From Rebecca billardiae RCC1528 (taxonomy: Eukaryota > Protista > Haptophyta): 64,000 nt of DNA. Numbering within the stretch: the stretch's first letter is position 1; each line of letters begins with the position of its first letter. Of this stretch, positions 1 to 64,000 are shown piece after piece. Under the pieces are notes generated by a model. It worked only from the letters and a program-made list of their open reading frames with translations. It ran no database searches and had not been told where the DNA came from. The stretch lies in assembly GCA_965240325.2 (NCBI GenBank), contig OZ251231.1, forward strand, positions 2,542,001 through 2,606,000, given 5' to 3'. The position numbers and the translations under genes are program-made.

Positions 1-424
1 AACACGTCCGGCCCTGGGTCCGGTTGGTCCCGCGGACTGGCGACCAAGTTTTGTTCCGTATGAATATTTACAACACATCGCAGCTATCAGATATTCGTTC
101 ACTACCCAGATATACTGACAAATGCACGTTCACAGGCTCACGTCCGTCCATCGACTTATGCGGCCATGGCGCGGGCGCGCTTATTTCGTCAATCGCATCT
201 TGCTAATGGAGAGTAATGGGCCAATGGACCCCTCGAAAAAGCGAAAACTCACCCTCCAACAGCCCTCAAAATCGTCCCCCGTCCCCTTTTCTGCTTTGAT
301 CATAAAGATCTTTTTGACAACGTAGTGAGGGCCCCCGGCGGGGCTCCACGCTACGCGCTCCGCCCTACACCGCGGGCCATAATATGCCTCGTCATCGGTC
401 GCGACTATATAATCACTACGACGC

Positions 425-503
425 ATATATATATATATATATATATATAGTATATATATATACTATATATATTATCGATCATATATATATATATATATAT
501 CAT
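425..503. repeat. (TA)n-rich microsatellite tract
   Basis: Interrupted ATATAT runs seen directly, in an otherwise GC-rich window. Confidence 0.9.
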
Positions 504-1546
504 ATCGTCGCAGCTATACTAGCAGCAGTCACATCGAATTCGATCTCAGAGTATAGACAATACGCCTACGGAATATTAATTGACCACCGCCTCGCGTCAT
601 GACGACGATCGATATGATTATCACAGTAAAGAAATCGATTTTCGGCGTTAAACCCGTCCGCACTTCCGCCCAGTGGGGATGCGCTGGAATTTTTTTCATG
701 CCCCGTTCGCGGCACTTCGCGCCGCGCACAGTGGAGAAAGATCGGGCCGGAAGCCGTTTGAGCATGGTCGGTCGTGCGCACGCCCATTCGAATCGATGGC
801 GCGCTCCGAGCGGCGGGCGTGCGCGCATGACTGCCGCGAGGGGGGCTGCGAGGCGTCGGCCGGCTTGCCAAGGCGGTTCCCTGGGGCGGCGTCACCCTCC
901 CCCGCCCCTCCTCGCCCACCCTCGCTCCACGGGCGGCCACACGTGACCTGTTGAGATGAGTTCACGGGGGCCGCGCGGCACGCGCGCGGAGAGGCGAGGA
1001 AGTGGTGTTTCGCGGAAAAGCGCAACGTCGCATTGTGATCAACCCATGTGGGCACCCGCTCCACACGTTTGTACGCATTCAAACCGCACACAGCGGCCTG
1101 AGCAGCTCCCAGACTGAGTTTCGCTCTTGAAGCCTGTTTTGGGGCCAGATCTTGGTGTGGATGTAGCGCGGCGAGGAGGCGCCGGGCGCGCGCCCGAGCT
1201 GCGTGCTGCCACTCGCCATGACCCATAGACATCGTCCGTCGCGAACGACCCGGCTCGCCTCGACCTCTCCGACCCGCCGGGCAGCCACGACCGAGCGCGC
1301 AGCCAACGGTGTCCAAACAGAGGCTTCTGCCTTCTCAGACCGCGTGGGATGGGCATAGGCGCGAGAGAGGGCGCCCAGCGCGCTCTTGAGATGCACAGGA
1401 GCACGCACTGATGCGTATGGAACCATCCCATCACGATCGCCCCGACCTGGCGCGCCCTATCTGGCCCGTCAGGCTGCCCGCGCCGCCGCCGCCGGGCCGC
1501 GCCGCCGCCACAGGCGCCGCCGCACCGCGGGCACATGGGTAAGTCC

Positions 1547-1842
1547 GTATTCAACAAATACAGAATTTCCGGTGCGGCCCTCTTTTGGGCGGCAAGGTCG
1601 GTCTGGTCGACACCTGCCGCGCGGCATGGGCCACGGCGCGGCGAGGTGGCGGCTGGCGCACCGCGGCGTGGGCGGGATGGCTCGAGGACACCACCGCCCC
1701 GCCTCCCACGCCGCGCCGTGCGCGTGCGCCGTGCTCTCGTCGCGTACCGATTTTCCTGCGACGAGCGACGTCCAACAGCGCGACCATGCCATCGCGCGAC
1801 GAGGTGCGTTCAGCTCGGCGATTTGTCGTATTTGTTGAATAC
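1547..1842. repeat. 296-bp segment bounded by a perfect 15-bp inverted repeat (MITE-like)
   Basis: GTATTCAACAAATAC (1547-1561) and GTATTTGTTGAATAC (1828-1842). No clear TSD. Confidence 0.5.
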
Positions 1843-2389
1843 ATGCGGGTACGAATCGGCCGCAAGATGGCCTCGACGTACACGTCGAGAGCCACGCGCG
1901 CGGTGTGGAGTGGCACGCGACGCGGAGAGGGCGGGTGCGGTGCCGCGGGCGCGCGACTGGTCTAGAACATCCCAATGAAGCGCGGGACGGCGCTGCGCGC
2001 CTGTGCTCGCCGCCGTCTCCTCGCAGTCGAAAATATCTGTGCACCCTTCTGGGTGCGCCCCCCGAGTTTTGCCAGAATCAGGGGTGTCCAGGAAGCCCCC
2101 CCCACCACGCTCTAGGGGCACCTAGAGCGGGGGCACCTTAGATTCCTGGCTGAGCGGTCTTTTACCCATCTGTAGGGACACTTCCGGAAGGTACCTGGCG
2201 CGGTGGTTGTGACCTATGCGCAATGATGCGTGCCGACTCGTAAATATTCCATACGCAACGACAGCGATCCGTCCAGTACGACGAGAGTGGATCTGATACC
2301 GCCAGGAGACAGGAGTAGACAGGCGCCGCGTGTTGCGGCGCAGCCGCCGCGCGCGGTCGTGCGGCGGCCAGCGGCGCGGCCGGGAGGAG

Positions 2390-4470
2390 CCCCCGCCCCG
2401 TATCAGTGATACAGGCAGATACAGTGATACAGTGATACACGGGTGGCCTGTAGTCCGGGTGCCGGCAGTCCGGGAGCGGACGGCGGCGCGCGCGGTGGCA
2501 GCTTGGCAAGGAGCCCCCCCCGTATCAGTGATACAGGCAGATACAGTGATACAGTGATACACGGGCCTGGCCTGTAGTCCGGGTGGCGGCAGTCCGGGAG
2601 CGGACGGCGGCGCGCGCGGTGGCAGCTGCTTGGCAAGGAGGGCCCCCCGTATCAGTGATACAGGCAGATACAGTCGTGATACAGTGATACACGGGCCTGG
2701 CCTGTAGTCCGGGTGGCGGCAGTCCGGGAGCGGACGGCGGCGCGCGCGGCGCGGCAGCTGGCAAGGAGGCCCCCCGTATCAGTGATACAGGCAGATACAG
2801 TGATACAGTGATACACGGGCCTGGCCTGTAGTCCGGATGGCGGCAATCCGGAAGCGGACGGCGGCGCGCGCGGCGCGGCAGCTGGCAAGGAGGCCCCCCG
2901 TATCAGTGATACAGGCAGATACAGTGATACAGTGATACACGGGCCTGGCCTGTAGTCCGGATGGCGGCAGTCCGGGAGCGGACGGCGGCGGGCGCGGCGG
3001 CGGCTTGGCAAGGAGGGCCCCCCGTATCAGTGATACAGGCAGATACAGTGATACAGTGATACAGGAGGCCTGCTGTAGTCCGGATGGCGGCAGTCCGGGA
3101 GCGGACGGCGGCGCGCGCGGCGGCGGCTTGGCAAGGAGGCCCCCTGTATCAGTGATACAGGCAGATACAGTGAATAGTGATACAGTGATACACGGGCCTG
3201 GCCTGTAGTCCGGGTGGCGGCAGTCCGGGAGCGGACGGCGGCGCGCGCGGCGCGGCAGCTGGCAAGGAGGCCCCCCGTATCAGTGATACAGGCAGATACA
3301 GTGATACAGTGATACAGGAGGCCTGCTGTACGGTCCGGGTGGCGACAGTCCGGGAGTGGACGGCGGCGGGCGCGGCGCGGCAGCTGGCAAGGAGGCCCCC
3401 CGTATCAGTGATACAGGCAGATACAGTGATACAGTGATACAGGAGGCCTGCTGTAGTCCGGATGGCGGCAGTCCGGGAGCGGACGGCGGCGCGCGCGGCG
3501 CGGCAGCTGGCAAGGAGGCCCCCCGTATCAGTGATACAGGCAGATACAGTGATACAGTGATACAGGAGGCCTGCTGTAGTCCGGGTGGCGGCAATCCGGG
3601 AGCGGACGGCGGCGCGCGCGGTGGCGGCTTGGCAAGGAGGCCCCCCGTATCAGTGATACAGGCAGATACAGTGATACCGAGTGATACACGGGCCTGGCCT
3701 GTAGTCCGGATGGCGGCAGTCCGGGAGCGGACAGGCGGCGCGCGCGGAGGCGGCTTGGCAAGGAGGCCCCCCGTATCAGTGATACAGGCAGATACAGTGA
3801 TACAGTGATACAGGAGGCCTGCTGTAGTCCGGATGGCTGCAGTCCGGGAGCGGACGGCGGCGGGCGCGGCGGCGGCTTGGCAAGGAGGCCCCCCGTATCA
3901 GTGATACAGGCAGATACAGTGATACAGTGATACACGGGCCTGGCCTGTAGTCCGGATGGCGGCAGTCCGGGAGCGGACGGCGGCGCGCGCGGCGGCGGCT
4001 TGGCAAGGAGGCCCCCCGTATCAGTGATACAGGCAGATACAGTGATACAGTGATACACGGGCCTGGCCTGTAGTCCGGGTGGCGACAGTCCGGGAGCGGA
4101 CGGCGGCGCGCGCGGCGCGGCAGCTGGCAAGGAGGCCCCCCGTATCAGTGATACAGGCAGATACAGTGATACAGTGATACAGGAGGCCTGCTGTCATACG
4201 GTCCGGGTGGCGACAGTCCGGGAGTGGACGGCGGCGGGCGCGGCGCGGCAGCTGGCAAGGAGGCCCCCCGTGTCAATGATACAGGCAGATACAGTGATAC
4301 AGTGAGTACACTGGGTGGCCTGTACTCTGTAGTCCGGGTGGCGGCAGTCCGGGAGCGGACGGCGGCGCGCGCGGCGGCGGCTTGGCAAGGAGGGCCCCCC
4401 GTATCAGTGATACAGGCAGATACAGTGATACAGTGATACAGCAGGTGGCCTGGTAGTCCGGGTGGTGGCA
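2390..4470 (+). repeat. ~125-bp tandem satellite, 17 units, forward orientation
   Basis: Core GTATCAGTGATACAGGCAGATACAGTGATACAGTGATACA starts at 2400, 2522, 2649, 2776, 2900, 3024, 3146, 3277, 3402, 3525, 3647, 3773, 3895, 4018, 4142, 4270 (variant) and 4401. Cores are separated by near-identical GC-rich linkers. Confidence 0.97.
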
Positions 4471-4984
4471 GTCTGGAGTCTGGGCGTGTGCCGGCGAGTG
4501 CCGGCGGCAGCAGTCCGGGCGCGGACAGGGACGATTGCGGCGGCCTGAGCAGGGAGTTCCCGGCCCCGACGGTGGTGAAGTTGGCTCGCCTGCGTGCGGC
4601 GGATGATCAGTCAACGGTGAGCAAGACGGGGGGGGGCGGGGCGGGGGGCGACACGGCACGAGGCCCTGACGGCCGAGCTGGCTGGCGAGCCGTTGTGCGC
4701 CGCAGCATACGCAGCGCCGCACGCGCGCTGCCGGCGAGGGCACAGGCGGTGATCAGGCATGGCGGCGGCCAGCAGGCACGGTGCCGGCTCTCGCCTGCGC
4801 GCTCGGCCCGCAGGGCGCGTGCCAGTCAGTCATTGGCGCGGCAGCCGGCGGCGGCTGCCGCGCCGTCAGCGGCCGCCGCGGGCGTGCGTGGCGACAACTG
4901 CAGCGATGCCTGGCTGTCGCGGTGCGGCTCGCAGAACAGCGCACGGGCGCCACGTCTCCATCACGCCACGGCTCCAGCGCGCCC

Positions 4985-5400
4985 TGACTATCACTGTATC
5001 TGCCTGTATCACTGATACGGGGGGGCTCCTCCCCGCCGCGCCGCCGCGCCTCACCACCGTCCACCCGGACTGCCGCCACCCGGACTACAGGCCACCTGTA
5101 TCACTGTATCACTGTATCTGCCTGTATCACTGATACGGGGGGCCTCCTTGCCAGCTCAAGCTGCGCCGCCGCGCCGCGCCGCCCGGTCCACCCGGACTGC
5201 CGCCACCCGGACTACAGGCCACCTGTATCACTGTATCCGACTGTATCTGCCTGTATCACTGATACGGGGGGGCTCCTCCCGGCCGCGCCGCCGCGCCGCG
5301 CCGCCGTCCACCCGGACTGCCGCCACCCGGACTACAGGCCACCTGTATCACTGTATCACTGTATCTGCCTGTATCACTGATACGGGGGGGCCTCCCCGCT
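4985..5400 (-). repeat. Same satellite, ~4 units, inverted orientation
   Basis: Reverse-complement core GTATCTGCCTGTATCACTGATAC at about 4996, 5114, 5244 and 5361. Confidence 0.95.
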
Positions 5401-5584
5401 CCCGCAGTCCCGGCCACCGCGCCCGGGCGCCGCACTCGTTCGCCCGCCGGCCCCGGAACGGACTTCCGTCGCCCGGACTCTGAAGTCCGATGCCAAGCCC
5501 GGGGGCGGGTGGCGGCGGCAGTCCGGCGCGGCGGGCGGGCGGCGCGCCCTGGGCGACGCGCGGCGCGGCCGTCGTCAGCCGGCC

Positions 5585-5820
5585 GAGGAGCCCCCCTGTA
5601 TCAGTGATACAGGCAGATACACTGATTACAGTGATACAGTGATACAGGTGGCCTGTAGTCCGGGTGGCGGCAGTCCGGGTGGACCGGGCGGCGCGGCGCG
5701 GCGGCGCAGCTGGCAAGGAGGCCCCCCGTATCAGTGATACAGGCAGATACAGACATTAATTACAGTGATACAGTGATACAGGTGGCCTGAGTAGTCCGGA
5801 GTTATAGGGAGTAGTCCGGG
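5585..5820 (+). repeat. Same satellite, 2 diverged units, forward orientation
   Basis: Cores at about 5598 and 5728, with small insertions (e.g. ACATTAATT). Confidence 0.9.
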
Positions 5821-6811
5821 CGGCGGGCGGCGCGCTGACGTACGGACACGGTGCCGCGGCGGCTGGGGCTGTGCAGCCTGTCGGCTCAGGGCCCTGTATC
5901 AGCCGGCATCGATACACAGCTGGGCTGTATCAGGTGGCATTGATACACAGCCGGGCTGTATCAGCGGGTGTTGGTGCCCACTGATACAGCCCAAGATGAG
6001 TATTGCGTAAGGGGGATCAGACGTGTGCCGCCGGCCAACCAGCGCTCGCGGACGGCTGCGCTTCTCGGAAACTACAGATTCTGGCAAAACTCGGGGGGCA
6101 CGCCCCCTTCTGTCTGGCTAGTCGACCGGCCGGCACGCGGCACGCGAGCAGTGTGTGTGGGGAGGAGTGTGACATGGCAGGCTGTGGCGAGGTGGATGGC
6201 CGTGCAGGTCTACGCTAGGAAGGGCCGCTCCCGCGCTCGCGCGGTGCCTCGCGCACGCCTCGTCGAGGACGAGCGTGTTTGAATGGCTCCGGAGAAGGCT
6301 TACGATCGCTCGTTGATGGGCAGCGCGCGACACGTGCACACGACGAAGGTGACGACCAGGCACTCCGGCGAGGGCGGCTGTGCTGGTAGCAGACTGCATT
6401 CGGAGTAAGATGCGCCATCTTACGCGCCGCTTCGCCTCGCTGCATCGCCGCACTGAGCAGCAGGGCTCCACGCTCACGAATGGCTCACCACGAGCTACGT
6501 GACCGGCCAGCCGCGTGCAACCCGGCGAGGCAGAGAGGGGCGGAGGGATGGGGAGGCTGGGTGGGATGTTGCAGTCCCATGCCCGGGGCACTCGCCAGGC
6601 GCCTGCGCGACCACCGTAGCGCCGTCTGTGCGCTCGTGCGGCCCGCGCGAGAAATTCCCCGAAAATCGGCTCGTGTCGGACGGCGGGTGTCGTTAGAATG
6701 GGTAACGATAATCCCGTTTTTCGTGTTCACTGTGATAGTTATTGACGATATGATGTGCGCATGATGAATGCTGATGCTATATACTTCCAAGGTGTCGACG
6801 ATCGATCGTCA

Positions 6812-9800
6812 TCATGAAAAATGGCTGCCCGCGGCGGGACCTGCCGGCTGTGCATCGATGGCGTCGTCGTCATCGAGCAGGAACGAGTTCGTGCGCTGTG
6901 GGCTGTGGTCCGACGCGGCGTGCGAGCCGGGCCCGGCGGCCGGGTGTCGCAGCAGCCCGCCCACGCCGCGCCCCGCCTTGCCCAGGGCGCCCTTTGCCGA
7001 GGAGACAGCCTGCGGCGCGCGCTCGCCCGCCGTGTCGACCGCCTTCTCGACAGCGTCCACCATCCGGTCGACTGACGAGTCGACGGAGCTCCACGCGTCG
7101 CCCACGCGCGAGGCGAGCTTGCCGCCCGCGTCGCCGAGCTTGCGCACGAAGCCGAGGCGCGGGGGCAGGGATTGCCGCCGCATCTCGTCCGCGGACGCGC
7201 CCGCGCCGTGGCCGTTGCCGTTGGCGGCTTGGCCGCCGCGCCCGCCGCCGCCGAGCGCAGAGGCGGTGCCGCGCGCGGGCTCGGAGAGCGCCGGCGAGGG
7301 CAGGCCGCCGGTCGCGGGCGTGGGCGGCTCGGAGGGCTCGAATCCGTTCGCGCCGTCGTGCCGCGCGTGCTGCATCGCCGCGCCGGCGGACAGCGGCCCG
7401 CCGCCTCCGCCGCCGCCGCCCACGTCGACGAGCAGCTCAGCAAAGCCGCCGCTGTCCAGCCCGGCGCCGGCGCCGCCCGCGGCCGCCTGCTGCGCGGTCG
7501 GCGGCGTCACCACCGCACTGAACGCGGCCATGAAGTCGTAGTCGCTCACGACGCCTGCGGCTGAGGTCGGCGGCGGCGGCGAGGCGAAGGTGGGCGGCGG
7601 CAGGGCTGCGACCGCCGCGCCCCCGCTCCCGAGCGTGCCCCACGCATGCGCGCCGTTCGTCTGCCCAGGCGGCGCGCCGCACTGGCCGCGGCCGTGGCCG
7701 TGCGCGCCCGACTCGGGCGCCGCCCCAAACCCGGCCAAGGGCGCGTCACCACGCGCGCCACCGAGCGCGCCACCGAGCGCGCCACCGAGCGCGCCACCGA
7801 GCGCGTGGGCCGAGCCGCTCGGGCTGACGCCGAGAGCGCCGCTGGCGCAGGGCGAGGGCTGCGGGGAGAGCGGCGCGCTCTGCGGCGGCGGCGGCGGCGC
7901 GAGCATCGGCGGCGGCGGCGCATCAGCAAACAGCGGCGGCTGCGGCGGCGGCTGCGGCGGCGGCTGCTGCGGCTGCGGCGGCTGCGGCTGCGGCGACTGC
8001 TGCGGCGGCGGCTGCTGCGGCTGCTGCTGCTGCGGCGGCGCGCTCATCAGCGCGTCGAGCCCGCCCAGCCCCGACGAGGCGGAGGGCGAAGGCGATGCGC
8101 CGCCGCTGCCGCCGCAGCCACCGCCGCCGCCGCCGCCGCCCGCCGAGCCGCGGCGCGCGGCCGCCGCCTCGTGCTGCGCGCGCGAGGCGGCCGCGCGCGC
8201 CTCGTCTCGCTCCGCGCTGAGCGATGCGCACGCGTGCCGCAGCTGCGCGCACTGCGCGCTCGCGGCGTCGGCGCGCTTGGCGGCGGCGGCGGCGGCGTGC
8301 TGCGCCTCGGCGCGCGCGCGCGCCTCCGCCTCCGCCTGCGCCTCGCGCTGCGCGAGCTGCGCGCGCGCCGCCTCCGCCTCGGCGCGCGCCGCCTCCGCGT
8401 CCGCGGCCGCCGCCCTCACCGCCTGCGCCGCGCCCGCCATCGCGCCGTCGTCCGCGTCCGCCGCGCGGCGCGCGGCGGACGCGGCCTCGCTCGCGCGGCG
8501 CTCGGCCTCGTCGCGCGCGTCGCGCGCGGCCTGCACCTCCCTCCGCAGCTCCGCGCCGCCCTCCCGCTCCGCCGCCAGCTCCGCCGCCAGCGCCGCGAGC
8601 TTGGCCTTGGCCGCAGCCTTGAGCCGGGCGACACCGGCCGACGCCTCGGCCTTGAGGGCGGCGGCGCGCGAGGCGGCGTCGTCGGCGCGCGAGGCGGCGT
8701 CGGCGGCGCGCTCGCGCTCGGCGGCGAGCTCGGCGGCGAGCTCGGCCGCGCGCGCCTCCGCCGCCGCGAGCGCGCCCGACGCCGACGCGCCCGCGGCGGC
8801 CGCCGCCGCGTCGGCCGCGCGCGCCGCCTCCGCGCGCGCCGCGCCCAGCGCGGCGCGCGCCTCGGCCGCGGCCGCCTCCGCGCGCTGCGCGCGCTCGGCG
8901 GCGGCGGCGAGCGCCTCCTCGGCGCCGACGCGCGCGGCCTCGGCGGTGTCCGCGCGGCTCGCCTCGCTCTTGATCTCCGCGACCAGCTCGCCCATCTTGG
9001 CGCGCGCCTTGGCCTTGAGCGAGTCGGCGCGCGCCTCCGCAGCGGCGCGCGCGTCGGCGAGCTCGGCGCGCGCGGCGGCCGTTTCGGCGCGCGCGGCGGC
9101 GGCGGCGGCGGCGAGCTCGTCGGCGGAGGCGGCGCGCTCGTCGGTCGCGGCCTGGAGCGCGGCCTCGAGCTCCGCCACGCGCGCGCCGCGCGCCTCCGCG
9201 CGCCGCGCCGCCTCCGCCGCCTCGTCGCGCGCGTCGGCGAGCGCGGCCGCGGCGCCGTGCGCGCGCGCCGCGCGCGCCTCCGCCGCCGCGCCGAGCTCGG
9301 CGTCGGCGGAGGCGAGCTCGGCGCCGAGGGTGGCGACGAGCGCCTCGGCGGCGGCGGTGGTTCGCGCGCCGCGCTCGCGCTCCGCGTCGATCTTCGCCAG
9401 CACGCGCTTCTTCCACTCGCGGAAGTGCCCGACCTTGTCCTCGTGCGCGCGCACGGCCGCGCACAGCGCGCGCGCGTCGCCGTCCGCGTCGCCGAGCGCG
9501 GACGCGAGGAGGGCGGCGTGCGCGCGCGCCTCGGCGGTGGCGAGGGCGGCGGCGGCGAGGTCCTCCTCGTGCGCCTCGAGCGCCGCGCCGAACTGCGAGA
9601 CCACCTGCGCCTTGCTCGCCTCCGCGCCCTCCAGCCGCCGCGCCGCCTCCGCCGCGGCCGCGGCCGCGTCCGCGGCCGCGTCGGCGCGCGCGCGCTCGAG
9701 CGCCGCCGCCGCCTCGTCGGCGCGCGCGCGCTCGGCGTCGAGCGCGGCGAGCGCGTCGTCGCGCTCGCGCTCGAGCGCCTCCACCGCGCTCGCGCCGCGC

Positions 9801-10576
9801 TCCTCCACCTCGCGCAGCCGCGCGCGCAGCTCGTCGTCGAGAGCGCCCATCTTGCGCTTGGCGCGCGAGCGCGCGTCGAGCAGCGCGTCGCGCAGCGCGA
9901 CGCACGACTCGTCGGCGAGGGCGAGCTCGGCGGAGAGCGCGTTCACGGCGGCGCGCACCTGGGTGCGCGTCAGCTCCGCCTCGTACTCGTCGCGCGCCAC
10001 CTCCGTCATCAGCACGAGCGCGCGCGCGCGCGCGCGCGCCTCGCCCGCGCGCGCGTCGTCGGCTCGCGCCGCCGCCTCGTCCGCGGCGGCGAGCGCGTCG
10101 TCGGCCGTGTCGGTGGCGGCGCGCGCGGTGATCGAGGCGCCCACCAGCTCGTCGTCGAGCTGCAGCACCTCGCGCCCGAGCGCCGCCTCGCGCACGCGGC
10201 CCTCCGCCTCGAGGCTCTCCCTCTCGCGCGTCGCCTCCATCAGCGCGTCCTGGCTCTCATCGAGCTGCTCTCGCGCGGCCGCCTCGCGCGCGGCGCACGC
10301 GTCGAGCTCGGCGCGAGCGGCGGCCGCGGCGTCGGCGGCGTCGGAGGCGCGACGTTCCGCCGCCTCCGCCTGCGTCTTGAGCTTGAGCGCGCCCCGCCCC
10401 ACGATCTGCTCGAGGCCGAGCATCTTGCGCTGCGTGCGGTGCAGCATCGCGTCTCGCTCGTTCACCTGCTCGTACAGCGCGGCGACGGTGCGGCGGAGGG
10501 CCTTGGCCTCCTCGAGGGTGAGCCGCTCCTGCGCCTCGTCCTCGCCATCGCCCACGATGGCCTGCAGCCAGTCCAT
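6812..10576 (-). CDS. Large Ala/Glu/Arg-rich coiled-coil protein (~1254 aa) with a Pro/Gln-rich and Gly-rich C-terminal tail
   Basis: Single ORF; first ATG at 10576 (MDWLQAIVG...). About 800 aa of heptad-like helical sequence with coding-type GC3 bias. No catalytic motif recognised. Confidence 0.8.
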   Translation of the reverse strand: MDWLQAIVGDGEDEAQERLTLEEAKALRRTVAALYEQVNERDAMLHRTQRKMLGLEQIVGRGALKLKTQAEAAERRASDAADAAAAARAELDACAAREAAAREQLDESQDALMEATRERESLEAEGRVREAALGREVLQLDDELVGASITARAATDTADDALAAADEAAARADDARAGEARARARALVLMTEVARDEYEAELTRTQVRAAVNALSAELALADESCVALRDALLDARSRAKRKMGALDDELRARLREVEERGASAVEALERERDDALAALDAERARADEAAAALERARADAAADAAAAAAEAARRLEGAEASKAQVVSQFGAALEAHEEDLAAAALATAEARAHAALLASALGDADGDARALCAAVRAHEDKVGHFREWKKRVLAKIDAERERGARTTAAAEALVATLGAELASADAELGAAAEARAARAHGAAAALADARDEAAEAARRAEARGARVAELEAALQAATDERAASADELAAAAAAARAETAAARAELADARAAAEARADSLKAKARAKMGELVAEIKSEASRADTAEAARVGAEEALAAAAERAQRAEAAAAEARAALGAARAEAARAADAAAAAAGASASGALAAAEARAAELAAELAAERERAADAASRADDAASRAAALKAEASAGVARLKAAAKAKLAALAAELAAEREGGAELRREVQAARDARDEAERRASEAASAARRAADADDGAMAGAAQAVRAAAADAEAARAEAEAARAQLAQREAQAEAEARARAEAQHAAAAAAKRADAASAQCAQLRHACASLSAERDEARAAASRAQHEAAAARRGSAGGGGGGGGCGGSGGASPSPSASSGLGGLDALMSAPPQQQQPQQPPPQQSPQPQPPQPQQPPPQPPPQPPLFADAPPPPMLAPPPPPQSAPLSPQPSPCASGALGVSPSGSAHALGGALGGALGGALGGARGDAPLAGFGAAPESGAHGHGRGQCGAPPGQTNGAHAWGTLGSGGAAVAALPPPTFASPPPPTSAAGVVSDYDFMAAFSAVVTPPTAQQAAAGGAGAGLDSGGFAELLVDVGGGGGGGGPLSAGAAMQHARHDGANGFEPSEPPTPATGGLPSPALSEPARGTASALGGGGRGGQAANGNGHGAGASADEMRRQSLPPRLGFVRKLGDAGGKLASRVGDAWSSVDSSVDRMVDAVEKAVDTAGERAPQAVSSAKGALGKAGRGVGGLLRHPAAGPGSHAASDHSPQRTNSFLLDDDDAIDAQPAGPAAGSHFS

Positions 10577-11033
10577 CCAGCCGGCGGCCGCGCGAGGCGG
10601 CGCCGCCCTCGCAAAAGCGCGGCTCCGGCGTTGGGGCTCGGCGGTGGCGCGCACCCCTTGCTCGCGGCCGCCCGTCACGCGGTGAGGGCTCGGGCGGCCG
10701 CCCGCGGATCACGCCCATTTTGACGGCGAAGCAGGGCCGCGCGCATTTTTTATTCTTCGTCTGCTTTTCTAATTCGGACCCCCGATTGCCCGAGAGGAGA
10801 GGAGTCGCCAGTCGGGGCGGAGCCCGAGGTGTTTCGGTGCTGTCAATGTCACGGCGGTGACGGCGCTCGGCTCCGCGAGGACGATCACGACTGCGTCCAC
10901 GTGCCGCGTGCATGACAGCAACACGCAGGCTCCGATGGGCGGCTGGCCCTCCCACTGCCGCTCGCCGCCCCGCGCAGCTGGTGAGCCGTGCCACACGCGG
11001 CACGCGCCCTGCTCTGCCGCGTCGGAGCCAGGC

Positions 11034-12276
11034 TCAGTCGCGCCACTTGGTGCAGAGGGCGCCGATCGCAGTCAGGGCGACCGCACGCGCCCAGAGCGGC
11101 ACGCCTGCGCCCGCGGCGATCCCGAGCAGATGGCGCAGCCCCATCGCGCCGTAGTAGAAGGCGAGCAGCGTGCCGAGCAGCCCCAGGTAGCACGCGTACT
11201 GCGTCGGCACTGGCAACGTCCTGCCGCGGGGGGCGCGGCACGCGGGCGGGTCGGCGCGCGCGCGCGTGCCCGCAGCTGAGTGCGCCTCGCTCGCGCGCTC
11301 CGCGCGGCTCAGCGCGGCGCAGCGCCGTGGCGCACCAGTCGAGGAAGAAGTATGGCTGCCACGCGCGCGCGCGCGCCGCGGGCGGGAGGGCGGGCGAGGG
11401 CGGGTGAGCCGGCGCCCCGCGTGGCGCGGCGCGCGCGCTCGGTGCGTGTGCGTGCGCGCACGGCCGCACGGCCGCACGGCCGCACGGCCGCACACGCACA
11501 AAGTTGCCGCCATTGCCCTTCCACTTGCCCACGCTGCCCGGCGCCGGCTGCTTGGCGAGCCGAGCGAGCTCGGGCGCGTGCGCCCAGGAGAAGCCGATGA
11601 AGGCGACCCCCCAGAGCATGCCGATCGCGGCGTGCTCGTACGAGAGCGGCAGCGCGCCGACGAGCAGCTCGGCCAGAATCTCGAAGAGGTTCATGTTGTG
11701 CATCGTCAGGTTCCACGGCTCGTGCAGGTCGTGCGGCGCGCGCTTGCGCACGAGCTCGGGCCAGATCACGTACGCGGTGACGACGCTGACGACGCAGCCG
11801 CAGCCCGCGGTCATCTCGAAGAGGTAGTGCGCCAGCCGCACCACCCCCGCGCCCGCCAGCCCGGGCCTGCCGAACGCCAGCGCCGCCGAGCAGAGCGCGC
11901 CGAGCGCGAAGAAGAGCCCCTGCGCCGAGTACGTCCAGATCGTGAAGAACGTGTACATGCGCTTTGCGCCGTGGAGGGAGAGCGTCTCGTCCTGCAGCAG
12001 CGAGCCCATGCCGCGGTTGTACTTGACGTTGAACTCGAAGGTGGGCAGGTTGTACATGTACGCCAGCATGCCCAGGTGGATGAGCGCAAAGCACGCGCGC
12101 AGGCCGAGCATCGTCACCGCCGACACCTCCGGCACGCTCGAGCCGCCGGCCTGCTCGAGCGTGAGCGGGATGGAGCGGTCGATCGCGAGGCACCACAGCG
12201 CGACGAGCACGAACACCACCGCGAGCGCCACGCACGCGAGCGGCGGCGCCGTCTGCGCCTGCGAGCGCGTCGCCAT
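11034..12276 (-). CDS. Multi-pass membrane protein, FAR-17a/AIG1/rolling-stone-like; exons 12276-11500, 11355-11336, 11220-11034
   Basis: Several hydrophobic helices; FFTIW and MHNMN motifs; PYFFLDW restored by splicing two GT-AG introns (144 and 115 nt) around a 20-nt micro-exon. Confidence 0.75.
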
Positions 12277-12630
12277 CGGGCCAGCGAAGTTTCCGGAAAA
12301 GTCGCCCGCCGACCAGCGCGACCTGCTGCTCGTGGCGACGGCGGACGCGGCGCTCTCCGCGCTGCGCTCGGCCGAGCTCGGCGAGTCGCTCGCGCTCGGC
12401 CGGGCGGGCGGCGCGCACGACTGGAGAAATCGGCACCACACGTCTGGGCCCAGCGGCAGTGGCAGCTACCGGACCGGCCCTCCCAGCCGGAATATGCCTT
12501 GTCACTGGCCACCCGAGCGACCACAGCCACTGGCTTGCTCACTGGTCGCTCGGCTTACTGGTCGCCCGCGCTCGCCGGCGGGCGCGCGTCGTTCGAGTGG
12601 CGCTTCCCCTCCGAGCGTCGAGGCGAGGCG

Positions 12631-15553
12631 ATGGCGACGCGCGCGTCGGCTCGGGTGGAGGCGCGCGCCGCGCAGGCGGCGGACGAGTCCGACACCGCGA
12701 GCTCGGCCTCCTCGGCCGACGAGCACGAGGGCGCGGGCGCGCGCGGACGCGCGCGCGGGCCGCCGCGCTCGAGCGCGCGGCGGCGCAGCGGCGCGCGAGA
12801 GGCGGGCTCGGCGGGCGGCGCGGCGGCGGAGGAGAGCCCGGCGCGCGCGCAGCCGCCCGCCAAGCGCGCGCGCGGCGCCGATCCCGCGCCCGCGCCGCCT
12901 GAGCCGGCCGAGCCCGGCGCGGAGCGCTGGGGCATTCGGCCGGGCGTGGCGGTCGAGGTGCGCATGAGCGACGAGGGGTGGGAGGGCAGCTGGTACGCGG
13001 CGACGGTGCTCGGCTCGCGCGGCGCGCGCGTGCGCATCAAGTGGGATGCCGCCAGCCACCCCGACGACGAGGAGGAGGCGATGGTCGACGCGCCCGCGCT
13101 GCGGCCCGTGCAGCCGAGCGCGCCCGCAGACTTTGCGCGAGCGCTCGCGCCCGGCGCGCGCGTCGAGCTGCGGCACGACGAGGGCTGGTGGGAGGTGGAC
13201 GTGCTGAGCGCGGGGCGGCGCAGCTACACCGTCAGCTCCGAGCTGTACGGCGTGACGCACGAGCACGTCGACCCGCGCCGGCTGCGCCCGCGCTGGGTGT
13301 GGGAGCCGCAAGGCGGGCACGCGCGCGAGGGCTGCTGGCGCGACGCGTCCGAGCCGGCCAACAAGTACAAGCGCGACGGCACCGAGCTCGGCCCGCCGCC
13401 GCCGCCGCCGGGCGCGGCGGGCGCGGCGGGCGCGCAGCAGGGGCTGCCGCACGCCGCGTCCGCGGGCGCCGCCACGCGCCGCGCGAGCGCGCCGCCCGCG
13501 CCCTCGGCGGCGGGCGGCGCGCAGCTCGGCGCCGCGCGCGCCGCGCTCGAGAGTGCGCACGCGGCGCTGGCTGCATACCGCCCGCCGTCGGCGCGCGCGA
13601 ACGCGTTCCAGGAGGGCACGCTGCGCACGGGCGAGGACGGCGCGAGCTGGGAGGTCGCCATCGCGGACAACGGCTCGAGCGTCTGGGCCCTCGAGGGCGA
13701 CGTGCCGCGCTTCCTCGCGCTGCACAACGCGCTGCACGCCAAGAGCGCGGCGGTGCGCAGGCTCGAGCGCGCGCTGCCGAGCGCTGGCGCGGGCGGCGGC
13801 GGCGGGGGCGGCGGGGGGCGCGGGGAGCGGAGCGCGGCGGCGGCGGAGGCGGAGGCCGCCGCCGAGGCCGCCGACGCCGAGCAGCGCTACGCCGACGCCC
13901 TCGCCGCGTGGCGCTCCGAGCTGGAGGGCCGCGTGGAGAGCGAGCTGCGCGCGCTGTGCGAGCAGGCGCGCGCGCGCTCGGGCGCGGAGCGCCGCCGTCT
14001 CAACGACGAGCTCGAGACGTCGGCGGCGTGGGAGTTCGAGTACGTCGGCGTGCGCCGCGCGCCGACGGACCTCGACGCGCCGACCTCGCGCGCCGAGCAG
14101 TACGAGGCCGTGCTCGACGACGGCACCTCCGCCGGGCTCGCGCCGACCGCGCGCGACGCCGCGCTCCGCCGCCACTTCCACGCGGCCGCGCACGCCGCCG
14201 CGCGCGCCGCGCTGCCGCAGCCCGACCGCGAGGGCGTGGAGGCGCGGCACGCGGAGCGGGAGGGGCCGGCCCGCCGCGCGGCGCGCAAGTACGCGTACGA
14301 CGACGACGACGACGACGACGACGACTACTCGGAGAACATGTGGACCAAGCGGAAGGGCGGCGGCGGCTCGGGCGTGCGCACGCGCCGGTGCAACGCTTGC
14401 GCGGGCTGCACGCGCGACAACTGCGGCAAGTGCGCGCACTGCCTCAACATGGTGCAGTACGGCGGCAGCGGCCGGTCGAAGCAGGCGTGCAAGCTGCGCA
14501 AGTGCCAGAACCCCTTCCTCCCCGACGACGCCGACGCCGCCGCCGCCGCCGCCAAGGCTCGGCGCGCGGGCGCGGGCGAGGAGGAGGAGGCACCAGACCG
14601 CTGGGGGCTCGGCCTCTCAGCGTATGGCCTCCCGGACTGCGAGATCCCGCAGCGTCCGGTGCGCGTGCGGCTGCTGGTGCGCGACCCGGAGGGCGGCGTG
14701 CTCGTCGAGGCGCCCGCGCCCGAGGGCTGGAGGCCCGGCGGCGGCGGCCGGCTCGACGCGCCCGCCGCCGAGGGCGGCGCGTCGGGCGCGCCGCGCGCGG
14801 CCGCGCCGCTCGGCGACGCGGACGCCGAGGCGGCCGCGCCGATGGAGCTGGCCGACGAGCCGCCCGCCGAGGCGGCGGCGGTGCTGAAGGCGGAGCCGCC
14901 CGCCGACGCGCCCTCGCCGATGGAGACGGAGCCGCCCGCCGACGCGCCCTCGCCGATGGAGTCGGAGCCGCCCGCCGGCGCGCCGCCAGCGCGCGCGGCC
15001 GAGCCGGCGGCCGCGCCAGAGGGCGGCGCGCGGACCGCGGCGCACGAGGCCGCGCCCCCGCCCGCCGCCGCCGCGGCGGCGCCCGCGCAGCCGCCCGCCG
15101 CCGCGGCGCGCGCGCCGGCGGACGCGGACGCGCCCGCGCGCCGCGCCGCGGCCGAGCCGAGCGCTGCGGAGGGCGCGCCCTCGCTGGAGGCCACAGCCGG
15201 GGCCGCGGCGGCCGGGGCCGCAGCGGGTGCAGAGCTGGCGGAGGTGACACCGGAGGTGACGCCGCCGCTCGCGCAGCGCCCCGCCGCGCCGATGCGCACG
15301 CCGAGCGCGCCCACCGCCGCCTCCGCCGCCGAGCCGCCCGCCGCCGAGCCGCCCGCCGCGGCGACGGCTCTTGCGCCCGGCGCCGCCGCGCCGCCGGCGT
15401 CGGCGCGCGCCGCGCCGCCCGCCGCGGCCGACAAGGGCGAGGGCGAGGGCGAGGGCGCTCCGCTCGCGGCGCTCGCGCCCACGCCCGCGCCGCGCCGCTC
15501 CGCGCGCGCCGCCGCCGCCAGTGCCGCCGCCGCCTCGCCGCCCGCCGCGGACG

Positions 15554-15603
<50 letters not shown>

Positions 15604-16486
15604 GCGCCCGCGCCGCCGCTCCCCGCGTGGGCGCCGCGCACGCTGGACGGAGTGGAGGTGCGCATGAGCGGCGAGGGCCAGCACGGCTCGTGGTACGCGG
15701 CCACGGTGCTGCACGTGCGCGGCGGCCGCGCGCGCGTGCGCTACGCCGAGCTGCGCGAGGAGTACGACGCGAAGCGGCTGCAGGAGGCGTGGGTGGACGT
15801 GGCCGAGCTAAGGCCCACGCCGCCGAGCGCGCCGCCCGGCTGGGTGCGCGAGCTCCGCGTCGGCGCGCCGCTCGAGCTGCGCGTGCTCGACGGCTGGTGG
15901 GAGGTCGACCTGGTGCGCACCGCGCGCACGCGCGCGGGCCGCGGCCCGAGCTACACGCTCGTCGCGCCGCTGTACGGCATCGTGCACGCGGACGTGCCGG
16001 CGGCGCGGCTGCGGCCCGCGTGGCTCTTTGAGCCTGCGCGCCCGCCGTGGGGCGCGCTCTGGACGCTCGCCTCCTCCGGCCAGCGGTACACGTGGCGCGG
16101 GGACGAGCTGCCGCGCGCGGAGCCGCTGAGCGGGCCCGCGGCGCGCGGCCGCGCGCCGAGCGCCGGCCCGAGCGGCTCGCGCCCCGCCGACGCCTCGGGC
16201 TCGGAGGGCGGCGGCAGCGGCAGCTCGTCGGAGGACGAGGGCATGGCCGTGCTGCGAGCGCTCGCGGGCGCGCGCGCGCGCGGCGGCGCGCACGACGCCG
16301 GCGCCGAGGCGGACGGCGAGGAGGAGGCGGGGGACGCGGAGGCGGACGCGTGCGCCGTGTGCGCCGCGCGCCGGGCCAAGAAGCGCGGCCGGTGCGCGCG
16401 CCACCGCGCCGCGACGACCATCACGCTCGGCGGCGCGCGCCGCGGCGAGGGCGGCGCGTCAGAGGCGGGGCGCTCCGCCGGCCGCT

Positions 16487-16535
<49 letters not shown>

Positions 16536-17751
16536 GGCGGAGCGCGTCGCGGCGGAGCGCGCGGCGCGTCGGCGCGCGCGGCTGCTGCAGCTGCCGCCCA
16601 CCTGCGTGCTCGACCGCGTCGTCACCCCGCGCGACTTCCTGTACGACCAGGTGGTCGAGTCGGCGCGCTCCTCCACGGGCTACCGCGGCGTGTACGGCCA
16701 CCTGTCCGAGGACGGCCGCTCCGTCAAGTACTACGAGGCGCAGGTGAGCGTGCGCGGCGCGTCGCTCGCGGTCGGGCGCGCGCAGAGCGCGCACGAGGCC
16801 GCGCTGCTGCGCGCCGAGTGGATCGCCGGGCTCGAGACCGTCGGCGGGCTGCCGCGCGTCGGCGGCAAGGCGGAGCGCGACGCCCTCACCGAGCAGCCCG
16901 CGCGCGCGTCCAAGCGCGAGCGCAAGGCCACGCGCGCGCCCGCCTCGCCCTCCTCCTCCGAGGCGTCGTCGTCCGAGTCGGAGGTGGAGCTGCAGATCGG
17001 CGACCTCGTCGAGGTGCGCGTGCAGGACGAGGGCTTCGAGGGCAGCTGGTACGGCGCCACCATCGCGCGGCTCGACGGGCTGCGCGCGCTCGTGCGGTAC
17101 ACACACCTGATGGAGGCGGACGGATCGGAGGTGCCGCTCGAGGAGTGGATCGTGCTGCCGCACCTGAGGCCGCCGCCGCCGAAGCGCCACCCGCCGGGCT
17201 TCCCCGAGAGCGTCGCGCCGCGCGAGGCGCTCGAGCTCTGGCACGACGACGGCTGGTGGGCGGTGCAGAAGGTCGAGGAGCCCGCGGACGAGCTGGCGGC
17301 GGGCGCGGCGCGCGCCGCGGCCGCGGCCGCGCCCGCCGCCGACGCGGCGGCGCCCGCCGACGCCGACGTGCCCCGCTACCTGGTGCGCGCGCTCAACTTC
17401 AAGGCAGAGCACCGCGCGCGCGCGGACGAGCTGCGCCCGATGTGGCAGTGGCTCGGCGGGCACGAGTGGAAGGTGCTGCGCCACCAGCCCAGGCGCAAGT
17501 CGATGCTGCTCGGCGGCACCGCGCTCGCGCGCGCCGCCGAGAGCGTGTACGGAGCGGCGGGCGCGCGCGACTCGATCGGCGCGGGCGGCAAGGTCGCGCT
17601 GGCCGCGGTCGAGGCGCTCGGCACGCCCGCCGCGTGGGAGGTCGGCGCGTTCGCCGAGGTGGCCTTCGAGGTGGTCACGTTCCTCTGCCGCCGCCGCGAG
17701 CTGTGCGCCGCGCTGCGCGCGCGCCGCGCGCACCGCCTCGCCAACGCCGCC

Positions 17752-17782
<31 letters not shown>

Positions 17783-20102
17783 ACGCCGCGCCCGCGGCGG
17801 ACGCGGCGGCACCCGCGGCCGCGGCCGCGCCCGCGGCCGCCGAGGCCGAGGCGAAGGACGTGGGCGCCGCGAGCGCGAGCGCGGCGAGCGAGCTCGCCGT
17901 GCCCTTCCAGCCGATCGCGCTGCCGCCCGCGCTGCCGCCCGCGCGCGGGCTCGTCTGCTTCGACGCGGGCGGCGCGTCCTCGCGCGGAGGCGGCAAGGCG
18001 GCCGCGGCCGCGGCCGCCGCCGCGACGGTCGCCGCGGCGGCGGCCGCGCTCGCGCACGCGCCGCCGCCGAGCGCCGAGCCGCCGGCGGCCCCGCCGCCGC
18101 CGCCGCCCCACGCCGCGCCGCCGCCGCCCCACCAGATCAACCTCGTCGTGCCCGCGGGCAAGGGCCCGGGCGACGTGCTGGCGGTGAGCACGCCCGCGGG
18201 CGGGATGGTGCACGTGCGGCTGCCGGCGGGCGTGGCCGCGGGCCAGCTGTGCCGCTTCGATCTGCCCGTGCAGCGGCCGCACGGCGGGTGGCAGCCGGCG
18301 GCTGCGGCGCAGCACGCGCCGCCGCCGCAGCACGCGCCGCAGCACGCGGGGCACGCGTGCGCGCAGCCGCAGCTGCGCGCGCAGCACGCGCCGGGCGCGG
18401 GCGCGCAGCAGCACGCGCCGCCCGTGCACACGGCGCCGCACGGCGCGTGGCCGCCGATGGCGCCGCCCTACTCGCAGCCGCCGCCGCAGCAGATGATGGC
18501 GCACGGGCAGATGGTGCCGACGCAGGCGCAGCCCATGCAGCCCATGCAGCCCATGCAGCCCATGCAGCCCATGCAGCCCATGCAGCCCATGCAGCCCATG
18601 CAGCTGCCGCCGCCGCCGGGCGGCGGCGCCGTCGTCGCGCCGGGCGCGCCTGGCCGGGGCGGCGGCGCGCCCCCGCCCTACCACCCGCCGCCGCCGTCCA
18701 GCGGCGACGGCGGCGGCATGGCGGTCGGCGACGGGCTCGCTCGGCCGGGCGCGCCGCTCGGCCCGTCGCAGCACGCGCCGCCGCCCGCGCCCGCGGCAGG
18801 CGCGGCGGCCGCGCCGCCCGCGCCGCCGCCCGCCGCGCCCGCGCCCGCAACCGACGCCTACCCAAACCCCGCGAGCGCCGAGTTGCGCCACGGCGCGCTC
18901 GTGCGCGCGCTCGCCGAGCTCGGCCCGCACGAGGCGGTGCGGCTCGCCGTCTCCAGCCCGATGCCGCAGCCGGGCCACGGCAGCGGCGGCAAGTGGGCGC
19001 GCGGCGCCGAGCTGGTCGTGGCCAAGAACCACTTCAGCGTGCTCACCAACCTGACGGAGGGCGGGCCGTACGGCACGGCGACGCTGCTGGTCGAGCACGC
19101 GGGCACGCGCGCGCTGCACGTGCTGCGGCTGGCGCAGGGCGTGCCCGTCGGGCTGGGCTTCGCGATGGCGGCGCACGCCGCGGCGCGGCTGCGCGCCCTC
19201 GCGCCCGAGCTCGGCGCGGAGTGCGCCGAGCACGGCGCGGTGCGCGTGCCCTCGCGCCTCGTCTGCTTCCACAACGGGTACGGCTCGCTCGCACCGTACA
19301 GGCAGTGCGTCACGCTGGCCGAGCTGAACGCCGCCTTCTCCGAGTCGCACCGCCGCGTGGACGAGGTGCTCACGATGGCGTACACCGTCGAGCTCCTCCG
19401 CCTCGTCGAGCAGCTGCACCGCGCGGGCGTGGTGCACGGCCAGCTCGCGGCCGAGCACGTGCTGCTCACGATGGCGGAGGGCGCGGACGAGGAGGGCGCG
19501 GAGGGCGAGGCGGAGGGGCGGGCGCCGCACCGCGCGGCGGCGGCGGCGAGCGTGGAGCCGCCGCCCGTGAAGCGGCGCGGCCCGGGCCGGCCCAAGAACA
19601 GCGAGCTCGCCGTCGAGCTCGCCGCGAAGGCGGCGGCCGCGGCCGAGCGCGCGGAGGCCGCGCCAGCCCCGGAGCCGGGCTCCTACAAGCCGCGCGTGCG
19701 CCTGCAGCTGATCGGCACGTCCAAGGCCCTCGACCTCAAGCAGCACCCACACGTGTGCGCAACAGCCGCGCACCGCGCGCACCGCGCGCACCGCACGCAC
19801 CGCACGCGCGGCTCTGAGCGCGCGCCGCCCTGCCCCGCGCGCGCGCGCCGCGCTTGCTTCGCCTCGTTGCGCGCGCTGTGCGCCGCAGGGCGTGCTCTTC
19901 AAGCTGCCGCCCGTGCACCCGAAGGAGGCGCGGTGCGTGGAGCAGCTGGACGGCAGCCCGTGGTCGTGGCACGTGGACACGTTCGGGCTGTGCTCGGTCG
20001 TGCACATGCTGCTGTTCAACGAGCCGCTCAACCTCGAGCTGGTGAGACGCGCGGCAGCGCACCCGTGTGTGCGCGCGCGCGTGTGCGTGTGCGTGTGTGC
20101 GC

Positions 20103-20133
<31 letters not shown>

Positions 20134-21645
20134 TGTGCGTGTGCGTGTGCGTGCGTGTGCGTGCGCGTGCGTGCGCGTGTGTGTGTGTGTGTGTGCGTGT
20201 GCGTGTGCATGCGTGCGTGTGCGTGTGTGTGCGTGTGCGTGCGTGTGCGTGCGCGTGTGTGCGCGCGCAGGCGGGGGCCGGGGCGCGCGTCTCGGGGACG
20301 CCAGTGCGCGCTTGTGACAGCGCGCGTGCCTCTGACGCCCGCACGCGCCCACGCGCGGCGCGCGCTCGCGCCCGGCTGCGCGCCAGGCGATGGCCGACCT
20401 GAAGAAGGTGCACGCCGAGAAGGAGAAGGAGCAGCGGCTGCAGCGCAAGGCTGCCAAGCTCGCGGCGGCGGGCGGCAGCGGCGCGGCCGCGCCCGCCGCC
20501 GCGCCCGCCGCCGCCGCGGCGGACGGCGGCGCGCAGCCGGCCGCGCCTGCCGCCGCCCCGTCCGAGCCCGCGCCCGCTGCCGAGTCCGAGCAGCCCGCCC
20601 TCTCCGCGTACGAGCAGGCGCGCCGGGAGACGATGGAGCGCAACCGCCAGATGATGGAGCAGCTGGGGCTGCTCAAGGTGCGGAGTGCGCACGCGCCGCG
20701 CTGCCCGGCACGCAGCGGCAAGCGAGCGCACGGCGGGCGGGCCGGCGCCGAGGGCCGGCGGCCGAGGGCCTTCGCCGCTCACGCCAGCGCGCGCGCCCCT
20801 CCCCCGCCCCGTCCCTGCGCCCCCGCCGCCCCGCGCGCGCAGGCGGCCAAGGAGGTGAAGGAGAACGGCGGCGCGGAGCACGCGCCCGCGCAGCGCAAGC
20901 GCGGCCGTCCGCGCAAGAGCGACGCGCCGCGCGACGAGGAGGAGGAGCTGGACGAGGGCGCGGAGGAGCGGCGCAAGAAGCGGCTGCTGCAGCGCTCCTC
21001 TGTGGGCGAGGACGGCATCTGGCGGCCGCACTTGCCGCTCAAGCGGTGCGCACCGGCCCCGCGCGCTGCGGCCTCGCGCGCGCGCGAGTGGCTGTGGCTG
21101 TGGCTGGGTTGGGACGCCGGCCAGCTGAGCGCGAGGCGCGCGGCCGCCCTCCTCGCGCCCCGCCCCGCCCGCCGTGACCGAGCAGGTACTGGCAGGTCGA
21201 GCTGTGGCAGTCGCTCTTCTCGCGGCTGATCCACGTGCCGCCCGGGCAGCCGTGCCCCGCGCTCGCGCAGATCCGAGCCGAGTTCGAGGCGCACCTGGCC
21301 GCGCCCGCGCAGCAGGCAGAGCTGCGCTCCGCGCTCGCGCGGCAGCGCTCGGTGATCGACTCGCGCGCGGAGCGCTCGCAGCGGCTGCTGCTCAACCGCA
21401 AGATCCACGTCGACGCGCTGCGCAAGGCGCTCGCCGCCGTCGCGGCCGACATCGTGCCCAACCCGGTCGAGCAGCCGGCCGCAGAGCCCGAGCTGCGCGT
21501 GCCGGTGGGCGTGGTGCAGGAGGCGCTCGTCGAGATCTTTGGCGAGTGCGCGGAGGCCGAGCTGGTGGGCGCGCTCAACAAGGCGGTGCACACGGGCAAG
21601 CTGAGCGTCGCGGGCGGCGACTTCCAGCCCGCGCTGCTCCAGTGA
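12631..21645 (+). CDS. Multidomain chromatin protein: 3 tandem Agenet/Tudor pairs, CXXC zinc finger, AP2-like domain, AT-hook-like motifs, Bub1-like pseudokinase; exons 12631-19752, 19889-20041, 20387-20677, 20843-21045, 21186-21645
   Basis: VEVRxxxEGxxGSWY / DxGWW Agenet motifs at about 12950, 15650 and 17010. CXXC: [20 protein letters not shown]...KQACKLRKC (14380-14511). AP2-like: SSTGYRGV...YEAQ...AHEAA (16669-16824). Kinase C-lobe: [20 protein letters not shown] and [10 protein letters not shown]. Four GT-AG introns with consistent phases. Confidence 0.8.
18529..18603 (+). repeat. Coding 9-bp minisatellite (CAGCCCATG)x8 encoding (QPM)n
   Basis: Seen directly within the large chromatin gene. 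Confidence 0.9.
20060..20268. repeat. Intronic (GT/GC)n alternating purine-pyrimidine tract
   Basis: About 200 bp of GTGTGC/GCGC repeats inside intron 20042-20386. Confidence 0.9.
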
Positions 21646-21996
21646 CGCCGCGCGCGCGCTCGCCACTGCTACACGTGCAGTGGAAGCGCTGACGGCTGAG
21701 CATGACGGAATGGGGTACGGTCGATGCTATTGCTAAGTCGTGCCAGTACGTTCGCGGACGCGGGCGCTACTGAGTGCGCGGCTGATGCGGTCGCGTCATC
21801 ATATACATATATATCTGAGCGCATGGATTCCGCCCGCCGCCCGATGTGATATCGACGCTCACCAATATGTAGCAGCAGCAGCCTGCTGCGCTGACGATCG
21901 TCGTCATCAAGTATCGTCGACGATAGATACATATCATCGCGAAGCGACGACGACATCATGCCGTCGTCAGTCAGCCGAGACCGCGCCCGCCGCTTC

Positions 21997-22251
21997 TTAC
22001 TGCTGCTTGCAGTCCGCCGCAGGCGCCGCGGTGGTCGGAGGCAGCGCCACTGGCTTGGCTTTGGGCGCCGCACCTGCGCCTGTCGCGTGACGCAGCGCCG
22101 TACAGTGCGGGGCAGCGCAGGTCAGATGCATGGGCGTGCGCAGCCCTGCGGCCGCGCGCAGCCATGCACTCTGCGCGGGGTGGGCGCGCGCGCTCTGGTT
22201 GCAGCAGGCGCACACGCACCTGGCTTTCCTCTCGCCTTCCCGCGCGGCGGG

Positions 22252-22341
<90 letters not shown>

Positions 22342-23792
22342 TCGTCCTCGTCGTCCTCGTCATCGTAGTCCTCGTCTGAGTCCGAGTCCTCGGCCTCGCC
22401 TGCAGCAGCGCGGCGCGCGAGCACACGCACATGCACACGCGCGCGTGTTGGGGGGGGCAGGTGGCCGTGTCAGCTGGGAACGCGCCGCGCGCCGCGCGCG
22501 CCCGTCCGCGCGCGCGCGCGCTGCACCCGCCCCGCCCCGCGCGCACCCGTGTACCACTGCACCGCGTTCGGTATGAGCTTGTCCTTGTACGCCTGCGCCA
22601 TCTCGTAGTCGCCCTCGAGCGCGTCCTGCAGCGCCTCCGCCTCCATCTCGTCCAGCTCCGCGTCGTCGTCGGGCACCTCGGGCGGGGAGAAGAAAGTGAA
22701 CCACGAGTCGAGCGGCTCGTTGACCGTGATCGTGCGCTCCTTCCCCTTCTTCTTCTGCTTCTTCGTCACGGTGCGCTTCGTCACGTCCTTGCCCGGCTTC
22801 CAGTGGATCTCGCAGCCGAGCACGTTGTCGAGCGTGTCCTCGTCCTCCTCGTCCATCACGTACGTCTTGCTCAGCGTGCCGTTCGAGAAGTACTCGTTGG
22901 GGGAGAACTCGAAGAGCAGCCGGAAGCCCTCGCGCCCGGGGTGCTCGGGCAGCTCGTTCGAGAGCGACACGTCGACGAGGTGCTTGAGGATCGGCGCGTC
23001 GGGCGGCATGATCTCGCGCTCGAGCATCCGGTGGTTCATCATCGCACTCAGCCAAAAGTGCGGGATGCCCGAGCCGCCCGCCGGGTCGCCCTCGACGGCG
23101 GTCGCGCCGGAGACGATGCCCTTGCGCTCGGCGGCGAGCGGCCCCGTGCGCGCCTGGTACTCGCGCTCGATCTCCTTCCGCTTGCGCTCGTACTCCGCCT
23201 TGGCCTCGTCCTGCTGCTGCTGCAGTGCCCGCAGCGCCTTGAGCCGCGCCTGCTCCGCCGCGCTCGTGCCGCCGCTCACGGTGAGCGCGCCGAGCTGCGC
23301 GCCCACGCCGGCGGTGCCGCCGCCGCCGCCACCGCCGCCCTTCGCGCCCTCGCCCTTCGCGCCGCGCGCCGCGTTGCGCCGCGGCTTGCCCTCGTCGTCG
23401 TCGTCCGCGTCGGCGGGCGGCGCGCCGACGTCAAAGTTGAACTTGAAGTTGGTCGGCGCGCCCGCGCCCGCGGCGAAGAGGTTGGCGGTGTCGCCGGCCG
23501 GGGTGAAGCTGAACTGCGCGTTGGAGCCGGCCGCCGCGCTGCCCGCCGGCTTGGGTTGCGGCGCGCCGCCGCCCGCCGTGCCCGGCTCGCTCGGCGCGGC
23601 GGACGCGCCGGTCGCCTGCTGGAACGCCTTGGCGATCGTGACGACCTGGTCCTTGGTGAGCTTCTCCCACGGCTTGGCGCTGCCGATGCGGTGTTGCTCG
23701 ACGAACTCGGGCGGGGCGACGGCCTGCATGTGCTGTATCAGCTGCTTCTTGCTATACCCATCGAGCTGCGCGTCGGTCGCGGGGGTGCTCAT
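21997..23792 (-). CDS. NAP1: Nucleosome assembly protein 1 family histone chaperone with N-terminal BTHB-like extension; exons 23792-22547, 22399-22220, 22079-21997
   Basis: GIPHFWL, FEFSPNEYFSN..LSKTY, GCEIHWKPGKDVT, DSWFTFFSPP, LIPNAVQWYTGEA, acidic tail and C-terminal CKQQ. Two GT-AG introns. Confidence 0.93.
22254..22365 (-). repeat. (GAC)n trinucleotide tract encoding the poly-Asp tail of NAP1
   Basis: Long GTC repeat on the + strand, in frame within NAP1 exon 2. Confidence 0.9.
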
Positions 23793-23937
23793 GGCTGCCT
23801 CGGCGCGGCCTGACGCGTGCCCAGTCGGTCCTGTTTTGGCGCGTGAGCGTCGCGCGCGCCGGCGCGCGCTGGCTCCCTGGCCGGCCGCTTTCGTGAGTTG
23901 GGGAGAGTGACGGCCGCCGACGGACGCGCGCGTGACG

Positions 23938-24759
23938 ATGGACGCGGCACAAACGCCGTCGAGCGGAGAGTGGGTCGCCGTGGGCATCGGTGGCGCGGTG
24001 TTGGCGGCCCTGGGCATGCTACGCTTCGTCCCGAGCGTGCGTCACCTCGTCTTCGCGCGCCTGTGGTCGGATGGGGGCGCCTCGGCGCGGATGGACGAGG
24101 CGACGCGCGAGGCGAAGCGCGAGCTCCTCTCGCACCCGCCTCTCTTTGGGCGCGTGCTCGACCTCGGGACGGGGGACGGGCACAACATCAAGTACCTGTG
24201 CGGCGTGGCGGCCCCCGATGTGCGCGAGCTCGTGTGCGTCGAGCCCAATCGCTACCTGCAGGAGCGGCTGCGCACGGCAGCGGCGGCGGCGCAAGAGGAG
24301 GCCGCAGACGCTGGGATCGAGCTGCGGGTGAGCGTGTTCGAGGGGACGCTCGAGGAGTACGAGGCGCACGCGGGCAAGGACGGCGTCGGCTCGTTCGATA
24401 CGATCACGTGCCTGCTCGTCCTCTGCTCCGTGCCCGACGTCCGCGAGGCGCTCGCCTCGTGCGCGCGCCTGCTCCGGCGCGCCGAGCGCTCGCGTCTGCT
24501 GTACCTCGAGCACGTGTGCGCGCTCTCCCTGCCCGCGCGCACGCTGCAGCGCGCGGTGCAGCCCGCGTGGGACTTTGTGGGCGACGGCTGCCAGCTGTGC
24601 CGCGATACCCTCGGCGAGATGGCGCGCGTCGGAGCCTCGACTGGCGCGTGGGAGGTGACGACGTGCAAGCGCGAGCTGCGCTTTGTCGGCGGGCTGGTGC
24701 CGGTCGTGCACGGCAGCTGCACGTGCCCCGGGCCCAGCCCGGCCGGCCGCCGCGCGTGA
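23938..24759 (+). CDS. Class I SAM-dependent methyltransferase, METTL7/TMT1-like, with N-terminal membrane anchor
   Basis: VLDLGTGDGHN motif I, CVEPN, FDTITCLLVLCSVPD, LYLEHV, GDGCQL. Intronless. Confidence 0.88.
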   Translation: MDAAQTPSSGEWVAVGIGGAVLAALGMLRFVPSVRHLVFARLWSDGGASARMDEATREAKRELLSHPPLFGRVLDLGTGDGHNIKYLCGVAAPDVRELVCVEPNRYLQERLRTAAAAAQEEAADAGIELRVSVFEGTLEEYEAHAGKDGVGSFDTITCLLVLCSVPDVREALASCARLLRRAERSRLLYLEHVCALSLPARTLQRAVQPAWDFVGDGCQLCRDTLGEMARVGASTGAWEVTTCKRELRFVGGLVPVVHGSCTCPGPSPAGRRA

Positions 24760-24947
24760 TGCCTCGCCATCGATTACTATTATATTCAAAAAAATCAACG
24801 TAGTTGACCGTTGCAACCTTGCGACGCTGATGAGGACCGAACTATGCTGGCTACGTCGTAAGAGTCCGTGTACTAATATTGATAAGCTACAGCGCTGCCA
24901 GTGGCAGTGCCACTGCCACGTGCCAGCGGCACTGCGGCCGCTGGCCG

Positions 24948-26712
24948 TCATGACGCGCCCGGGACGTCTGCAGACTCTGCTGCAGCACCGCTCGACCTCG
25001 AGTGTTGAGCCGAGGCGGCTGATGCCGGCGTCGCCCCTGCCGCACCGCTGCTGCGAGGCGCATCCGTGGCCGCGCCCTCTCTGCTGAGCCTGAGCGTCGC
25101 AGTCGATTCGGTTACTCTCCGCGACGAGATGCCACCTGGGCTCCCATCGCCCTGCGCCGCGGCCGGTGCCGGCAGCTGTGGCGCTTGTGAGAGTGGCGGC
25201 AGCCTGCGCGGCCCTAGTGGCGAGGGCGGCGAGATGCCCTGCGCCGCACACAGCCGCTCCAGCATCGACTCCAGCCGGTCCATCCGCGCCGACAGCTGCG
25301 CGGCGCGCGGGCGGCGCGATGGCACGCGCCGCGCGGGAACGTGAGGCACGCAGCGTGTGCGCGCGGCAGCCGTCAGCGGCGGCGGCGGCGCGCGCGCACC
25401 GTGGCGTCCCGCTCCTCGGCCCTGTCCAGGCTCTTGAGCAGGTCCTGCGTGGTGGGCGGCCGCGTCTGCTCGTACGAGAGCGCGATCGAGGTGACGAGCC
25501 GCTTGAACTCCTCGCGGTTGAGGTAGCCTGCGCGGCGGTGGCGCGGGGGCGGCGTGAGCGCGGCGTCGGCGCGGCCGGCTGCCTGTGCGCGCTCGCTCGC
25601 GCGCGCGCGCGCGCTCACCCTTGCCGTCGAGGTCAAAGCGGATCATGAGCTGCGCGGCCGTCTGCTTGTACTCGTCAGAGATCAGCCCCTGCTGCCGCTT
25701 CGAGTACAGGAAGAAGCGCAGCTCGTCCTCGGTGACAGAGCCGGAGCCGTCGGTGTCGGCGGACTGGTACATGTCGAGCTCCTCCTCGTACATGTCCATC
25801 ACCTTGGTGAAGTTGGAGCCGAGCACCGTGACAGGCAGCGCGATCGTGAGCAGGCCGAGGCACATGGTGAAGGTGGCGACAATCTTGCCGGGCGCGGTCG
25901 CCGGCACCGCGTCGCCGTACCCGACGGTGGTCATCGTGACGATCGACCACCACATGCAGTCGGGGATGGAGGCGAAGAGGTCGGGCCGCGCCTGCATCGG
26001 GTGCGGCGGGTCCTGGTTCTCGAACATGTACATGAGCGAGGAGGAGAGGATGATGAGGATGCACATGAAGAAGATCAGGATCGTGAACGACGTCATCGAC
26101 ATCTTGATGGCCGCGAGGAAGATCTTGAAGCCAAAGGTGAGCTTGCCCACCTTGAAGATGCGGAAGACGCGGAAGAGGCGGAGCACGCGCACCCACGACA
26201 GGTTGATGTTCGCCTCGCCCTGCAGCACCGCCTGGATGAACATCTCCACCCTGCGCGGCGCCGCGGCACGCGCGCGATGCGCGCGAGGGCGCGGGAGGCG
26301 GCTCGTGAGCGCCGCGTGGCGCGCACGGCGTGCTCGCGCGAGGCGCACACCAGAAGGGGACGATGGCGACGAGGTCGATCACGCTGAGCGGCTGCTTCGC
26401 GAACTTGTACGGCGACGGCGCGAATATGACCTTCACCGTGTACTCGACGGTGAAGATGATGACCGCCACCACCTCGATCGTCCAGAACGCCTCGTGCGCC
26501 ACCGGGTCTTCGATGTACGTGTCGAGGATGTAGGTGAGGGTGGAGATGAAAATGGCGACCATCACGAAGAGGGTGAGCCGCGCGTCATTGTCGAGGAAGT
26601 ACCACACCTTCTCCTTGAACGTGTTCGGCACATGCGATGGTCGTCGCGGTGAACCGCTGAGCTGACCGAGCGTTCTTTCCGGCGACGAGGCAGGCATCAC
26701 CGCTGCGCTCAT
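24948..26712 (-). CDS. Voltage-gated potassium channel (6TM) with two C-terminal EF-hands; exons 26712-26351, 26250-25619, 25527-25400, 25295-24948
   Basis: S4 VRVLRLFRVFRIFKVGK; pore WWSIVTMTTVGYGD; S6 ALPVTVL; EF loops DTDGSGSVTEDE and DLDGKGYLNREE. Three GT-AG introns. Confidence 0.92.
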
Positions 26713-27000
26713 GCCCGCCGCGCTGGCGCTGGACCGAGGCGGGCGAGCTCAGGTCGTTCCGACCCCCGAGGGTCTGGCGCGCGGGCTCACGCCCCTGCCT
26801 TCGGCGTCGCACGGGGCCCACCCGATGCGTCCACCGACAGGCTCGAGCAATGGCCGCCCCCCAAGCGAAGTCGCAACACCTTTGCAACAGCATGCCGTGG
26901 GCCAGCGCTGGGTTCGTTACGGACCGTTCGCGATAGGTAAGCTACTGAGAGCAATAGCTTCTGAGCGGCGCGGCTTATCACGGCGGCTCACGCCGACTAC

Positions 27001-27008
27001 TATAAAAA
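27001..27008 (+). promoter_or_regulatory. Possible TATA box in the divergent Kv/kinesin intergenic region
   Basis: TATAAAAA about 200 bp upstream of the kinesin ATG, in an AT-richer spacer. Confidence 0.35.
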
Positions 27009-27201
27009 ACGTCGCTTGACGCTTGGAGCTCGGTTTATTATCATAGGCCCTTTGATCATAGGCCGGTCGCTCGGCGAGCCATACTTTATTTGGTTTGCAA
27101 AAGTACGTTGGTGACAATGGTTTGGCAAAAGTTTGGCGGATTTTTGAAAAGTGGCGCCCGCCCGCTGAGCAAGCGTGCACACGCGAGCGCGCGCCGCGGC
27201 G

Positions 27202-30200
27202 ATGTTTGGCAACCTCTTCGGCCGGGGGAAGCCGCCGCCATCGGGCGGCGGCGACGAGTCGGGCGGGGCGAGGGTGGAAGGCGGCGCGCTGCCGCGCCGC
27301 AACTCCGCGGCGAGCGCGCGCCTCTCGGCGCAGGGCTCGGCGGAGGGCTTGGACGGCGGCGGCGGCGGCGGCGGGCGCGTGCCCGAGCTGGGCGAGATCG
27401 ACGACCTGCTGCCGTTCGTCGAGGCGCGGATGGGCGAGATCCGCGAGCGCGAGAATAGCAAGTACTTCGCCAACGGCAACATCTTCGCCGGCGTCGAGGC
27501 GTGGGAGGGCAACCGCGTGCGCGTCGCGGTGCGCGTGCGGCCGCCCGTCGGGCGCGAGGAGGAGGCGGACGCGCACACGCCCGCGGTGGTGGCGGAGCCC
27601 GAGGTCGCGACGGTGGCGGTGAACGAGGCGGCGATCGGCCGCTTCGACCAGCCGCGCCTCGGCTTCGACGCCGTCTTCGGCCCGCACGCCACGCAGGAGG
27701 ACGTGTACCGCTCGCTGTGCGCGCCGCTGCTGCGCGACGTGATGCTCGGCCGCAACGGCACGCTGATGTGCTACGGGCAGACGGGCACGGGCAAGTCGTA
27801 CACGATGGGCACCGACGTGTCCAAGTCGGCGGTCCGCGACGCCGGCGCGGGCGAGCCCGAGGGCCCGCTCGTCGGCCTGCTCCCGCGCGCGATCCGCCAG
27901 CTGTTTGCGGAGGCGGCCAAGGACGAGGGCGCCGAGTACGAGGTGGGGCTGTCGTACGTGCAGCTGTACCGCGAGAAGTTCCAGGACCTGCTCAACCCGT
28001 CGGAGGCGGCGCTGCAGCTGCACGACGCGCAGGGCTCGGTCTTCATCGAGAACCTCACCGAGCACCGCGTCACCTCCGCCGAGCACGCGCTGCGGCTCGT
28101 GCGGCGCGGCGGCGAGTTCCTGCGGACGGGCGGCACGCGGATGAACGCGACCAGCTCGCGCGCGCACGTGATCCTGATCGTCACGGTGCGCCGCGCGCTG
28201 AGGGGCGGCGGCGGCGGCGGGGCCGGCGGCGCCGCGGCTGCCGCCGCGCTCCCCGCCGAGCCCGAGACGCTCGAGGGCATCGACGCGTACCTGCGCGGCG
28301 CGCAGGCGACCAGCGGCCGTCTGCTGCTGCTCGACCTGGCCGGCTCGGAGCGGCTCAAGAAGTCGGGCGCGGACGCGGACGGCGCGCTGGGGAGCGAGGC
28401 GCGCGCGACGAACCTGTCGCTGCTCGCGCTGGGCAACGTCGTGCAGACCCTCGCGGCGAACGCCGAGCTCGGCTCCGCCTCCGCCGACCCCTCCGCCGCC
28501 GGCGGCACCGCGCGGCGCCACGTCCCGTATCGAGACTCGAGGCTCACGCAGCTGCTGCGCGACAGCTTCGGCGGCGAGTGCAAGACGACGCTGTGCGTGT
28601 GCGTCGGGCCGGCGCGCGCGCACGCGGGCGAGACGCTGTCCTCGCTCAACTTCGCGCGGCGCGCGATGAGCATCCAGGCCGTGCCCGCCGAGCACCTCGA
28701 GCTGCAGCTCGACTACAAGCTGCTGGCAGCCAAGCAGCAGCGCGTGCTGGACGCGCTGGCCACGCGCATCTCGCGCGTGCAGGAGTACGCGCAGGCGCAC
28801 GCGCACATGGGCAGCGTGGGGCGGATGGTGGCGGAGGCGCGGCGCGGGGGGTCGGCCGAGGCGCGCGGCGCGGGCGCCGACGACGCCGCCCCGCCGCCCT
28901 CGCCCGCCGCCACCGTCTCCGAGCTCGGGCGGCTGCTTGCCGAGCTGGCCGACCTGAGGCACGCCCTCACCGAGCTGGGCGAGGGCGCTGCCGGCGGCGA
29001 GGGCGGCGGCGAGGGCGGCGCGCTGTGGGCGGCGGAGGGAGGGGCGGCGGAGCAGGGCGGCGCGGGGCGCGCGGCGGAGCCGCGCCGCGCCGCGCCGCCC
29101 GCGCGCGCGCGCCGCCCAGGCTCGGGCCGCGCCGCGCACGCCGCCGCAGACGGCTCGGCGCCGCCCGCGGCCGGCGGCGGCGGCGGCGGCGCCGACGGCG
29201 GCGGCTCGGCGCTGCCGGCCGCGCTGCGCGGCTTGCGCGCCGAGCTGGGCAGCACGCGCGCGCTGCTCGCCGAGTGGACGGGCGCGCGCACGCAGGAGGA
29301 GGCCCTCGAGCAGATGCGCGCCGACCGCGACGAGCTACTTGCGCTCAGGGCCGCCGCCGCCGCGCTCGAGGGCGGCGGCGCCACCGAGCTGCGGCGCGGC
29401 GCCGCCGTCGCGGCCGTGCGCTCGGTGGCCGAGGCGGCGCGCGCGGGCGCGGAGGCGGTGGGCGCGCTGCCCGGCGCGTCGGTGGCGAGCGTGATCCGCA
29501 CGCTGACGGCGGAGCGCGCCGAGCTCGCCGCCGAGCGCGCGCGCGTACGCTTTGCCGCCGCGAGCGCGCGCGCGATCGCGCGCGCCTCCGCCGAGCTGGA
29601 GCACGCCACGCGGCCGCAGCAGCACGGCGCGCTCACGGCGGGCGCGGGCGCGGGCGCGGCCGCCGAGGCCGGCGGCGCCGGGCCGCTGGCGGCGGCGCGC
29701 GACGGGGCAGGCGGCGGCGGCGAGGGCGGCGCGGGCGCGGCGGCGCCCAAGGTGCCCGCGCTCGCGGGCGTGCCGAGCGCGCGCGGCGGCGCGCGCCCCG
29801 CGAGCGCCGCCAGCGGCGGCGGCGGCGGCGGCGGCGCGGGGCTGCGCGGCGCGGGCGCGGCGGCGCGCGGGCGCGCGCCCTCGCCCTCGCGCGCGCGCGC
29901 CGGCAGCCTCGGCGCCTGCGGCGCGGCGGCGCGGCCGGCGGCGGGGAGCGCGCGCGGCGCGGGCGGCACCGAGCGCAAGCCGTCGCCGGCGCGGCGCGCG
30001 CCGCCCTCGTCTCAGGTGCTCGCGCGGCTCACCGCGGGCCAGCCCACGCGCCCGGCCGACGCGGGCGCGGACGCGGACGCGCCGCCGGCGCGCGCCGCCG
30101 AGCCCGCCGCCGCGCCGCCGCCGCCGCCGCCGCCGGGCCCGCCGCCGCTGACGCCGGAGCAGCAGGCGCAGCTGCTCGAGCTCGCGAGCGCGCGCTCGCT

Positions 30201-32008
30201 CGCCGCGGCGCGCGCGACGCCCGCCCCCTCCGAGGGCAGCGCCATGCGCGCCGCGGAGGTCGAGGTGTACAAGGCGATGGCTCCGCGGCTGCTGCACATG
30301 GCACCGGCCGCGGCCGCGGCCGCGCTGCGAGCGCTGCACCCGCGCGGCGGCGGCCGCGGCGGCGACGGCGGCGGCGCGGACGAGGCGGAGCACGCGCCGG
30401 AGCAGCCGCAGCTCGAAGGCGCGCGGCCGGCGCGCGCGCTGGACAGTGCGTGGCGGCTGGGCGAGACCGTCGCGCGCGCGCCCTCCCACGCCGTGCGGCT
30501 GGTCTCCAGCGTGGACGACGAGGACGAGCTGTGCGTGTGCCATTGCTTCGAGCACGGCGTGGCGCCCGAGCTGGCGAGGTGCGGCGCGCGCGCTGCGGGG
30601 ATGGCGGCGGTGGCGGTGGTGGTGGGTGCTGGCGCGCGCTGCGGGGATGGTGGCGGTGGCGGTAGTGGTGGGTGCTGGCGGGCGCTGCGGGGATGGCGGC
30701 GGTGGCGGTGGTGGTGGGTGCTGGCGCGCGCTGCGGGGAGCGCGGGCGCGCGCGCGCGGGTGGGCGCGCGGCGTGGCTCACGCGCGCCGCGCCCCGTGCC
30801 CTCCGCCGCGCCAGCGCCGTCCTCGAGCTGCGCGCGCGTGTCGACGCGCTGATCGCCGCCCGCCCCCTCGGGCTCGTGCGCGCACACGGCTGGCAAGCGC
30901 GCGCGCGCGCGCGCGCACGCGTGCGCGCCTGCGCGGGTGCGCGTCGCGGGCGCGCGTCGCGGGCGCGCCGCTTACCCGCCGCGCCGCGCATGCGTTCTCT
31001 CGCCGCGCCCCGCGCGCGGCGCAGGTACGTCTCCGACGCGTGGGTGCGCGGGGCGCGCGTCGAAACCACGCACGTCGTCGTCGAGAGGCTGGGCGGCGGC
31101 TCGCTCGCGTCCGCGGTGACGCACGCGCCGTGTGAGGAACACACACAGCCGCGCGCGCTGGCGTGGGTGCGCGCGCCGTTCGAGGCGCTGGCGACGCTGC
31201 ACGCGCACGGGCTGCGCCTGCCCGCCGCGACGCCCTTCGACCTCCGCCTGCCGCACGCGGACGCGCTCTCCGCGCGGCTGAGCAACCTCGGCTGGTCGCT
31301 GTGCGGCCACTCGCCCCCGCCCCCCTCCCTGTCCGACCTGGTGCGGCCGGCGTTCGTGCCCCACGCGGCCGCGGGACTGGACGCGGAGGAGGCGGGCGAG
31401 TACGGCACGCTGAGCGCGGCCGCGCTGGCGTACAACATGGGCGCGGTGCTGCACTGCCTGCTCCTCGGCCAGCCGCCCTCCTCGCAGTCCGTCGGCGCGC
31501 TGCGCATGTTTTACGAGTCGGGCGAGCTCGCAGACCCGGCTGTGAACGATGCGACCGGCGCGCGCGGCCGACGGCGCTCGTCGACAGAGGCGGGGCTGGA
31601 GCGCGTGGGCGCGGACGAGATCGAGGTGCTCTCGCCCTCGGTCGTGCACCTGCTGCTCGTCGCGCTCGAGCCGGCGGAGGCGGAGCGCGCAAAGCCGCAG
31701 GTGCGAGCGCGCGCGCGCGCAGCGACGCCGCCGCTCGCCGCGCGCCGCCGCGGCGTCGCTCACGCGCGCGCCCGCGGCCCCATCGGCGCGTGCGCTGCGC
31801 CGCCGTGCGCGCCCGCGTGCAGGAGCTGCTCAACCACCCGGCGTGGGCAGAGGCGCTGCCGCCGCCGCACGCGCCCCTCACGGCGGCGCACAGGCTGCTC
31901 ACGCGGTACCACGCGGCCACGGTGGCGCGCGCGCTCGAGCAGGACCTCGCGCAGGCCGGCGGCGCGCTCGGCGCGCTCAGCGAGCGCTTCCTGCGCGCGT
32001 ACGACTGA
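27202..32008 (+). CDS. Kinesin motor protein with coiled-coil stalk and C-terminal degenerate kinase-like domain; exons 27202-30578, 30815-30892, 31025-31700, 31823-32008
   Basis: RVAVRVRP, P-loop GQTGTGKSYT, switch I NATSSRAH, switch II DLAGSE, HVPYRDSRLT. Downstream exons join in phase; one intron uses a GC donor. Confidence 0.85.
30585..30738 (+). repeat. ~46-bp G-rich tandem repeat (about 3 copies) in kinesin intron 1
   Basis: GCGCTGCGGGGATGGCGGCGGTGGCGGTGGTGGTGGGTGCTGGCGC-like unit repeated. Confidence 0.8.
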
Positions 32009-32305
32009 TGATGAGCTCAGAACGAACGCGCCCTCCACGCTTCAGCGCGAGACGACTGTGCGCGCGTTGTAGCCTACAGTGTCGTGTGCGGCCCCCTTGG
32101 TGCGGCAAGGCAAGGATTGGTCTGACATCCTTGCCATCATTCACATTGCCATCGCTCACGCTGTTGATCAGCCATCGTGCCGGCGAGCGCTTTTCCTCGT
32201 CAGCGCCGCGACGCGGCGGGCGCTGTTTTTTCTTTTTCCGCTGGTCGTCGGTTTGAGCGAGCAAGAAGCGCAGGCGGTCGTTTCGCGGCTTGGTGCTTTG
32301 CCGCC

Positions 32306-34326
32306 ATGTCGTCGTACGACTACTACGCGGTGCCGCAGGCGGAGGTGCCGTCGGTCGGGCCGCAGTTCCTGTACTCACGGCAGCAGCTCATGGGGTACAA
32401 GGGCTACCGCAGCGACACGCGCATCGGCAACTGGGCCGAGGACGAGTTCCGCCGCGACTCGGAGCTCGAGGCCTTCCAGAAGAAGCGCGCGAGCGGACAG
32501 CTGCTGCTCACCAAGCTGCACGCCAAGGTGGAGGCGGCGTGCACGCCGGCTGAGCTGTCCGCCATGCACGACGGCGGCGCGCTGCACTACGGCGATACGC
32601 TCTGCCTGCAGTCCATGCTCACGGGCACGGTGCTCGCCGCCAACACGGACGTGACCAAGCCGCTCGCGCAGCTCGCGTACCAGGTGAGCGGCACCGCGCT
32701 CACCGAGCCGGTGGGGCGCAACGCGCTGACGCTGTACCGGCTGCGCCGCGACGGCAGCGTCGACGAGTCCGAGGGCGGCCCCGTGCGCTACGGCGAGCCC
32801 GTGCTCCTCGCGCTCCGCTCGTACGGCGGCGCGCCGACGCTCTTCATCCAGACGCAGACGCTCGGCGTGCCGCACATCGGCAAGTCCCAGTACTCGAAGC
32901 GCGACGAGGTGACCGCCGTGACGATGGCGACGTCGTACTGCCTGTGGTGCGCGCGCGGCCGATCGCGCGCCCCTTCCCGCGCGCGCGCCCCGCCGCGTGC
33001 CCTGCCGCCGCGCCGCCGCCGCCGCCGCCGCGCACTCTGGCGCTCACTCTGCGCGCACGTATGTCCGCGCGCGCACGGCCACGCGCGCGCCGCGTGCGCA
33101 GGAAGTTCGTCCACCCCGAGCCGAACCGGCAGCTGCCGTCGGAGGGCACGCCCGTGCCCGCCGGGGAGCCCGTCGCGCTGCAGCACCTCAAGACCCACCT
33201 GCTGCTCTTCACCGACCTCGCCAAGCTGAAGAACATCTTCGGGATGGAGTCTGACGTGTTTGCGCACCTGCCGCGCAACACGACGCTGCACGACCGCGCG
33301 CTGCACGCGCTCAAGGTGACCGTGCACGCGCCCGACGGCGCGCAGTGGTTCCCGTGCGTGGCGGGCGCGCCGCTGAGGCCGCAGCTCGAGGTCTCGGGGC
33401 AGGCGGCCCTCAGCGCCACGTCGGTCGCGCCGGCGGGCGCGGCGGGCGGCGCGCAGACCCGCGCCGCGCCGCTCGGCGCCTCGGCTGGTCCCTCGAGCGG
33501 TGCGCCACAGCCGCAGCAGCAGCCCGCGGCCGAGCCCGCGGCCGCGGCCGCGGCGACGAAGCCGCTCGAGCCCGCGGCCACCGCCGACGACGACGGCTCG
33601 GCCGCCCCGCCGCCCGTCGAGTATCAGGCCGTCCTCTTCGGGCCGGGCGGCTCGATCCCCGGCTACATTGGCGGCCCCGCGGGCGGCGGTGCGCCCGCGG
33701 TGATCGTCGTGCAGGAGTGGTGGGGCGTGACGGAGGAGGTGCTCGGCCATGCCGCCCGGCTCGCGCAGGCCGGGTACCGCGTGCTCGTGCCCGACCTGTA
33801 CAAGGGCGTGCGCACGGCGGAGGTGGAGGAGGCGCACCACCTCGCCACCAACCTCGACTACCCCGGCGCCATCGCCGAGCTCGCCCACGCCGCGTCGACG
33901 CTGCGCGCGGAGGGCGCGCCGCGCGTTGGTGTGATGGGCTTCTGCATGGGCGGCGCGCTCGCGATGGGCGCGGCAGCGGCGTGCGCGGACATCGACGCGG
34001 CGGTGCTCTTCTACGGCGTCAACTTTGGCCTCTTCGACCCCGCCGCGTTCCGCAAGCCCGTGCAGGCGCACTTTGGCGCGCACGACACGATGGAGGGCCT
34101 GTCCGACCCGGAGACCGCGCGCGCACTCGCGCACAGCCTCGCGCACAACGAGCACGCGAGCGTGCACACGTACGGGCGCGTCGGCCACGCGTTCATGAAC
34201 GAGAGCCCCGCGCCGTTCGAGTCGTTCGAGGCGCGCAAGGCGCAGATGGGGATGCCGCCATACGACGAGGGCGAGGCGCGGCTCGCGTGGTCGCGCGTGT
34301 TCGACTTCTTCCGCGCGCACCTCTAG
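32306..34326 (+). CDS. CFAP161-like ciliary protein fused to a dienelactone hydrolase domain; exons 32306-32946, 33102-34326
   Basis: N-terminus YRSDTRIGNWAEDE...FQKKRASGQLL and EGTPVPAGEPVALQH (CFAP161-like). C-terminus IVVQEWWG, GFCMGG, HAFMN (DLH). One GT-AG intron. Confidence 0.8.
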
Positions 34327-35482
34327 CCTCTACTCTCTAGCCAGCGTGCACGCAGGCTCTGGCCACCGCGGGGCCAACGGTGTCAGATGATCGCGTCGCG
34401 CCGTGCTGCACTCACGCACCGCCGTCCAGGCGAAGAAGCCTCGCCGTCGACGAGCGTGAGTGGCGCGTGCTGAAGGGCGAGACTTGGCGAGACCGCGAGA
34501 CCGACTACCGAGGCAGGGAGCTCCCGAGACCCGAAAGTAACTCAGTCTCACAGTAAGTCGCCTGTCTGTCGCCTTGCCTGATGGCTGATTTACAGGCGCG
34601 GCGACAGCGGGTTCCGAGCGGTCAGCGGTGCGTGCAATGCGCCCGTTACTAACAATAACATTAACGGTTCATGCGGCGCGTGAGTGCCGACGGCGACGGC
34701 TCCGAGCGGGCGCGGCACTCAGCGGCAATGTCCAAATGCAGGCACTGGTCACGGTGAGCAGAGCCTGCAGAGCGGAACACTGCCCGCCTCTCACTGAATA
34801 CTGATTCTTTCTTGACTGATTGCTCAATACGAGCCGTCATAGTGCCAGCCAGCAGGACTCCTGTCTCACTCATCACGGTCCGTATCAGTGATTCGGAGAC
34901 ACAGGTACTAGGTAGGACGACGCGGCGGGTCTCCTGATTCGTCGGCGGCAGTGCCCGATCGTCGACACGAAGTCGGCGTTGGTGGCAGAGCATAGACTGC
35001 ACCGCGATCGAAAAGCTTGAGCGCGGCCTTGAGCTGCTGAAGCGCGATCCACCTGCGCTGCGCGCGCGGCTCGCATGCGGACCTGCTGTGCCCCGAGCAA
35101 GGGCAAGGGTGCAGGTCCGGATGTCAGCTGGCAGTCTCAGCCGCTGGTAGCAGCTGGTCGAGCCTGCCCCGTGCTCCCCGGGCGGTCGCGTACACGCTTG
35201 CCGCGGCGGCGGCTGGCGCTGCGGCGACAGCGGCGTCGTCCAGGGTGCGCTTCGCCCGCTGCGGCGATGACTGAAAGTGAGTAAGTGACAACGGATCCCA
35301 AACAATTCGTGAGTAAGTAAATGCAGTTCACTCATTATGACTGTACGACTTTCAACTTGATGATCATCCCGCCGCTCGCGAAATGAAAAGCAGGCGCGCC
35401 GCGTCCGCTGTGCCGCCGGCCGCCCATCGCCAACGTCCGCGATCGCTCGGCGCTCCGCGCCCCCTCTTCACAAGAACTGACG

Positions 35483-37706
35483 ATGCCGGCGCGCGGCGCA
35501 CGCGCCCTGGCGCGCGGCGGACTGGCCGCCTCGGCGATCGGTCTGGCGCTCCTCGTGTGTGCTTTCGTGCGCGAGCACGCCGGCGCACACGCCGACGCGC
35601 AGCCCCTCGCCCTCAGCCGCGCGGCGTTTGGCGCGCACCTGCGCCGCCTGCCCGCGCACGTGCCGCACCACGTGTGCGTGACGGGCTCGCACGCGGAGCA
35701 GACGGCGCGCGAGCTGCTCCTTCCCGAGGACGCCGAGCTGCGCGCGTTCGACATGCCCTCCCGCCTCAACCCGGAGAACGAGTGCACCGCGCTCGAGGCG
35801 GCGGTCGGGCACACGCTCGTCACTGTCGCCGAGAAGATCGAGGACCGGTGCGCCGCGCGCTGGAAGGTGCACACGTCGACGTGCGACGTGCTGGTGCACG
35901 CGGAGGAGGGCGCGGATTGCGAGCAGCTCTTCAAGCTCCGCGCCATCGCCGACCAGCCCCACGCGCCGCTCGTCGTGCTCGCCGCCGGCTGGTCGCACGA
36001 CGCGGGCGCGTCGGCGGACGCGCCGCTGCTGCACTGCTACAAGGCGCGCGTGCGCCGCGCCGCGCAGCAGAATCTGGCGCCGCTCGAGGCGGAGGAGATG
36101 GTGCCGCACACGGCGCTGCCACTCCACGGTGGCGCGCGCACGGGCGTCGCGCTGCACGCGCTCATGCGCGAGCTGCTGGCGCAGACGGCCGGCGCGCGGC
36201 CGCACAGCCACGCGCACTGGCTGGCGCGCTCGGCGGCGCACGCGCAGCGCGACGACGCGCGCGCGCTGCGCGCGCGTCTGCTCGAGGGCAACCCGTCCGT
36301 GCGGGTGGTTGACGTGCACATTGAGATGATGAAGGCGTCACAGGGCCTGCCGCACCGTCTTGGCCACCTCGCGCCGCACGCGCCCGTGCCGGAGGCGGAC
36401 ACGCCGCCCGCCGCCGCGGAGCAGCCGGAGCAGCAGCAGGCGGAGGCGGGGCAGGAGCAGCCGCAGCAGCGCCGCCGCCGCGCGCAGGAGGATGTGCAGG
36501 CCCTCGTGATCGCGGCGGACGCTGGCATGGTCAGTGCCGGCTTCGCTGGCGATGACGCGCCGCGCACCGTCTTCCCCGCGATCGTCGGCCGCCCGCGGCA
36601 CACCGGCGTGATGGTGGGCATGGGCCAGAAGGACGCGTACGTGGGCGAGGAGGCGCAGTCGAAGCGGGGCATCCTCACGCTCAAGTACCCGATCGAGCAC
36701 GGCATCGTGACCAACTGGGACGACATGGAGAAGATCTGGCACCACACCTTCTACAACGAGCTGCGCGTCGCGCCCGAGGAGCATAAGGTGCTGCACTCCG
36801 AGGCACCGCTCAACCCGAAGGCCAACCGCGAGAAGATGACGCAGATCATGTTCGAGACGTTCAATGTGCGCGGGTTCTACGTGTCGGTGGACGCGGTGCT
36901 CGCGATGTACGCGTCGGGGCGCACGACGGGCATCGTGCTCGAGGCGCGCGCTGGCGTGACCCATGTCGTCCCCATCTACGAGGGCTACGTGCTGCCGCAC
37001 GCGGTGCTGCGGCTCGACATGGGCGGGCGCGACCTGACAGAGTACATGATGAAGCTGCTCAGCGAGCGCGGCTACTCGTTCAGCACCTCCGCCGAGCGCG
37101 AGATCGTGCGCGACATCAAGCAGAAGCTCGGCTACGTCGCGATCGACTACGACGAGGAGCTCGAGAAGGCGGAGACCTCCTCTGAGCTCGAGCAGAACTA
37201 CGAGTTGCCCGACGGCCAGATCATCACGGTCGGCAACGAGCGCTTCCGGGACACCGAGGCTCTGTTCAAGCCCAACTTGATCGGGCTGGAGCAGGAGGGC
37301 ATCCACAAGCTGCTCTTCAACTCCATCATGAAGTGCGACGTCGACATCCGGAGGGACCTGTACAACAACATCGTGCTGGCGGGCTCCGAGACGATGTACA
37401 CGGGGATCGCCGAGCGCGTGCAGAAGGAGATGAAGGGGCTCGCGCCCGAGTCGATGACCATCAAGATTGTGCGCGCACGCGCGCGCGCGCGTTCGTGTGT
37501 GCGTGCTTCACCGCGTGGGTGGCCGCGCTCACTCGTGCGGTGTCCGCCATCCCGCCGCATCGCAGATCGCGCCGCCTGAGCGCAAGTACTCCACGTGGAT
37601 CGGCGGCAGCATCCTCGCCTCGCTCAGCACCTTTGAGGAGATGTGGATCACGAAGGCCGAGTACGACGAGTCCGGCCCGGGCATCGTCCACCGCAAGTGC
37701 CGTTAG
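35483..37706 (+). CDS. Actin-fusion protein: signal anchor + ~300-aa domain + RRRR + full-length divergent actin; exons 35483-37468, 37566-37706
   Basis: Actin from 36488 (EDVQALV...[54 protein letters not shown]). The upstream frame is open with no Met at the actin start. Confidence 0.9.
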
Positions 37707-38165
37707 TCTCGTCAGCAGGTTGCTGTCCACAGCAGGCGCCGCCTCGAGTCCCGCCAGCGTGTGATTCATGATCAGGTGCACGGCCGAGGCCTCGCGCGCC
37801 GGCCGCCAGTTCACTACAGTTGAGAGTGACTCGGCGTGCCTCGGAAAGTTTGCGCACCGAACGCGCTCCGACCGTGTCACGCCGCCGGTGTCATGCCAGC
37901 CCGAAGTAGTACGTTCCCGGTCCGACAGAGCACGTGCTCGCCCGCCATCCAAATGCGTATGATGATTGATGCCGATGACGCAATGGCCGCGATCCGATCG
38001 GACGGATCGATTTCGACATCGTCATTCTCAGACTCTGTTGCGCCCGCCGGCCGCCGCCGCCCGCGGCCGCCCCCGGCCGGTGCTCATCATAACCCCAAAA
38101 TACCCGCCTTTATCAAGGCCCTGGCTTGGAGATTCTGATCATGAACCGCGATCCTTCCACCCCAT

Positions 38166-41100
38166 ATGAAGACCATCAAACAACCCTCAGCTGACGATGC
38201 AAGCTATCGGCGTCGCCGTGAAAGTTTGTCTCGCACCTTCGAAAGCCTTCTCGATTCCCTTGCTCGATTCCAAACTCCGCAACACGCAGTTCAGGTGAAC
38301 CGACCCCGAGCCCGAGCGCTCCAGACGCACCCTGACGGGTACAACGTCCGACGCCATCGCAACATGCTGCGTGCCCACGGGGAGTCGCAGAAGCGTGTCG
38401 AGCCAGAGGGCTCTCGCCTGAGTCGCGTCCCGCTGTCGTCGCGCTCACGCGCGCTGCAGCGCATCCTGAACGGCAGGAGCGCGCCCCCCGAGCCGCTTCA
38501 TTACGAGGAGCCGCTCACCTACCAGGGCCGGCTCATCCTGGGTGACGAGACGGAGCTCGCCCGCACTCGGCGGGAGCGCTTGGTGCTTCCCATGGTCCTT
38601 GTTGTGGTGCGTGCTGCGCGGAGCGCCAAGCCCCACGCCCGCCGCTCGAGCGCGCGTGCGCGCGCAGCGCACCCCGTCTCACGCGCTCGTCGAGCGTCGG
38701 TGTGCGCGCGCGCGCACACAGGTGGGCGTGCTCTCCGGGTGCGTGGCGAGCTCGGTGCACGCCATATCGAAGCGGCTGCTCAAGGAGCGCCTCAAGATTG
38801 TCTTCGCCGCGGAGGCGGCCTCGGGCCTCGCGGTCGGCGGCGTCGTGTACGTGTTGACGGGTGCCGCGTGCGCGCTGCTCGCTGCGCTCATCGTCGAGAT
38901 GATCGCGCCGGCGGCGGCGGGGTCGGGCATGACGACGGTGCTGCTCTTTCTGAACGGCTGGCTCCTTCCCGACGCGTTCAGGATCGAGACGCTCCTCGTC
39001 AAGCTCGCCGGTCTGGCGCTCGTCTCCGCCTCGGGCCTCGCCGCGGGCGAGGTGTGCGCGCGCGCGCGCCACCCAGCGGCCGGCCGCGTGGCGCTCCGCG
39101 CGCGACCCGCGCGATGGCTCACGCTGCCGCTGCGGCTGCGCTCCCGCGCGTGCCGCCCTGGCCTCGCCCGCAGGAGGCTCCGCTCATCCACGCGGGCACG
39201 ATCGTCGGCAGCCTCGTGTGCGACGTCGCCTCGCGCACCGTGCTCACGCGCACCGTCGAGGTGCACGGCCGCGGCCGCTCGCTGATCGACCTCGCGGCGA
39301 CGGGCGGCGGCGCGGCGCTGGCGGGCGCGTTCCTCGCGCCGGTGTCGGGCGTGCTCTTCGTGATGGAGGAGCTGGGCACCTTCTGGTCCAAGACCCTCCT
39401 CGTGCGCTGCTTCGTCGCCTCCGCCTCCGCCGCCATCGTGGGCTCGCTGTACACGTTCCTCGAGAGCCAGCCCGGCCTCAACCCGCTCACCACGCCGGTG
39501 GTGGCCGAGTCGCTGCTCGAGGCGGAGGTGGGCATCTCGTGCACGGGGAACAGCGGGCACGGCACCACGTTCCTCCCGATCGAGTACATCGCCTTCGCCG
39601 CGATCGGCGCGATCGGCGGCGTCGCGGGCTCAGGCTTCAACGCGGCCGCTGCCTTTGTGCTCGCGTTCCGCTCGGACTGGCTGCGGCGCAGCATGGCCGT
39701 GCGGATCGCTGACGTGGCGGTGGTCGCGACGATCACGGGCGTGCTCTTCTACACGATCGCCGCGTCGTGGCCGTGCACCACGCTCGACTACGCCTCCGCG
39801 CCGCCCGTCATCCTCAACCACGTCTCGACGCTCGGCTGCCCCGCGCCGGGCGCGTGGGCGCCGTACCCGGGTGGGTTCAAGTACGGCAAGTACCCCAAGC
39901 AGTGGAACGAGCTCGCCTCGCTGCTCTTCGCGCAGCCGCTCGCCGCGGCGGGCATGCTGCTCTCGGTCGAGCACGTTGCGCTGTCCGCCGGCGCGTGCGC
40001 GGTGTACGCCACCACCTTCTGCGCGCTCGCCGTCTTCGCGCTCGGCATGGTCGTGCCGATGGGCCTGCTGCTGCCGAGCGTCGCGGTGGGCGCGGGCTTT
40101 GGGCGCGCGGCCGGCATCCTCGCCGGGCTGATCGCCGGGCAGCCGCGCGCGCAGGGCGTGTACGCGCTCATGGGCGCGGCCGCGTTTGTCAGCGGCACCT
40201 CGCACAACACGAGTGCGCGCCCGCGCGCCCGCGCGAGCGCGCGAGTGGCCCACCTCCTCCGTGCGCGGCCACGAGGCCTGCTGCCGCCGCGCGCCGTGGG
40301 CCGTCGCGCGCGCCCTCGCCGCGCGCCCGTCCGCGGCCGCCACGGCTCTGCAGTAGCTGACCGCCTGCTGCCCCCGCGGCGGTGCACGTGCCGTGCGCGC
40401 GCGCAGTCGCATTCGTGATGATCCTGATCGAGCTGATGAACAACACGACGGTGTGCGCCGTCTCCCTCGCCATGCGCGCTCGCGCCGCGCTCCCCGCTCA
40501 CGCGTGCGCACGCGCGCCCGCCCCGCCGCCCTGCCCTCTGGCGCGCAGTACATCCTGCCGTGCATCGTGACGATGCTGTGCGCGCTCTCCGTCTCGCAGG
40601 CGCTGGGCAAGCCCTTCTACGAGACGCAGCTCGACACGTCGGGCCACCCGTACCTGCGGCAGGCGGACGAGACGCTGCCGGAGCTCAACCTGCTCACGGC
40701 CGCAGACGTGATGGCGCCAAACCCGACCTGCCTGCGCACGCGCGAGCGCGTCGGCACGCTCGCCAAGCTGCTCGCCGACCAGGTGGACTGCTACGGCTTC
40801 CCGCTCATCGACGCGCTCGAGTCGAACCGGCCCGACGCCTCGCGCTCGCGGCTGAACAGCACGAACACGGCGGACGAGAACTGGGACAAGGTGCTGCCGC
40901 TGCCGGGCAAGCGCACCTCGGCCGCGAGCGCCGCGGGCGGCGCCGACCCGCGCGCGCTCGGCGCGCGCGCGAGCTTCCGCGGCTTCGTCAAGCGCGACTC
41001 GATCATCGCGCTGCTGCTGCGCATGGCGGACGAGATCGCGGAGGACGAGCCGCGCCCGAAGCGGATGTCCAGGTTCGATGCGCTCAAGACGTCCGGCCAA

Positions 41101-42063
41101 CGGCTCAGCGGCCGCACGCCGCCGCGCACGCCGCCGCGCTCGCCCGGCCGTTACCGCATGCGGCAGAAGTCTCTCAGAACGTTCGACGTGGAGACGGGGC
41201 CCGGGAGCGCGGGCGCGGAGGCGGGCCCGCGGGTGCCGCCGGACGTGCGGCAGGCGCTCCAGGCGCTCGGCCTGGACAAGGGCCAGACCGAGGCGCAGCT
41301 CCTCGCGCTCGCGCAGCAGCACGTGGAGCTGCGAGATGTGTCCGAGATTGTGCCGCACGTGCACACGGAGAGCGCGCCGATCCGCGTGCTGCTGCACACC
41401 TTCCTGCGGCTGGGCGCGCACACGGTCACGGTGGTGGACGCGCGGCAGCGCGTGGTGGGCATGGTGAGGCGCGAGCACGTCACGCAGGAGCTGCTCGAGG
41501 AGATGATGGGCGGCATCACGAAGGACGGCCGGCTGGCGCGCGCGCTCGCGCCGCACGAGTCGCTCGGCCGCGGCCTGTGGAACCAGATCGGCCGCGTGCT
41601 CACCACCGACCGGCTGCACGAGCACCTCAAGGGCTCCAAGGAGAGCCAGCCCGCGGCGGACGAGGAGGCGCCGCCCGCCGCGGAGCGCGCGGCCGCGACG
41701 CCCGCGCCCGCGCCCACGCCCGCCGTCGACCCCTCGGGCGGCGCGCCCAACGCGCCGCTGCCGCCCATCGCGGACTCGCCGCCGCTGCCGCCGCACGCGC
41801 GCACGACGAGCGGCGGCGGCGCGATGGCGCTGCCTCCGATTGCGACTGCGCCCACCTCGCAGGGCGTGCAGTGGAGCAACGCGCCGCCGGTCGCCCCCGC
41901 CGGCCCGGAGCCAATCGAGCACGCGTCGCCTGCGCCGTCCGCGCCGTCCTCCTCGGGGCTGAGCAACCGGCCGCTCAACAAGCAGCCGCACCTGCCGCAG
42001 ACGTTCAGCATGCTCGAGATGTCCAAGTACGACACCGCGCCGCCCGGCGACGAGCAGAAGTAG
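38166..42063 (+). CDS. CLC-family chloride channel/transporter with CBS domains; exons 38166-38606, 38722-39051, 39174-40212, 40407-40450, 40549-42063
   Basis: AAGSGMT, GEEAPLIH (spliced), FLAPVSGVLFVMEE, GLLLPS, PFYETQL, CBS-like LTAADVMAP..YGFPLI and VVGMVRREHV. Four GT-AG introns in phase. Confidence 0.9.
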
Positions 42064-42442
42064 GGCCGCCGCTCACCTTACACCTGCCGCAGCCTGGGTG
42101 GCAGGCGTACGCGAAGCGCGCGCGGCAGCTACCATAAGTTTAACAAAGACGATGTTCTTGAGGCGGATGTTGATGCGACATCGTTTCGATCACCGGATGA
42201 ATTGGAGAATGCCGCCGACGAAATGCCGCGGCCGGTTCTCGGCTGCGCACCCAGCCAGTCGGCCGTCAAGTTTCAAGTTTGGGCCGTGGCGAGCGCCGAG
42301 TCACCCGAGTGGAGTGGCGGCGGCGCGCGCTACTGCATCATCACGGACAGACCGACCGCAATCTCGACGGAGTATCGACCGTCCAGTACCTCCCGTAGGA
42401 TACACAGGAGACCGGCTTCCCCGCGCCCCCCATTCCCGCCTC

Positions 42443-43195
42443 ATGGCAGCTCCACCTCCGACACCACGTCCCTTTCCGCCCGCGCTGCCACACGGTGAGC
42501 TGCGTGAGGTCCTCCCCAGCGTCTTCATCGTGACCGGCTCTATCCGCATCACGCCCGTGCGCTTCAGTCGCAACATGACCGTCATCCGTCAGGGCGATGG
42601 CCTGGTGCTGGTCAACACGGTGCGCTTGGACGAAGCCGGCTTGGCCGCCCTGGACGCTCTGGGACAGGTTCGCCACATTCTGCGCATCGGCGGCTGGCAT
42701 GGCAGCGACGACGCCTTCTACAAGGACCGCTACGGCTGCCCAGTCACCGCGGTGAGGGGGCAGACGTACTTTGAAGGCGGCAATCCCAAGAAGGGCCGCG
42801 TCTACTTCGAGGCCGACCACCTGATCTCCGCCGGCGACGAGCTGCCGATCGAGGGCGCGTCGCTCCACGTGGTGCACTCTGAGCCGCCTGAGGCGATCCT
42901 TCGCATCCCAGCTGGAGGCGGCTCCCTGGTCACGGCCGACGCCCTGATGCACTGGCCCCACGCCGATCGCTACTTCAGCCGCATCAGCGGCGTCCTCATG
43001 AAGCTCGGGGGCTTCATGAAGCCGTACACGATGATGCCGCCCTGGATCGAAAAGTACCGGCCACCCCGGGAGGAGGTGCGCGCCATCCTCGAGCTGGACT
43101 TTGAGAACGTGCTGCCGGGGCACGGCGAGGTGGTGATGGGTGGCGCGCGCGAGCGCTTCCGGCCGGCGATCGAGGCCTACGCCGCGGGAGGCTGA
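42443..43195 (+). CDS. Intronless metallo-beta-lactamase-fold / DUF4336-like protein
   Basis: FSRNMTVIR, LVNTVRLDEAGLAALDALG, WHGSDD, LVTADAL, VLPGHG motifs. Confidence 0.75.
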   Translation: MAAPPPTPRPFPPALPHGELREVLPSVFIVTGSIRITPVRFSRNMTVIRQGDGLVLVNTVRLDEAGLAALDALGQVRHILRIGGWHGSDDAFYKDRYGCPVTAVRGQTYFEGGNPKKGRVYFEADHLISAGDELPIEGASLHVVHSEPPEAILRIPAGGGSLVTADALMHWPHADRYFSRISGVLMKLGGFMKPYTMMPPWIEKYRPPREEVRAILELDFENVLPGHGEVVMGGARERFRPAIEAYAAGG

Positions 43196-43923
43196 AGGCG
43201 CTGGCCCTGCTGGGTGATGACATCCGGCATCATCAGCAAGCAGCAGCTCGTGCCTCTAATCACCGCGCCTGAAATATAAAGGGCGGAAACGACGCACGTC
43301 TGAAATGACTCAAAATGAGACGACCGGGACTGCTGCATGTTGACTAAAGCGTGCCGAGCGGTGCCGTCAATCACGGCAGACTCAGCAGAGCATCAAACTC
43401 CGTCTGCGCGGCAGGCGCAGAGAGTGCCGAGAGGCCAGAGCTCAGACTCGGTCCGTCTGCGGTCTGACTCTCTGTCTCGTCGGCAGGCTTGTCCTTGATG
43501 AGTACTGTCTACTGAGAGTCAGAGATCCACTTGATGATAGTATATGCAGACGACTCTGCTGCTGATGCTTGCTCAGTGCGTGCACGTAATGACGTATCTC
43601 GGCGGTATATAGCCTATAATTATAGCAGACTATAGTCCGTATCACACGGTCACGGTAAGTGTAACGGTTCAGTCGTCAGTGTTACATCAATCGCTCATTC
43701 AATCGGCGTCACATTATATGACATACATATATATATTTGATATATATATTTCACATCGCGTGGCAGTCGCTCACATCCGCGGATGTGCGACGTCCGTGCG
43801 CTTTTGCCGACGAAGGGCGGCAGCATGGCCAGCACTGGCGCGCGCGCCTCGGCGCTGCGCCGCCCGGCCCCTGCCGCAGCCCGTCGATGAGACGGACGAC
43901 GCGGCCGCTGCCGCTCGCTAGGC

Positions 43924-45510
43924 TCAGCTGAGCACGCACCGCTCCTCCGCATCACCCGGTGGCACCTGCTGCGGCTCGCCCTCCCACGCGGGCGGGCGGA
44001 TGGTCGCGTGGCCCTCGCGCTCAGCCCGCTTCGCGCGCTCGGCGATGGGCTCGTCGAGGATGAGCAGCTCGAGCTTGGGCACGAGTTGCACGCCGATCAG
44101 CGTGAACTGCACGCCTCCGCAGAGCACGCCCGAGCACAGCCGCGCGGCGGGCGTGTTGGCGTGCGAGTAGGGCGAGTTGCGCGTCGGCAGCCGGTCCCAC
44201 GACAGCGAGCGCAGGTCGAGGCGCACGAGCGCCTCGTCGCGCGAGATGCGCTCGTTGCCGTGCCCGCCGAACACCACGAGGTAGTTGCCGTACCGCTCCG
44301 CGGCGAAGCGCATGCGCGCGGCCGGCAGGTAGCTCCCGGGCCGCCCAGCGCGCCAGCTGAACGAGCCGAGGTCGAGCGCGTGCGGCAGGAACGGCGCGGC
44401 CGGGCCGGAGGAGAAGACCTCGGTGTGCTCCTCGGTGCCGCCGAGCACGACGAGCTGCTCGCGCCCGTCCACGAGCGACGTGTGCGTCACCGCCACGTGC
44501 AGCGAGCGCCACGTCGGCACCGAGCCGCTGGTGGGCACGCGCGCCCACGCCCTCTGCTCCAGCTCCAGCACGTACACGTGCGCCGCGCGCCGCTCGCGGA
44601 TGTGCTCAAACTCGGGGTCGGACTCGGGCATGTCGCCGCCAAAGACGACGACGCGCGAGCCGCCCGCGAACGCGCCGCAGTCGTGGTGCCAAATCGCGCG
44701 CGGCGCCTCGCCGCTCGCGCTCGCCTCGTGCCACCGCACGCGCGCGCCGTCCGCGCTCGCGAGCGCAAGTACCGTGAGCGTGTGCAGACCGCCGCCGACC
44801 GGCTCGCGCGAGCCGGCGGGGTCGTCGTCGCAGCCGCCGAGCACGAGCGCGCACGGCGCGCTCGACGGCTCGTCCGCCCGCCGCGCGAGCCACGACGGCC
44901 GCGCGATCGCGCACGCCGCCGCGCGGATGCGGCGCGCGGGCTGCGCCGAGCCGGGCGCCAGCGTCGGCTCGATCAGCTTCGGGCCAGACACGTCGACGAG
45001 CGAGACGTGGAGGTGGGCGAGGTCGCAGTGGCGACGCCAGCCGCCGACGATGGCAACGAAGTGGCCCAGGCCCGTCGCCGTGTGCCCCGTCGTGCACAGC
45101 AGGCGCTCCACGTCGTCGCGCGAGAGGTGCGCGAGGGCGCGCGGCCGCAGCGCGTTTGCGTGCGCCAGCCGCGAGCACTCCGTCGCGGCGCGGAAGAGCA
45201 CGCGGTAGAAGTCGGCGCTGTCGGCGTCCATCGGGTTCGCGACGGGCGCGCCGTCCCCATCGTCGCCCGCGAAGCCCCACGCCGCGCGGTGCAGCTCCAC
45301 GAGCGGCTCGCCGAGGTGGGCGGTCACGAGCTCCCGCCACACGTGCGTCGACGAGCGCACGAGCTGGTGGAGCTCGCGGCACGTGCCGCCGAGGGCGACG
45401 AGGTCTCGGCCAGGAAGAAGCGTGCACAGGTACAAGAAGACCTCGTCCGTGAGCGCATCCACCAGCGGGTTGCTGGCACAGATCGGCACGAGGGCGTCGG
45501 TCGTCGTCAT
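43924..45510 (-). CDS. F-box / Kelch-repeat protein
   Basis: F-box LTDEVFLYL..LLPGRDLVALGGTCREL...W, followed by Kelch-like blades (GHTAT..IVGG, VVVFGG, LVVLGG, LVVFGG). Intronless. Confidence 0.88.
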   Translation of the reverse strand: MTTTDALVPICASNPLVDALTDEVFLYLCTLLPGRDLVALGGTCRELHQLVRSSTHVWRELVTAHLGEPLVELHRAAWGFAGDDGDGAPVANPMDADSADFYRVLFRAATECSRLAHANALRPRALAHLSRDDVERLLCTTGHTATGLGHFVAIVGGWRRHCDLAHLHVSLVDVSGPKLIEPTLAPGSAQPARRIRAAACAIARPSWLARRADEPSSAPCALVLGGCDDDPAGSREPVGGGLHTLTVLALASADGARVRWHEASASGEAPRAIWHHDCGAFAGGSRVVVFGGDMPESDPEFEHIRERRAAHVYVLELEQRAWARVPTSGSVPTWRSLHVAVTHTSLVDGREQLVVLGGTEEHTEVFSSGPAAPFLPHALDLGSFSWRAGRPGSYLPAARMRFAAERYGNYLVVFGGHGNERISRDEALVRLDLRSLSWDRLPTRNSPYSHANTPAARLCSGVLCGGVQFTLIGVQLVPKLELLILDEPIAERAKRAEREGHATIRPPAWEGEPQQVPPGDAEERCVLS

Positions 45511-45663
45511 CGAATGTCGTGCGGGACAGGCGGCGCGTGCTGGCCGGGTGGGAGACGCCGACCGGAACGACGAACCGTCGCGCAGCTATCGGTGTACGGC
45601 TCACGACTCAGATTCGGCCGCCATCATTGGATTTCAGCCTTGTTCGCGCCGTCGTCGTGCACG

Positions 45664-48039
45664 ATGCCGCGCGGCACGGTACATCTTGCGCCGGGCGCGC
45701 GGTACGAGGGCGGGATGGACGAGGAGGGGCGGCGGTGTGGGCGCGGCACGCTGATTGTGCACGACGACGAGGCAGGCGCCGACACGTACCTCACGGGCCT
45801 CTGGCGCGACGACGAGCTCGACGGCCCGGCGGTGTACACGGCGGCGGACGGCTGCACGGTGCACGGCACGTACACGCGCGGAGAGCTGCGGGGGCACGTG
45901 GTCGAGCTCTTCGCGGATGGCACGCTACACTTTGCCGGCAGATACGTCGATGGGGCGCGAGAGGGCTACGGCATCGAGCTGCGCGCGGACGGCGGCTGCC
46001 TCGAGGGCGAGTGGCGAGCGGGCGTAGCGCACGGCATGCGCTGCTGCTACCACTACCCGTGTGCCGACGGCGGCGCGCTCGTCGGCGAGTGGCGCGACGG
46101 CCAGGTGTTGCGCGCGCGCTACGTGCTCGTACCGCCCAGACCAGCCCCGACCGAGCCGCCGCCGAAGCGCATGCGCCCTGCAGCCGCGTGCCCGGCAGAG
46201 CCGCCGCTGCCGCACGCGGCGCTGCTCAACCCGAGCGCGAGCGCGCGCGCGCGCGCGGCCGCGGCGGGCGAGTACCCGAGCTTGGACGAGCTGCCGCGCG
46301 CGGACCCGCGCGCGCATGCGTATGCGTATGGCCCCGGCACGGACGACGCGCTCCCGCCGTGGCCCCGCGTGCGCGACCCGCACGAGGCGGCGCGCGTCGC
46401 GTGCGCGCCCTCCGCCATCGACGGCGCCGGCCTCGGCCTCTTCGCCGTGCGCCCGCTGCCGCCCGGGGAGGTGGTGGCGTTCTTCGCGGGGATGCGCGTG
46501 AGCGCGGCCGAGGCGGCCGCGTGCAAGCCCGACGCGGTGAGCCACGCGCTCGAGCTCGACGACGAGACCGGCGTCCTCGTGCCTCACGGCGCGTGCGCGC
46601 CCAGCGCCGAGCACGCCGCCGCCGCAGACGGCGCCGCGCGCGCGCGCGCGGCCGCAGGCGCCGCCGTCGCGTACGCGGCCTCGAGCGGGCACTGGGCCAA
46701 CTTCTGCTTCTCGTCCAACGCGGTGTACGAGCCGTTCGAACACCCGCGCTTCGGGCTCATCGCGTGCGTGCGCGTACGCCGCGCGCCCGAGGGCGAGTCG
46801 GCGGGCGGTGGAGGCGCGCGCCCCGGCGTGCGCGCGGGCGCGGAGGTGACCGTGGACTACCCGCTTTACCCGGAGCACGCGCCGGACGGGCTGCCGGCGT
46901 GGTTCCGCGCGTACGCGCACAGCCGCACGGAGGACGGGTACTACTTCCACCTGCGCATGACGCCCCCGCGCGAGCTCGCCAGCGTGCGCTCGGCGCACGC
47001 GCTCCACTCCACCGTGCGCGCGCTCGCGCACGGCCCATGGCGCGTGCTCCACCTGGGGCGCGTCGAGCAGGGCATGACGTACGTGCTCGGCGCTCGCGCG
47101 GCGGAGGGGGGCGAGGCGGCGGGCGGGGCGGGCGCGGACGCGGGCTGGTGCGAGCCCGCGGTCGTGGGCTTCGAGTACGTGCGCACCGCCGCCGTGGGCG
47201 CGCTGGGCTGCGGCGCGCTGTGGCGCGCGCCGGCCGGCTCGGCCGTGCTCGCAGTCGGCCTTGGCGCGGGCTCCCTGCCGCTCTTCCTGGCGCACCACCT
47301 GCCCTCGCTGCACGTGAGCGCCGTCGAGCTGGACGACGCGGTGACGGACATCGCGCGGCGCTGGCTGCGCAACCCGCTCCCGTTCCCCGTGCACTCCGCG
47401 GACGGCGCCGCGCACCTCGCCTCGCTGCTGCGCGCGCGCTCGCAGCCGGAGTGGCGCGCGCTCGCAGCCATCGTGCTGGATGCGTACGATGCGCGCGGGC
47501 GCGTGCCGGAGCACCTGTGCACGCGCGAGTTCCTGGCGACGTGCGGCGCGCTGCTCGCGCCCGCGGGGCGCGTGCACCCCGCCGCACCGCCGCCCGGCGG
47601 GGGCGGGGGCACCACGGGCGCGCGCGCGGCGCACGGCGCAGCGGCCGAGCGCGGCGGCGTGCTTGTGGCCAACGTCTTCAACGGCGCGCCGGGCTCGGCG
47701 GCGTGGGCGCGGCTGTGCGCCTTCGCGGCGGCGCTCGAGGCATGCGTCGGGCCTGTGTGCTGCCTGCAGGTGCACGGGCAGGAGATGAACCTCGTCTTGC
47801 TCGCCCGCTCGCACACGCGCCTGCCCGCGTGCGCAACGGACGCGGATGCGCGCGCGTGCGAGGAGGAGGCCAGGCTCGCGCACGCGGCCGCCACGGCGGA
47901 GCTGGGCGGTGAGCGCGCGCTCGATCCCGCCGCCCTCGCACTGCTCGAACGGCTCTCGCGCCCTGGCGCGGCGAGGCCGTGGCCGGCGCTCCTGCGCGAC
48001 GCGGCATGGGCGCCTTGGGTGGAGACTGCCCTCACGTGA
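45664..48039 (+). CDS. SETD7-like MORN + SET protein fused to a spermidine-synthase/METTL13-like class I methyltransferase domain
   Basis: MORN repeats (YEGG..GRRCGRG, LEGEWRAG); SET motifs AGLGLFA, YAASSGHWANF, FEHPRFG, GAEVTVDY; then VLAVGLGAGSLP, AVELD, IVLDAYD. Single open frame. Confidence 0.85.
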   Translation: MPRGTVHLAPGARYEGGMDEEGRRCGRGTLIVHDDEAGADTYLTGLWRDDELDGPAVYTAADGCTVHGTYTRGELRGHVVELFADGTLHFAGRYVDGAREGYGIELRADGGCLEGEWRAGVAHGMRCCYHYPCADGGALVGEWRDGQVLRARYVLVPPRPAPTEPPPKRMRPAAACPAEPPLPHAALLNPSASARARAAAAGEYPSLDELPRADPRAHAYAYGPGTDDALPPWPRVRDPHEAARVACAPSAIDGAGLGLFAVRPLPPGEVVAFFAGMRVSAAEAAACKPDAVSHALELDDETGVLVPHGACAPSAEHAAAADGAARARAAAGAAVAYAASSGHWANFCFSSNAVYEPFEHPRFGLIACVRVRRAPEGESAGGGGARPGVRAGAEVTVDYPLYPEHAPDGLPAWFRAYAHSRTEDGYYFHLRMTPPRELASVRSAHALHSTVRALAHGPWRVLHLGRVEQGMTYVLGARAAEGGEAAGGAGADAGWCEPAVVGFEYVRTAAVGALGCGALWRAPAGSAVLAVGLGAGSLPLFLAHHLPSLHVSAVELDDAVTDIARRWLRNPLPFPVHSADGAAHLASLLRARSQPEWRALAAIVLDAYDARGRVPEHLCTREFLATCGALLAPAGRVHPAAPPPGGGGGTTGARAAHGAAAERGGVLVANVFNGAPGSAAWARLCAFAAALEACVGPVCCLQVHGQEMNLVLLARSHTRLPACATDADARACEEEARLAHAAATAELGGERALDPAALALLERLSRPGAARPWPALLRDAAWAPWVETALT

Positions 48040-48389
48040 ACGCTGATTGTGCACGCAATCATACTACATCGATATCGCGGCGTGATATCGCGTCGTCACT
48101 GCGTGCACAGGTAATCGTATCGATCGTCGTCATCACATCTTCGTCGCCCGCAGCAGCAGCTTGAGGCCATGAGCGCGCTGGAGCAGACAGCGACGCAGTG
48201 TCCGCCGGCGTCGCTGCGTTACGAGTCGGCATATCAGTTATTTAAGGCTGCTATATATACGGTCGTATAGTTCGTCAAGTCAGCTCACTGAAGCCCGCGG
48301 CCGCATAAGGGGCAAGGCCATGCAAGGGTACCGTTGGGTACGGTCAACGGTAGTCGGTACGGTCAGACTCAGAGCTCCCGGACGAGCTA

Positions 48390-48582
<193 letters not shown>

Positions 48583-48585
48583 TAT

Positions 48586-49552
48586 TGTCAAGAAATATTC
48601 GGATTACTAGCTGCTGCTCTAGTTTATGTGTCAACTCTTATTCGTGACTAATAATCCGTCTTTTCGCACTCCGCTGTTGATCATCATCGCTCCGCCGTCC
48701 AGCTCGACATCCGCAGCACGGCACTGCGCCAAGTTTACTACGCGACTTCCCACTTTGGCATTTTGCACCTTTATTGACACTACAGAGTCGGACATTCCAT
48801 TCGTCATGCTGATATGCAGCAAAGTTCATCACGTCCGAACCATATCCCCTTTCATTCCTTTGTCCGAACAGTCACACTCTTCCCTTTCGATTTTATATTC
48901 ATCGTCTTTGTCGATTACCTTGGGCCTCCAAGTTTTGCCCGCCAGCAGTTTAAGCGTCACGACTTTCCAGCTTCTTATTCTTCGAGTTATTTCTCGTACC
49001 ACATTTTAATTTGTTCGGTACGTCTTTCTCTCGGGCATGCCTACCACACCCGAGCTCTCGACCTAATGCCGAAGGACCTCCCTATTTGATTCATCGGTCA
49101 AGAAGCTTCCGCCGGACAATTCCTACTCGTCGTCACGTACATTCACGACGTATGTCGAGAATATATATCTGGTTCACCGTTCGTCAACGTTCCCGAACGG
49201 CTTACGCGCAATTTATCCCGTTGTTATTACGCACGTCAATTCGTCAGTTTTGTGCTGCACACCTGTTTTTACTTTTTCAGCAGACGGTTCGCACCTTTCC
49301 GCGCCCGCCCGAGATGCCGCGTGTGGGCACTTCATCGTTATTGCCTTTCGCCTTTTGCGCCTCAGTCCCGACTCACTCACTACTCTTATATGACCCGAGC
49401 AACCGCGCGAGCCGCCGCGAGCGGTTCATCAGTGCCCGCCATCAGGCATCACCGCCCGTCGGGCCGGCGTCCGCCGCGTGACCGCGTCGTCGCCGTCGTC
49501 CGGCCCGGACGCTGTCACGTGCCTGACGCGCGCGCTAACCGAGTATCTGACA
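48586..49552. mobile_element. Probable solo LTR of an LTR retrotransposon (967 bp)
   Basis: Starts TGTCA and ends TGACA; flanked by CCTAT / TCTAT (5-bp TSD, one transition). Mostly much lower GC than the flanks; no credible ORF. Confidence 0.65.
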
Positions 49553-49776
49553 TCTATATATATATAAGCAGCGCGCGTCATTCACGACGACGCACCTGTG
49601 ACATGATACACTCCACACGGCCGCAGCTCTGGGAATCACAGGCGCCGTCACTTATTGAGGCGCGCGCATACGCATCGGATGTGCATGCCGAGCACGTGCC
49701 GGTGGCCGCACTCGCGAGCCCAGCCGCTCGCCAGCGCAGACCGCTCGCGAGCCCCGGGCGCACGCGCCCGTATGCC

Positions 49777-50829
49777 CTAGCCCGTGGACGCGCCAAGCTC
49801 GTTCGCGGCTCGCTGTGCAAAGTCGGGCGCCTCCTGCTGCAGCGCGGCCAGCACCTCCGGCAGCGGCAGCGAGACCGAGCCGCCCGGCTGCGTGAAGTGG
49901 CGCACGCTGCGCAGCGCAGCCTCGAAGGGGGGCAAGGGCGGCGCCACGTCGGCGGCCGCCTCGGCCTCCGCCGCCGCGCTCTCGTCACCGCTCGCTTCGC
50001 CCTCCTGCGCGGCCTCCGCCGCCTCCGCCGCCTCCGCCGCCTCCGCCGCCTCTCCGCCGCCCGCCCGTGCGAGGATGGCTCTCACGCCCAGCGCAAGCGC
50101 GCGCGCACTCGGCTGCTGCCCGAGGTGCTCGAGCTGGAACCAGGCGCGTCGGGCCTGCATGTGGTTCTCCGCGTCCAGGCACGCCGCGAGCACGCGCTCG
50201 TACCTCTCCGGCTGCACGTGCGCCGCCGTCGCCGCGTCACTCGGCGAGAGCAGCCGCGTGGCGGCGCGCAGCTGGCCGAGGCCGAGCTTGGCATCGAGCG
50301 CGAGCGAGAGCGACTCGGCGCTGGTGAGGCCGAGGTAGCGCTGCACCTTGTACAGGCGCACGGCGTCGTGCCATTGCTCGCGCTCCACAAGCGCCGCCAT
50401 GAGCCCGCGCAGCTGCGCCTCCGTCGGCTGCAGCCCCCACCACTTGGTGCGCTCCAGCATCCCCACCAGCGCGCCAAACTCGCCCGTCCGGAGGGTCGCG
50501 TTGACGAGGAGGCCGGTGAAGTCGCGCGGGAGCGGCGCGAGGTCTTTGCGCGCGTAGAGCGCGTACGCGTTCGCGGCCACCAGGCTGTGCTCGGGCTCGT
50601 GGCACGCCTCGAGCAGCTTCATGAGGCGGGAGCGCTTGGGCGGACGCGTGGTGCGCTGCCACACCTCCAGCATCTCCTCGTACGCGCGCAGCGGCGGTAC
50701 GTTGAGCGGCTCGGGCCACGTGGCGAGCCCGCGCGACGCGCACGACGCGCTCGCGGGCGCGCCGAGTGCGAGCGCGCCCCGCCAACACACCGAGCTCGCG
50801 TGGACCACGCGCCGAGTCGTCGCCAGCAT
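49777..50829 (-). CDS. PPR/TPR-like alpha-solenoid protein with probable mitochondrial presequence
   Basis: N-terminus MLATTRR...ASRGLA is Arg/Ala/Ser-rich with no acidic residues. Helical repeats such as GLQPTEAQLRGLMAAL, YERVLAAC and GQQPS. An upstream in-frame ATG also exists. Confidence 0.65.
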   Translation of the reverse strand: MLATTRRVVHASSVCWRGALALGAPASASCASRGLATWPEPLNVPPLRAYEEMLEVWQRTTRPPKRSRLMKLLEACHEPEHSLVAANAYALYARKDLAPLPRDFTGLLVNATLRTGEFGALVGMLERTKWWGLQPTEAQLRGLMAALVEREQWHDAVRLYKVQRYLGLTSAESLSLALDAKLGLGQLRAATRLLSPSDAATAAHVQPERYERVLAACLDAENHMQARRAWFQLEHLGQQPSARALALGVRAILARAGGGEAAEAAEAAEAAEAAQEGEASGDESAAAEAEAAADVAPPLPPFEAALRSVRHFTQPGGSVSLPLPEVLAALQQEAPDFAQRAANELGASTG

Positions 50830-51378
50830 GGCTGAATTGCACGCCGAGACCGCGCGCGTGGCGTGGCGGCGAAAATCATCGTCAAGCATTTTCTGCATAT
50901 TATTTTATCCGCGCCGCTATTTGATTATTGCTGCTGATTGTTCAGCAGGGATTTCAGGCGAGATTGTGTCTGATGAGATTGACGCTGCCAGTGCCAACTG
51001 TCGTCTGTCACTGGCACCCATGAAGCCGATGGTACCATGGCCCCGTCGGAGATTCATTCAGCCGTCCGCCTGCGAGGCCTGGATGAAGGCAGCGGCCGCC
51101 TCGCGGCGCGCCAGCGCACATCGCCCTTACGAGTGCCCGGCACCGTCGCGTCCACAAATCATCGTTACATCGTCCGGGCGGCCCGGAAGTACCGTCTCCC
51201 GCTCCGCCACTGTCGCAGCGACAAGGTAAAAGAGCGACGCCAGTACTGCACTGTCGCAGCACACAGCCCATGAGGCCCGTCGCCGACAGGCCGTGGCGCG
51301 ATTGAGCGACGAGCGAGCACCACAGCCCGCAGCCGGCTCAGGACGTTGAGAACGGAACGACGGTGGGGAGGCGCGGCG

Positions 51379-52242
51379 TCACAACTCAGAGAGGCTGAGG
51401 AGCTGCGTTGTCGCCAGACCCGCGAGCGCGTGCTCAATCCGATCGATCTGCTCGCGGAACTGCGTGCGCCACGTGTCGGTCGGCGCCCCGTCCGCAGCGG
51501 CGCGCGCGCTGTCCAGGCTAGCACGCATGCGCGCCAGGTGCGCGCTCGGCGCCGCAGCGTCCGCATCCTCGACGAGCCCGCCAAAGTCCCACGCGCGCGG
51601 CCTGCCCGCCACGTCGCGCGCGCTCGTGCGCTCCGTGCCCGTGCCATCGCCATGGCTGCCGTCCGCCGCGGGCGCGTGGACCTCGAGCGTGCGCGTGCTC
51701 TCGGCCAGCCGCGCCTCGCTCTGCAGCACGGCTTGCGCGGCGTCGCGCTCGCGCCACGCCAGCTCGAGGTCCCAGCGCATGAGCTGCTCGCGCTCGCGCG
51801 CGCGTGCGGCGGTCTCCTTGGCGCGCTGCTCGAGCGCTGCGCTTTGCCGGCGCAGCTCCGCCGCCTCCATCTCCGCCTCCCGACGCGTCGTATCGGCCGC
51901 GTTGTGCGCAGCCTCGAGCAGCGTCGAGCGGATTGTCTGCTGGCGGAGGACGACGAACGCGCGCTCCTGCTCGCGCTCGAGCGCGCGCGCGTGCGCGGAT
52001 CTGCTTTCCTCGAGCTGGCGCGACACCCGCTCCTCGCGCTGGAGCGCTGCGCGCAGTTTGTCGCCCACCTCGCCCATGCGGCCGGCGAGCAGCTCCTCAG
52101 GCACGTGGCCACCGGCCGCGCGTGAGATGGCGCTCATCTCGTCGGCGGACGTCTTCGCCGCGCGCTGCGTCTCACGCAGGCGCGCGCGGAGAGAGGACAT
52201 GCGTGCATCGAAATCATCCGCGGCGGACCACACCCTGAGCAT
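51379..52242 (-). CDS. Uncharacterised coiled-coil protein (287 aa)
   Basis: Glu/Arg/Ala-rich heptad pattern with coding-like codon bias. Confidence 0.65.
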   Translation of the reverse strand: MLRVWSAADDFDARMSSLRARLRETQRAAKTSADEMSAISRAAGGHVPEELLAGRMGEVGDKLRAALQREERVSRQLEESRSAHARALEREQERAFVVLRQQTIRSTLLEAAHNAADTTRREAEMEAAELRRQSAALEQRAKETAARAREREQLMRWDLELAWRERDAAQAVLQSEARLAESTRTLEVHAPAADGSHGDGTGTERTSARDVAGRPRAWDFGGLVEDADAAAPSAHLARMRASLDSARAAADGAPTDTWRTQFREQIDRIEHALAGLATTQLLSLSEL

Positions 52243-52829
52243 GCCTGCGGCGAGGGCGTGTCCTAGCGACGCGCGAGGCGACAGCCCAGCGTGGTGGAGG
52301 CGGCCGTGAGGTCCCGCTCCAAGAATTGTCGCGCCCAGAAGCGAGAAATCTGGCCCGGGCGGAGCGTTTCGCAGCGGCCGCGCCGACAGAGTACTTCTGG
52401 CGGTTCACCGATCATTGCAATTCGTCGCGAATCCGCGAACTCGGATAGTGTTCGGAGGGGGGAAGATTCCATAGCCGCACATGATGAATTGCAACTTCGC
52501 GGGCAGTCGCCGAGATCGAATAGCGAACTTGCTGAGATGAATAAGCGAAAAAGCCTGTGGACGATTCCCTTGATCCCATCGATCGCCTCCGGTCCGGGCC
52601 CACGCACGGCTCCGGGCCACTCGGCGAGCGCAGCATTTCGGGTGTGAGAAGGAGCGAAGTGGGCGATACGGGGGGCGCAAGCGCGCCTCTGGCCAGGAGC
52701 TGTTCACACGCGGGGCCTGGCTGCGCGTGGGCGGGTGTGTGAATCTGGGGGCTGTGCGAGCAGGTGAGACTGCGCCGCAGACGCTCCGCCTGCTCGCGTC
52801 CGACCAAGCGCAGCTCGCGCGGCGTCGCC

Positions 52830-53990
52830 ATGTCCTCTAGCAGCAAGCCGGCTCGGGACAAGCGGATGGACGCGTTCAGCAAGGAGTGCATGCGCTTCGG
52901 GGTGCTCACGCACTTCAAGCACTTCCGCCTCGAACTCCGCGGCCGCGAGGAGCTGCTCGTGAGGATACCGCGCGTCAATCCGCACGTGGTCGGCCCCGGC
53001 GACGACGACCCGGTGGGTGGGGTGGCGGACGCGCTCGAGGCGCTGCGCGTCAACCACGGCCTCGGCTCGAGCACGGAAGTCAGCGCGGCGGGCGGCGAGG
53101 CGGCGGAGGGATGGGGCTACACCCTCGACCCGGCCGACGACGGGTACGACCGCGCGCCCGCCAGCCCAGGCCAGCCCGCCGTGACCGCCGAGCTCGAGGA
53201 CGAGGCCGTGTACCTGATTGGCTCGTACATGCACTACCGCCGGCCGTACGTGTGGGTGCGCTCGGGCTTCTCGTTCCTGCCGGCGTTCAACAGCCCGGGC
53301 GGCGTGCGCGAGGCGCGCGCGTTCGACGTGGACACGCCCGTGCGCCTGCGCTCCACCGACTCGTGGAGCGAGCACGGCTCGGCGTCCGCGCCGCACGTGC
53401 ACGTGTGGGACGTGGTGGGCGACATCGTGCGCGTCTCGCGCGCGCGGCCGCCGAGGAACCCGTTCGAGGTGGACTTGGACGCGCTGCGCGCGGCGCAGCC
53501 GCTCGAGCGGCTCCACGCCACCGCCGCGCTGCTCCACTTCCTCCGCGAGCTGCACCTGTCGGACGCGCACGCCGAGCTGGTCGAGCGCGACTACCTGCAC
53601 GTGCTCACCGCGCACTACGCGGCGCTGGCAGACGTCGCCAGCCCGCCCTCGCCGAGCGGGCTGGCGCGGAGCGCGCGCGCGTCGGCGGCGAGCAGCGGGA
53701 GCGCGGCGAGCCTCCTGACGCTGTCGCCCACGCCGCTCCGCGGCGGGCCGCGATGGCAGCAGATGCCGGCCTCGCCAACCGACGGGCTGAGCCCAACGAC
53801 ACCCGAGTGGCTGCCCGCGCCGCCGCCGGCGCACAGGCGACCTCCGCGCTCGCCCGCGCCCAGCCTGACGCAGCTGCAGTCCCTGCAGTCCGTGCCGGCA
53901 ACGCCGCCGCCGCCGCGCTCGCCCGCGCCGGGCTCTCAGCCGCAGTCCGTGCCGCCGACGCCACCACCGCCTCCATCGTGTGGCCGCTAG
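52830..53990 (+). CDS. Uncharacterised protein with globular core and Pro/Ser-rich tail
   Basis: Conserved-looking blocks YRRPYVWVRS, DTPVRLRSTDSW, VWDVVGDIV, RNPFEVD; coding-like GC3 bias. Function not recognised. Confidence 0.7.
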   Translation: MSSSSKPARDKRMDAFSKECMRFGVLTHFKHFRLELRGREELLVRIPRVNPHVVGPGDDDPVGGVADALEALRVNHGLGSSTEVSAAGGEAAEGWGYTLDPADDGYDRAPASPGQPAVTAELEDEAVYLIGSYMHYRRPYVWVRSGFSFLPAFNSPGGVREARAFDVDTPVRLRSTDSWSEHGSASAPHVHVWDVVGDIVRVSRARPPRNPFEVDLDALRAAQPLERLHATAALLHFLRELHLSDAHAELVERDYLHVLTAHYAALADVASPPSPSGLARSARASAASSGSAASLLTLSPTPLRGGPRWQQMPASPTDGLSPTTPEWLPAPPPAHRRPPRSPAPSLTQLQSLQSVPATPPPPRSPAPGSQPQSVPPTPPPPPSCGR

Positions 53991-54708
53991 CAGCGGGCCG
54001 CGCCGGCTGGCGCTGACGGCGCAAGGCCCGCGCCGGGTTGAGAGGCGCCCGCGCGACGGGGCAGGCAGGCTTTTCGCGTCCAGCTCGGGACGGCTGGCAG
54101 CGGTGGTGCGCGACCGCCCACTCGCACTTGTCATCTCTGGCAACGGGTTGCCGCGCAGCCTTCACCGTGCGGTCCGCCCGTCCCGCGGTGGAGTCTCCGA
54201 TTTTCCCGCCGCCGCCGTTATTTGCGTCGCGCTGTGGCGGCCGGCGCTGGCGGTGTGACGCTTGCCACCACCCGGGGCAAGGAACAGTCCGCCAGTGTCG
54301 ACGCTCCTCAGCGGCCCGGGCGCCGCAGACGCCCCATGAAGCCGTGCGATTCTGCGCGCTCGGGCTCGACTGAGTCTACTACACATGCCACCGCTAAGCA
54401 GTCCGAGTACTCAGTATTGAGCTATCATAGTAGCACGAAGCCCTGGCGGCAGTCAACTGATCAAGACCTGATGAAGACAACAGTGTCATCAGCACGGTAG
54501 CTCAAAAAGGGCCCCAGCCCCCATGCTGAAAACCGCTCAGCAGGCGGCGGACAAGGGAGCTGGCCAGCTCAGCAGCCACGCGGCGAGCGCCAACGCCCGC
54601 CGCCGCCGGCCTTGGTGCGCACGCCTGCCGTGGGCGTCTTCCGCTCAGCGCGCGGGCAGCAGCGCAAGCGCTCCGAGTGCGGCCGTCTAGGAGCGGCTGC
54701 ACGGCGCC

Positions 54709-56223
54709 ATGTGCGGGATCGTGGCCTACATGGGTGACGACGACGCCACGCCCTTCCTCGTCGGCGGCCTCAAGCGCCTCGAGTACCGCGGATACGACTC
54801 GGCCGGCATCGCGCTGCTCGTGCGGCCGGGCGACGACGGCAGCTCGCACTTCGAGGTGGTGAAGCGCGCGGGCAAGGTGGCCAACTTGGAGGGCGTCCTG
54901 CCCACGCGCACGAATGGCAGCCGCCCGACGCTCGGCATCGCGCACACGCGCTGGGCGACGCACGGCGCGCCCAACGATGTGAACGCACACCCGCACCTCA
55001 GCCAGAGCGGCCGGATCGCCGTCGTGCACAACGGCGTGATCGAGAACTTCTCGGCGCTGCGCGAGGAGCTCACGCGGAAGGGGTACGCGCCCATCTCGCA
55101 GACGGACACCGAGCTCTTCGCGCACCTCATCGAGGACGTGCAGCGCGAGGGCGGGCTGCCGCTCGACGCGGCGGTGCGGCAGGCGCTCACGCAGGTCGAG
55201 GGCGCGTTCGGCATCGCCGTGCTCTCGCTCGACGACCCGGACACGCTGATCGGCGCGCGGCGCGGCTCGCCGCTGATCATGGGCATCACCGACCCCACCG
55301 CCGACTCGCACGGCGCCGCCTTCTTCCTCGCGAGCGACGCGTCCGCCGTGGTGGAGCACACGCGGCACGTGCTCTACTTTGAGGACTCGGAGATGGTCGT
55401 GATCCGCCGGGGCAAGGGGTACGAGCTGATGACGCTGGCGAACGTCACGCTCTCGCGCGAGGTGCAGCAGCTGGAGCTCTCGCTCGCGCAGATCCAGAAG
55501 GGCTCGTACAAGCACTTCATGCTTAAGGAGATCTCCGAGCAGCCGGACGCGCTGCAGACGACGATGCGCGGCCGCATCAGCCTCGAGGGCGGGCACGCGA
55601 GCATCATGTTCGGCGGCCTCGAGCCGCTGATGCCGCGGCTGGCGAGCGCGCGGCGCTTCGTCTTCTGCGCGTGCGGCACGTCGTGGCACGCCGCGCTCGT
55701 CGGCGAGTACCTCATCGAGCAGCTCGCCGGCATCAACGTCGAGGTCGAGTACGCGTCCGAGTTCCGGTACCGCCACCCGATCCTCGCCAAGCGGCAGGCG
55801 GAGGAGGATGTCGTCTTCGTGATCTCGCAGTCGGGCGAGACGGCGGACACGCTGGCGGCGGCGCAGTACGCGCGGCGGAAGGGGCTGCTCGCGCTGGGCA
55901 TCTGCAACGTCGTCGGCTCCTCCATCGCGCGCGAGACCGACGCGGGCATCTACCTGCACGCCGGCCCAGAGATCGGCGTCGCCTCGACCAAGGCGTTCAC
56001 CGCGCAGATCACCGTGCTCACGATGCTCGCGCTCAAGCTCGGCCGCTACCGCGAGGAGATCTCGCAGGAGCGGTACGACGAGCACGTGCGCGAGCTGCTC
56101 GGCCTGCCCGAGAAGATGCGCGACATCTTTGCGCAGTGCGACAAGATCTACGAGATGTCGCGCGTGTACAGGTACGCGCACAACTTCCTGTACCTCGGGC
56201 GCGGCTACTGCTTCCCGGTCGCG

Positions 56224-56261
<38 letters not shown>

Positions 56262-56861
56262 TCATGCGGAGGGGTGCGCGCGCGCTCGCGCGCGGGCGGG
56301 CGGGCGGCGCCGGCGGCGCGGGGCGGCGCGGATCGGGGGCCTCGTCCCGCGCGCCGAGCCGCGAGCGCGCACCCCTCCGCACCCCTCCGCGCACCTCGCG
56401 CACCCCGCACACGGCAGGTACGCGGCCGCTGAGATGAAGCACGGCCCGATCGCGCTGATCGATGAGTTCATGCCGGTCGTGGTGATCGCGCCGCGCTCGG
56501 ACGCCACCTACGACAAGCTGCGCTCGAACATACAGGCATGCGCGCGCGCTCGCACCCCGCGCCCTGACGCGGGCCCAAGACGTGCTCACGCCCGCTGCCG
56601 CCGCCCGCGCCATGCCCGCGGCCGGCCCGCTCGCAGGAGGTGCTTGCCCGGCGCGGCTCTGTGATCGCCATCACCGAGGTGGGCAACAACGACCTGGACG
56701 CAGACTGCGAGTACGTGATCAAGATTCCGCACGTGTCGGACTTCCTCACGCCCATCCTCACCGTGCTGCCGCTGCAGCTGCTCAGCTACTACATCGCCGA
56801 CATGCGAGGGTGCAACGTTGACCAACCGCGCAACCTGGCCAAGAGCGTCACTGTGGAGTGA
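54709..56861 (+). CDS. glmS: Glutamine-fructose-6-phosphate aminotransferase (isomerizing); exons 54709-56273, 56418-56535, 56637-56861
   Basis: MCGIV, [54 protein letters not shown], C-terminal PRNLAKSVTVE. Confidence 0.97.
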
Positions 56862-57539
56862 GTGAGTGAGTTGGCAACTCCGACTACGAACTCTGAGGTA
56901 GTCTACAATGATGTTCGGCGCATTATTTAATTAATAAATATATATTATTATTATTACAGTTTACTTCAGTGCTGATGATGCACTGGACGCTCGGACGGCC
57001 GGCGCCGGCGTTCGGGCTCGGCAGAGACCCTGGCCGACGGCGACTGACGACTCTGACAGTCAGTGACAGTCTGAGAATAATCGTTATAGCAGCTCCGTAG
57101 CCTAGTAGCAGAGTCTAACCCGCAATGCCGGGCGTGGCCCGCCGGCGTGCGCGGTGCGCTGGTCGGCGGCGTCGTCATCGATCATGTAGGTTTTAGTCGC
57201 GCGTCACTTTCGCACTGCCTGCCTAGTGCCTGAGCTCGGTGTGCGCGTCTCTAGTATTCTTAGTAAACTGTAGTACTGTACGTATCTCGCCTGCTGCCTG
57301 AGCTGATGTGTGCGTCTGCTCTTATTCATAGTAAACTGTACTGTGCGATGAAGGATGGCGCGGCAACCTGCCACCGTGGGCGTGAGCCTTACGCACGTTA
57401 CGGTTAAAACAAATAAACTGTAGTTACCCGCGTGCGTCACTTTTCGTCAGCGTCGCCTTTTTCGTCGCGCATCAAAAAGAAACTCCAACGGCAATATGAT
57501 GGCGGCGAGTGCGGCGACGACGCTCCACGCAGCGAACTG

Positions 57540-60278
57540 ATGGGGGCGTCGAGGCGCGTCATCACGCTCCTGGCGGGGCTGGCCATCGTCGCGCAGCTTG
57601 CCTTCGTGCTGCAAGCACCGGGCTCTAAGACGCACGCCGTCGACAGCGCGCGCTTCGCCCAGGGCGTGTCGCACGCGGCAGCGCCTCGCGTCGCGGCGCT
57701 ACAGGCATCGGCGGGCCGCGGGCGCGATGGCGGGACCGCTGTGTCGAGCGATGGCGATGCGAGCGGTGGCGCGGCCGACGATGCGCACATCGCCCCTTCT
57801 GCCTCAGCTGCCCTCCCCACGCAGCCGCAGCCACGCGCGCCGAGGCCGGCTCAGCTCAACATCGCGACGGAGGGCGTGCAGTTTGGCTCTGTGAAGCTGC
57901 CGCCCGCGCCGGCGCGGCTGACGGTGGCGTTCTCGAATGTGGGTATGAAGGCGTACGCCCTGAACTGGCTGCTGCACGCGCGCGCCGTGCCCGCCCTGTG
58001 GCCGTACCTGCTCGTCTCGCTCGACGCGCAGATGCACGCCGAGGCGGAGCGGCTGGGCGAGCCGTCTGTGCCGGCCGAGCTGCTGCACAAGAACTCGTCC
58101 CTCGTGCTCAAGCGGCAGAACTCGTGGATCCGCAACGACGTGGTGGAGTTCAAGAAGCTGGGCAAGGTGAAGGCCCTGTTCACCGAGCAGCTGCTCACGC
58201 TGGGCTACGACGTGCTGCTCTCCGACGTCGACTCCGTCTTCCTCGCCGATCCGGGTCCGTACCTGGGCGGCGCCATGACGCCCCACCTGGCGGAGGCGGA
58301 CTTGCTCGTCACCAACGACTACGCCGACGCGGCGCGCGACCTGGACCAGTCGACGGTGTTCAACACGGGCGCGCTGATGCTGCGCGCCGGCCCGCGCGCC
58401 ATCGCGTTCGTCCGCGAGTGGGCGGTGCGCACCGAGCGCACCGGCCTGATCGGCAACGACCAGACCGAGCTGAACCGGCTGCTGGTCGGGCAGTACCGGG
58501 ACGACGACTACTCGTGCACGACGCCAGAGTGCCTGCAGCCGCGCAAGGAGTCGGTGCGCGCGCTGGCGGTGTACGCGGCCGTGGGGCCCGACGCGACGCC
58601 GTGCCCCGAGCCCGCCGCCGCAGCGCGGGCCGACGGCGGCACGCCCCAGCCGCCGCCGTGCGTGTGGAGCGCCGAGCCCGCGGAGGCGGACGGCAGCACC
58701 GGCCTCACGCGCGTGGACGTGCGCACGGCGCGCGGCGCGCTCGCCGACTTCGAGGCGCGGCAGCGGGAGCTGCGGCGCGAGGTGCCGGCGGGCGCGCGGC
58801 GCGTGCCGTACTGGATGTGGGGCGGGCGCGTGCGCGTCGGGCTGCTCTCAATGGGCCACTTCATGCAGGGCCACACCTTCTTTGTGCAGCACCTGCACGA
58901 GCAGTGGGCCACGCAGCCTGTGCACGTGCACGTCACGTACACGCAGTCCGGCGACTTTGGCAAGAAGCTCAGGCTGCGCTCGGCGGGGCTGTGGCAGGCG
59001 GAGAGCGCGGAGTACTACTCGAGCGGCGACTTTGTGCACGTGGTCGGCATGCGCGAGGCGCTGCTCGCGCTGCTGCAGGCGCAGCCCTTCGCCCCCGGCG
59101 TGTGGGCGTGCGCGCCTGGCGAGAGGCCATCGCGCTTCTTTGACGGCCTGGCGCTCGACGGGCCCGAGCTGCGCTTCGCTCGGCCTGCGCCGCACGCGAG
59201 CGCCGCGCAGCCGTGCTACCACCCGTCGCGGCTCGTGCCCGAGGTGTCGACCGGCCCGCTCGCGCTCTCCACCCCGTTCGAGACGCTCACCGACCCCGCG
59301 GCGGCGCACGTGCGCTCGCAGCACCTCACGAGGCTCGTGCTGCGCAACGCGCTCGCGCTCAGCTCCGCGCTCGGCCGCCGTCTGGTGCTGCCCGCGCTCT
59401 GGTGCCTGTGCGATCGGTACTGGTGGCAGCTGCGCGACTGCCGCATGCCGGGCGCGCTGTCGCTCCCGCTGCCCTTCGAGTGCCCCCTGGACAACGCGCT
59501 CAACATCGACGACTGGGAGCGGCTGCCGCCGAGCACCGTGCGCTTTGTGGAGGCAGCCTTCCTGCGCAACAAGCGCACGCACGCGCAGATCAGTGCGGAG
59601 ACGAGCGCCGCCACGCTGCGCGTCGCGCGCGACGGGGCGACGCGCGCGGCTGACCCACTGCCCGACGCGGAGGGCATGTGGCCCCCGGACGGCGGTGGCG
59701 CGACGCTCCCCGACGCGCCAGTGGTGAGCGCGCCCTCGGGCGCCACCATCGAGAGCCTCGTCGACGCGCTGGCCGCGAATCCGCGCGCACGCGCGTCGCG
59801 TGTGCTGCGCGTGAGCGCAGCCTCGCTGCTGCGCATCGCGCCGTGCGGCTTCGCCGAGCCCAAGGCGCGCACCGAGTTCGAGCGTGCCGTGCTGCAGCAC
59901 GCCTTCGGCGGGCAGCACTCCTACTGCTCGTCCGAGCGCAACCCCAACCTCGGGCTGGTGATGGCGGAGGCGAAGCGCGCCGGGCTGACGGAGGAGCACG
60001 GGCTGCTCACGCGGCGCAACTGCACGGGCAACCCCGCCAACGCGTTCAACAAGCCGAAGGTCGACCTCGGGCCGGACGCGCTCAAGTTCGCGCCGGAGTG
60101 CGCGCCTGCCGGTGGCAGCGGCGCGGGCGGCGCTGTGCGCTCGGTGGCTGCCCACGTGTTCGACACAGTGCTCCGCAATGTATCGGGCTGGGAGGAGCGC
60201 GTGCTCGCAAACGCACTGCCAGCAGTCTCAGCCGCCAGCGGGACTGGGAGCGCGGCGGCGCAGGCCACCGTCGCCTAG
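57540..60278 (+). CDS. Nucleotide-diphospho-sugar transferase (GT77), XEG113-like arabinosyltransferase, type II membrane protein
   Basis: N-terminal TM; GYDVLLSDVD (DxD), FNTG, NDQ, HVTY..GKKLRLRSAGLW, LGRRLVLPALWCLCDRYW, LPFECPLD. Confidence 0.85.
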   Translation: MGASRRVITLLAGLAIVAQLAFVLQAPGSKTHAVDSARFAQGVSHAAAPRVAALQASAGRGRDGGTAVSSDGDASGGAADDAHIAPSASAALPTQPQPRAPRPAQLNIATEGVQFGSVKLPPAPARLTVAFSNVGMKAYALNWLLHARAVPALWPYLLVSLDAQMHAEAERLGEPSVPAELLHKNSSLVLKRQNSWIRNDVVEFKKLGKVKALFTEQLLTLGYDVLLSDVDSVFLADPGPYLGGAMTPHLAEADLLVTNDYADAARDLDQSTVFNTGALMLRAGPRAIAFVREWAVRTERTGLIGNDQTELNRLLVGQYRDDDYSCTTPECLQPRKESVRALAVYAAVGPDATPCPEPAAAARADGGTPQPPPCVWSAEPAEADGSTGLTRVDVRTARGALADFEARQRELRREVPAGARRVPYWMWGGRVRVGLLSMGHFMQGHTFFVQHLHEQWATQPVHVHVTYTQSGDFGKKLRLRSAGLWQAESAEYYSSGDFVHVVGMREALLALLQAQPFAPGVWACAPGERPSRFFDGLALDGPELRFARPAPHASAAQPCYHPSRLVPEVSTGPLALSTPFETLTDPAAAHVRSQHLTRLVLRNALALSSALGRRLVLPALWCLCDRYWWQLRDCRMPGALSLPLPFECPLDNALNIDDWERLPPSTVRFVEAAFLRNKRTHAQISAETSAATLRVARDGATRAADPLPDAEGMWPPDGGGATLPDAPVVSAPSGATIESLVDALAANPRARASRVLRVSAASLLRIAPCGFAEPKARTEFERAVLQHAFGGQHSYCSSERNPNLGLVMAEAKRAGLTEEHGLLTRRNCTGNPANAFNKPKVDLGPDALKFAPECAPAGGSGAGGAVRSVAAHVFDTVLRNVSGWEERVLANALPAVSAASGTGSAAAQATVA

Positions 60279-60528
60279 CAGTCAGTGGACAGTCACAGTG
60301 CCATCAGAGACATGCAGGCTACGAGCAGCACTCGCGACTCGGCAAGCGCGGTCTGCAGCTTAGCAGGCCATGAAGTAGCCATCAAGTAGGGGCCAAGTCG
60401 GGTCGACGCCATCGTTGATCGTAGATCGTTCGCCGAATCGCCGGTGATCGTTGATGGACGTTGGTTGATTTTGGGGCCTAAAAAGTTGATAAGTCCGTGA
60501 CGTGGCCGGCTTCTGAGTTGAGGAGCTC

Positions 60529-62495
60529 ATGACGATGCACGGCGTCCTCACGGCCCTAGCGGCGCTGCTGCTCTTCGCCGGCTGCGCGCAGTGCGGCGAG
60601 GCCGACGCGCCCTACGCGTGCCCCGTGCGGCCACCTGCCTCCGTCGCCCCTGGCACCGACGCGTACAAGCGCAAGCCCGTCGTGGACGGCGCGATCAAGT
60701 TCATCGGCGGCAAGAAGGCGCCATATGCCGGCAAGTCAATCGACGTCACGAGCCCGATCTTTGACGAGAAGACGGGCGCGCGCGCAGTGCTCGGGAAGCT
60801 CGCGCAGCTCGAAGAGGAGGACGCCGTCGCCGCCGTGCGCGCCGCGGCGGACGCGTGGGACCGCGGGCAGGGCGTGTGGCCGCAGATGTCGCTGGGCGAG
60901 CGCATCGCTGCCGTCGAGAGGCTGATCGTCGAGCTCACCAAGAAGCGCGAGGACATCATCGAGCTGCTCATGTGGGAGATCTGGTGTGCTTTTGGGGTGG
61001 CACGCCCGTCCGCCGCCGGCGCGCGCGTCATGGCCGCGCGCAACACGCTGCGCGGCGGCCCTTACAGATCTCCCTTCCCCGCGCGCACGCCCGTCTGCCC
61101 ATCCGCCCTTCGCAGCAAGACGACCTCCGACGCGGCGAAGGAGTTTGACCGCACGATCGATTTCGTGCGCGCGGCGATCGAGGAGGTGCGCAGGGACCCC
61201 TCGATGTGCGCCGGTCTCGCCGAGTGGACGGAGCTCAGCGGCACGCGCGTGCGCGCGCGCCGCGGCCCGGTCGGCGTGGTGCTCGGCCTCGCGCCCTTCA
61301 ACTACCCGCTCAACGAGATGTACGCGATGCTGATGCCCGCGCTGCTCATGGGCAACACGGCGGTGATCAAGCTGCCGGCGACAGGCGGGTGCGCGCGCGC
61401 GCGCGCGCGCGCGGCCCCACGAGCCGAGGGAGAGTGCGCCCGCGCTGCGCGAGGCCGCGCGCGCGAGCGAAGACGCGCTGGCCAACGGCCGGTGCGCACT
61501 CTGCGATGCGCCGCGGCCGCAGGCTGGTACACATCTTGACGGTGGACGCGTTCGCCAAGGCGCTCCCGCCCGGCGTGGTCAACTTTGTGAGCGGCTCGGG
61601 GCGCAAGACGATGCCCCCCATCATGAGCACCGGCCTCGTCGACGTGCTCGGCTTCATCGGCGGCACGTCGGCGATGGACGCGGTGGTGAAGCAGCACCCC
61701 GAGCCTCACAGGCTCAAGGTGTTTGCGCAGCTTGCGGGCAAGAACATGGCGATCGTGCTGCCCGACGCGGACGTGGAGGTGGCGGCGGAGCAGGTGGCGC
61801 TGGGCTCGACCTCGTACAACGGCCAGCGCTGCACCGCGATCAAGCTGATCATGGTCCACGACTCGATCGCCGCCGAGTTTGTCGCCGCGCTCTCGGAGCG
61901 CGTGGCCGCGCTGCGCGCCGGCCTGCCGTGGGAGCCCAAGGTGGCGATCACGCCGCTGCCAGAGCCGGGCAAGCCCAAGTACCTGGAGGAGCTGATCGGG
62001 GACGCGCTGGGCAAGGGCGCCGTGCTGGCGAACGCGGAGCGCGGCGGCGGCGAGCTCGCGGGCGCGCTGATGACCCCCGCCATCGTCGATTTTGTCAGCC
62101 CGCAGATGCGGCTCTTCCACGAGGAGCAGTTTGGGCCGGTCGTGCCCGTGTCGCGCTTCTCGGACGTGGCGCAGGTGCACGCGGCGCTCAAGGCGTCGTG
62201 GAACGGGCAGCAGGCGAGCGTGTTCACGGTGGACCCGCGCGCCGCGGGCGCGCTCGTCGACGCCCTCTCCTCCACCGTCGGCCGCATCAACTTCAACGCG
62301 CAGTGCAGCCGCGGGCCGGACATGGTGCCGTTCGCGGGCCGGCGCTCGTCCGCGATGGGCACGATGAGCATCAGCGAGGCGCTGCGCGCCTTCAGCATCG
62401 AGACGGTGGTCGCGCACCCCGCCGCCGACGAGGCGGCCACCGCACTCACCGACCAGCTCGAACGCCACTCCAAGTTCCTCGCGCCGCTGTCCTGA
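60529..62495 (+). CDS. gapN: Non-phosphorylating NADP-dependent glyceraldehyde-3-phosphate dehydrogenase-like ALDH with signal peptide; exons 60529-60983, 61116-61388, 61523-62495
   Basis: LMWEICK (spliced), APFNYPLNE, FIGG, catalytic YNGQRCTAIK, EEQFGP, SRGPD..PFAGRRSSA. Confidence 0.85.
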
Positions 62496-63004
62496 GCTGG
62501 GCGCCGCGCGTTGGCCGGCGGCTGACTATCAGGCACCGGCCAGGGGAGAGAGGTTAGGGTTCTTCAACTAGTAGATACGCGCGCCGTTTTTCGGAGTAAT
62601 GCTAGTATGGGGGTCTATCTCGGCCAATCGATCGGTTTGATGAATTCGAGCATCATGTGATGGTCTCGTCAAGTCGTCAGCACTCGTCAAACCGGTTTTG
62701 ACCCCCGTTGACATTTTTCCCGCCACTTGATGGCCCCACTCCTCATCATTCACTAGGCTTAGGAGTTGAGTAGCGTTTTCGAGGCGAACCGACGAGATCA
62801 CGAGATCCGGGCGCAATATTCATCAGTGAGTTACTTGAGTTCATCACCCGAGTGGTGGGACGATGGTGGGCTGGAAGTTGCCATGAGGCGTTAATTGGCG
62901 GGTAATTGCCCACAGAGCAAATGGGCAATCATCGACGATTCCCAAGGATTCCGTTCCGCAAAGTGGACACCCTTGGACCCGGCATCCACACTTGACCACC
63001 GGCT

Positions 63005-64000
63005 ATGGCGAAGGTATCAACGACTTTACCCCCTATCGCGTCCGACCTGCTGCGCGCGCTCCACACCGCGCTCGTCGGGCTCGATGAGAAGAGCCAAGGC
63101 GCAGTGCAGGCCGACTCCTTTCTGAAGGTCTTCACCGCGGTGCGCGCGCACCCCGATGCGTGCGCGTGATGCGGCGTGGGCGCATGCGGCGAGCTCACGC
63201 CGGCCTCGTGCGGCTGACTCGCGCGCGTGCCGCCAATGTGCAGGTGCACCCAAGCGCTTCCGCGATCGAGGCGCAGGCAGCATGGGCCGCGATTGATCCT
63301 GATGGGAACGGGATCGTCAGCTATGAGGCGCTCGCCGCCCGCTTCGGCCTCCGCGCGCAGACGGCGCGCAACGTGGGGAGCAGCAGCAGCGACGACGAGG
63401 ATGAGACCGAGGCGGACGGGGAGCCAGAGGACCTGACGCTCGATGCAGTGAGCGTCGAGCAGCAAGCCGAGCTCTTGCACTTTGCTGGCTACGCGCAGGA
63501 GCGGGCGATCACCGAGAAGCGCCACCGTGACCGCAGCCGCGCCATGGCGCTTGCCGCGCGATTCGCCGCAGGCGACCTGCGAGCGCGGATGAGCACGCAC
63601 GAGGAGCGCCGCCGGTCGAGCCCGGCGGTTTTGGGCGCGGCCACGCTTCGCTCACGAGTGGGCTTGCTTCCCGGCGTGAGCGAGGTGCCGATCCCCGCGG
63701 ACACGCCCGCCGCGGCCTTCTTGCTCGCGTGCGCCGAGGCGCGGCACGAAAACATCAAAGCGGCGCTGCATGCGGGCCGCGTGGACGTGGACTGCCGGGA
63801 CGGGCGTGGCGAGACCGCCCTGCACAAGCTGGCGCGCGCCGCCGGAACTGGTGGGCTGCGTACCGTGCGTACGCTCGCGCTGCTCCACCAGCACGGCGCA
63901 GACATGGACGCGCGCGACATGCACGGCCGCACGGCCGCGCACGTCGCCGCGGCAGCGGGCAGCCCGCTCGCGCTCTGCTTCCTGCTCTCGAACGGCGCCG
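63005..64000 (+). CDS. EF-hand + ankyrin-repeat protein, 3'-truncated by the window end; exons 63005-63139, 63244->64000
   Basis: Hand-translated (absent from the ORF track): MAKVSTTLPP..., EF loop DPDGNGIVSYEA, ankyrin repeats DGRGETALHKLA and GADMDARDMHGRTAAHVAA. One GT-AG intron. Confidence 0.85.

Follow-up and report, generated by a model that had tools for sequence, protein, structure and literature searches.

The 64-kb window (the whole stretch of DNA that was analysed) contains a tandem array that is built around a near-invariant GATACA core and that switches orientation twice, which raises the question of what this array belongs to and what, if anything, reads it. A first-pass annotation had described the array as an orientation-switching satellite and had suggested protein-binding sites; terminal inverted repeats, target-site duplication and mobility of the stretch as a whole did not figure in it.

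A non-autonomous transposon inserted into another transposon

Window positions 2052–6104 constitute one gene-less mobile element of 4,053 bp, bounded by 28-bp terminal inverted repeats (TIRs; Table 1) and with identical TIR ends in the C1, C16 and C18 copies. A 21-mer of the TIR occurs 16 times genome-wide, in every case at an end of this transposon family. The single 8-mer at an intact paralogous empty site (L039) proves that the flanking target-site duplication (TSD) is 8 bp long. The duplication is exact in three copies, namely that of the window, C1 (TGTCGCGC) and C18 (TGACGTCT); it is degenerate in C5, and C16 has no matching one. The element was inserted into a copy of another transposon, an abundant non-coding one of 2.07 kb with the ends CACAGT...ACTGTG. 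With TIRs at both ends, a TSD of fixed length established against an empty site, and dispersed copies without intact coding capacity, the sequence at 2052–6104 is a class II (TIR) non-autonomous element, and it is a member of a small, young family of cut-and-paste DNA transposons.

Table 1. Features of the element and of its flanks, in window positions
Feature	Position	Strand	Remarks
Interrupted host repeat, left part, outside the element	622–2043	+	
TSD, left copy, CCCTTCTG	2044–2051	.	Present twice in the window, at a distance of 4,053 bp, and once in the intact paralogue L039
Left 28-bp TIR (GGTGCGCCCCCCGAGTTTTGCCAGAATC)	2052–2079	+	Reverse complement of 6077–6104, 2 mismatches
Left unique subterminal region, without GATACA cluster	2080–2395	+	97% identity to C1, C16 and C18 copies
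Left array, 17 forward 123-bp units, linker variants a, b, d	2396–4473	+	28–31 units in other copies
Central non-coding spacer	4474–4980	.	96–98% identity across six copies
Inverted array, 4 units, linker variant c, leftmost unit truncated	4981–5390	-	1–6 units in other copies
GC-rich segment between inverted array and right direct array	5391–5582	.	82–85% identity in C16, C18 and C8 copies
Right direct array, 2 units, linker variant c	5583–5800	+	Long hairpin with the inverted array
Right subterminal cluster, three palindromic pairs CTGTATCAG...GATACA(C)AG	5894–5992	.	85–210 bp from the end
Right 28-bp TIR	6077–6104	-	
TSD, right copy, CCCTTCTG	6105–6112	.	Empty-site comparison with L039
Interrupted host repeat, right part, outside the element	6113–6734	+	

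Some six large copies are scattered over the 72-Mb genome, together with two short derivatives and a number of fragments. Four of the large copies are complete, one is truncated by a telomere, and one is an internal fragment that keeps the spacer. All of them have a common layout, every one retaining an inverted block, with unit numbers that vary between copies (17–31, 1–6 and 2–4 in the three successive blocks); between full copies, substitutions affect only 0.3–1.9% of positions in the unique parts. The arrays are 2–4 kb long and each lies inside a TIR-bounded element; outside the elements, no kb-scale free satellite composed of such units was found. The short deletion derivatives measure 454 bp (C5) and 809 bp (C17); the former retains both ends and lacks the array, which may therefore be dispensable for movement. 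Genome-wide mapping yielded three loci on contig 8 and two on each of contigs 1 and 16, and none on most of the 41 contigs, a distribution that does not agree with the one major locus per chromosome expected of a centromeric or origin satellite.

Two right-type ends that lie 37 kb apart on contig 1 lack a matching TSD and are separate fragments. In one copy, at the end of contig 8, a core adjoins TTAGGG repeats (L034:5755), apparently a break inside the array that was healed by telomere addition.

Organisation and conservation of the array

The window holds 23 occurrences of the 24-nt core sequence GTATCAGTGATACAGGCAGATACA, where shuffled sequences lead one to expect none, with 17 on the + strand (2400–4424), four on the - strand (4995–5383) and two again on the + strand (5598–5751). 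This is the order of forward, inverted and forward units that had been read from the sequence; the orientation-switching satellite was right, whereas its unit, given as 125 bp, has a period of 123 bp (TRF, 2396–4473; 16.6 copies, 91% matches). The 40-bp core comprises five GATACA(G) sites, one inverted pair and three direct repeats, and its GATACA start offsets (8, 18, 26 and 34) bear out the proposed spacing of 10, 8 and 8 bp and the palindrome GTATCA-G-TGATAC. The full 42-mer is mismatch-free in 15 units. The GC-rich linkers sort into a few variants (a, b, c and d), likewise as described, and the orientation switches are located in the 4474–4980 spacer and the 5396–5582 segment.

Within the 64-kb window, 96 of the 101 GATACA/TGTATC hexamers lie in the 4-kb element, at a density of 23.7 per kb versus 0.08 per kb outside it. 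The recurrence of the motif outside the units, noted earlier at 5895–5992, corresponds to the right subterminal cluster, which holds six such hexamers and is present in every copy that retains a right end. The left end has no hexamer cluster in its first 344 bp, and past ~45 bp the unique subterminal sequences of the two ends cease to be inverted copies of one another. Foldback elements have long inverted arms made of tandem repeats, with a variable middle domain between them; inverted arrays and a strong hairpin occur here, with arms that are very unequal and a third block that is direct. The long fold-back potential that had been predicted is borne out for 4985–5800, where a 79-nt arm pair is 100% complementary and the DNA fold has an energy of -384.8 kcal/mol (z = -38.6).

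The higher conservation of the core relative to the linker, a central claim of the first reading, holds in a per-column comparison for which five copies supplied 122 units: the linker has a substitution frequency of 8.3%, and the core one of 0.25%, which is ~30 times lower, with the qualification that 16 of the 122 cores (13%) carry small insertions. Core columns 25–40, which were not used in picking the units, have a substitution frequency of 0.15%. CpG decay was rejected as the source of linker variability, since CpG sites in the linker vary less (5.7%) than non-CpG sites (9.5%). The core is AT-rich in a host genome of roughly 70% GC, and older relatives, with units of about 77% identity, have still kept it.

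A sister lineage and the search for a coding partner

A sister element on C17 has the same TIR and a left subterminal region that is 92% identical over its first 168 bp. In this element and in a C16 relic, GATGCA stands at all positions homologous to GATACA, whether in the core of the unit or in the palindromes near the right end, with GATACA/GATGCA counts of 0/9 and 0/10 versus 96/0 and 154/0 in the GATACA lineage; the right subterminal region of the C17 sister element has CTGCATCAG...CTGATGCAG in place of the GATACA-type pairs. A switch so coordinated suggests that a sequence-specific protein binds these sites, with the transposase of the family as the likeliest candidate.

No coding partner, transposase or other, was found in the assembly. 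Searches with the TIR 21-mer (≤2 mismatches) and 18-mer (≤3 mismatches) returned the family only, besides chance-level matches and an unrelated 90-bp satellite; genome searches with the left and right subterminal DNA gave no match beyond the family, and the palindromic site-pair pattern matched family members alone. GATGCA patterns were confined to the C17 element, the C16 relic, a small C3 fragment and scattered single matches. A solo end at C1:3273149 was rejected as a partner, its neighbours being a host gene of SURF4-like type and an ORF of 1,518 aa in which no Pfam domain was found, not a transposase. The spacer yielded no match for its main reading frames in Pfam, PHROG or PDB; these frames are broken between copies, and the longest spacer ORF, in a six-frame genome search, matched only the family's own, stop-containing copies. 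Rfam gave nothing in the window. The core 24-mer had no match in metagenome and viral contig collections, and 30 metagenome matches to the TIR 18-mer were dismissed as single chance matches without extended identity.

The superfamily has two candidates, hAT-type and P-type, both of which the 8-bp duplication suggests. hAT elements have an 8-bp TSD, with a consensus of YARNG-type termini and nTnnnnAn-type duplications; here the duplication has that length, whilst the ends (GGTGC.../GGCGT...) and the three TSDs (CCCTTCTG, TGTCGCGC and TGACGTCT) do not fit. For the P superfamily, where TSDs of 7–8 bp and TIRs of about 30 bp or longer are expected, both the 8-bp TSD and the 28-bp TIR are in agreement. 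A hAT partner transposase would be expected to combine a BED finger, an RNase H fold and a hAT dimerisation domain, and a P-type partner to be a THAP-type enzyme whose element has the same ends. The sole genome match to the hAT dimerisation domain (PF05699; C17:765118) contains an internal stop and has no motif nearby, and the motif is absent from a hAT-like chromo/Tudor copy on contig 14. The sole match to the P-type RNase H domain (PF21787; C21:1533970) lies in a 1,322-aa open frame and has no similar TIR and no motif cluster.

Possible roles of the GATACA clusters

Judged from these patterns, the near-invariant core most likely represents transposase-binding sites that were clustered and then amplified, and we consider it probable, with some reservation, that the GATACA(G) heptamers of this non-autonomous TIR transposon are subterminal binding sites for the transposase of its family. 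Of the protein-binding roles previously proposed, subterminal transposase sites are thus the one best supported by the sequence; a centromere- or origin-like role is not supported, the loci being few and uneven and each of them a transposon copy. The GATACA(G) heptamers of the core and of the right-end palindromes would both serve as such sites. Unequal exchange or replication slippage would have multiplied a 123-bp segment with a site cluster into a tandem array, and an inverted partial duplication afterwards would have produced the fold-back; unit numbers may since have drifted separately in each copy. Many sites would presumably confer high avidity for a transposase supplied in trans. With 17–31 redundant sites, selection on each is expected to be weak, and this account therefore does not fully explain the near-invariance of the core.

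In an alternative that we consider unlikely, the array is neutral cargo: an ordinary internal minisatellite of a dead transposon, shaped by slippage and unequal exchange, with a core that reflects mutation or gene-conversion bias and that no protein reads. Unit number and the order of linker variants differ freely among copies, the array-less 454-bp derivative retains both ends, no partner protein was found in the assembly and 13% of cores carry insertions, all of which would suit such a history. However, core and linker share one genealogy per unit and should show equal neutral diversity, whereas they differ about 30-fold, for which CpG context gives no explanation; neutrality also sits poorly with an AT-rich core unchanged in so GC-rich a genome, and conversion of 7-bp motifs is an unlikely source of an A-to-G switch at all 9–10 sister-lineage sites in two unrelated contexts. 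Less probable again is that the array is kept, or tolerated, as a source of hairpin RNA, whereby read-through of the inverted arrays would give dsRNA and small-RNA silencing. The very strong fold-back potential, with its fully complementary 79-nt arms, and the inverted block in all large copies are consistent with this reading, which is also compatible with the transposase-site explanation, but it requires complementary arms rather than an invariant core with variable linkers, leaves the heptamer switch unexplained and is at odds with arms as unequal as 17–31 versus 1–6 units.

The conserved box in a variable unit does recall the CENP-B box, a conserved protein-bound box in the variable units of alpha satellite, and so a host satellite with centromere- or origin-like function, bound by a host protein. 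This is very improbable given arrays of only 2–4 kb, all of which lie inside TIR-bounded elements with fresh TSDs, at few loci spread unevenly (up to three per contig) rather than one per chromosome. As to the orientation switches, repeat arrays are easily misassembled and one copy sits at a contig end; nonetheless, an assembly artefact is scarcely credible, as the forward/spacer/inverted/segment/forward layout recurs at five independent loci with different flanks and a spacer that is 96–98% identical, and the inversions can be taken as real.

Returning to the transposase-site explanation, a further possibility, which we advance tentatively and with less confidence, is that the heptamer clusters form a recognition code co-evolving with the putative transposase or another DNA-binding protein. 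A one-base specificity switch (GATACAG versus GATGCAG) would then separate two sister lineages whose cleavage ends are the same, non-autonomous elements would be competing for transposase avidity in an arms race of tandem site amplification, and the arrays would, as a side effect, be fragile sites.

Tetris, Galileo and FB of Drosophila already exemplify this design, and current ideas are not overturned. In the hAT element Ac/Ds (AAACGG hexamers) and the CACTA element En/Spm (12-mers), the transposase reads short subterminal motifs, repeated in either orientation, that lie no more than a few hundred bp from the ends. The present family similarly has a short motif in both orientations near an end, and an 8-bp TSD as in hAT elements; unlike the scattered motifs of those elements, its motifs are packed into a 123-bp unit amplified up to 31 times, and its termini and three TSDs depart from the usual hAT consensus. 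Galileo, by comparison, has a TSD of 7 bp, against 8 bp here. In this P-superfamily element, THAP-domain sites lie close to the terminus and recur in the TIR's tandem repeats, multiple sites having been proposed to provide binding specificity; a known P-type transposase is encoded and binding was shown by footprinting (PMC3688188). By analogy, the same mechanism may apply to the putative recognition motif here, which likewise lies near the end and is repeated in arm arrays.

Tetris, a foldback element of Drosophila virilis, is non-autonomous, with ~220-bp tandem repeats in variable number, TSDs of 8–9 bp, no conserved ORF, few structurally complete and many rearranged copies, and a deletion-derived MITE relative, DAIBAM (PMC4079207). 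The present family resembles it in being non-coding, with tandem repeats in inverted arms, variable unit number, an 8-bp TSD and few complete copies, and the 454-bp and 809-bp derivatives are the counterparts of DAIBAM. It differs from Tetris in its very unequal arms (17–31 versus 1–6 units) and additional third, direct block, in TIR identity that ends after about 45 bp, in showing no kb-scale free satellite, and in its algal rather than insect host; the two share no sequence similarity.

What appeared to be a mystery satellite is thus an ordinary but well-resolved example of a satellite generated within a transposon, and its host is a haptophyte-type alga whose mobile elements have barely been described. 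The GATACA and GATGCA sister lineages provide a natural matched pair of probes for pull-down of the putative binding protein, and chromosome breakage at inverted arrays of this kind is hinted at by the telomere-capped copy.

A transposon with a satellite on board

A 24-nt core, GTATCAGTGATACAGGCAGATACA, matches 23 times in the very GC-rich window (57-84% GC per 2 kb), against 0 expected in shuffles. A 42-mer recurs with zero mismatches in 15 units, and Tandem Repeats Finder reports a period of 123 (16.6 copies, 91% matches) at 2396-4473. The palindrome, the GATACA spacing of 10, 8 and 8 bp and additional motif copies at 5894-5992 are all legible in the raw sequence; on each of these points, and on the strand distribution of the cores, the first-pass annotation had described the array correctly.

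Both flanks of the satellite are parts of one different, very abundant repeat, and the two parts are joined without a gap in dozens of other copies. One intact paralogue, on contig 16, represents the empty site (...GTGCA CCCTTCTG TCTGGCT...), with CCCTTCTG present once; in the window it is present twice, flanking an insertion of 4,053 bp. The first bases of this insertion are GGTGCGCCCCCCGAGTTTTGCCAGAATC and its last are the reverse complement of GGCGTGCCCCCCGAGTTTTGCCAGAATC, which together form a terminal inverted repeat (TIR) of 28 bp with two mismatches between the ends. The element is a non-autonomous cut-and-paste DNA transposon which carries its own satellite. ORFs in its spacer, the central part between the forward and inverted arrays, are rich in Arg, Ala and Pro, as expected of GC-rich non-coding DNA; they had no match in Pfam, PHROG or PDB, and their frames are interrupted by stops or shifts in other copies.

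The interrupted host repeat is itself non-coding, with ends CACAGT...ACTGTG and a duplicated flanking dinucleotide (AT in the window, TA in another extracted stretch, L039); from 300-690 candidates, at least 40 copies were scored at 92-99% identity. Its probable kin are the RAG1-like transposons with CACAG termini and a 2-bp duplication, to which it would be related as a non-autonomous form. An (AT)n microsatellite lies ~115 bp left of its end, surrounded by short inverted repeats of 75-80 bp that are found again beside other host-repeat copies.

Coordinates of the array, the family and associated features (bare numbers, window positions; C, contigs of the assembly; L, extracted stretches; G000, whole genome)
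Feature	Location	Strand	Size or number	GATACA / GATGCA
Core matches, left	2400-4424	+	17	
Core matches, inverted	4995-5383	-	4	
Core matches, right	5598-5751	+	2	
Complete copy (window's element, C14)	2052-6104		4.05 kb	96 / 0
Complete copy	C1:1980088-1986022		5.9 kb	154 / 0
Complete copy	C16:335605-341388		5.8 kb	
Complete copy	C18:1918071-1925914		7.8 kb including nested transposon	
Nested transposon	C18:1923735-1925686 (L038/L041)		1.95 kb	
Incomplete copy, its cut-off end and the (TTAGGG)n up to the contig end	L034:5560-7175 = G000:C8:3531059-3532674			
Internal fragment without ends	C8		one forward unit, spacer, one inverted unit	
Short derivative	C5		454 bp	
Short derivative (C17 element)	L043:1359-2167		809 bp	0 / 9
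GATGCA relic without ends (C16)	L040:2560-3700 (= G000:C16:1728560-1729700)			0 / 10
GATGCA relic without ends (C3)	G000:C3:3581021-3581123			
Host repeat	622-2051, 6105-6734		2.07 kb	
Intact host-repeat paralogue	C16:962375-964417			
(AT)n microsatellite	425-505			
hAT dimerisation domain	C17:765118-765351			
P-type RNase H N-domain	C21:1533970-1534365			
~90-bp satellite	G000:C3:1794734-1796016, C7:1799052-1799876, C14:1892908-1900323, C37:816948-817230			
Open frame by solo right end	L044:5131-9687 (G000:C1:3276130-3280686)		1,518 aa	

Copies of the family

Throughout the 72-Mb genome (41 contigs), the TIR 21-mer occurs 16 times, on each occasion at an end of the family; smaller family fragments are also present. 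Substitutions in the unique parts amount to 0.3-1.9% between the four complete copies, the window's copy being the most diverged. Perfect 8-bp target-site duplications (TSDs) flank the contig-1 (TGTCGCGC) and contig-18 (TGACGTCT) copies, that of the 454-bp derivative is degenerate, and the complete contig-16 copy has none. All large copies share one order: left end, long forward array (17-31 units), spacer, short inverted array (1-6 units), ~200-bp segment (missing from the contig-1 copy), short forward array (2-4 units), right subterminal palindromes and right end.

The 550-bp spacer is 96-98% identical between copies. This common layout, the copies and the TSD, compared with the empty site, rule out an assembly artefact; a one-per-chromosome satellite is likewise ruled out, as the arrays sit in dispersed transposon copies. 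Of the functions initially suggested for the array, transposase binding is favoured by the TIRs, the TSD and a motif switch, whilst centromere- or origin-like DNA is not, since all arrays lie within transposon copies.

The nested transposon in the contig-18 copy belongs to another family (TIR TAGGTGGGTCCCT..., 7-bp TSD CCTGTCG) and lies immediately to the left of the copy's right subterminal palindromes. The incomplete contig-8 copy stops within a satellite core, where ...TGTATCACTGTATCACTGTA passes directly into ~1.4 kb of (TTAGGG)n up to the contig end; it looks like a chromosome that broke inside the array and was healed by new telomere addition.

Core constraint and the motif switch

Alignment of 122 units from five copies gave a minority-base frequency of 0.25% across the 40 core columns (0.15% in columns 25-40, which were not used for unit picking) and of 8.3% across the 83 linker columns. 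CpG, absent from the core and present 13 times in the linker, was considered as a source of linker variability through decay and rejected, with non-CpG linker sites at 9.5% and CpG sites at 5.7%. Linker diversity lies far above the divergence between copies, such that the unit variants predate the copies, with the core unchanged across variants. On contigs 10 and 8 the core is preserved even in older relatives whose units show ~77% identity, although small insertions in 16 of the 122 cores reveal that it is not untouchable.

The C17 element is a short sister element whose two TIRs each depart from those of the family at one position and whose left end shows 92% identity across 168 bp. It contains a single satellite-type unit together with the right subterminal palindromes. 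GATGCA replaces GATACA at every homologous site, both in the unit core (an inverted pair and three direct repeats) and in the palindromes (CTGCATCAG...CTGATGCAG). The diverged C16 relic has the same switch. The C16 and C3 relics of this lineage are old, and carry unit-like cores on both strands, with a spacer between them that matches window 4758-4950 at 76-77% identity.

Candidate recognition sites and the partner transposase

No partner transposase was found in the 72-Mb assembly: genome-wide matches to the TIR (with as many as three mismatches allowed), to its subterminal DNA and to patterns of paired sites were confined to the family. The 8-bp TSD is compatible with the hAT or P superfamily; the termini and the three TSDs do not match the usual hAT consensus. 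A six-frame Pfam search of the genome yielded one hAT dimerisation domain, with an internal TAG, and one P-type RNase H N-domain, within a 1,322-aa open frame, in contrast with the genome's richness in DNA transposons. Neither match, nor a copy of a hAT-like chromodomain family on contig 14, has the motif or similar ends. Searches of metagenome and viral collections gave no relatives. A ~90-bp satellite includes CCCAGAATTTTGGCAGAA, a sequence that matches the inner TIR 18-mer except at three positions; the resemblance may be fortuitous or may reflect a distant relationship to the ends of the family. A solo right end on contig 1 adjoins a SURF4-like gene and an open frame with no Pfam domain.

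We infer that GATACAG is the heptamer which the transposase of the family would recognise in subterminal DNA. Tandem amplification of a 123-bp segment with five such sites, together with its partial inverted duplication, would have built the arrays; with so many sites, a transposase provided in trans would be bound with higher avidity. The same role has been proposed for the THAP sites of Galileo, which footprinting by Marzo et al. placed ~70 bp from the element's end and again among the tandem repeats within its long TIRs (PMC3688188). In overall structure the element matches Tetris of Drosophila virilis, a non-autonomous element with no more than three complete copies, whose inverted arms contain 220-bp repeats; its TSDs measure 8-9 bp, and it has a MITE relative derived by deletion (PMC4079207). 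The arrays may also have a role in hairpin-RNA silencing, as their right-hand arms are computed to fold very stably (-384.8 kcal/mol, z = -38.6), and such a role would be compatible with transposase recognition.

The GATACA/GATGCA switch is unlikely to have arisen by chance or by gene conversion acting on 7-bp motifs. If the sites co-evolve with a sequence-specific DNA-binding protein, a one-base change at all of them, in two differing sequence contexts, is the expected outcome. The switch is the most informative result of the analysis, and this motif pair and the telomere-capped contig-8 copy both deserve pursuit.

What the first reader, a model, noticed from the sequence alone, without database searches (positions are those of the whole stretch)
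12631..21645. Bub1-like pseudokinase fused to an array of chromatin readers
Seen after splicing: three Agenet pairs, CXXC, an AP2-like domain and GRP AT-hook-like motifs, then a kinase with Bub1-type features ([15 protein letters not shown]...[11 protein letters not shown]...[18 protein letters not shown]). The catalytic HGD is HGQ and DFG is GTS. Established: Bub1 normally has an N-terminal TPR and phosphorylates H2A; BubR1 is a pseudokinase. Inference: an independently inactivated Bub1 paralogue targeted by histone-mark and CpG reading instead of kinetochore TPR docking, possibly using the dead kinase fold to bind nucleosomes.
Basis: partly seen in the sequence, partly recalled or inferred. 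Interest (0 to 1): 0.78.

Follow-up and report, generated by a model that had tools for sequence, protein, structure and literature searches.

The report
Dead Bub1-type kinase on chromatin readers
A very GC-rich haptophyte alga of the Pavlovales group has one long gene that joins histone- and DNA-binding modules to a catalytically dead copy of the cell-division kinase Bub1; I found no paper describing this combination, and its function is untested.

Summary
Window 12631-21645 (+) reads as a four-exon gene of 2,797 codons with GT-AG introns.

- **Reader domains.** Exon 1 (7.1 kb, no stop, GC3 at least 0.90 throughout) encodes three tandem-Agenet cassettes of the plant AGDP1/ADCP1 type and a DNMT1-like CXXC finger. 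It also encodes one or two AP2-like segments, which remain unproven.
- **Kinase family.** The gene ends in a kinase fold that is clearly Bub1/BubR1-family. A contiguous orthologue from Pavlovales sp. CCMP2436 hits only BubR1/BUB1 in the whole PDB (2e-15 to 2e-12; the next kinase is at E 0.34 or worse). Its model matches Bub1/BubR1 structures first.
- **Loss of catalysis.** All five catalytic residues are replaced. The same losses occur in all three orthologues found, so this is an old, maintained pseudokinase.
- **Other features.** Two AT-hooks sit in loops of the kinase fold, and a conserved tail of about 50 residues follows it. No Mad3/Bub1 TPR domain was detected.

Not shown:
- transcripts of this genome (no RNA run was listed);
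- whether a canonical MadBub exists in this genome;
- any function.

The scan had already noted this same stretch from an overlapping window.

Verdict: a real, conserved domain recombination for which I found no published description. Nucleosome binding by the dead kinase is inference only.

The parts
12631..19752 (+). Exon 1: 2,374 codons from the ATG, with no stop.
   Evidence: Translation. GC3 is 0.90-1.00 in every 150-nt window, in one frame. It collapses to 0.6-0.8 just outside the gene.
12931..13330 (+). Tandem Agenet cassette 1
   Evidence: Pfam Agenet 8.7e-13, two stretches. Aligns with cassettes 2 and 3.
14023..14230 (+). Possible first AP2-like segment (weak)
   Evidence: Only 29% identical to the segment at 16621-16860. 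The PDB sequence search gave two chance-level hits, neither an AP2 protein.
14371..14505 (+). CXXC zinc finger of the type that binds unmethylated CpG
   Evidence: Pfam zf-CXXC 1.7e-10. PDB: DNMT1 6.6e-11, then MLL, KDM2A/B, FBXL19 and CFP1. The stretch [10 protein letters not shown] is identical to DNMT1.
15640..16050 (+). Tandem Agenet cassette 2
   Evidence: Pfam Agenet 4.9e-13. Alignment A5.
16672..16845 (+). AP2-like segment (unproven)
   Evidence: No Pfam or PDB sequence hit. Atlas feature lead of 0.90 to phage clusters, some with PF00847. AF2 model has pLDDT 60 and a beta-beta-beta-alpha topology. AP2 structures score Z 4.4-5.4 but are tied with dsRBDs.
16993..17470 (+). Tandem Agenet cassette 3
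   Evidence: Pfam Agenet 7.1e-17. PDB: AGDP1-type tandem Agenet structures (6ie5, 5zwz) at 1.6e-11.
17471..18996 (+). Linker rich in Ala, Pro and Gln. It includes a perfect 9-nt x 8.6 repeat (coding QPM) at 18528-18604.
   Evidence: No family hit.
18997..19752 (+). Bub1-type pseudokinase, N-lobe to beta8. Arg at 19126-19128 sits where the beta3 Lys should be. HGQ is at 19435-19443. An insert carrying the AT-hook GPGRPK is at 19570-19599. GTS replaces DFG at 19714-19722.
   Evidence: 57% identical to P0014. Exhaustive HMMER search found only Bub1-type kinases besides the orthologues. Alignment A4.
19753..19888 (+). Intron 1 (GT..AG, phase 0)
   Evidence: The junction is spanned without a gap by orthologue P0014.
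19889..20041 (+). Exon 2: the P+1/APE-equivalent region and helix alphaF of the kinase
   Evidence: On its own it hits only BubR1/BUB1 in the PDB (4.8e-6 and 1.6e-4). About 70% identical to both orthologues.
20042..20386 (+). Intron 2, filled with a GT/GC-rich tandem repeat (20065-20263)
   Evidence: The junction matches P0014 and L005.
20387..21045 (+). Exon 3: a roughly 200-residue insert in the C-lobe. It holds a conserved helical motif (20591-20680) and the AT-hook KRGRPRK (20891-20920), then returns to the Bub1 fold.
   Evidence: The motif and the AT-hook are conserved in all three orthologues.
21046..21185 (+). Intron 3 (GT..AG, splits an Arg codon)
   Evidence: L005 has an intron at the same position, and P0017 reads through it.
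21186..21645 (+). Exon 4: the Bub1-type C-terminal helices (the YWQVELW stretch), then a conserved tail of about 50 residues, then the stop codon.
   Evidence: Aligned to the C-terminal extension of BubR1/BUB1 through P0014. 55-61% identical to the orthologues. The tail has no family hit.

Best explanation
**Shown**
- This is one gene for a chromatin-bound protein of about 2,800 residues.
- Its N-terminal two-thirds form a multivalent reader array. It has three tandem-Agenet cassettes of the AGDP1/ADCP1 kind, which in plants read H3K9me2. It has a CXXC finger of the DNMT1/MLL kind, which binds unmethylated CpG. It may also have AP2-like DNA-binding segments.
- Its C-terminus is a kinase domain descended from the Bub1/MadBub family that has lost every catalytic residue.
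- The kinase domain has gained two AT-hooks in surface loops and a conserved C-terminal tail.
- The losses are conserved in three Pavlovales-type orthologues.

**Inferred**
- The dead fold cannot phosphorylate. It is kept as a binding surface.
- The most likely partner is the nucleosome or H2A region that active Bub1 uses as its substrate, or else a protein partner.
- The AT-hooks would hold the fold on DNA, while the readers would choose where on chromatin the protein sits.
For: **Single coding unit**
- There is no stop in the 7.1 kb of exon 1.
- GC3 is at least 0.90 in every window of exon 1, in one frame. Introns and flanks lose this signal.

**Splice model**
- It is confirmed by the contiguous orthologue P0014, whose transcript contig L003 maps at 100% identity to the CCMP2436 genome.
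- A third orthologue has the same intron positions.

**Bub1 family**
- P0014 against the whole PDB gives BubR1 at 2.2e-15 and BUB1 at about 2e-12. The next kinase is at E 0.34 or worse.
- Exon 2 alone hits only Bub1/BubR1.
- Among 1.84 billion proteins, only 13 score E<=1e-3. The long ones that Pfam and source names could classify are Bub1/MadBub kinases, apart from the orthologues and one generic multi-kinase protein.
- hhalign gives 98.2% probability, E 2.9e-14.
- The top six Foldseek matches are Bub1/BubR1.

**Dead kinase**
- The beta3 Lys, alphaC Glu, HGD Asp, catalytic Asn and DFG Asp are all replaced in all three species.

**Readers**
-.
- AGDP1 has three tandem Agenet pairs that read H3K9me2 (PMC6208443, PMC6318295).
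Against: - No RNA run was listed for this genome.
- The orthologue sequences I could reach begin in or just before the kinase, so conservation of the fusion is unknown. L001 is 46% N, and L003 and L005 are short.
- In L003 the upstream Pro/Gln-rich ORF is out of frame with the kinase ORF across a 38-nt repeated segment.
- One H3K9me2-cage residue, Tyr in AGDP1, is His or Leu here. The histone mark that is read is therefore uncertain.
- Nothing tests nucleosome binding.
- Nei-Gojobori dN/dS is only 0.3-0.8. However, dS is depressed by GC3 near 1.
Confidence: 0.6

Rival explanations
1. There are two products. The reader array and the pseudokinase are expressed separately, for example from an internal promoter or start in the low-complexity linker. 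On this view the long ORF overstates the fusion.
For: - All orthologue sequences recovered cover only the linker plus the kinase.
- In an 80% GC genome long ORFs arise by chance. The same ORF runs on upstream to 11266.
- In-frame Met codons exist in the linker.
Against: - GC3 stays at 0.94-1.00 in the same frame right across the linker (17500-18950). Real intergenic DNA on both sides of the gene loses that signal.
- There is no stop codon anywhere between the last Agenet cassette and the kinase.
- The orthologue transcript also has more than 230 open codons of Pro/Gln-rich sequence upstream of the kinase, running to the contig end.
Confidence: 0.15
2. It is the lineage's working MadBub/Bub1 at kinetochores. 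Chromatin readers would replace the TPR-KNL1 docking, and the fold would act as a scaffold in the spindle checkpoint.
For: - The kinase fold and its C-terminal extension are typical Bub1.
- MadBub genes are known to be reshaped repeatedly, and BubR1 keeps a pseudokinase (PMC5204127).
- No canonical MadBub of this genome turned up in the scan's notes. That blank carries no weight.
Against: - No Mad3_BUB1_I domain was found at E<=0.1.
- The only KEN tripeptide seen, in exon 3, has no counterpart in the aligned orthologue stretches.
- GLEBS was not searched for.
- The H2A kinase function of Bub1 needs catalysis, which is lost here.
- Canonical TPR-plus-kinase MadBubs do exist in GC-rich protist contigs (P0016). 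The ancestral form is therefore not generally replaced.
Confidence: 0.12
3. It is still an enzyme: an atypical kinase or another nucleotide-dependent activity that uses non-canonical residues.
For: - A partly Gly-rich loop remains (EGGPYG).
- From general knowledge, some proteins annotated as pseudokinases turned out to be active.
Against: - All five canonical residues are gone.
- The DFG Asp is Gly in all three species.
- The HGD Asp is Gln, Gln and Ala in the three species, so it is not even conserved among them.
Confidence: 0.04

Closest known systems
Bub1/BubR1 (MadBub) kinase domain, e.g. human BUB1 (PDB 4R8Q, 4QPM) and Drosophila BubR1 (6JKK)
   Same: - It has the same kinase subfamily signature: the alphaE/catalytic-loop helix, the CxE..G.PW...D.FG alphaF region, and the KRYWQ.ELW C-terminal extension.
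- These are the only significant PDB sequence hits and the best structural matches.
- Like BubR1, it is a pseudokinase.
   Different: - It has no Mad3/Bub1 TPR domain. GLEBS and KEN motifs were not searched for systematically.
- It has lost the beta3 Lys, alphaC Glu, HGD Asp, catalytic Asn and DFG Asp.
- It carries inserts of about 75 and about 200 residues with AT-hooks, plus an extra conserved tail.
- It sits behind a chromatin-reader array rather than kinetochore-docking modules.
Plant AGDP1/ADCP1 (three tandem Agenet pairs; H3K9me2 reader, described as a plant HP1)
   Same: - It has three tandem-Agenet cassettes in one chain.
- Cassette 3 matches AGDP1 structures at 1.6e-11.
- The cage Trp (of the GWW stretch) and the neighbouring Asp are kept.
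   Different: - The cage Tyr is His, Leu and His in the three cassettes.
- The rest of the second Agenet domain diverges and was not aligned.
- AGDP1 has no CXXC, AT-hooks or kinase fold.
CXXC domains that bind unmethylated CpG (DNMT1, MLL1, KDM2A/B, CFP1)
   Same: - It has eight Cys in the canonical spacing.
- The DNA-contact loop [10 protein letters not shown] is identical to DNMT1.
   Different: The host protein has no methyltransferase or demethylase domain. CpG binding was not tested.

Membership tests
Bub1/MadBub kinase-domain family | Sequence closer to Bub1/BubR1 kinases than to any other kinase | tested here: met
   P0014 against the PDB gives BubR1 at 2.2e-15 and BUB1 at about 2e-12. 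The next kinase is at 0.34 or worse. Exon 2 of the window hits only Bub1/BubR1. The exhaustive search returns Bub1-type kinases. hhalign gives 98.2%.
Bub1/MadBub kinase-domain family | Bub1-specific C-terminal extension after the kinase core (the KRYWQ.ELW..F..LLN helices) | tested here: met
   It aligns in A4 with Balamuthia, fungal and other Bub1s, and to BubR1/BUB1 chains (second stretch).
Bub1/MadBub kinase-domain family | Predicted fold best matched by Bub1/BubR1 structures | tested here: met
   Foldseek ranks 1-6 are all Bub1/BubR1, with about 400 aligned columns and TM (target-normalised) 0.57-0.64. Caveats: the model is of the orthologue, its MSA contained Bub1s, and the N-lobe has low pLDDT.
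Canonical MadBub protein (full architecture) | N-terminal Mad3/BUB1 homology region 1 (TPR) | tested here: not met
   There is no PF08311 hit at E<=0.1 anywhere in the 2,374 residues of exon 1. The same scan finds it at 1e-34 and 1e-38 in P0005 and P0016.
Canonical MadBub protein (full architecture) | GLEBS/Bub3-binding and KEN/ABBA short motifs | not tested
   No motif models were available. One KEN tripeptide in exon 3 has no counterpart in the aligned orthologue stretches.
Active protein kinase | beta3 Lys, alphaC Glu, HRD/HGD Asp, catalytic Asn and DFG Asp | tested here: not met
   The window reads VLRL, no Glu, HGQ, AAEH and IGT. The orthologues read HTQ/HTA, TAEH/SADH and LGL/VGF. Pfam Pkinase is not detected.
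AGDP1/ADCP1-type tandem Agenet H3K9me2 reader | Tandem Agenet cassette homologous to AGDP1 AGD12 | tested here: met
   PDB chains 6ie5, 5zwz, 6ie4 and 5zwx score 1.6e-11 to 1e-6, and the alignment runs from the first Agenet into the start of the second.
AGDP1/ADCP1-type tandem Agenet H3K9me2 reader | Aromatic cage Tyr122/Trp127/Phe144 plus Glu149 (PMC6208443) | tested here: inconclusive
   The Trp is kept in all three cassettes. The Tyr position is His, Leu and His. The Phe and Glu positions lie beyond the alignable part.
zf-CXXC (CpG-binding type) | Eight Cys in two clusters and a KFGG/KQ DNA-contact loop | tested here: met
   Pfam 41 bits against a cutoff of 26.5. In the alignment to DNMT1 all Cys residues and [10 protein letters not shown] are conserved, and KFGG reads QYGG.
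AP2/ERF DNA-binding domain | A match to PF00847, or an AP2 fold clearly above background | tested here: inconclusive
   There is no Pfam or PDB sequence hit. Foldseek E is about 1. VIA gives Z 5.4, 4.8 and 4.4 for AP2 structures, tied with dsRBD and others. The Atlas lead scores 0.90.

The most novel reading that the evidence does not exclude
The Bub1 kinase fold can dock on nucleosomes (the H2A C-tail region) without catalysis. Pavlovales-type haptophytes have exapted it, with grafted AT-hooks, as the effector end of an ADCP1-like heterochromatin or centromere scaffold. This would be the first Bub1-derived domain known to work outside the MadBub checkpoint proteins.
Probability: 0.2. Interest if true: 0.8.

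Novelty: new variant of a known kind. Interest (0 to 1): 0.62.

Why it matters
As far as I know, Bub1-type kinase domains have been described only inside MadBub checkpoint proteins. Their known evolutionary fates are retention, loss, or decay into BubR1-like pseudokinases (PMC5204127).

Here the fold has been moved onto a chromatin-reader array, stripped of catalysis, fitted with DNA hooks, and then conserved across at least three species. If that is right, the fold has a function beyond phosphotransfer, and that function can be tested directly by asking whether the domain binds nucleosomes, H2A or a partner protein.

The gene also shows that an AGDP1/ADCP1-like design of three tandem Agenet cassettes exists outside land plants. 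There it is combined with a DNMT1-like CXXC finger. This bears on how haptophytes organise heterochromatin.

Tried and rejected
- **Word-index searches.** The kinase region and the AP2-like plus Agenet-3 region returned nothing. Low-complexity words probably swamped them.
- **Metagenome scans.** Two scans with kinase peptide patterns returned nothing, not even the known JGI contigs. That collection evidently lacks them.
- **RNA evidence.** No run was listed, so read laying could not be used.
- **Upstream of the CCMP2436 orthologue.**
- **Exact-product look-ups.** Window ORFs tried in order to name the assembly are not on record.
- **Profile search with A6.** Its fragment rows left only 160 profile positions, which made it useless. 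I replaced it with the contiguous P0014.
- **dN/dS.** I computed it but give it little weight, because GC3 near 1 depresses dS.
- **C-terminal tail.** There are only sub-threshold winged-helix leads.
- **Decaying pseudogene.** Rejected, because three species keep intact frames, the motifs and matching splice junctions (two keep the same introns).
- **Kinase tree with outgroups.** Not built, because no outgroup sequences were retrievable. The 11-order E-value gap stands in for it.

Full report
**Gene model**

The region is about 80% G+C. Reading the three forward frames and the DNA at the frame switches gives four exons with GT-AG introns:
- exon 1, 12631-19752: 2,374 codons from an ATG, with no stop;
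- exon 2, 19889-20041;
- exon 3, 20387-21045;
- exon 4, 21186-21645, with the stop codon at 21643-21645.

The total is 2,797 codons.

Long ORFs are cheap in such DNA. The same ORF runs on upstream to 11266, over a gene on the other strand. I therefore used codon-position composition instead. GC3 is 0.90-1.00 in every 150-nt window of exon 1, in one frame. It falls to 0.6-0.8 in the 150 nt before the ATG, in the introns and after the stop. It reappears in the shifted frames of exons 2-4. There is thus no non-coding gap between the reader domains and the kinase.

**Reader array**

Pfam finds three Agenet hits (E 9e-13 to 7e-17) and a zf-CXXC (1.7e-10).

The Agenet units are tandem cassettes:
- The three align with each other at 38-51% identity, including the GWW stretch of the second Agenet.
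- Cassette 3 matches the crystal structures of plant AGDP1-type tandem Agenet domains at 1.6e-11.
- AGDP1/ADCP1 has three tandem Agenet pairs that read H3K9me2 through a cage of Tyr122, Trp127 and Phe144 plus Glu149 (PMC6208443; PMC6318295).
- Here the Trp is kept, but the Tyr position is His, Leu and His. The ligand is therefore open.

The CXXC finger is closest to DNMT1 (6.6e-11). It shares the loop [10 protein letters not shown] with DNMT1, and also matches MLL, KDM2 and CFP1.

The AP2-like claim is the weak point:
- There is no Pfam or PDB sequence hit.
- The Atlas gives a feature lead to phage clusters, some of which carry AP2.
- A low-confidence model (pLDDT 60) has three strands and a helix.
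- AP2 structures appear among its matches at Foldseek E of about 1 and VIA Z of 4.4-5.4. These are tied with dsRBDs.

**Kinase**

Pfam does not see a kinase in the window pieces. It reports only weak Kdo and Kinase-like hits. Against the PDB:
- exon 2 alone hits only BubR1 and BUB1 (4.8e-6 and 1.6e-4);
- the exon-1 part puts BubR1 first, but weakly (0.065);
- exon 4 hits nothing.

An exhaustive HMMER search of 1.84 billion representatives with the exon-1 kinase part gave only 13 proteins at E<=1e-3.
- The best two are orthologue fragments. P0001 is an MMETSP transcript ORF. P0002 is a partial protein of Pavlovales sp. CCMP2436.
- Of the rest, four of the longer ones are classifiable as Bub1/MadBub-type kinases from their source names, Pfam hits and alignment with Bub1s. 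They include Salpingoeca "BUB protein kinase" and Balamuthia BUB1. A fifth hit, a 304-residue fragment, falls in the cluster of a 1,205-residue Mad3_BUB1_I-plus-kinase protein.
- The five short fragments align with the Bub1 catalytic-loop helix.
- The one exception is a generic multi-kinase protein.

The cluster of P0001 contains P0014 (544 residues), a contiguous sequence from a transcript contig. That contig maps at 100% identity onto the CCMP2436 genome in many small exons.
- P0014 runs without a break across the positions of all three window introns. This supports the splice model.
- Against the whole PDB, P0014 matches BubR1 at 2.2e-15 and human BUB1 at about 2e-12. The next kinase is at 0.34.
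- A profile of the orthologues aligns to a profile of canonical Bub1 kinases at 98.2%, E 2.9e-14.
- An AlphaFold model of P0014 has pLDDT 70. The C-lobe is above 90 and the N-lobe is poor.
- That model finds BubR1 and BUB1 as Foldseek ranks 1-6 with about 400 aligned columns. Other kinases follow with about 190-240 columns.

A third orthologue is a GC-rich genomic contig from a JGI metagenome (L005). It has the same exon layout, including the intron that splits the Arg before YWQVELW.

**Loss of catalysis**

In the alignment with canonical Bub1s the window and both orthologues show the following.
- None has a Lys at beta3 (VLRL).
- None has the alphaC Glu.
- HGD reads HGQ, HTQ and HTA.
- KPDN reads AAEH, TAEH and SADH.
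- DFG/DLG reads IGT, LGL and VGF.

The losses are therefore old and maintained, while the helices that build the C-lobe stay 57-72% identical.

Other features of the kinase region:
- Two AT-hooks sit in loops of the fold. One, in the beta7-beta8 insert, is found in the window and L005 only. The other, in a roughly 200-residue C-lobe insert, is found in all three.
- That insert also holds a conserved helical motif.
- After the Bub1 C-terminal helices comes a tail of about 50 residues that is about 70% identical across species. It has only sub-threshold winged-helix leads.
- Nei-Gojobori dN/dS is 0.3-0.8, but GC3 near 1 depresses dS.

**What could not be shown**

- The orthologue loci stop at or just before the kinase. 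The CCMP2436 locus is 46% N. The transcript contig starts in a Pro/Gln-rich ORF of 306 open codons. That ORF is out of frame with the kinase ORF across a 38-nt repeated segment.
- Word searches and two metagenome scans were blank.
- I could not search this genome for a canonical MadBub. The scan's notes mention none, which means little.
- Notes by other agents place the genome in or near the Pavlovales. This fits my closest hits.
The natural contiguous orthologue stood in for it.

**Literature**

Searches for Bub1 with Agenet, with CXXC plus pseudokinase, or with haptophyte plus kinetochore found nothing relevant. The MadBub literature describes repeated duplication and subfunctionalisation, with the kinase retained, lost or degenerate. 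All of this is within TPR-bearing MadBub proteins (PMC5204127; PMC5579357).

**Reading**

- **Shown.** The gene is one continuous coding unit joining AGDP1-like Agenet cassettes and a DNMT1-like CXXC finger to a conserved, catalytically dead Bub1-family fold that carries AT-hooks.
- **Inferred.** The protein is a multivalent chromatin scaffold in which the dead fold serves as a binding module. The most attractive partner is the nucleosome surface that active Bub1 phosphorylates (H2A). That last link rests on general knowledge of Bub1, not on a test here.

I rate it a new variant of known kinds, of real interest to people who study kinetochore evolution and algal chromatin. Its function remains open.

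Noticed in passing
window 18528-18604: A perfect 9-nt tandem repeat (8.6 copies, 100% identical) codes a QPM run inside the linker. It looks like a recent or polymorphic expansion.
   Followed up: no
window 20065-20263: Intron 2 is almost filled by a GT/GC-rich tandem array with 58-nt and 10-nt periods.
   Followed up: no
window 20591-20680; P0014 residues 316-341; L005 1280-1366: A helical motif ([21 protein letters not shown]) is conserved in all three orthologues, inside the otherwise divergent C-lobe insert. It has no family assignment.
   Followed up: partly
window about 21490-21642: The last 50 or so residues are about 70% identical across the three species, more than the kinase itself. 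The only leads are sub-threshold winged-helix ones (DsrD and MCM3 WHD, score 0.76).
   Followed up: partly
window about 18130-18260: A short beta-rich motif in the linker ([34 protein letters not shown]) looks like a small repeated PG-type module. It has no Pfam hit.
   Followed up: no
L001 8099-8146 vs 8227-8274; 9978-10022 vs 10126-10170; 11789-11842 vs 11603-11656; 16259-16310 vs 16361-16412: In the CCMP2436 locus several introns carry copies, 81-97% identical, of part of a neighbouring exon. The scaffold is also full of N runs. These copies may be haplotype or assembly artefacts, or real local duplications.
   Followed up: no
L001 vs window: The CCMP2436 orthologue splits the kinase region into at least 12 small exons. 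The window has four exons for the whole gene, which is a large difference in intron density between related algae.
   Followed up: partly
L002 452-4069: A canonical MadBub (Mad3_BUB1_I plus an apparently active kinase, 1,205 residues) lies on a contig with 70% GC from an ENA metagenome. The organism is unknown and it is not shown to be a haptophyte.
   Followed up: partly
window 10885-12441 (- strand): The upstream neighbour on the other strand looks like a multi-pass membrane protein. Only about 190 bp separate it from the ATG at 12631, so the two genes probably share a divergent promoter region.
   Followed up: no
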